From contig CAYQPU010000023.1 of assembly GCA_964419615.1 (NCBI GenBank), forward strand, positions 1 to 28,117: DNA of 28,117 nt, read 5' to 3'. Shown piece after piece: positions 1-28,117 of the stretch. The position numbers were made by a program, and so were the translations under genes. Origin of the DNA: an uncultured Methanosarcinales archaeon. GTDB taxonomy: Archaea; Nanobdellota; Nanobdellia; Woesearchaeales; JAGVZT01. How positions within the stretch are numbered: the stretch's first letter is position 1; each line of letters opens with the position of its first letter. Under the pieces are notes generated by a model. The model did no database searches. It saw only the letters and a list, made by a program, of their open reading frames with translations, and was not told the DNA's origin.

Positions 1-2
1 GT

Positions 3-425
3 TCTTTATTACTTGGAGCTAAGCATGTTTTTTTTGTGGATGTTGATAAGGATGCAATTAAGATTTGTAAGAGTAATCTTGAAATGTTAGAAGAATTTGA
101 TACAAATAGTGTGCATTTTTTTAACGAGAATATTGGTAAGTTTGATAGAAAAGTAGATGTTGTTATTCAAAATCCACCTTTTGGTGTTCAGAATAAGCAT
201 GCAGATAAGCCTTTCTTAAAAAAGGCTTTTGAGATTTCTGACGTTGTTTATAGTCTACATAAGATTGAAAGTAAAGGTTTTATTGAGAAATTGAGCAAAG
301 ATGAGGGTTTTAGAGTGACTCATTTGTTTGAGTTTAGCATGCCAATAAAGCAGACTATGGGCTTTCATAAGCAGAGGATTAGAAGGATAAGGGTTGGGTG
401 CTGGCGATTTAAAAAGATTTATTAG
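3..425 (+). CDS. METTL5-like SAM-dependent N6-adenine RNA methyltransferase (5' end outside window)
   Basis: Frame is open from position 3 (SLLLGAKHVFFVDVDKDAI). It contains VDVVIQNPPFG (NPPF motif IV) and the C-terminal VYSLHK...F.MP....FHK pattern typical of archaeal METTL5 homologues. Confidence 0.85.
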   Translation, partial: SLLLGAKHVFFVDVDKDAIKICKSNLEMLEEFDTNSVHFFNENIGKFDRKVDVVIQNPPFGVQNKHADKPFLKKAFEISDVVYSLHKIESKGFIEKLSKDEGFRVTHLFEFSMPIKQTMGFHKQRIRRIRVGCWRFKKIY

Positions 426-447
426 ATTATTTAGATTCCCTTCTCTT

Positions 448-981
448 ATGAAAGATCGTATTGGAGCTATTTTAGGATTAGCAGTTGGATTAACAGCGTT
501 TAATTTTACTGTAAAAACTTATGCAGAACATATTGGTATGCAGGTTAATTCTCATCCTTTGCAAAGTGCTATAGAATTACAGGATGATTCTATAATTAAT
601 GTTTCAGATAATCTTGATGATGGAACTTTGGTTACATATTCAATTATTACAGAGAAACTTACTTCTTTACCTTTTGTTGATTATTGGACAATCACAGAGA
701 GTATATGGATAAGAATTGATGATAAAGTGATTGCAGTTAGAGATTATGATATGGATGGTGAGCCTGAAGAAGTGCAAGTTCTAAGGAAGTGTGATGATTA
801 TGACCCAATACTATCTATTTTGGTAAGGCCAAGTGGAAGAATTGTTGTTGATGGTTATTTAGGTGGTTTGTCAGCTGAAGAATGGCTTGAGTTAGGTGAA
901 CAATATTGGGATGAAGCTGAGGATTCTTTTGTTGAGGATTATAGAAAAGACGAATTTGGTTATGAAATTTGGGAGCTTTAG
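448..981 (+). CDS. Hypothetical membrane-anchored acidic protein
   Basis: ATG at 448 is followed by a hydrophobic N-terminal segment (IGAILGLAVGLTAFNF) and an acidic, probably extracellular domain with a YDMDGEPE loop. The ORF-track start at 394 overlaps the upstream gene and is unlikely. Confidence 0.7.
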   Translation: MKDRIGAILGLAVGLTAFNFTVKTYAEHIGMQVNSHPLQSAIELQDDSIINVSDNLDDGTLVTYSIITEKLTSLPFVDYWTITESIWIRIDDKVIAVRDYDMDGEPEEVQVLRKCDDYDPILSILVRPSGRIVVDGYLGGLSAEEWLELGEQYWDEAEDSFVEDYRKDEFGYEIWEL

Positions 982-996
982 ATTTAATAACAGAAA

Positions 997-1139
997 GCTC
1001 CACCTGGCCGGTTCCTGAGCCAGTTTGTTAACTTTCACAACAAATAATGTTCTCACATATTAGAGAATTGACAAACTGTACCTTTCTTAGTCATATGATG
1101 ATTTTGGTCTCACTCACATAAATCAGGCCTAGGTGGAGT
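997..1139. ncRNA. Candidate structured non-coding RNA or MITE-like element
   Basis: Terminal pairing GCTCCACCT-GGCC (997-1009) with GGCC-T-AGGTGGAGT (1126-1139). Internal helices CAGTTTGT/ACAAACTG (1021-1028/1071-1078), TTCTC/GAGAA (1050-1054/1063-1067) and TGATTT/AAATCA (1099-1104/1120-1125). It is intergenic and followed by a T-rich tract. Family not recognised. Confidence 0.45.
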
Positions 1140-1169
1140 GTTTTTATCTTGCTTTTGTTTAAAAACAGA

Positions 1170-1183
1170 AAACAATTTAAATA
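1170..1183 (+). promoter_or_regulatory. BRE/TATA promoter of rpoL (leaderless)
   Basis: A-rich BRE followed by TTTAAATA (1176-1183), 22 nt before ATG 1206; no SD motif. Confidence 0.55.
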
Positions 1184-1205
1184 TCAGCTTTTTACTTGTT
1201 TAAAT

Positions 1206-1481
1206 ATGGAAATCAAATTTGTTGAGGATAGTAAAAATAAGATTATTTTTGAGATTAAAGATGAAGGTCATACTCTTGCTAACTTGCTTGAAAAGGAGCT
1301 TTGGGATGATCCAGATATTAAAGCAGCAGGCTATCATGTTGAACACCCTTTAGTTGTTGTGCCACGTTTTGTGGTAGAGGTTAAAAGAGGTGCTGATGCC
1401 AGAAAAGCTGTTGAAAAGGCTGTTAAGAGGTTAGTGGCCAAAAACAAGAAATTCAGAACAGCTTTTAAAGCTGCAAAATGA
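1206..1481 (+). CDS. rpoL: DNA-directed RNA polymerase subunit L (Rpo11)
   Basis: FEIKDEGHTLANLLEKELWDDPDIKAAGYHVEHPL matches the Rpo11/RPB11 signature (E.HTL.N.L...L......AGY...HPL). ATG at 1206. Confidence 0.93.
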   Translation: MEIKFVEDSKNKIIFEIKDEGHTLANLLEKELWDDPDIKAAGYHVEHPLVVVPRFVVEVKRGADARKAVEKAVKRLVAKNKKFRTAFKAAK

Positions 1482-2017
1482 AAGATTTAATTGATCTTGC
1501 TAGATGTTCTATTGAAAGTGTTTATTTAGGTGAAGAGGTTAGTGTAAGCAATGATGTTAAAGTTAAGTTCTCTGATAATCAGGGTGTTTTTGTAACTTTA
1601 ACTATTAATAATGAACTTAGAGGATGTATTGGTTATATTGAGCCGGTTTTTCCATTGTTTGAAGGTGTGATTCGAGCCGCAAGAGCAGCTGCTTTTAAGG
1701 ACCATAGGTTCCCTAGGCTACAAAAAGAAGAATTTAAACATGTGAAGATTGAGATCTCTGTTTTAACAATTCCTGAGTTAATTAAGGTTGAAAAGCCTGA
1801 AGAGTATTTGGAGAAAATAAAGATTGGCAAGCATGGACTGATTATTAAAGGTTCTAGAGGTTCTGGATTGTTATTACCCCAGGTTTTTACTGATTATAAT
1901 AGTACACCTAAACAAGCTCTAGAGATGACTTGCCAAAAGGCAGGAATGTCAGCAGATGCTTGGAAAGAGCTTGAGAATAAGATTTATAGTTTTGAAGTTG
2001 AGATTGTTAAGGAGTGA
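1478..2017 (+). CDS. AMMECR1-domain protein (AmmeMemoRadiSam system protein A)
   Basis: GVFVTL...LRGCIG, AAFKDHRFP, GKHGLII, GLLLPQV and TCQKAG motifs. ATGA overlap with rpoL. Confidence 0.92.
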   Translation: MKDLIDLARCSIESVYLGEEVSVSNDVKVKFSDNQGVFVTLTINNELRGCIGYIEPVFPLFEGVIRAARAAAFKDHRFPRLQKEEFKHVKIEISVLTIPELIKVEKPEEYLEKIKIGKHGLIIKGSRGSGLLLPQVFTDYNSTPKQALEMTCQKAGMSADAWKELENKIYSFEVEIVKE

Positions 2018-2025
2018 ATTCTGTT

Positions 2026-2080
2026 TGTTAATGTGTTAACTTAAAATGTTGAATATGAGAGATTTGTTAATGTATTAACA
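2026..2080. repeat. Left paired-palindrome site (two TGTTAA-N4-TTAACA-type boxes, 39 bp apart)
   Basis: TGTTAATGTGTTAACT (2026-2041) and TGTTAATGTATTAACA (2065-2080). The second box overlaps the MNT stop codon. Confidence 0.8.
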
Positions 2081-2618
2081 TAATTGTTTTTCTATTGAAA
2101 TTGATTTTCCACTGTTTCATTATGTCAAGAATTTCATTGTCTTTTTCACTAGGGATTAAAAAACAACCTGGAGCTAAAAATTTTCCACCAAGGTTTTTTA
2201 CAATACCTTTGCCAGACCTACCTTTTAGCAAATAAACAAACCTGACTTTTGTACTTGATTTTAGTTTTGAAATGTTGTAAGTGTATAAACTAAAAGAGCT
2301 GAGATTATAAATTTCGTTTAATTTTTTTCCACTGATTAAACTGATGCCTTCAAATAATAAACTTCTGATCAGAGCATGGGGTTTTGTGAAAAATTCGTCT
2401 ATAAGGAGTGAGCTTGTATGTGCTTTTGATTTGGCTGCAAATTCCTTTACTATTTTCAAGTCAATTTTATTTCTAAAGATAATACATACATCAATATCTG
2501 AGGCTTTTGTTTTACCTTTTGCATAGGAACCAAATAGAACTACATCAATAATGTTTGATGATACAAACTCTTGTGCAATTCTTTTAAGTTCCAAATATTT
2601 TTTTGAGTTTTTCAGCAT
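2067..2618 (-). CDS. Minimal nucleotidyltransferase (MNT) antitoxin with extra C-terminal domain
   Basis: VLFGSYAKGK...SDIDV is the Pol-beta GS...DxD motif. The C-terminal ~75 aa have a beta-alpha-beta pattern reminiscent of Cas2/PaaX-C ferredoxin-like folds. Confidence 0.85.
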   Translation of the reverse strand: MLKNSKKYLELKRIAQEFVSSNIIDVVLFGSYAKGKTKASDIDVCIIFRNKIDLKIVKEFAAKSKAHTSSLLIDEFFTKPHALIRSLLFEGISLISGKKLNEIYNLSSFSLYTYNISKLKSSTKVRFVYLLKGRSGKGIVKNLGGKFLAPGCFLIPSEKDNEILDIMKQWKINFNRKTIMLIH

Positions 2619-2928
2619 TTTGTTTTAGGTATATTACATCCTCCTTATCCATCCTTAGGTTATAACTGTCAGTATATCTTTTGAATAAATCTGATACAAT
2701 TTGGTATACTTGAGGGAAGTTTTGTCTCAACAAATTGAATCTATCTGAGTGGTTTTTTGGTAAAATTCTAATCTTTATGTATATGTTTAGATCACATAAT
2801 ACTGCAACTGCTTTAAAGAAGGAGTTGACAGCTGAGTTATACCTTTGTTTAATTAATTCATCATTTCCACTTTCTAAAAATTCTAAATAATTTAGCCTAA
2901 GATCATTTTCTATATCTTGAGTCTTCAT
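2584..2928 (-). CDS. HEPN-domain protein (toxin partner of MNT)
   Basis: Small all-helical protein with YNSAVNSFFKA, PKNHSDRF and an Rx4Y (RYTDSY) motif. It overlaps the downstream MNT gene in the same operon. Confidence 0.7.
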   Translation of the reverse strand: MKTQDIENDLRLNYLEFLESGNDELIKQRYNSAVNSFFKAVAVLCDLNIYIKIRILPKNHSDRFNLLRQNFPQVYQIVSDLFKRYTDSYNLRMDKEDVIYLKQNAEKLKKIFGT

Positions 2929-2982
2929 GTTAATATGTTAACAAATAGCAAGTATTTATTTGTTTTGGTTAATGGGTTAACA
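2928..2982. repeat. Right paired-palindrome site (two boxes 39 bp apart), spanning the HEPN promoter
   Basis: TGTTAATATGTTAACA (2928-2943, abutting the HEPN start codon) and GGTTAATGGGTTAACA (2967-2982). An AT-rich TATA-like sequence lies between them on the minus strand. Confidence 0.8.
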
Positions 2983-3030
2983 CATTTCAATTAAGAAAAA
3001 TTAATATATTCTTGAATTTGATTTTTGTTT

Positions 3031-3681
3031 ATGGATGTTATTATCTTTGATGTTGATGGAGTTCTTGGTGATTTTACTAAGCTTAAACATTTAAGGGATA
3101 TTGCTCATATTCAGAATGTTGCTTTAAAACATAATATTGACTTTGAAGCTGCTAAAGAATTGTTTTTTTCTACAAAAAAGAAACTAAAGGAGCAAGATAA
3201 ACATTCAACTATTGATACAATGATGGAGCTTGGTTTTTCCCGAGAAGAATATTATGAGAGTATTAATTCTGTTCCTGTTGAAGGAAATATTGTATTGACT
3301 GAACATGCAGTTGAAGTGTTAGAAAAACTATCTAAAAAATATAATATAGTTGCCTTAACAAATACCCCACATGATTCTAATAAAAAAGTTTTAGTTTATT
3401 TGGGGCTTGACAAATTTGTTCATGCATTGTATTGTATTGATACTCATGATTATATTAAACCTTCAAGTGAGATTTTTAAGAGGATAATGGATGATTTTAA
3501 TGCAGGAAAAGGAATATCTGTTGGTGATTCTGTTGAAAAGGATTTACTGCCTGCAAAAGAGATTGGATTGAAGACTGTTTACTTTGGAAAGTATAAAGAT
3601 AAAATTGAGAATAGAGAGGGTATTGATTTTGAGATTGATGATTTAAGAGAGTTGTTTAACATCCTTGGTAGTCAAGGATAA
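3031..3681 (+). CDS. HAD-superfamily phosphatase (subfamily IA)
   Basis: Motif I FDVDGV, motif II LTN, motif III KP, motif IV GDSVEKD. ATG 3031 lies about 22 nt after TTAATATA. Confidence 0.9.
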   Translation: MDVIIFDVDGVLGDFTKLKHLRDIAHIQNVALKHNIDFEAAKELFFSTKKKLKEQDKHSTIDTMMELGFSREEYYESINSVPVEGNIVLTEHAVEVLEKLSKKYNIVALTNTPHDSNKKVLVYLGLDKFVHALYCIDTHDYIKPSSEIFKRIMDDFNAGKGISVGDSVEKDLLPAKEIGLKTVYFGKYKDKIENREGIDFEIDDLRELFNILGSQG

Positions 3682-4540
3682 CATCTGCAACCTGACTAAT
3701 ATCTCCTATTTGCATGTATTCATAAGTGTCTCCATCAATTTCCATTGTAGCTAACTTTGGAGCTGAACCATCATTTAGCACGTGGATTGCTTGCACACCA
3801 TATTTCAAAGATGCCTCAATATCCTTTCCTAAATGATCTCCAATGTAACATAAGGATCTTGGTTGATCAAAAGCAGTTGATACACTATGTATTTTCCGGA
3901 ACCCTTCTGGACTTGGTTTTTTTTCTGAAACATTTTCTGCGCAGAGTATTTCATAATTTGTTCCTGTTGATCTTGAAAAATCTCCAAGATCTAGTCCAAG
4001 AGCATGAACTACCTCTTGAGCTGTTCTATAGGTTTCTGTTGTTAAGATTCCCAATTGTTTACCTGCATTAACAAGTCTTTCAACTGAATCTACTAGATCT
4101 TGATTGTGACTCAGTATACTTTCAAAAGCAATATTCTCAAGCATTTCATGTAGGTATGTTGATTGTGTTCCTAGTTCATTTGCAAATATCTTACCATTTG
4201 ATTTGTTTTTTTCCAACAATCTATTATACTCTGCAATAATAAGTGGCTTAATATCTTTGATATGCTCAAGTAAATTCCCATCTTTTATAGCATCTTTATA
4301 TAGAACTATTGAAGTGTTAGCAATATGTTCAAGTAAAGGTATATTTTTATCTCGTCCTACGCTGATATCTAAAGAATCAAATTGTGATAGTGCCCAAAAT
4401 GCCATATATTTGAAAAAATCATGAGAATCTTGAATTGACAAACCAGATTTTGGATCTTCTAAGCTTTTATTATATAATGTTCCATCTACATCAAACCAAG
4501 CTTCAGTGATGATTTTTGGATCAAATTTTATCACACTCAT
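3656..4540 (-). CDS. HAD-superfamily phosphatase with enlarged cap
   Basis: FDVDGTLY, ILTTE, KKPSPEGF and IGDHLGKDI motifs, with a long helical cap between motifs I and II. Confidence 0.85.
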   Translation of the reverse strand: MSVIKFDPKIITEAWFDVDGTLYNKSLEDPKSGLSIQDSHDFFKYMAFWALSQFDSLDISVGRDKNIPLLEHIANTSIVLYKDAIKDGNLLEHIKDIKPLIIAEYNRLLEKNKSNGKIFANELGTQSTYLHEMLENIAFESILSHNQDLVDSVERLVNAGKQLGILTTETYRTAQEVVHALGLDLGDFSRSTGTNYEILCAENVSEKKPSPEGFRKIHSVSTAFDQPRSLCYIGDHLGKDIEASLKYGVQAIHVLNDGSAPKLATMEIDGDTYEYMQIGDISQVADVILDYQGC

Positions 4541-4615
4541 TTTTCTAATATTAATTTATGGTAAAACAACTATTTAAATCTTTCTGTTTTTTAATCACTG
4601 TTAAGTGGTAAAAAA

Positions 4616-4631
4616 GCAAAAGATTTATATA
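4616..4631 (+). promoter_or_regulatory. BRE/TATA promoter of the kinase-like gene pair
   Basis: AAAAGATTTATATA about 27 nt before ATG 4658. The same AAAGATTTA(T/A)ATA motif recurs at about 17967 and 24500. Confidence 0.55.
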
Positions 4632-4657
4632 GTCCAAATACTATTATATTGTGTAGG

Positions 4658-6550
4658 ATGAATCTCCAACAAGTCCTAGATAAGATGAGACTATCAAAAG
4701 TTAGATTTCCTTCTATTGATAATGTTGCTAATTTTGATATACAAGTAGAGTATCCATTAAAACCTGAGTTCCAGGATTCTGTGCTTGAGCCTATTGCAAA
4801 AGGTGTTTTCAGAGAAAAAACTCCTAATGGAGAATTATATTTTTTTGAGGATTTAGATTCTTATCTTAGATTTATGGATGATGAAGAGTTCCAGAGATTG
4901 ATTCATGTTAATGATTTAAGGTATTTTGATGATTTTGATGGCACAATAAATCCTATTGTAGATGATATCAGACGTGCAGATCCAGTAATGGGTACTGAAA
5001 ATGGTATAAGGGATTTTGTTAGTGAGAGAATATTAAAACTACAAAATACAGTTGTTAGCCATACTGTTTATGACGTTATACCATGGCTAACTACAGGTAG
5101 ATCTGGAGCACAATTAGGTGCACACAGATACGAGTTCAAGAACCCAAATTCTAAAAGAGAAAAAATTTCAACACATGATACTGTCAAAAAGAACAACCAT
5201 AGTGCACTAATGAATGAAATTGAATATGATATTCACATTTCTATGCCTGATGAGATAAGCACAGTTCATATGTTGATCAATTTTGGGATATTTTTTGATG
5301 GACATGTAGATTTTTCAGAGGGTTTTTCTACCCAGATATCCAATGATTCCAATGGTGACCCTATTAAAGATACACTTGCTGATGTGGCGCAAAATGGTGT
5401 TTTTGGTGAATATGATACAAAGGAATCAAGCAGGTTTACTAAAGCCATGCTTCATGCATTCAGGCAAAAGACTATGATATTTGGATTATTAAATCAAGAA
5501 GGATTTATTTCTGACAACAGAAAAGAATATTCACGAAGATTCAAGTTTGCTGATAGTCTTGCCACTTCATTTCCAGAACTTGTTACAGAAATCAGTGGAC
5601 GGGAAATCCCAGACAAAAAGAAAGATCCCAAAACATATGGTATGGTTATTGAAGATTTGGGATTGAGTCTTCATGCAGACGATTTTATTGAAGCTCAAGA
5701 AGGTCTTTTTTCAAGTAAGATGCTTTCATCTACAGGAATAAGTGATCCTAGATTCTTTTTAGCTTATAATAGAACACTTGGTGCCAAAATAGCTATGCTT
5801 GTTTCAGAATTGGGAGTTTGGACCAAAGATGAGTTTCCAAGAAACAGAGTTGTAGATAATGAAGGAACCACATATGCTCTTGATTTTTTGCCTTCATTTA
5901 CGTTGCCTCAAATAGATGATTCTTTTATGTATGATTGTGCAGCTATGGGTTTTGATGAAGACCTTATTGAAAGGTTTGTTAGAGCCACTTATGTTTTTAA
6001 TCGGATTGTTGGAGAACACCTTGAAAAAGGTGGGGTACTAAAGGATGTTCCTTTAGTGCCTTTTTATTTAGAAGATTATTTAGTTAATGGTAGAGGAGAA
6101 GAGAACTTGCCTTGGGTAGAAGAAACTAATAGATATTATGAAGTTTTTAGATTTGCAAGGCACCACAGGAACGTACTTCAAAGAGAACATTGCGCTAGAG
6201 AAGATAATCCAGATGGTGTTCAGCATTATGAGACTATAGCTTTTGATTCTATGGAGTATATTATGAACAATGTTGGTGAATTTTGGACTCCAGAAGAACA
6301 AGCACAGCATGTTGAAGAATATCATGTTACAATAGAAGATGACTTGATGACTGTTGCTGAGTACTTGCATCCAATTAGAGCAACTGAACTAGAAGAATTA
6401 AAACAAGTTGTAAGGGTTCCTGAATTAGAGGCAGTTTTAGAAACAAGTAGAATTACAGAATTAAGACCTGCAAATCAACCAGTCGCAAGGTATCCAGAAT
6501 ATGCGGAAATAATCCCTGATTACATACAAAAAGAGGTTGCATTAAGATGA
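4658..6550 (+). CDS. Large protein: HAD-like N-terminal motif plus divergent APH/choline-kinase-like phosphotransferase domain (paralogue A)
   Basis: DFDGTINPIVDD (about 4931) and TTGRSG in the N-terminal part. Kinase-like elements: KDTLADV (hinge), YNRTLGAKIAML, catalytic loop WTKDEFPRN (about 5825), YALDF (5882) and IDDSFMYD. Clear paralogy with the next gene. Confidence 0.55.
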   Translation: MNLQQVLDKMRLSKVRFPSIDNVANFDIQVEYPLKPEFQDSVLEPIAKGVFREKTPNGELYFFEDLDSYLRFMDDEEFQRLIHVNDLRYFDDFDGTINPIVDDIRRADPVMGTENGIRDFVSERILKLQNTVVSHTVYDVIPWLTTGRSGAQLGAHRYEFKNPNSKREKISTHDTVKKNNHSALMNEIEYDIHISMPDEISTVHMLINFGIFFDGHVDFSEGFSTQISNDSNGDPIKDTLADVAQNGVFGEYDTKESSRFTKAMLHAFRQKTMIFGLLNQEGFISDNRKEYSRRFKFADSLATSFPELVTEISGREIPDKKKDPKTYGMVIEDLGLSLHADDFIEAQEGLFSSKMLSSTGISDPRFFLAYNRTLGAKIAMLVSELGVWTKDEFPRNRVVDNEGTTYALDFLPSFTLPQIDDSFMYDCAAMGFDEDLIERFVRATYVFNRIVGEHLEKGGVLKDVPLVPFYLEDYLVNGRGEENLPWVEETNRYYEVFRFARHHRNVLQREHCAREDNPDGVQHYETIAFDSMEYIMNNVGEFWTPEEQAQHVEEYHVTIEDDLMTVAEYLHPIRATELEELKQVVRVPELEAVLETSRITELRPANQPVARYPEYAEIIPDYIQKEVALR

Positions 6551-8727
6551 CTCAACCATCAATAGATACAGTTGTATGTCCCTTGGATGATCCTAATTTT
6601 GTTAGGGGTTTTACTCATACTGAAGATGATAGATTATTCGGGTTACATGTTATGCCAACCTTAGATGAAGAAATTCAGTTAGCGACAAGGGCATATGAAG
6701 TAGGTATTCAACCTACAGCTGCAATCTTTTTTCATTACATTCATACAATTACTATTGATAGGTTGGAGACTGAATTAAAAGGACAATTTGGAGACAACAT
6801 TGTTATGCTCTATGATGATATGCCTATTATTGCTTATCTGCTAATTAAAGGTCAGTCAATAGCGTGCAGAAAAGTAGATGAAATTGAGATGAAAGCTGAT
6901 CTGATTAGACCAACTGTTGGTACCAATAGAGATGATTTGCTAAAAAAAGGTAATGTTATAGTAGAACCCACAAAGAATGAAGGTAATCTATATCATGTTG
7001 ACTCTTGGCAAGGATTTTTAGATCTATTAGAAGAATGGCCAGACAATACTTCTTTAATATACTCTCATGAACCAGGTAATCCATCCAGAGATGGCAAAAT
7101 TTTAAGTGAAGATTTATTTATTGCTGCTTCAAACATTGCACTGAAGCAACCTGTTGCTTGTGACACACAAGGATTTGAGGATTGGCATGAGTATCAAGAA
7201 ATTATTAGACGTGAAAATGCATTGGTAATTACTAAAACTGAATCAGGTAGACCAGATATAACAAGTTCAAGAGCTGGTGCAACTGAGGTAGGTTCAGGTT
7301 TTACTGCTCAAGTAACACAAATGAATTTTGCACCCTTTGTAGCAGATAATACATGGCATATTGGAATTGACAGTCTTATACATCAGAAAACAAATTTCCA
7401 TCCCCTATTAGATAGATATGAAGTTGAAACATTAGATATTGCTAGATCTGTAGTTAATGTACCTGATGCTGAATGGAAAAACCATGTTGAGATTGAAGGT
7501 GAGATGGTTAAGATATCTACTGGTGTGCAAATGCAGACTGTTATTGGTCCTACTTTGTTTGAAATTATGACAAACTATCAATTTGTTGATTATGAGAATG
7601 ATCAAGAATCTAAAGATCTGTTAGATGGGATTTGGGCTGCTGTTATTGATCAACAAAAAATCAATTATGCAATTTCAAACCAGATAACTGCAGATAAAGA
7701 GAGGAGTTTTTTATTATCTGGATACCATATTACCAAAGCAGTTGTTGATTCCCTACCTGATATGGTTGAGAATGTTTTAGGCTATCCTGTTCCTAAGAAA
7801 GATACAAAAGAAGAAAAAGCTGCATATCAGACGTGTGTGTTTGATTTGATGCGGTTAATGCTTAATAATCAGTCTGACATAATTAAAGTCCAAGTAAAAG
7901 GTTTAGGAGCAGATGCTGCACCAGAATTACCTGAAACAGAAATAGCTACTAGATTACATTACACCCTTAAAGCTGCAAGTTCTTTAGAATTAAGAGGCGC
8001 TGAGAGAATGGAATTTATACAAGCTTATCAGAATACTTTTGGCAGGTTGCTTTCAGATTCAATGATCCAATCCGGTCGCTGGATTAGTGATAGATATGGT
8101 CATAATTCAAAGTTTGTAGGGCTTTCAATAGATTTATCTAATGATGGAAAACCTACCATTCAAAGGGATGATAATGGTAATGTTCAACTTTATTCTTATG
8201 ATATGCTTACAAGACCAGGTCTGTGGGAGATTGATCTGAGCTTTTTGTTAGATGGACCATCCAATCTTCCGGTTGGGATGAAAGAAAGATTATTTGACGC
8301 TGCAAGATATTTGCAGATAGCTTTAACTCACGATGATATTGATTTTGAATCAACTGAATCAAAAGCTAAGAATTATGTTTTAACTGGAAACAGACAAAAC
8401 TTGGATAGGTTAATGACTAGTGAAGCACATTTTGCCTATCATAATGTTTTAGAGTGTGCAAGGGTACATAGAAACATACTTCAAAGAAAACATGAAACTA
8501 AGGAGGGTGGCGCTCATAAAGGTCATTATGAAGATTTAGCATTTGAAGCTTTTATGCGAGTTTATGAGAATGCAGAATCAATTTGGAATCATGCAGGTGT
8601 TTTTGATGATTTAAACACAGTTGCTAGGTATTTTTTTGGAGCAAGTGATTCTTTTGACTCAGATCTAATTAAAGCTGCAGCGCAAGAAGCGGACTTAACA
8701 AATCAAATACCATTTTCTGAGTATTAA
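6547..8727 (+). CDS. Large protein with divergent APH/choline-kinase-like domain (paralogue B)
   Basis: Gly loop EVGSGFTAQV, RYEVETL...VNVPD, VQMQTVIGPTL, YQNTFGRLLS, catalytic loop WISDRYGHN (about 8086), YSYDM and IDLSFLLD. It shares ARxHRNxLQRxH...HYExxAF and DDLxTVAxY with paralogue A. ATGA overlap with A. Confidence 0.55.
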   Translation: MTQPSIDTVVCPLDDPNFVRGFTHTEDDRLFGLHVMPTLDEEIQLATRAYEVGIQPTAAIFFHYIHTITIDRLETELKGQFGDNIVMLYDDMPIIAYLLIKGQSIACRKVDEIEMKADLIRPTVGTNRDDLLKKGNVIVEPTKNEGNLYHVDSWQGFLDLLEEWPDNTSLIYSHEPGNPSRDGKILSEDLFIAASNIALKQPVACDTQGFEDWHEYQEIIRRENALVITKTESGRPDITSSRAGATEVGSGFTAQVTQMNFAPFVADNTWHIGIDSLIHQKTNFHPLLDRYEVETLDIARSVVNVPDAEWKNHVEIEGEMVKISTGVQMQTVIGPTLFEIMTNYQFVDYENDQESKDLLDGIWAAVIDQQKINYAISNQITADKERSFLLSGYHITKAVVDSLPDMVENVLGYPVPKKDTKEEKAAYQTCVFDLMRLMLNNQSDIIKVQVKGLGADAAPELPETEIATRLHYTLKAASSLELRGAERMEFIQAYQNTFGRLLSDSMIQSGRWISDRYGHNSKFVGLSIDLSNDGKPTIQRDDNGNVQLYSYDMLTRPGLWEIDLSFLLDGPSNLPVGMKERLFDAARYLQIALTHDDIDFESTESKAKNYVLTGNRQNLDRLMTSEAHFAYHNVLECARVHRNILQRKHETKEGGAHKGHYEDLAFEAFMRVYENAESIWNHAGVFDDLNTVARYFFGASDSFDSDLIKAAAQEADLTNQIPFSEY

Positions 8728-9589
8728 TCAAGTAATGTATTACCACCAATTCTTTTGATTTTTTTGTGTTGAATAATAATAAACCTTCATTTTTTACTTG
8801 TTTTTGTATTTGAGCAAACTTAACTGCATCCTTTGCTTTGAAGTCAAAGAAGATTGAGGAATATAGTCCAATAGTTTGATTTAGCTTTTCAAATAATTCA
8901 AAGGTTTCACTTGAGAGGTTGATGTTTTTATTTTTGTCTTTTTCTAAGAATCTGCATAGATCCCTTAACTCATCTGCTACTTTTTCTAGTTGCTCTACTA
9001 GAGCATACATGATTGCGGTCTTATCTGGCTCTTTGTAGCCATGTTTGTTTAAGCTTCTTCTAAGATAATGCGTTAGTTTATTATTTGTTTTTTCTAGATC
9101 CTTAATGTTTGATATTGTTTCATAGTCTTTTTCCTTTAAAGCTGTTAGTAAATCTTCTCCCATTACCTTTAGTAATAATATTGTTCTCCTAAGAATAGAA
9201 TCAAATTCTTTGTCAGATGCTTCTGTTATGCTTCTTACAACACATTTGTTTTTTTCTTGTTTGACTATTTCATAGGTCATTGCTTCTAGATTAACTGCAG
9301 CTTCTATTTCCCTTAATTGCTCTTTTGAGTTAAAGTTAACTGTGATCTCATCATAACCACGTTTGTACATTGCATCAAATGCTCTTTTTACAATAGGCCC
9401 GAATTCAGTTGCATTAAAGATTCCTTTGTGTTCTGGACTATCTCCTTCTCGTAAATTTATTGTTAATTGGGATCCGTTTGGTGTGACTTCAACTTCATCC
9501 CCCTTCTTTACATTATTAGCTCTAGCCCATTTTAGTGGCAAAGAGACTACATAAGTTGTATCAGCTAATTTGATGATTTTACGTTTCAT
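8669..9589 (-). CDS. phoU: AbrB-PhoU phosphate uptake regulator
   Basis: N-terminal AbrB/SpoVT motif (RKIIKLADTTYVVSLPLKW...VKKGDEV), AMYKRGYDEI, and PhoU-like helical repeats (LEKTNNKL, LEKVADE). Typical archaeal architecture. Confidence 0.85.
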   Translation of the reverse strand: MKRKIIKLADTTYVVSLPLKWARANNVKKGDEVEVTPNGSQLTINLREGDSPEHKGIFNATEFGPIVKRAFDAMYKRGYDEITVNFNSKEQLREIEAAVNLEAMTYEIVKQEKNKCVVRSITEASDKEFDSILRRTILLLKVMGEDLLTALKEKDYETISNIKDLEKTNNKLTHYLRRSLNKHGYKEPDKTAIMYALVEQLEKVADELRDLCRFLEKDKNKNINLSSETFELFEKLNQTIGLYSSIFFDFKAKDAVKFAQIQKQVKNEGLLLFNTKKSKELVVIHYLINTQKMVFDLLSPLLALQL

Positions 9590-9742
9590 TATATATGGGA
9601 ACTGGTTTGAGTATATATATTTTTCTAAAAAAATTATATTTTTAATTGAAATTATAATTTATAAGGGAAAAGATTATATTCTTGCACCTTTTATTATTCC
9701 ATAATGATTACTACATTAAAGTAGTAACGGGGTGAAAGTAAA

Positions 9743-11656
9743 ATGGTAAAAAAGTTGTTTGAAAAAGTACAATCTGAGTTTAATGATAGAAAAACTCGAA
9801 GAGAAGAACACAAAGAGAATAGAGAAGAAGCTTGGGGAGAATACCAAGGTAGAGATGACACAAAATGGTCTGAAGATAGATGGAAAGCTAATTATGATAG
9901 ACTTAATGCAGGAGACCTTGCACATAGTTTAGAACAAAGAACTTTTGGTGAGCTTGGTGAAGCTGCTAGTGAAAAATGGTCCTCATTTAGGGAGGGAGCT
10001 AGTTCTATGTATGAAGGTTTGAGCGGAAAAGTTAACCAGATGCGTGAAAAGAGAAACTTTAAGAAAAAACGAAAAGAAGCTTGGAACGAATATCAAGAAA
10101 AAGAAGATTCTGCTGAATGGTCTAAAGAAAGATGGCACAATACTTACAATGGTAGACACTCAAATGGTGTTGAAAATGCTGATAGACATTTAGGTCATGA
10201 TATTGCTGATGGTGCTAGATCATTAAGAGACAGAATTAATTCTCTTGGTGAAAAAGCTAACCAAAAAGCTGGTGAAGCTGGTAAAACAGTTATGTCAAGA
10301 AGCTTTGTTGAGAATCTTGAAGCTGCTAGTGAAAAATGGTCCTCATTTAGTGAGGGAGCTAGTTCTATGTATGAAGGTTTAAGTGGTAAAATTGGCCAAA
10401 TGCGTGAAAATGCTAAAGCTAAGAAAAAATTTAAACAAGATAGAAAAAATGCTTGGGAAAAATATCAAGCCAAAGATGATTCTGCTGGATGGTCAAAAGA
10501 AAGATGGCATAATACTTACAGTGGTAGACACTCAAATGGTGTTGAAAATGCTGATAGACACTTAGGTCAAGTTGCTGTTGATGTTGCTAAAGAGCAAGGA
10601 TCAAAAGCCGCACAAAAAGCTGGTGAAGCTGGTAAAACAGTTATGTCAAGAAGCTTTGTTGAGAATCTTGAAGCTGCTGAAAACTTTATTGTTAAAACAG
10701 CTATGGATCCAAATACTTATAGAAAAGCAATTAGAGCTACTGCAATAACTGCAGTTGTTGCTACTGCTGGACCACTTGCTGCGGCTGGAACTTTTGTTGC
10801 TGGCTATGGTATACAACAAGGTGGAGAAGCTTTAGCTGGACAAGTTGGTGCAGAGTATAGTGCAGCTGTTTTAGGTACTACTGGCACTTTAGCAGATATT
10901 GCTAGAGGAGATGTAATTGGTGCTGGATTAAATGCAACTTTTGCTGGTAGCACTGCCACTGCAGGATATCTAAAATCAAAAGGAGATGTTGAGAAAGCTC
11001 AAAAGTTTAGTAGAGCTGGTACAATAGCTGCTGGAGCAAGAGGCCTATGGGGAGTAGGTGGATTAGTTGCTGATGCAGTCGGTATTGGTAGTCCTGATTT
11101 AGAGGCTGTTGTTCTAGAAGAAACAACTTCACCTGAAGATGGTAGAGTCTATCAACCAGATCCAACAGAAAGTACACCTGATGTTGTATTACCTGAGGAT
11201 TATGTTGCACCTGAACCCCCAACTGTTGAAGAGTTAGGAGACATGTTGCCTCCAAGAGATCAACCTGATGTACCACCTGTGGACATACCGCCAGCAGATT
11301 ATACAGCAAGGATCACTGATGTTGCTGATGTTCCAAAAGAGTTTGGTTATGAGATGACAACTGCAACTCCAGGTGAGTACAGTAGTGGAACTATCCTAAT
11401 GGATAGAAGTGATGGAAGCATAGATGTATATGCAAACTCTGAACTTGAAGGAGCAATTGGAGATGGTAAATTTGCACTTGTTAAGTTTGATGACAATACA
11501 ACTCAAGTATATGACATGAGCAACGGATCATTAAGACTAGAGGATGCAAGTAACATCAAAGAGATTTCAATTGGAGCTGTAGAACAAGATGTAGTTGGTG
11601 GACAACCAGTTGAAACAAATTTTGTTTCCTATTCAAGCGTTGTGCTTGATAATTAA
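9743..11656 (+). CDS. Large hypothetical membrane/surface protein with internal repeats, Gly/Ala-rich hydrophobic core and Pro/acidic stalk
   Basis: Charged helical repeats (AW.EYQ.K.DSA.WSKERWHNTY.GRHSNGVENADRHLG), about 130 aa of Gly/Ala-rich hydrophobic segments, a PEPP/PPRDQPDVPP linker and a beta-rich acidic C-terminal domain. Confidence 0.8.
   Translation: MVKKLFEKVQSEFNDRKTRREEHKENREEAWGEYQGRDDTKWSEDRWKANYDRLNAGDLAHSLEQRTFGELGEAASEKWSSFREGASSMYEGLSGKVNQMREKRNFKKKRKEAWNEYQEKEDSAEWSKERWHNTYNGRHSNGVENADRHLGHDIADGARSLRDRINSLGEKANQKAGEAGKTVMSRSFVENLEAASEKWSSFSEGASSMYEGLSGKIGQMRENAKAKKKFKQDRKNAWEKYQAKDDSAGWSKERWHNTYSGRHSNGVENADRHLGQVAVDVAKEQGSKAAQKAGEAGKTVMSRSFVENLEAAENFIVKTAMDPNTYRKAIRATAITAVVATAGPLAAAGTFVAGYGIQQGGEALAGQVGAEYSAAVLGTTGTLADIARGDVIGAGLNATFAGSTATAGYLKSKGDVEKAQKFSRAGTIAAGARGLWGVGGLVADAVGIGSPDLEAVVLEETTSPEDGRVYQPDPTESTPDVVLPEDYVAPEPPTVEELGDMLPPRDQPDVPPVDIPPADYTARITDVADVPKEFGYEMTTATPGEYSSGTILMDRSDGSIDVYANSELEGAIGDGKFALVKFDDNTTQVYDMSNGSLRLEDASNIKEISIGAVEQDVVGGQPVETNFVSYSSVVLDN
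9959..10678 (+). repeat. Intragenic tandem duplication (about 351-360 bp unit)
   Basis: GAAGCTGCTAGTGAAAAATGGTCCTCATTTAG... occurs at 9959 and 10319 (360 bp period). A 66-bp block is identical at 10262-10327 and 10613-10678 (351 bp period). Confidence 0.9.
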
Positions 11657-11695
11657 TTTTTTTTTATTTTAATTTTTATTTGTGGAGGGAAAAAA

Positions 11696-12373
11696 ATGAA
11701 TGATGAAAAATCATTAGTAAGAAAAGCTTTACCTGTTCTTGGAGTTGCAATTGTTGCAGTAGCTGGTACAGTCATTGCTTTGAATTGGGATGTTAGTACT
11801 GAAGGAATGTATCCTACTCCCACTCCTTATCATGAATGGGACCGAACAGGAGAGTTTGGATTTGTTGATCCAACTAATCCATTTTCATTTGGAAACTTGA
11901 TCAAAGATGATGCACAAAGTGAAATGACAGAAGCTATGCTTTGTCATGATTACAATGGAAAGGTTGCTGAGTGGGTGGAAGGAGAGAATATTCCTGAAGA
12001 TTATCTTGAAGAAGCAAAAGTATTCATGTATAATTACATTGACAAGAGATGGGGAATAGATGGATTATGTTATGCAATTTATCCAGGTGTCACTGAATTA
12101 AAACCTGAAGAACTAGAAGCTATTCAAGAGTATAATGGTCTTATGCAAGAAATTTATGAGATGGTTATTGAAGAGTTTGCAATTGAAGACTATGATGATT
12201 TTTTTGAAGCTGATTATGCAGATCTGTTGCGTGACGCTATTAGGCTGAATGTACCTGAGGCAAATACAGACCAAGGTCTGTTCGAGATACTGGAACATGG
12301 TGCTTTTGATTATATCAGACAAAAAGCATCTGATGAGTTACCAGTACTTTTCTGGAATTTTCCAGATTTTTGA
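11696..12373 (+). CDS. Hypothetical membrane-anchored protein (paralogue of the next gene)
   Basis: N-terminal TM helix, PTPTP linker, acidic domain with IPEDYLEE...RWGIDGLCYAIYP. GGAGG RBS. Confidence 0.8.
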   Translation: MNDEKSLVRKALPVLGVAIVAVAGTVIALNWDVSTEGMYPTPTPYHEWDRTGEFGFVDPTNPFSFGNLIKDDAQSEMTEAMLCHDYNGKVAEWVEGENIPEDYLEEAKVFMYNYIDKRWGIDGLCYAIYPGVTELKPEELEAIQEYNGLMQEIYEMVIEEFAIEDYDDFFEADYADLLRDAIRLNVPEANTDQGLFEILEHGAFDYIRQKASDELPVLFWNFPDF

Positions 12374-12401
12374 TTAATATAAATAATATGGTGAAACAAA
12401 A

Positions 12402-13091
12402 ATGACAAATAATACAGTTAGAAACGGATTGTTAATCACAGGTGTAGTGTTAGCTGCTTTATCACTAGCCTCTTGCGAAGGAGCTCCTGATGGAGTTGTG
12501 CCAACTGCTACAGCATTACCAACAGCTACACCTACACCAGAGGTGTGGGATCAAGCTGGAGATAATACTTACACTGCCCCTGATATGAATGCTTATATAA
12601 ACAGATTCATGGTTGGATTTCGACAAGATCTTAAGCATCCAACTGGTTGCTTGGATAGAGATGAATTTGATTATGATCAATTAGATGAACTAGGTATTCC
12701 CCAAGAATATCATGATGAAGTATTCAAAGCAGCAGATGATGCTACTATAGAAAGATTGGGTATAAGTGGTACATGTTATGCATTTATTCCTTATCATACT
12801 GATTTGGGAGAAGCACTTGATGATATTCAAGCGTTTAATGCACTAAAACAAGGAACATTTGACAGTGTTAATGAACTTTGTGGCCACCCAAGTGAGTATC
12901 ATTCTTTTGAGAATTACCAGGTTAATTGGCTTGAGAAATGTGGTTATACTGAAGAGTTTGGCGACCTGTTAAAAGTATCAATATTACTTAACACTCCTTT
13001 CACAGAAGATGATGATCAGTTTAATGCTTTGCATTGGACAATGCAGTCATACATTGTGAAGATAGCTGAGGAGATAATTGAAGGTGAGTAA
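12402..13091 (+). CDS. Putative lipoprotein (paralogue of the previous gene)
   Basis: Signal peptide ending in lipobox-like LASC, PTATALPTATPTP linker, IPQEYHDE...RLGISGTCYAFIP. GGTGA RBS. Confidence 0.8.
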   Translation: MTNNTVRNGLLITGVVLAALSLASCEGAPDGVVPTATALPTATPTPEVWDQAGDNTYTAPDMNAYINRFMVGFRQDLKHPTGCLDRDEFDYDQLDELGIPQEYHDEVFKAADDATIERLGISGTCYAFIPYHTDLGEALDDIQAFNALKQGTFDSVNELCGHPSEYHSFENYQVNWLEKCGYTEEFGDLLKVSILLNTPFTEDDDQFNALHWTMQSYIVKIAEEIIEGE

Positions 13092-13093
13092 AA

Positions 13094-13378
13094 ATGGAAC
13101 AAAAACAGCACTTACATGTCAATTCAAGGTTATATGTTATAATTGATAAGGTAAGAGATGAAAACCCAACAGTGCATGTTGGTCAAGTGGGTGATAAATG
13201 GAAAGGCACTGCACCAGTTACATTACATCATGTAATTACTTACGATAATGTGGAAGAATTAATGCAACCAACAGAATATTCTAAGGATTATAGAGCAGCA
13301 CTTTGGCAAGCCTATGGTTGGGAAGGATGCGCTTTTATGCACCGTTCAGGTTTTGAATACCCTACAAGAAGGCCTTGA
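13094..13378 (+). CDS. Hypothetical protein (possibly frameshifted)
   Basis: Starts 2 nt after the previous stop with a GGTGA RBS. No recognisable motif. An alternative frame in its 3' half stays open to about 13406. Confidence 0.5.
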   Translation: MEQKQHLHVNSRLYVIIDKVRDENPTVHVGQVGDKWKGTAPVTLHHVITYDNVEELMQPTEYSKDYRAALWQAYGWEGCAFMHRSGFEYPTRRP

Positions 13379-13465
13379 TCAAGATGTAAAACAGATTGTA
13401 GAATAAGTTATAGTGAATGGCGTGGAATTAACTGGAATTGATATAACAAAATATTTTAAACAAAG

Positions 13466-14005
13466 ATGAAAGAGATAGATTTCCTAATTAGATTGTACAG
13501 AAAACTAGAGGACAGTAAATTACCATTGGAGTGTTTTCCAGGTGGTCCTAATACCTCAATAATCACCTGGAATCCACTCTTTTCTGGGGATGAATCTGAC
13601 GTATATCAAACTAGTACCGTACTTTATCCAGGTAGAATTGAAGTGAGTGATATTGGTGTGAAGATGGTTCGTTTTGGTGTTGGCAAGCGAGTGAAAACAG
13701 TGTTAGAGACACATAAAAGTAGTTTAAGTGAATTACTTGAGTTAGACGGAGAATCATTTGGGTATCTTATAATACTAAGAGATAGACCTGAAATCAAGTA
13801 TGAATTTGGGACAAGTGACTTTAAAACAATTTCAACTTTTAGTACAAGAAATTACACTGACCATGAAACAATATTTTCTGTCTGTGCTAATAGAAGACTA
13901 CCTAATAACTGGAAAGACATTAGTGAAGGAGATAATTACTTTCATACAATGGAAAAGATCTTTGGGTATAGGGGACCGATTACAGAATTTAACATAAGAA
14001 AATGA
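13466..14005 (+). CDS. Hypothetical protein (intact member of a tandem paralogue pair)
   Basis: 179-aa ORF whose KLP.ECF.GGPNTS..TW.P.F motif is shared with the adjacent degenerate copy. Confidence 0.75.
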   Translation: MKEIDFLIRLYRKLEDSKLPLECFPGGPNTSIITWNPLFSGDESDVYQTSTVLYPGRIEVSDIGVKMVRFGVGKRVKTVLETHKSSLSELLELDGESFGYLIILRDRPEIKYEFGTSDFKTISTFSTRNYTDHETIFSVCANRRLPNNWKDISEGDNYFHTMEKIFGYRGPITEFNIRK

Positions 14006-14472
14006 GATAAATTGATTTTTTAATTAAAATGTATAGAACATTGGAGAATACTAAATTACCAAGTGAATGCTTCTCTGGTGGACCAAATACTTCAGTTTTC
14101 ACATGGGATCCTTTTTTTGCTTATGATTCTAAATCAAGGCTTTATTTGGCTAGTACAAAAATATTTCCTGAAAAAGTGTCTGATGGTCAGATTACTGTGA
14201 GGATGATTGATTTTGGTGTGGGCTTTGTGACAGAGGAGTGTATTGACTCTGAACACTGTAGTTTTGACAGATTTGGAATTGCAGATGGAACATCTTTTGG
14301 TTACTTTCGTGTTGATAGTGAGAAATAATCAGGTAAGTATGTTTATTTTACAGATAATTTGAGAACTATTAGTAGGTATGAAGCTGAAGATGAGAATCCA
14401 GACCTAGGTAAAGATGCTCCTATTGTGGGCAATGATGTTTTTAAAATTGTAGATGATATATTTGGGTGGTGA
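14002..14472 (+). pseudogene. Paralogue of 13466-14005 interrupted by two in-frame TAA codons
   Basis: ATG 14002 gives MR*IDFLIKMYRT versus MKEIDFLIRLYRK (TAA 14008-14010). After TAA 14326-14328 the same frame continues SGKYVYFTDNLRTISRY...GNDVFKIVDDIFGW*, matching KYEFGTSDFKTISTF...GDNYFHTMEKIFGY. Confidence 0.8.
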
Positions 14473-14476
14473 GTTA

Positions 14477-15208
14477 ATGGAAGTTATGAATTTTGAAATT
14501 GATGAATCAATACTAGCAAAAGTTGCTGCACAGTATGCAGACCCAGATCTGTCACCATCAGTATTTACAGACCCACATGAAACAAAAATCAGATTAGGTT
14601 TAGTTATTGCCGGGGAAGTAGCAGAAAAATACCTTTTAGAAAGAAAAATTGAGAGTTCTAATTTTTCAAAAAAGTTTTGGACAGATAAAATTGTACAGGG
14701 AGGTATTAGCTCTGATGATAAAAAGCCACTTAGTGATGAAGAGCTGAAAAGTCAATCACTTAAATATGGTATTATTCATCATTTAGTAATGTGTGGTGAG
14801 TGTATTGAAACATCAAACAAATACAAAAATATTAAATCTGTAACTGCCGTTGAGACCAGACTCTCATTAGATTGGCTTTCTCAAGCAACTTCTTATTTAT
14901 GTAAAGTTCTAGATTTATCTGAATTATTATTTGAAGAACAGCCAATTGAAAGAATCCGTGATTCTGTTACTGGATGGATTATTAATGATTTGAAGGGTTA
15001 CACACAAGGTTTGGATAATTTGACAACTGGATTATATCAAACTATTCGCATATTGTCAGGCGGTTCTCCACGGACAATTGGAGAGTATAATAATCCAATT
15101 GTAAATTTTGGTACAAATCAAGTTGGAGATATTTCTGAGAGAGTTACAGATTTGCTTGAGACTTATACTGATGCTTTCAAACATGCTTTTGAAAGAGAAG
15201 GGATTTAA
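14477..15208 (+). CDS. Hypothetical helical protein
   Basis: ATG 14477 follows GGTGGTGA (RBS-like). Long acidic ORF with no recognised motif. Confidence 0.7.
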   Translation: MEVMNFEIDESILAKVAAQYADPDLSPSVFTDPHETKIRLGLVIAGEVAEKYLLERKIESSNFSKKFWTDKIVQGGISSDDKKPLSDEELKSQSLKYGIIHHLVMCGECIETSNKYKNIKSVTAVETRLSLDWLSQATSYLCKVLDLSELLFEEQPIERIRDSVTGWIINDLKGYTQGLDNLTTGLYQTIRILSGGSPRTIGEYNNPIVNFGTNQVGDISERVTDLLETYTDAFKHAFEREGI

Positions 15209-15243
15209 TAACAAAATAATATTAAGAAAAATAAAATAAAAAA

Positions 15244-15939
15244 TTACTTACTTTTTTTTGGTTTTGGTATCTCATTCACGATCTCTTCAAATGTACTTTG
15301 TGTATGTGCTGCATCCATTTGCTTTGCCAGTTTGGCAAAGATTTTTCTCATATCAGCCAGTTCCAAAGTCTCATCCTTGACAAGTTTGGCAACTTGTCTT
15401 TTTGCATGCCTTGCTTTTTGTTTTTGATGTCTTAAATTTCTAGTCAATGCTTGAGCTCTATCAAGCTGATCCTTAATATACTTAAGATAGTAGTCCATAA
15501 CTTGAATTCTTGGACTATTTTTTTGGATTTCAGCCTGTTTTTCTGTAATCATCTGTGAAAGCTCACTTCTTAATTCATTCATTCTCGTAGAAATATCTAC
15601 AACATCTACGCCAGGACCAGCTGCTAGTTTAGCTCCACCTTTTAGTTTGTTTCCAAGTCTTTTTGAAGCGTTTAGAACATGTCCCATCTTTTGGGAGAAC
15701 AAATTCCAAGTTTGTTTACTTCCCAAGACACCCCATGTCCCACCTCGTACGATCCAATCAGTTGCTAAATTCTTATTGTCATGAGCTATCCTCATTCCTT
15801 TGATTAACCTACCTTCAACTTGTCTTAATTCTTTAAGACTTATTTTGTCTGCATTTACCTGACCCATGTATCTGATTTCTTCATCAACTATTCCTGCTAT
15901 TTTTCTTTTTGCCCAAGGTGTAACACCAACTTTTGCCAT
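15244..15939 (-). CDS. Hypothetical basic coiled-coil protein
   Basis: 231-aa Lys/Arg-rich ORF with heptad-like C-terminal half. It starts immediately after the upstream stop. Confidence 0.75.
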   Translation of the reverse strand: MAKVGVTPWAKRKIAGIVDEEIRYMGQVNADKISLKELRQVEGRLIKGMRIAHDNKNLATDWIVRGGTWGVLGSKQTWNLFSQKMGHVLNASKRLGNKLKGGAKLAAGPGVDVVDISTRMNELRSELSQMITEKQAEIQKNSPRIQVMDYYLKYIKDQLDRAQALTRNLRHQKQKARHAKRQVAKLVKDETLELADMRKIFAKLAKQMDAAHTQSTFEEIVNEIPKPKKSK

Positions 15940-16191
15940 TTATGCCACCACCTTACGAGCTTCTGCAGTCAACTTATCAACTGCCCTAGCAATGCCAAGA
16001 CTATGTTTTTTTATTGCTTTAACACCTTCACTTCCGTTCAAAGCTTGAGCATACATTAATGAAAATTCTAAAAATGTCTTTGTTGCATGTTCAAGTTCAA
16101 GTAGCTCATGTTCAGTAATTTTTTTAACAGAAACAGTTTTCTTTGTTTTAATTGGTTTTTTTCTTTTAGTAGGTACCTTCTTTTTTGCCAT
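15940..16191 (-). CDS. Small basic hypothetical protein
   Basis: Lys-rich N-terminal tail (MAKKKVPTKRKKPIKTKK) plus a helical domain. AGAGAGG RBS-like element upstream. Confidence 0.7.
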   Translation of the reverse strand: MAKKKVPTKRKKPIKTKKTVSVKKITEHELLELEHATKTFLEFSLMYAQALNGSEGVKAIKKHSLGIARAVDKLTAEARKVVA

Positions 16192-16226
16192 ATAACATTA
16201 CCTCTCTAATTATTATAAAGATTAAA

Positions 16227-16270
16227 ATAAATTTTACTATATAAATTTTACTATATATATATTTTACTAC
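16227..16270. repeat. Short tandem repeat ATAAATTTTACTAT x2 plus a degenerate third copy
   Basis: Copies at 16227-16240 and 16241-16254 are identical; 16255-16270 is a variant. Lies in the promoter region of 15940-16191. Confidence 0.7.
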
Positions 16271-16278
16271 AATCTAGC

Positions 16279-16983
16279 TTATATTTTCCTTTTTATTGTT
16301 TCAACTACTTGATTGGAATCAACAAGATATACATTTGATAATTTCTCTGCTATAATCTCATCATAATTAGTAATCTCATTTTTTATTAGAATAATGTGTG
16401 TATTTTCATTAACTATTTCACCTTCTATCTCCCAATTCCTAAGTGTTTCAGCAACATAGAATCCAGCATACTTACATTGTGCTTGCATATATATCCATGT
16501 TTTTGTCTGAACATCTATTGAATCCCATTGTTCTTCAGTTAAACCAGACAGAGTTTTGGTAACCTCCACTGCACCAATCTCTTCAATTCTATTTAATTGA
16601 GAACTTATGTAATCAGGCCACTCAAAAATTACACCTGTTTTTTCAAAATAAGGCGCCATTGCATGTATTATTACAACTGATTTTGCCAACATTTGGGTTG
16701 TGATTGGAAAGTGAGATTCATCATGTAAAATGGGATGTATATTGCCAGAAAAAACATCATAAGGGTAAACAAGCTCTGATGCATCACTTAGATCACTTAA
16801 TCTTGGCATCCAACCTTTATACATTATTACTAAATCCCATTTATTTGTAAAAAGTTCATTTAAACTGGTTACATTGTCGGAAAATGTGAGTTCATCTTCT
16901 GAGAAACAGTCAAATATCTTTTGATTAATTGGATCTTCTTCTCCTTGAAAAAAATTTCCAAAATATATTTTTTTCCCAGACAT
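16279..16983 (-). CDS. Hypothetical protein with receiver (CheY-like)-type pattern and a large insertion
   Basis: KIYFG / ELTFSDNVTSLNELF / KWDLVIMY ... AGFYVAETLR / THIILIK / VYLVDS / VVETIKRKI follows the receiver beta/alpha order. Confidence 0.45.
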   Translation of the reverse strand: MSGKKIYFGNFFQGEEDPINQKIFDCFSEDELTFSDNVTSLNELFTNKWDLVIMYKGWMPRLSDLSDASELVYPYDVFSGNIHPILHDESHFPITTQMLAKSVVIIHAMAPYFEKTGVIFEWPDYISSQLNRIEEIGAVEVTKTLSGLTEEQWDSIDVQTKTWIYMQAQCKYAGFYVAETLRNWEIEGEIVNENTHIILIKNEITNYDEIIAEKLSNVYLVDSNQVVETIKRKI

Positions 16984-17139
16984 TGTAATTAATATATATG
17001 GAATTTGAAGCCAAATATAAATGTTACCATTAAATGGTACTCATATTTGAGAATCAAGGGTCATATTGAGATTATTTTACTACCCCTAAGTACTAATCAT
17101 GCAAAACATTTAAATATCAGTAATTATGGCTTATATTTT

Positions 17140-17946
17140 ATGACCAACTTATTCACGGCAATTGAGCAGACTGTTTCACAAGCTGAAGATTTGTTTAGTC
17201 AGCAGAAGTATTGCGAAACCCAAACCCAATTAGAAACAGTTTGGACACTAACTGGGGCTTTAGATTTATCAGATGTAGATCTTTCTTCACCATTTGGAAT
17301 TCTTATGAATCAAGCTCAACAATTAAAAGATGCTGCAAGTAGTTTTTGTGTGAATTCAAAGCGAGATAGATTTGCATTATGGGCTAGATGGGATTTTGCA
17401 CATGGTGATTATGAATCAGCTGTTTTGAATGCAAATGTTGCAATTACTTTTTCAAGAAAGATTGGTGATGAACAATCTGATGAGATAATTGTTTCTTTGA
17501 CAAATTTAATTGAAACTGTAGAAGTTAAACCATTTGAGGATAAAATGCATTTTTATTTGGATATTGCATTGGAACATATGCAAGAAAAAAGATACCAGAG
17601 TGCAATTAATGCATACAATGTAGCAAAAGGATTTGCCTTAAGACTTGATAATGAGCATACTCCAGTTATTGTTGATTATGTAGATCAATCAGTGTTAAAA
17701 GCAAGAAGACAGCAAACACATGATTGGGTTAAAGAGTGGTTCTCCAATGCTGAAACTTATTGGGAGTTTAGTCATTTGGATGTTGGAGAAAAAATTCAAA
17801 GATCACAAGCTTGCTTAAGACAAGCAGTTAAACTTGCTGAAGCTTCATACATGCCTGAAGGTTATCATAGAAATATTGAATTCTTTGCTGGTCAATCTGA
17901 TGGCTGCCATAAATTACATACTGAGACTGTTAATGGTTTGAATTGA
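17140..17946 (+). CDS. TPR/SNAP-like alpha-helical repeat protein
   Basis: Repeats such as AEDLFSQQKYCE, HGDYESAVLNANVA and QEKRYQSAINAYNVAKGFA. ATG 17140 lies about 24 nt after TTTAAATA. Confidence 0.6.
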   Translation: MTNLFTAIEQTVSQAEDLFSQQKYCETQTQLETVWTLTGALDLSDVDLSSPFGILMNQAQQLKDAASSFCVNSKRDRFALWARWDFAHGDYESAVLNANVAITFSRKIGDEQSDEIIVSLTNLIETVEVKPFEDKMHFYLDIALEHMQEKRYQSAINAYNVAKGFALRLDNEHTPVIVDYVDQSVLKARRQQTHDWVKEWFSNAETYWEFSHLDVGEKIQRSQACLRQAVKLAEASYMPEGYHRNIEFFAGQSDGCHKLHTETVNGLN

Positions 17947-17998
17947 ATTTTTTGACTTTCCTACCAAAAGATTTATATATCAAATTATATTATTTAAC

Positions 17999-18010
17999 TA
18001 TCAACTGATA
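17999..18010. promoter_or_regulatory. Candidate autoregulatory operator TATCA-AC-TGATA
   Basis: Palindrome between the TATA box (about 17971-17978) and the ATG of the wHTH antitoxin. TATCA half-sites repeat at about 17978 and 18019. Confidence 0.4.
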
Positions 18011-18026
18011 CTAATAATATATCAAA

Positions 18027-18314
18027 ATGGGAAAATCCAAGCTACAAACCAAAAATCAAGATTCTATTAGATACCCAAACTTAAAAACAGTTCTTATGGT
18101 AGAAAATTTTCTAAATAAAAACAGAGACTTTCCGGTAAAAGTTGCAGAACTTAAAAAAAGCCTGCCAAAACAAGTAATGCATCAGACACTGATGGTGGTT
18201 TTGGAATATTTGTTTAACAGTGGAAAGATTATTTATGGTCCAAAGGGAGTACAGTGGATTTATTCTAAGCCAGAGCATCTAAAGATGATGATGGAAAACA
18301 GTGTCGAACTGTAA
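18027..18314 (+). CDS. Winged-HTH protein, putative antitoxin
   Basis: RYPNLKTVLMVENFL...ELKKSLPKQVMHQTL...LEYL..SGKI...GVQWI is a small wHTH. Lies directly upstream of a RelE-like gene. Confidence 0.65.
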   Translation: MGKSKLQTKNQDSIRYPNLKTVLMVENFLNKNRDFPVKVAELKKSLPKQVMHQTLMVVLEYLFNSGKIIYGPKGVQWIYSKPEHLKMMMENSVEL

Positions 18315-18316
18315 AG

Positions 18317-18667
18317 ATGTATCTTGGTAAAAAAGTTAGAGTTTTTCTAAAAGATCAAGCTAAAGAGTGCTATAGCAAACTGAATAGATTATCAACTAAG
18401 GAAAAAAGAATAATTACAAAGTCAATTGATAGAACCATCAACATTCTTAAGTCAAATCCACAATTTGGAAATCCCCTATCTAAAAACTTAATTCCAGAGG
18501 TGTTTGTAACACATGGGATTCAAAATTTGTATAGAGTTAAATTATCAAATTATTGGAGATTGTTGTACACGATTGAGAGTGATGGAAAAAATATTTTTAT
18601 TTTTATTGTACTTATTTGTAATCACAAAGATTATAACAAGTTTATGGGCTATAAAAGTAAGTCTTAA
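18317..18667 (+). CDS. RelE/ParE-family toxin (mRNA interferase-like)
   Basis: Basic protein with NPQFGNPL, LYRVKLSNYWRLLYTI and H.DY motifs. Confidence 0.75.
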   Translation: MYLGKKVRVFLKDQAKECYSKLNRLSTKEKRIITKSIDRTINILKSNPQFGNPLSKNLIPEVFVTHGIQNLYRVKLSNYWRLLYTIESDGKNIFIFIVLICNHKDYNKFMGYKSKS

Positions 18668-18692
18668 ATAATATGGAATAATACTATTGAGT

Positions 18693-19655
18693 ATGACTCA
18701 AAACATCTATGGAATAGGCAATCCAATCGTTGACATCCTTGTCAGAGTTGAAGATTCTTTACTTAATGAATTAAATCTTCCAAAAGGGATTATGAGTTTG
18801 GTTGACCAGGAAAAACAGAGTGCTATTAAAAGTTCTATTAGATTGCTTGATAAAACAGTTATGCCTGGTGGAAGTTGTTGTAATACTATGATTGGAATTT
18901 CTAATCTTGGAGGGGAATCTACTTTTCAAGGTGTGGTTGGTTTTGATGATTACTCAAAAATTTTTGAGGAGAAACTTAGCCAGTTTGGAGTTTTATCACA
19001 TTTGGTTAAGAATAAAGGAGATACTGGTTCAAGTGTTATTTTAGTTACTCCCGATGGTGAAAGGACTATGAATACTCATCTTGGTGTGTGTGGTTTGCTG
19101 GCAAGAGAACACATTCTTAAAAAAAGTATTGCACAAAGCAAGATCCTTCATACAACAGCCTATGCTCTAGACACTTTTCCAGATGCAACTAGGTATGCAA
19201 TAGATATTGCTAAGCAGAACAATGTTTTGGTTAGTTTTGATGTTGCTGATCCTTTTTTAGTTAAACATCAAAGAGATATTGTTAAAGAGATTGTTAAGCA
19301 ATCTGATATTGTTTTTTTAAATAAAGAAGAAACCAAATTATTCACTAATAAAGATCCTATTGATGCAATTAAACAGATCTCGAAGCTATGTCCAAATGTT
19401 GTTGTTAAATTGGGAGCAGACGGATGTTTAGTTGGCGAAAATGGAAATGTTCTAAGAATTAAAGGATTCCAAGTTAAAACAGTTGACACAACTGGTGCGG
19501 GAGATATGTTTGCTGCTGGTTATTTATTTGGGATAGTTAATGGTTATTCTAAAAAAAGATCTGCAAAGATAGGGAATTTTGTGGCATCAAGAGTTGTTGA
19601 GAATATGGGAGCAAGACTTAATTATTCTTTAAAAGAATTAGTTAAAGATCTCTGA
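18693..19655 (+). CDS. PfkB-family sugar/nucleoside (adenosine-like) kinase
   Basis: GIGNPIVD, PGGSCCNT, GERTMNTHLG, VFLNKEE and DTTGAGDMFAAG (PfkB signature). Confidence 0.92.
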   Translation: MTQNIYGIGNPIVDILVRVEDSLLNELNLPKGIMSLVDQEKQSAIKSSIRLLDKTVMPGGSCCNTMIGISNLGGESTFQGVVGFDDYSKIFEEKLSQFGVLSHLVKNKGDTGSSVILVTPDGERTMNTHLGVCGLLAREHILKKSIAQSKILHTTAYALDTFPDATRYAIDIAKQNNVLVSFDVADPFLVKHQRDIVKEIVKQSDIVFLNKEETKLFTNKDPIDAIKQISKLCPNVVVKLGADGCLVGENGNVLRIKGFQVKTVDTTGAGDMFAAGYLFGIVNGYSKKRSAKIGNFVASRVVENMGARLNYSLKELVKDL

Positions 19656-20136
19656 CTGCAAGTATAGTTGACATTGCTTTTATATGATATTCACTTTCTA
19701 GTCCAAGTTCATCCCAAGGTCCATCATAATAATCTGATTCCCTTATGTATTTCATAATTGCAATATTTCCCTTGACACTCGGTGGAATTGAATCATCCAG
19801 AGTTATATTATGAGCATAGAAATTCCTTATATTTTTCATAGCACAAGTATTAGTTCTAAGGTGTCTGGTTTTGTCAAATGCACCATAAACTTCCATCTGA
19901 TTAATTTTGTGTGAGAATGGATCACAATAATTTACGCTATCAATGAATTTGTTCATAAAAAACTCCAGCCATTGGTAAGCATAAATGGAAAGAGTTCTAA
20001 GACTGTCAGATTCATTAAAGGACATTGTAAGAGCCATTACTAACCAATCATCTTCTGTTTGAGGTAGATCTCCTGAATAATCCATTACTGCTTGAAATCC
20101 CCATATTTCAATAGGACTACCATTCATAATACCCAT
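19642..20136 (-). CDS. Hypothetical protein with HEPN-like RNxxAH motif
   Basis: AYQWLEFFMNKFI helix and KNIRNFYAHN (Rx4H). Confidence 0.5.
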   Translation of the reverse strand: MGIMNGSPIEIWGFQAVMDYSGDLPQTEDDWLVMALTMSFNESDSLRTLSIYAYQWLEFFMNKFIDSVNYCDPFSHKINQMEVYGAFDKTRHLRTNTCAMKNIRNFYAHNITLDDSIPPSVKGNIAIMKYIRESDYYDGPWDELGLESEYHIKAMSTILAVRDL

Positions 20137-20168
20137 ATATTATGGGAAATCCAATTAGATTTAATAAT

Positions 20169-20363
20169 TTATTTGCTGTGGACTTCTATGAATTTTTCAA
20201 AGCTTCTGTCATAGCTTTTTTCTGCATCATCAGGAAAACAACAAGCTGGAAGCTGATTATTCTTTAGATGGTATTGTAAACATTCACAGCATTTACCTTT
20301 TCTTGGACATCCTGGATAAGAACAGTTGCAAAATTCCATGTTTTTTTGTGTATCGCATTTCAT
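20169..20363 (-). CDS. Small Cys-rich protein (DUF6485-like)
   Basis: CNCSYPGCPRKGKCCECLQYH...LPACCF pattern. Confidence 0.75.
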   Translation of the reverse strand: MKCDTQKNMEFCNCSYPGCPRKGKCCECLQYHLKNNQLPACCFPDDAEKSYDRSFEKFIEVHSK

Positions 20364-20472
20364 AAGATATTTAGAAGACTAAGGGTTTTAAAAACTTTTT
20401 CTTATATTATTTTGAAAGATTTTCGAATCAAATAGGAATACATAAATAGTTGTATTAAGTATTAAATATTTC

Positions 20473-20727
20473 ATGAATAGAATTTATGTTCCCAGTGATT
20501 CAATTGATAAATTATTTGAATATTTTGAAAATAAAAATATTAAGTTGACAACAGACACAGGAGAGAGTACTGATTTTCATAAAGCCAGAGAAGCGCACTT
20601 TAACAGAGGTAATCTTGACTTGGCTTTACTCTACCCTACATTAGGAAGACCTCAAGATTATCTAGTCTTAGGTGAAAAAGGAGATTATGAATGTGTTCTT
20701 AAGGATATTAGTGCCTTGGTTCAATAA
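20473..20727 (+). CDS. Small hypothetical protein
   Basis: 84-aa ORF with an AT-rich promoter-like region upstream. Confidence 0.55.
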   Translation: MNRIYVPSDSIDKLFEYFENKNIKLTTDTGESTDFHKAREAHFNRGNLDLALLYPTLGRPQDYLVLGEKGDYECVLKDISALVQ

Positions 20728-20780
20728 ATTTTTTAACATATTCCAAAAAGAATATATATTATTCCTGTTTTCTAATTAAT

Positions 20781-21323
20781 ATGATTACTGATTTAAAGGA
20801 AATTAAGAAACTTCGAAGAAAGCTTGGTTTGACTCAATCACAACTATCAAAGCAAGCTGGAGTATCCCAAAGCTTGATTGCTAAGATAGAATCAGGTAAA
20901 ATTCAGCCTACTTTTCAGAATGTAACAAAGATCTCATATGCACTTGATTTAGCTGGAGAAGAAGTTGTAAAGCTTGAAGACATTATGGTTAAAACAGTAA
21001 TTTCATGCAAGTTTAATGAGCCTGTTTCAGATATAATTAAGGTTATGAGGAAACATGGTATATCTCAGTTGCCAGTTTACAAGAATAATAAGATTATTGG
21101 ACTGATTTCAGAGTCTACTATTCTTGATAAAGTTGTTGAGAATATATCCAACTTAAAGGCAATAGATGTTATGGTTGAAGCTCCACCTATTGTTAATTAT
21201 AAAACACAGATTAAAGTTGTTTCTCAGTTATTAAAGAATTTCTCAATAGTTTTGGTTTCTAAGAGAGGAGAAATTGTTGGTTTAGTTTCAAAGTATGATA
21301 TTATTGGAGTTGCATCAGCTTAG
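20781..21323 (+). CDS. XRE-HTH plus CBS-pair transcriptional regulator (COG3620-type)
   Basis: IKKLRRKLGLTQSQLSKQAGVSQSLIAKIESGKIQP followed by two CBS repeats (MRKHGISQLPV, IVGLVSKYDII). Confidence 0.92.
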   Translation: MITDLKEIKKLRRKLGLTQSQLSKQAGVSQSLIAKIESGKIQPTFQNVTKISYALDLAGEEVVKLEDIMVKTVISCKFNEPVSDIIKVMRKHGISQLPVYKNNKIIGLISESTILDKVVENISNLKAIDVMVEAPPIVNYKTQIKVVSQLLKNFSIVLVSKRGEIVGLVSKYDIIGVASA

Positions 21324-22014
21324 ATACTCTGCCAAAGTTATATATTTTGTCACCTATTACATAGACTCTGAATTTATCAAAGCTGTTAATAAATGGTGTT
21401 ATTGGTTTTGTTTGCAGTATGTCTGTTCCAAGTGATACAAAATTAGTTGATGGCAGAACAATAAGTTTTTTGTTTTTGTACTTTCCAACTAGAAAACATT
21501 TGAATAACTCAGATCTTGTTCCTTCTCTTATGCTTATTGCAGGATGCTGGTGACCAATTATTATTGTATTAATCGTATTAAGATCAAGTTCGGGAATTTT
21601 ATTTCCGTGTGTTATTAGTATGTCATCAATTATTAAGTTATCAACAACCTCAACATTTCTTTTTTTAGCAATTGGTCCTAAGATTGTGTCATGATTACCT
21701 TTTACTAAAACAACTTTTTGTGAGTTCTGTAACATAAGATCAAGTATTTTTAATGTGTCTCTCCATTCTTGTTCTGATATCTTTCCAAATTCATGTTTTA
21801 GGTCACCATTGACAATTATTGTTTCGGGATTTGTTTGTTTGAATATTTTTGTCAGATGTTTGAATAGATCCTTTAGTTGGAATCTTGGCACAAGAATACC
21901 TTCTTTGTTTAGTGCTTCTTCATAACCAATGTGAAGATCTGCAAGGACTAGTGTCTTATGTTTTATTAAATGAACAGCTGTTCCCACTAATTCTATGCCT
22001 TCTTTTAGTTTCAT
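21301..22014 (-). CDS. Calcineurin-like metallophosphoesterase (archaeal SbcD/Mre11-related)
   Basis: ADLHIG, GDLKHEF, GNHD, THG and GHQHP motifs. Confidence 0.9.
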   Translation of the reverse strand: MKLKEGIELVGTAVHLIKHKTLVLADLHIGYEEALNKEGILVPRFQLKDLFKHLTKIFKQTNPETIIVNGDLKHEFGKISEQEWRDTLKILDLMLQNSQKVVLVKGNHDTILGPIAKKRNVEVVDNLIIDDILITHGNKIPELDLNTINTIIIGHQHPAISIREGTRSELFKCFLVGKYKNKKLIVLPSTNFVSLGTDILQTKPITPFINSFDKFRVYVIGDKIYNFGRVSKLMQLQ

Positions 22015-22057
22015 TTGTATAAGTGATTTGACTTTATATTAAATTATTTTCATTTTT

Positions 22058-22197
22058 GCAGTTCATCCAACGATATGCCCGACGTGACTGACTAACTGTT
22101 CGGCTTAACAACCACAGGAAACAAAGCCTTTACTCCCAAGACAAGGTGGGCAACAAGTTAAATTCTTCACGAGGAATTGATTTGATGGAAGTTCTGC
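22058..22197. ncRNA. Candidate structured non-coding RNA
   Basis: About 45% GC by manual count, with several CG dinucleotides in an AT-rich genome. Helices GCAG/CTGC (termini), TGCCCG/TGGGCA, GGCTT/AAGCC and AATTCTT-CACG-AGGAATT (22161-22178). TTTATA at 22033-22038 is about 20 nt upstream. Confidence 0.5.
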
Positions 22198-22231
22198 AAG
22201 AATGATAATTAAAACCAAACTAAGAGTAAAT

Positions 22232-22405
22232 TTACTTAGGTATTATACCAAATCTTTCAAGTGAAAACCAAATAGAAGTTCCAAGCATGAACAAAACTAA
22301 GAAACCAATCTTGAATGTAAATGCATGATGAAATATCCAAACACCAAGGAGCTTTACACCTAAGTAGATTAATACAATATCTTTGACTAATCCTCTAATT
22401 CCCAT
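22232..22405 (-). CDS. Small two-TM membrane protein (57 aa, below the ORF-track cutoff)
   Basis: MGIRGLVKDIVLIYLGVKLLGVWIFHHAFTFKIGFLVLFMLGTSIWFSLERFGIIPK*. Its start overlaps the tpiA stop by 11 nt. Confidence 0.65.
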   Translation of the reverse strand: MGIRGLVKDIVLIYLGVKLLGVWIFHHAFTFKIGFLVLFMLGTSIWFSLERFGIIPK

Positions 22406-23069
22406 TTTTTATTCCTCTAGCTAATTCAAGTAAGATTTCAGCTGGATCTTCAGCTTTAACTACATGTGATGCAACTAGTACTCCAACTGCTCCAAGTTTT
22501 ATTGCTACGGCAACATCTTTACAATCTTTAACACCTGCACCACATAAAACTGGAACCGAATTGACTGAGTTTACTTTGTCTATTGTGTCTGTGATCATCT
22601 CAGGCTTTGCTGTACTTACACTTATTTCTCCACCTATTAATTCAGGTGGTTCTATTGCAATGTAATCTGGAGAAAATTCAGCTACTTTTGCTGCAAGTTC
22701 TGGTGATGGCGTGCAAACAATAGTTGTTAATCCAACTTGTTTTGCTCTTTTTATTGCCTCGCTTATCATAACAACATCAGTTCGATCTTCTGAATGATTT
22801 ATCAAAGTTCCAGATGCCCCATTTTGTTTTAGGGCTTCTGCTAAATTATGACCTGTGTGTGCACCAAATTGTGTTGGATCAAGATGTTCAGAGAAAACCG
22901 GAATAGAAACATTTGATGATATGTTTTTTATTTCAACTTCTTGTACTGTAACAATAATCTTGGTGTTTGTGTTATTTGCCACTTCTTCACAGATTTTAGC
23001 TAATTTAACACCTTCTTCTCCTATTGTGTGTTTGTAGGTTTTGAAATTTATGATTATTATTGGTTTCAT
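22395..23069 (-). CDS. tpiA: Triosephosphate isomerase (archaeal type)
   Basis: INFKTY, EHLD, LINHSE, AIEPPELIG, LCGAGV and VLVASHVVKA motifs. Short archaeal length. Confidence 0.96.
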   Translation of the reverse strand: MKPIIIINFKTYKHTIGEEGVKLAKICEEVANNTNTKIIVTVQEVEIKNISSNVSIPVFSEHLDPTQFGAHTGHNLAEALKQNGASGTLINHSEDRTDVVMISEAIKRAKQVGLTTIVCTPSPELAAKVAEFSPDYIAIEPPELIGGEISVSTAKPEMITDTIDKVNSVNSVPVLCGAGVKDCKDVAVAIKLGAVGVLVASHVVKAEDPAEILLELARGIKNGN

Positions 23070-23101
23070 AATCTGATTAATCTAAAAGGGGTATTTATAT
23101 T

Positions 23102-23512
23102 TTATTGATTACACTGATATATTTTATTATACATATCAACATCCCCATGGAATATTTTATGTAGTTTTTCTTTACATTTATCCAATAATACCCAATCATA
23201 TTCTGAGTGTTCAATACTCAAAGTGATTTTTGTTGTTATTGGTTTAGCAAAAAATATTATTAGTGTTACAATGTTTCCATCAGAATGAGTAAAATGATGT
23301 ACATTGATTGGGTGTATGATATCAACACCTATACCCATCTCTTCCATTATTTCTCTTTTTAGTCCTTCAAATGGATTCTCACCTGGATCAAGTCTTCCAC
23401 CAGGAAGCTCCCAAATATTGGATTCATGAACTTCATCTGGAGCTCTTTTAATAATTAGGAGTTTATTTTTATCAATAATTAGTGCCTTTGCAGCAAGGTT
23501 TGAGTTTACCAT
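23102..23512 (-). CDS. NUDIX hydrolase
   Basis: WELPGGRLDPGENPFEGLKREIMEEMG Nudix box. Confidence 0.93.
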   Translation of the reverse strand: MVNSNLAAKALIIDKNKLLIIKRAPDEVHESNIWELPGGRLDPGENPFEGLKREIMEEMGIGVDIIHPINVHHFTHSDGNIVTLIIFFAKPITTKITLSIEHSEYDWVLLDKCKEKLHKIFHGDVDMYNKIYQCNQ

Positions 23513-23671
23513 ATGAAATGTTTTTAATTTTCTGCTTAATAAATTTGTGATAGATTGTTTTATTAATTCTATAAGTTTAAATAAATTCTTAGATTTATAT
23601 TGTATATATTTTATATATCGAAAAGTTTAAATAGGTGTTATCGATAATATATTTTACTTAGGAGGAAAAAA

Positions 23672-24061
23672 ATGAGTGGTTTCTTTTCAAAAGTAAAAAA
23701 AGGGATGGGGATGGGTGCTGAACCCGATGTATTTGAAGATGCAGAGAAAGAATATGTAGAGATTGAAACAGATGTTTCAGAGGAAAAAGCCCAAATTACT
23801 GTAAGACCGTATAATATTGAAGATTTTTCTGATATCAAAGATATTCTTAAAGGATTAAGAGAAGGATATACAATTGCTCTTGTTAATATCAAACCAATTA
23901 AAGAAAAAGATGTTATTGAATTAAAAAGGTCAATTAACAAATTAAAAAAGACTTGCGATGCAATTGATGGAGATATTGCTGGCTTTGGTGATGATTATAT
24001 TGTTTGTACACCAAGTTTTGCTAAGATTTATCGGGCACCTAAGGTTAAGAAAGCAGATTAA
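23672..24061 (+). CDS. sepF: Cell division protein SepF (archaeal)
   Basis: IEDFSDIKDILKGLREGYTIALVNI..IKEKD..ELKRSINKLKK....IDGDIAG....I.CTP matches the archaeal SepF core. AGGAGG RBS. Confidence 0.85.
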   Translation: MSGFFSKVKKGMGMGAEPDVFEDAEKEYVEIETDVSEEKAQITVRPYNIEDFSDIKDILKGLREGYTIALVNIKPIKEKDVIELKRSINKLKKTCDAIDGDIAGFGDDYIVCTPSFAKIYRAPKVKKAD

Positions 24062-24459
24062 ATTTGCTTATCTATTTTTTTTGCAACTTCTTTTAGATCA
24101 TTTAGTGTTCTATCCATGTCTTTTTGGATTTCTTCAACCAAAGTTTCAAGTTTTGCAACTCTAAGAATGTATTTATTCTTATCATGTATTACGTATCCTG
24201 CTTGGATTAGCCTTGCAAGGTGATGCACAACTGTTCCTCTACTCAAACTTGCTTTAGCTGCTAATTCATCAGATGTTAATGCAATTCCTTTTTTTGAGCT
24301 TTTTAATAGCTCAACAAATATTCTATAACAAGATCTGTCTTTGTCTCGTAGGCTAAATAATCCTAATGATTGACCTAGCCATTGCAGCTTTTGATTAAGA
24401 TCTTCTTGAACTGGCTTTCTTTGCCGGATTATGGTGATTTTTTGATGATGAATGATCAT
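24058..24459 (-). CDS. Winged-HTH (ArsR/TrmB-like) transcriptional regulator
   Basis: LTSDELAAKASLSRGTVVHHLARLIQAGYV HTH. Divergent from the grpE operon. Confidence 0.8.
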   Translation of the reverse strand: MIIHHQKITIIRQRKPVQEDLNQKLQWLGQSLGLFSLRDKDRSCYRIFVELLKSSKKGIALTSDELAAKASLSRGTVVHHLARLIQAGYVIHDKNKYILRVAKLETLVEEIQKDMDRTLNDLKEVAKKIDKQI

Positions 24460-24537
24460 AAAATTACTGAAAATCTTTGTTGTTTATAAACTTTATCCGA
24501 AAGATTTAAATAGATGTAGTTAATTCTAGATTGTCTG

Positions 24538-24556
24538 TGTTGATTTAAGATCAACA
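24538..24556. promoter_or_regulatory. Candidate operator TGTTGAT-N5-ATCAACA
   Basis: Perfect 7-bp inverted repeat about 25 nt downstream of TTTAAATA (24505-24512), between the wHTH gene and grpE. Confidence 0.45.
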
Positions 24557-24638
24557 TACATTAAGTAATTTAGTAAATAAAAAATCAATTTGAACACAAA
24601 AGAAAGATTGAAATAGAATAATGATTTGGTAAGAAAGC

Positions 24639-25124
24639 ATGAAAGACAAAAAACACAGTGAAAAAGAGCTAGTGGAAAAGCAAAAAAAGATTGATGAGCT
24701 AACTGATACCACAAAAAGAGTTCAAGCTGAATTTGAAAATTATAAAAAAAGATCTGAGAAAGATCAACAGCAGTATATTGATATGGGTAAAATTGTGGTT
24801 TTAAGGAAAATTTTACCAGTATTAGATAGTTTTGAACAAGTTAAGGATGATCCAAAAATAGCCCCTTTGTATAATCAGCTGAACTCAGCTTTAACAAATA
24901 TTGGAGTTGAGCCTATTGATATTGAAAATGAAGAGTTTAATCCACACATACATGAGTGTGTTTGTGAAGAAAAGTCTGACAAAGCAAAGGGTATGATCAC
25001 AGAGGAGATTCAAAAAGGGTATAAAGTTAGTGAATATATTATTAGGCATTCAATTGTAAAAGTTAGTGGTGGAAAGAAAAAAGAGGAGAAAAAAGAAGAT
25101 GATAATATCAAAACAAACACCTAA
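24639..25124 (+). CDS. grpE: Nucleotide exchange factor GrpE
   Basis: RVQAEFENYKKR, ILPVLDSFE, FNPHIHECV and IQKGYKV...IRHSIVKV motifs. Confidence 0.95.
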   Translation: MKDKKHSEKELVEKQKKIDELTDTTKRVQAEFENYKKRSEKDQQQYIDMGKIVVLRKILPVLDSFEQVKDDPKIAPLYNQLNSALTNIGVEPIDIENEEFNPHIHECVCEEKSDKAKGMITEEIQKGYKVSEYIIRHSIVKVSGGKKKEEKKEDDNIKTNT

Positions 25125-25650
25125 AAATGAGGTGCTCAAACTCGGGAGCCATTGCGAGAAGAGCAACCACTGCTGTTCGTATACATCTGGTTTTTTGGCT
25201 AAGGATGACCTTTCAAGAATTGCAAAATTTCTTGGAATGAGCAAGCAGCAGGTAATGGATAATTACCTTGAAGAAGTTGAAATGTTTAATAAAAAAGCAT
25301 TAAGACCAAGAAGAGATATTCAAGATAAACCTTATGGTCCTTGTGTTTTTTTGGAAGAAAAGGGATGTAAGATACATGAGGTTAAACCTTTGCATTGCAA
25401 GGTTTTTACTTGCAAACCTTTTGGTTTTCAACTTACTCAATGGTTTTATCTAAATTATCTTGTGGATCCAGAAGATCCGGAGGCCATCAGACAGTATGCA
25501 CAGTTTTTGCATGCCAATGATCCAATTCCAGGTGGGAATTTGGAAGAGTTAGTACCTAATAAAAAGAAATTGAAGAAAATACTTGGTTATGAAATATTAA
25601 AGAGGGAAGAAGATGATGGAAAAACAAAAAAGCATGTTCCTAAAGGCTAG
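25099..25650 (+). CDS. YkgJ-family Cys-cluster (Fe-S/Zn) protein
   Basis: HCEKSNHCC, PCVFL...GCKIHEVKPLHCK.FTC. ATG 25099 follows a GAGGAG RBS. Confidence 0.85.
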   Translation: MIISKQTPKNEVLKLGSHCEKSNHCCSYTSGFLAKDDLSRIAKFLGMSKQQVMDNYLEEVEMFNKKALRPRRDIQDKPYGPCVFLEEKGCKIHEVKPLHCKVFTCKPFGFQLTQWFYLNYLVDPEDPEAIRQYAQFLHANDPIPGGNLEELVPNKKKLKKILGYEILKREEDDGKTKKHVPKG

Positions 25651-25921
25651 TGCCATTTTAAAATACTTACTTGGAACTGATGATGAGATTGAAACATTAA
25701 TTATGTGTAAACCTGCTAATGTTGAATTAGTTTGTTATGATCAAAGCTTGTATGAGGCACTTGGTTCATTGGAAAATCAAGAGGAGTTTAATTTTAGAAA
25801 GTTGGTTAAGTTCCTTGAATCAGTTGATGTTGTTTCATTTAAGAAGAATTTACAAAAAGATAAACCTTTGCTCACAGATAAGAGGGTTAGTGAGTTAAGA
25901 GAAAATTTAGTAAAAAAATAA
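25613..25921 (+). CDS. PIN-domain-like protein, probably degenerate
   Basis: MFLKASAILKYL...CYDQSLYEAL resembles PIN (FLDxSA....L...E) with the first Asp replaced by Lys. Confidence 0.45.
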   Translation: MMEKQKSMFLKASAILKYLLGTDDEIETLIMCKPANVELVCYDQSLYEALGSLENQEEFNFRKLVKFLESVDVVSFKKNLQKDKPLLTDKRVSELRENLVKK

Positions 25922-25933
25922 GTGGGGGATAAT

Positions 25934-26563
25934 ATGAAAGTGATTGTTTTGTTTGAGGGTATTCATGATCATGTAGGTCCAAAACCCGGAACAAAGGTTG
26001 TAGATCAGGTAATAAAGATTAGATCATCGTCAATCTTACTTAAGGGAGAGAAAACAATATTAGTTGATTCAAGTCATTTTAAGTTTGAAAAAGAATTACT
26101 TGATGCTCTTAAACAAAATGGGGTGGAGCCTGAAGATGTTGACTATTTGATTAATACTCATACTCACAGAGATCATATTTCAAATAATCATTTGTTTAAG
26201 AATGCTGCTCCTTTGATTCACCATCTTGGAATTTGGTATCCTGATGGTAGGATAGAGGCTTATGAAAAATCTGCTGATATGGATATTCCGGGGATTAAGT
26301 TAATGGAGACTCCTGGACACACTGCAGATAGTATATCTGTTATTGTTGAATCCAAAGGGAAAACTTTTGTGTTGTGTGGAGATGCTGTTAGAGAAGATGT
26401 AATTAGAAGATTCACTCCAGTTGGTTATGCAACAAGACCTGAATATAAAGATAGCGCTAAAATGATTTTCAAGATTGCTGATGTTATTGTACCAGGTCAT
26501 GGTCAGGTTATCAAAGAGGATAAACTTGAAGAATTAAAAAAAATAGTTGATAATTGGAAATAG
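25934..26563 (+). CDS. Metallo-beta-lactamase-fold hydrolase
   Basis: ILVD, THTHRDHISN (HxHxDH), TPGHT, GDA and PGHG motifs. Confidence 0.92.
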   Translation: MKVIVLFEGIHDHVGPKPGTKVVDQVIKIRSSSILLKGEKTILVDSSHFKFEKELLDALKQNGVEPEDVDYLINTHTHRDHISNNHLFKNAAPLIHHLGIWYPDGRIEAYEKSADMDIPGIKLMETPGHTADSISVIVESKGKTFVLCGDAVREDVIRRFTPVGYATRPEYKDSAKMIFKIADVIVPGHGQVIKEDKLEELKKIVDNWK

Positions 26564-26596
26564 AATAAAATTATGTTATGTGGAGGAAGAAAGAAA

Positions 26597-26710
26597 ATGT
26601 CAAAGATCAATGAAAATCAAAGATTTTCAAGATTTTTGAATTCTCAGTTACATGAGAAGAGTTTTGAAGAAAATAACAATGGAGGTTATAGAGAATGTCA
26701 AAAATTATAG
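26597..26710 (+). CDS. Candidate 37-aa upstream ORF overlapping the dnaK start
   Basis: Has its own GGAGG RBS (26582-26586). Encodes [37 protein letters not shown], and the stop lies 16 nt inside dnaK. Confidence 0.35.
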
Positions 26711-28117
26711 GAGTTGATTTAGGAACAAGTAATAGTGCTGCTGCTTATTTAGAGGCGGGTAAGCCAAAAATTATTCCAAGTGAAGAAGGTGTGACTTTGT
26801 ATGGTAAAGCTTTTCCAAGTTGGGTTGCTTTTACTGATGATAAACAGATTTTGGTTGGGGAACCTGCTAAAAGACAAGCTGCTATGAATCCTGAGAGGAC
26901 TATTACAGCTGCTAAAAGAAAGATGGGTACTAAGCATAAGTACAAGATTAATAGTAAGGATTATACTCCTCAGCAGATTTCTGCTTTTGTCTTGCAAAAA
27001 ATTAAGAGAGATGCAGAAAAGTTTTTAGGAGAAAAAGTTGAGAAAGCTGTTATTACTGTACCTGCTTATTTTGATGATAATCAAAGACAGGCAACTAAAG
27101 ATGCTGGTGCTATTGCAGGATTAGAAGTTGTTAGAATTATTAATGAACCTACTGCAGCTTCACTTGCATATGGTTTGGATAAGTCTGACAAAGAGCATAC
27201 TATTTTAGTGTTTGATCTTGGAGGTGGTACTTTAGATGTTACCATCATGGAGTTTGGAGAGGGAGTGTTTGAAGTTAAGTCAACTAGTGGAGATACTAAA
27301 CTTGGTGGAACTGATATGGATAAAGTATTGGTTGATCATATTGTTGCAGAGTTCAAGAAAAAGGAAGGTGTTGATTTAACAAAAGATGCTAAAGCTGTCC
27401 AAAGAGTTAGGGATGCTGCTGAGATCGCAAAGATTGAATTGAGTAGTGTTGTTGAAACAGAAATTAATTTGCCTTATGTAACAGCTGATCAAAATGGACC
27501 TAAGCATCTTGTAATGAAGATTAAGAGAGCAAAAGTTGAGGAATTAGTTGAACCTATTGTTAAGAGATGTAAAGCTCCAATGCAGCAAGCAATTGCTGAT
27601 GCTAAACTTAAGCCTGAGGATATTCACAAAGTGATTTTAGTTGGTGGTCCAACAAGGATGCCAATTGTACAAAAGTTTGTTGAAGATCTTGTGGGAAAGA
27701 AAATTGAGAGAGGTATTGATGCCATGGAGTGTGTTGCACTAGGTGCAGCAATTCAAGGTGGAGTTTTAGCAGGAGATGTTAAAGATGTTTTACTGCTGGA
27801 TGTTACTCCATTAAGTTTGGGTATTGAGACTTTAGGAGGAGTGTTTACAACTTTGATTGAGCGAAATACTACAATTCCAACAAAGAAGAGTAAGGTGTTT
27901 AGTACTGCATCTGATAACCAACCAGCTGTTACAATTAGAGTTGGTCAGGGAGAAAGACCAATGTTTATTGACAATAAAGTGCTGGGACAATTTGACTTGG
28001 TTGGTATTCCACCTGCTCCGCGAGGTATTCCGCAGATTGAAGTAACATTTGATATTGATGCATATGGTATTGTTCATGTAGGTGCAAAGGATCTTGGAAC
28101 ACAAAAAGAGCAGTCTA
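26695..28117 (+). CDS. dnaK: Molecular chaperone DnaK (Hsp70), runs off the window end
   Basis: [55 protein letters not shown] and [20 protein letters not shown] at 26681. Absent from the ORF track because there is no stop in the window. Confidence 0.97.

Follow-up and report, generated by a model that had tools for sequence, protein, structure and literature searches.

Two adjacent genes, A and B, in the 28,117-nucleotide stretch of archaeal DNA that we analyzed (the window) are, in what we consider the likely interpretation, tandem paralogues of a rare protein-kinase-like (PKL) family with a complete catalytic set, tied to an AbrB-PhoU gene. Small-genome DPANN-type archaea encode many proteins without assignable function; conserved motifs and a predicted structure now place one such orphan family in a kinase superfamily, with its active-site residues apparently intact. 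A conserved convergent AbrB-PhoU gene beside this family is new, and the tie to a specific regulator gene yields a concrete, testable pair. The family alignment is supplied as a seed, through which members can be annotated elsewhere.

A tandem pair of diverged paralogues

The pair and its immediate signals are laid out as follows:

4658-6550, plus strand: paralogue A, 630 aa, with its ATG at 4658, an N-terminal extension at residues 1-129 and the PKL core at ~130-580
6547-8727, plus strand: paralogue B, 726 aa, with an N-terminal region at residues 1-210 followed by the PKL core
4624..4631, plus strand: candidate TATA-like box TTTATATA, ~27 nt 5' of the ATG of A, as read from the sequence
6533..6550, plus strand: A-B junction, with GAGGT at 6533-6537 and an ATGA overlap at 6547-6550

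A and B are true, if diverged, tandem paralogues: BLASTP aligns them at E = 1e-13 (23% identity over 390 columns; A 239-573, B 333-696), and a family profile that excludes both A and B matches B at 97 bits (E = 7e-32), over a span reaching from its Gly-rich loop to the C-terminal motif. At the junction, the start of B overlaps the stop of A within the ATGA, and GAGGT lies 9 nt upstream of the ATG of B; the two genes are probably co-transcribed and translationally coupled. The overlap and the BLASTP alignment bear out the sequence-only reading, an earlier account which had described two coupled ORFs with paralogous C-terminal regions and whose quoted A/B motif pairs were all found where it had placed them; its word “giant” is too strong for lengths of 630 and 726 aa. 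The TATA-like box is a possible archaeal promoter, from which a leaderless or short-leader A-B transcript could arise. An alternative in-frame start is possible for ORF A, a TTG at 4649.

Residues 1-210 of B are homologous to the N-terminus of the family member P0005, and N-terminal extensions in some members range from 130 to ~750 residues; the member P0003 is compact, at 492 aa. For the N-terminus of A, a HAD/trehalose-phosphatase assignment based on the stretch F-D-D-F-D-G-T-I-N-P-I-V was considered and rejected: residues 1-150 lack a Pfam or PDB sequence match, the aspartates are missing where B and P0005 align to it, and the motif stands only ~30 residues ahead of kinase beta1, which leaves too little room for a HAD domain.

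The family is rare and strongly diverged. Six matches were found among 1.84 billion representative proteins, pairwise identity among members is ~20–27%, and the family occurs in ~3% of the sampled genomes of one order of small-genome archaea, probably within DPANN/Nanoarchaeota, and so far nowhere else; a genome of the same genus gave no match. A word-indexed homologue search with a capped number of candidates returned none for B, and alignment A1 recovered A alone. Scanning with a back-translated pattern yielded one family fragment from genome contigs (L015) and no confirmed relative from metagenomes. The tandem duplication was seen in this genome only; wherever the context of another member was read, its gene stood singly, so that a heterodimer cannot be required throughout the family.

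Predicted fold and catalytic residues

The family had been proposed to be undescribed, and library searches agree. Neither A nor B matched Pfam at E ≤ 10, and across the 12 family members the best Pfam match was APH at E = 3, with the gathering score of PF01636 never reached. In NCBIfam and PHROGs, neither A nor B had a significant match, and PADLOC gave no match at E ≤ 1 for A, B, or the AbrB-PhoU partner. Against the PDB, single sequences and the family profile returned nothing significant; the top match, a subunit of RNA polymerase III, is unrelated and has E = 0.42. When PF01636 was run against all six frames of the complete genome it likewise found nothing, while the same search matched 13 of 14 control genomes.

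Structure prediction was more informative. An AlphaFold2 model of the core of A only, built from the 12-sequence family alignment, reached a pLDDT of 74.4 and a pTM of 0.75; its C-lobe lies mostly at pLDDT 80–97 and its N-lobe strands are of low confidence (33–53 at model residues 1-50), so that the Lys and Gly-loop assignments in A rest on conservation and predicted topology. Folded alone from its single sequence, B reached a pLDDT of 34, which is uninformative. The top Foldseek matches to the A model were of the APH, choline-kinase, or MTR-kinase type, with the one exception of PI3K-alpha (rank 49, low probability), which has a kinase-like fold as well. By VIA-align, the best match was 3csv, a putative aminoglycoside phosphotransferase (Z 17.6, 271 residues, 3.4 Å), followed by NahK, corramycin phosphotransferase, choline kinase, and MTR kinase at Z 13.5–14.7, and when 48,161 representative chains were scanned exhaustively, the top 50 were all PKL. 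The APH/choline-kinase/sugar-kinase branch scored highest (Z 12–17.6), compared with Z 10.0 for YihE and ~Z 8 for RIO, Bud32, and eukaryotic kinases. Among the 30 protein language-model clusters nearest to A, the seven that carry a Pfam family were all PKL (Kdo, WaaY, APH, and RIO1; scores 0.92–0.93), and the remaining 23 had no common family; for B, the ESM Atlas offered only RelA_SpoT-containing clusters, at a score of 0.80, no better than chance. The model thus supports a PKL fold of the APH/choline-kinase/sugar-kinase branch for the family, much as the sequence-only reading had supposed, with PKL structures as its only matches.

Onto this fold we mapped the following conserved segments:

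5090..5107, plus strand: A, Gly-rich loop TTGRSG between predicted beta1 and beta2, from the family alignment; model pLDDT <50 here
5183..5230, plus strand: A, beta3 Lys K178 (VKKNN) and alphaC Glu E189 (NEIEYD), both 10/10
5819..5887, plus strand: A, catalytic loop W-T-K-D391-E-F-P-R-N396 and DFG-type D409 (ALDF); D, N, D 10/10
6155..6232, plus strand: A, family-specific C-terminal motif A-R-H-H-R504-N-V-L-Q-R-E-H, then H-Y
7261..7476, plus strand: B, N-lobe with Gly-rich loop (TSSRAG...GSGF), Lys (HQKTN), Glu (DRYEVE), and VP motif, in shared alignment columns
8080..8205, plus strand: B, catalytic loop W-I-S-D-R-Y-G-H-N and the Asp in YSYDM, from the family alignment
8458..8532, plus strand: B, C-terminal motif A-R-V-H-R-N-I-L-Q-R-K-H, then H-Y, from the family alignment

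Conservation was scored over 10 full-length members, A and B included, and over 12 sequences for the C-terminal motif. The beta3 Lys, the alphaC Glu, the Asp and Asn of D-x4-N, and the DFG-type Asp are each present in all 10, which extends to all full-length members, and to the Lys and Glu, an earlier claim of D-x4-N plus a metal-binding Asp in both paralogues; the Gly loop, alphaC-like Glu, and VP motif that had been pointed out in B likewise fall in columns common to all members. Of the checks that the sequence-only reading had set for its own refutation, neither the one on predicted fold nor the one on residue conservation went against it. In the secondary-structure map of the A model, the catalytic motifs lie where a PKL fold would have them: K178 at the end of a predicted strand (40-49, model numbering), E189 inside a helix (54-66), and D391, N396, and D409 just past helix alphaE, in or between predicted strands 258-260, 268-270, and 276-278, within blocks of mean pLDDT 79–91. 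In B, an insertion of ~20 residues sets the DFG-type Asp apart from the catalytic loop, a site at which two other members also carry long insertions. B has also lost the Arg that follows the catalytic Asn, as well as the second of the two Asp in a DD-x-F motif, and its branch is the second-longest in the family tree (1.86).

Compared with APH-like small-molecule kinases (3csv; NahK, 4ocj; corramycin phosphotransferase, 8agy; choline/ethanolamine kinases, 2ig7 and 6yxs; 5-methylthioribose kinase, 2olc; maltokinases, 5jy7 and 4o7o), the A model has the same bilobal fold and helical C-terminal substrate lobe (Z 12.6–17.6, 256–303 aligned residues), and the family has the same succession of beta3 Lys, alphaC Glu, D-x4-N, and metal-binding Asp. 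It departs from them in several respects. No sequence similarity to Pfam APH or any other Pfam family is detectable, and a W-x-x-D catalytic loop takes the place of H-x-D: the H-x-D-x4-N (Brenner) motif is absent, the His that normally stands two positions ahead of the catalytic Asp having been replaced in both A (W-T-K-D) and B (W-I-S-D), as had been noted earlier, and at the third position ahead of that Asp seven of the 10 members have W and the others V, I, or L. The helical region from hinge to catalytic loop is longer, at ~110 residues, and some members carry long N-terminal extensions. An invariant Arg in R-N-x-L-Q and an H-Y motif are the family's own (R504 of A in 12/12 sequences, N505 in 10/12). 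This C-terminal motif had been read as an addition to the kinase fold; the motif itself is present, but it lies within model helices 358-385 and 389-408 (blocks of mean pLDDT 87–95), which fall in the range aligned to the normal helical C-terminal lobe of APH-like kinases, and is thus not simply an added piece.

The convergent AbrB-PhoU gene

Downstream of B, the window carries one further feature of the locus:

8669..9589, minus strand: convergent gene for an AbrB/MazE + PhoU-like regulator of 306 aa, identified from Pfam matches and its conserved neighborhood

Its 3' end overlaps that of B by 59 nt (8669-8727). This gene, the most informative element of the context, had gone unmentioned in the earlier description of the locus. 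The regulator matches MazE_antitoxin at 1e-5 and PhoU at 1.6e-3, the latter at 19.2 bits and under the 23.5-bit cut-off. Across nine partner regulators, AbrB/MazE was matched in eight (best 5.8e-6), PhoU in five (best 1.1e-5), and PhoU_div in two. The family gene is convergent with a ~300-aa AbrB-PhoU gene in 16 of 17 readable contexts, where the other flanking genes vary, and the 3' ends overlap in most contexts read in detail; six of the nine partners fall in one exclusive clade (SH-aLRT 99). Because the family stands almost always tail-to-tail with an AbrB-PhoU gene, a near-obligatory pairing not shared with the APH-like kinases above, we suggest that the two form an undescribed kinase-regulator module.

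AbrB-PhoU genes are multicopy, with up to 20 matches per genome, and other paralogues in the order adjoin PKL-like genes, PHP phosphoesterases, or unrelated genes. The PKL-like neighbors comprise P0014 (borderline Pfam APH, H-G-D-I-H-x-x-N motif), P0015 (weak ABC1 match), and ORFs in the loci L042, L052, L054, and L058 of a D-[AS]-H-P-x-N ... I-D type. Like the A/B family, they are convergent with AbrB-PhoU and appear, from their sequences, to carry D-x4-N and Asp motifs; unlike it, several have a canonical His-containing APH loop, and no significant profile match ties them to the family: with P0014 and P0015 each taken as a single sequence, hhalign of the A/B profile showed no signal.

In bacterial phosphate signalling, a PhoU-domain protein is associated with the kinase PhoR (Pho regulon). 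PhoR belongs to the histidine kinases, whose fold is unrelated, the AbrB DNA-binding domain is missing from bacterial PhoU, and no pst genes flank the locus within the window; the analogy is conceptual only. A literature search for an AbrB-PhoU/kinase link returned only the listing of TK2245, a SpoVT/AbrB-PhoU regulator, among the chromosome-associated proteins of Thermococcus kodakarensis (PMC7325993).

Probable activity and competing explanations

Given an APH-branch fold with a complete catalytic set (K/E pair, D-x4-N, and DFG-type Asp), Mg-ATP-dependent phosphoryl transfer to a hydroxyl group would be the most likely activity of A and B. The C-terminal helical lobe, bearing the invariant Arg of R-N-x-L-Q and the H-Y motif, would form the substrate pocket, and a small-molecule substrate is favored since the best structural matches are small-molecule kinases. 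As the kinase and AbrB-PhoU genes are co-inherited, usually with overlapping 3' ends, we infer a regulatory link of the kinase with the PhoU-like protein and a functional tie to the DNA-binding regulator. A more ambitious proposal, whose chances we rate as low though appreciable, is an order-specific PKL + AbrB-PhoU signalling module in which the regulator would be phosphorylated or its ligand made or consumed, mutual antisense control might operate through the overlapping 3' ends, the module would have diversified into several kinase families, and the A/B duplication would be a step toward a heteromer. Should the two genes prove to form a signalling unit, their kinase-regulator logic would be undescribed for archaea, and it might explain the expansion of AbrB-PhoU in these genomes.

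Alternatively, A and B could be protein kinases acting on the AbrB-PhoU regulator or another protein, a signalling rather than a metabolic pair. We consider this unlikely, yet worth serious attention: the pairing with a co-inherited DNA-binding regulator is near-obligatory, further PKL-like genes accompany other AbrB-PhoU paralogues of the order, and YihE, whose type of APH-like proteins phosphorylates proteins, is among the lower structural matches. However, the highest matches are all small-molecule kinases, well above RIO, Bud32, and eukaryotic kinases, the convergent genes are not co-transcribed, and AbrB-PhoU paralogues also adjoin PHP phosphoesterases and unrelated genes. It is distinctly improbable that one or both copies, most plausibly the faster-evolving B, serve as a pseudokinase scaffold or regulatory partner of A, possibly in a heterodimer. 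The long branch of B, its lost Arg and Asp, and its insertion fit such a role, as does the ATGA overlap, which suggests that A and B are made at matched levels; but the core set of K, E, D, N, and D is complete in B, its insertion site is shared with two other members, and every other member with context read is a single gene.

The MazE/AbrB antitoxin fold of the partner's N-terminal domain, the multicopy AbrB-PhoU genes, and the patchy distribution of the family would suit a kinase toxin with its antitoxin, in a toxin-antitoxin-like or defence module. We give this little credence, as the genes are convergent and form no operon, the partner is a ~300-aa protein with a PhoU-like domain, PADLOC matches none of the three proteins, and the sole match among toxin-antitoxin-related NCBIfam models scored 21.7 bits against a 190-bit cut-off. 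Least probable of all, and very unlikely in our view, is that the kinase-like appearance is an artefact of structure prediction from a shallow alignment and that the real fold differs. The alignment indeed holds 12 sequences, the N-lobe is of low confidence, and sequence-profile methods link the family to no kinase family; against this, the C-lobe is confidently modelled, the best match reaches Z 17.6 and the unbiased scan returned PKL structures throughout its top 50, the invariant residues coincide exactly with PKL catalytic positions, and the independent, family-carrying language-model neighbors are all PKL.

Gene layout and rarity

The tandem kinase-like ORFs A and B lie in an AT-rich window (GC ~33%) together with genes of archaeal type (AMMECR1 and a short archaeal-type triosephosphate isomerase), in an assembly of 64 contigs totaling 1.48 Mb and 99% complete. 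All motifs of A and B quoted in the sequence-only reading were found in the sequence, and the features are as follows:

TTTATATA box: upstream of A, end of box 27 nt before the A ATG
4658-6550 (+): ORF A, 630 aa counted from ATG
6547-8727 (+): ORF B, 726 aa; ATGA overlap at the A/B junction, GAGGT 9 nt 5′ of the B start
8669-9589 (-): AbrB-PhoU gene, 306 aa, immediately 3′ of B

Two HAD-family hydrolase genes lie immediately 5′ of A (3025-3681, +; 3656-4540, -), and HAD hydrolases occur <7 kb from homologues also at locus L008 and on the contig of homologue P0008; this may be coincidence in HAD-rich genomes. The syntenic locus L010 (NCBI GCA_043812815.1, JBDRLT010000013.1), the contig carrying homologue P0005, encodes an RNA polymerase L-type subunit, which likewise points to an archaeon, and has in common with window 394-2017 and 18687-19655 this subunit, a methyltransferase, AMMECR1, and a PfkB sugar kinase; in L010, unlike the window, PfkB sits directly 5′ of the kinase-like gene.

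Neither A nor B had a significant match in Pfam, PHROGs, NCBIfam, or PADLOC, and the PDB sequence set yielded none with single sequences or the family profile as query. When 12 family members were scanned singly against Pfam, the best kinase-related match was APH at E = 3. When A was compared by exhaustive phmmer with 1.84 billion representative proteins, six matched: three long proteins (P0003, 492 aa; P0005, 578 aa, incomplete and cut by the contig end; P0008, 442 aa), two fragments, and one fragment of A itself. Six-frame whole-genome profile searches, run with successive family alignments, matched 2/401 genomes in a class sample (A1), 10/401 in an order sample (A2; this count takes in G696, an unpublished genome of which the sequence itself was left unused), and 14/401 in a phylum sample (A4), where every match fell in the same order except one weak one (E = 7e-4). 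The same-genus genome G020 had no family match in the genome profile search, and among other sampled genomes of the same taxonomic family only G563 matched. By these searches, the family is rare.

Predicted fold and active site

The core of A (window 5045-6547, 501 residues) was modeled on the 12-sequence alignment A4, whose full-length members share ~20-27% pairwise identity, with a mean pLDDT of 74.4 and pTM of 0.75; the C-lobe is mostly at pLDDT 80-97 and the first three strands at <55. Modeling B with no alignment gave nothing usable (pLDDT 34). In a Foldseek search of the PDB, the A core matched small-molecule kinases of the APH, choline-kinase, methylthioribose-kinase, and related types, save for PI3K-alpha at rank 49, which had a low probability; E-values ran from 2e-3 to 3e-2, a modest level, and most probabilities lay at 0.9-1.0. 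VIA-align on these matches gave Z 17.6 for 3csv (3.4 A, 271 residues) and Z 12.6-14.5 for choline kinases, MTR kinase, corramycin phosphotransferase, and maltokinase. In a Foldseek-independent scan of 48,161 representative chains, 50/50 top matches were PKL. Among language-model neighbors of A, taken as a lead only, all family-carrying clusters were PKL (Kdo, WaaY, APH, RIO1; 0.92-0.93), and the other clusters had no common family. The proposal of an undescribed PKL family is thus upheld at the level of the model, which matches PKL structures, and of the library searches, which returned no significant match.

On the model's secondary structure, the motifs of A follow the canonical order (model residues):

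7-15: beta1
16-21: Gly-rich loop TTGRSG
23-31: beta2
40-49: beta3, Lys at end
54-66: alphaC, Glu within
~105-112: hinge
126-230: long helical region
235-256: alphaE
259-267: W-T-K-D-E-F-P-R-N
279-281: L-D-F

The D/N/D residues noted in A and B proved conserved among homologues: Lys, Glu, catalytic Asp, Asn, and DFG-type Asp are each present in 10/10 full-length members of A4, including B, and the topology of the model suggests that they would converge in space. The replacement of the His ahead of the catalytic Asp likewise extends to the family, in which the canonical His at -2 is absent; at -3, Trp is commonest (7/10). An Arg in R-N-x-L-Q (R504 in A), invariant in 12/12 members, and an H-Y pair are conserved features specific to the family, and both are placed by the model in confidently predicted helices of the C-terminal lobe, to which the substrate pocket of APH-type kinases is generally ascribed.

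The convergent AbrB-PhoU partner

The window regulator combines an AbrB/MazE-type N-terminal domain with a PhoU-like helical domain, and its gene overlaps B tail-to-tail over the last 59 nt of each. This convergent partner recurs beside homologues although the remaining neighbors differ:

L008 / L009: flanked by GAPDH on the side away from the partner, which shares 30% identity with the window partner (E = 4e-36)
G541: alanyl-tRNA synthetase upstream
P0008 contig; L015; G104, G551, G695, G665, and G065: no other neighbor noted
Further family members: convergent AbrB-PhoU in 6/7

The neighborhood check proposed earlier therefore found the partner conserved, in 16/17 readable family contexts, and in 9/10 contexts read in detail the two coding sequences share 11-59 nt at their 3′ ends. 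The sole member without the partner (L073; G749:C24:28835-29749, -) has an in-frame TAA and may be a decaying copy. In the AbrB-PhoU protein tree, 6/9 family-neighboring regulators form an exclusive clade (SH-aLRT 99), and the family-neighbor label changes 4 times vs 7.3 in shuffles; this clade and the few label changes indicate that the pair is largely inherited as a unit. A DNA-binding role of AbrB-PhoU fits the listing of a Thermococcus kodakarensis SpoVT/AbrB-PhoU protein among chromosome-associated proteins (PMC7325993).

The best-supported reading, given the model, is that the family would be an APH-like phosphotransferase that uses Mg-ATP, functionally coupled to the AbrB-PhoU transcription regulator, with an acceptor that is probably a small molecule. 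The kinase might act on the regulator, make its ligand, or simply be regulated with it. Rivals would be a protein kinase, a kind that the Foldseek-independent scan placed at ~Z 8 (RIO1, Bud32, eukaryotic protein kinases), next to Z 9-17.6 for APH-like small-molecule kinases; a pseudokinase partner, to be weighed beside the retained catalytic residues; a toxin-antitoxin-like module, to be weighed beside the MazE-type domain; and a modeling artefact, to be weighed beside poorly predicted first strands and a confident C-lobe. On the phosphotransferase reading, both the fold and the chemistry are familiar. New are a family invisible to current libraries, its altered catalytic-loop signature, family-specific conserved residues of the substrate lobe, its confinement, to date, to a single archaeal order, and its near-obligatory convergence with an AbrB-PhoU gene, an arrangement that literature searches did not find described.

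Duplication, variants, and other AbrB-PhoU copies

The paralogy of A and B, first placed in the C-terminal ~400 aa, held (23% identity across 390 columns, BLASTP E = 1e-13), and its limit did not: against a family profile built without A and B, B scored 97 bits (E = 7e-32, single comparison) in a match that starts at the Gly-rich loop, reaches the C-terminal motif, and covers the whole core. The core tree joins A, B, P0003, and P0005 (86/91) without a resolved internal order, and the B branch is long. The N-terminal regions of B and P0005 are homologous (E = 1e-5); for the shorter N-terminus of A, homology to the P0005 region was not detected. The ancestral site adjoining the regulator is held by B, not A. 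An A-B heterodimer is possible; the family at large does not need one, because members elsewhere are single genes in every context read, the only tandem being A-B.

N-terminal extensions without family assignment occur in the G541 member (L014:6438-9911, -; ~750 residues, largely helical by eye) and the G104 member (L031:5796-8030, +; ~320 residues). Residues ~90-106 of A (window 4925-4975; F-D-D-F-D-G-T-I-N-P-I-V-D-D) resemble HAD / trehalose-phosphatase motif I, probably by chance: no HAD domain was detectable in the A N-terminus, the space ahead of the kinase core is too short to hold one, and B and P0005 are without the aspartates where they align. At L015:198-665 (+), a 155-aa, C-lobe-only remnant that begins near the DFG-type Asp adjoins an intact AbrB-PhoU gene; decay or a frameshift may have produced this remnant.

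In the order, AbrB-PhoU genes occur in 77/101 genomes and are multicopy, with up to 20 matches per genome and 5 in the window's own assembly. Among 31 other copies examined (loci L039-L066), ~10 have a different kinase-like ORF as convergent neighbor; these ORFs belong to several families, some show canonical D-[AS]-H-P-x-N ... I-D motifs, and P0014 matches Pfam APH (9.4e-5); PHP-type phosphoesterases are the convergent neighbor of 4/31, and the rest have unrelated convergent genes or none. The window's assembly has a second convergent pair of a kinase-like and an AbrB-PhoU gene, the former an orthologue 54% identical to P0015 of the same-genus genome and split over two contig ends:

C14:54-1256 (-) and C1:8-196 (+): P0015 orthologue
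C1:225-1244 (-): adjoining AbrB-PhoU copy

Because the gene is split across their ends, C14 and C1 probably join there. P0015 carries FAAKY, D-I-W-I-Y-N, and I-D-F-D motifs and matches ABC1 weakly (E = 0.021).
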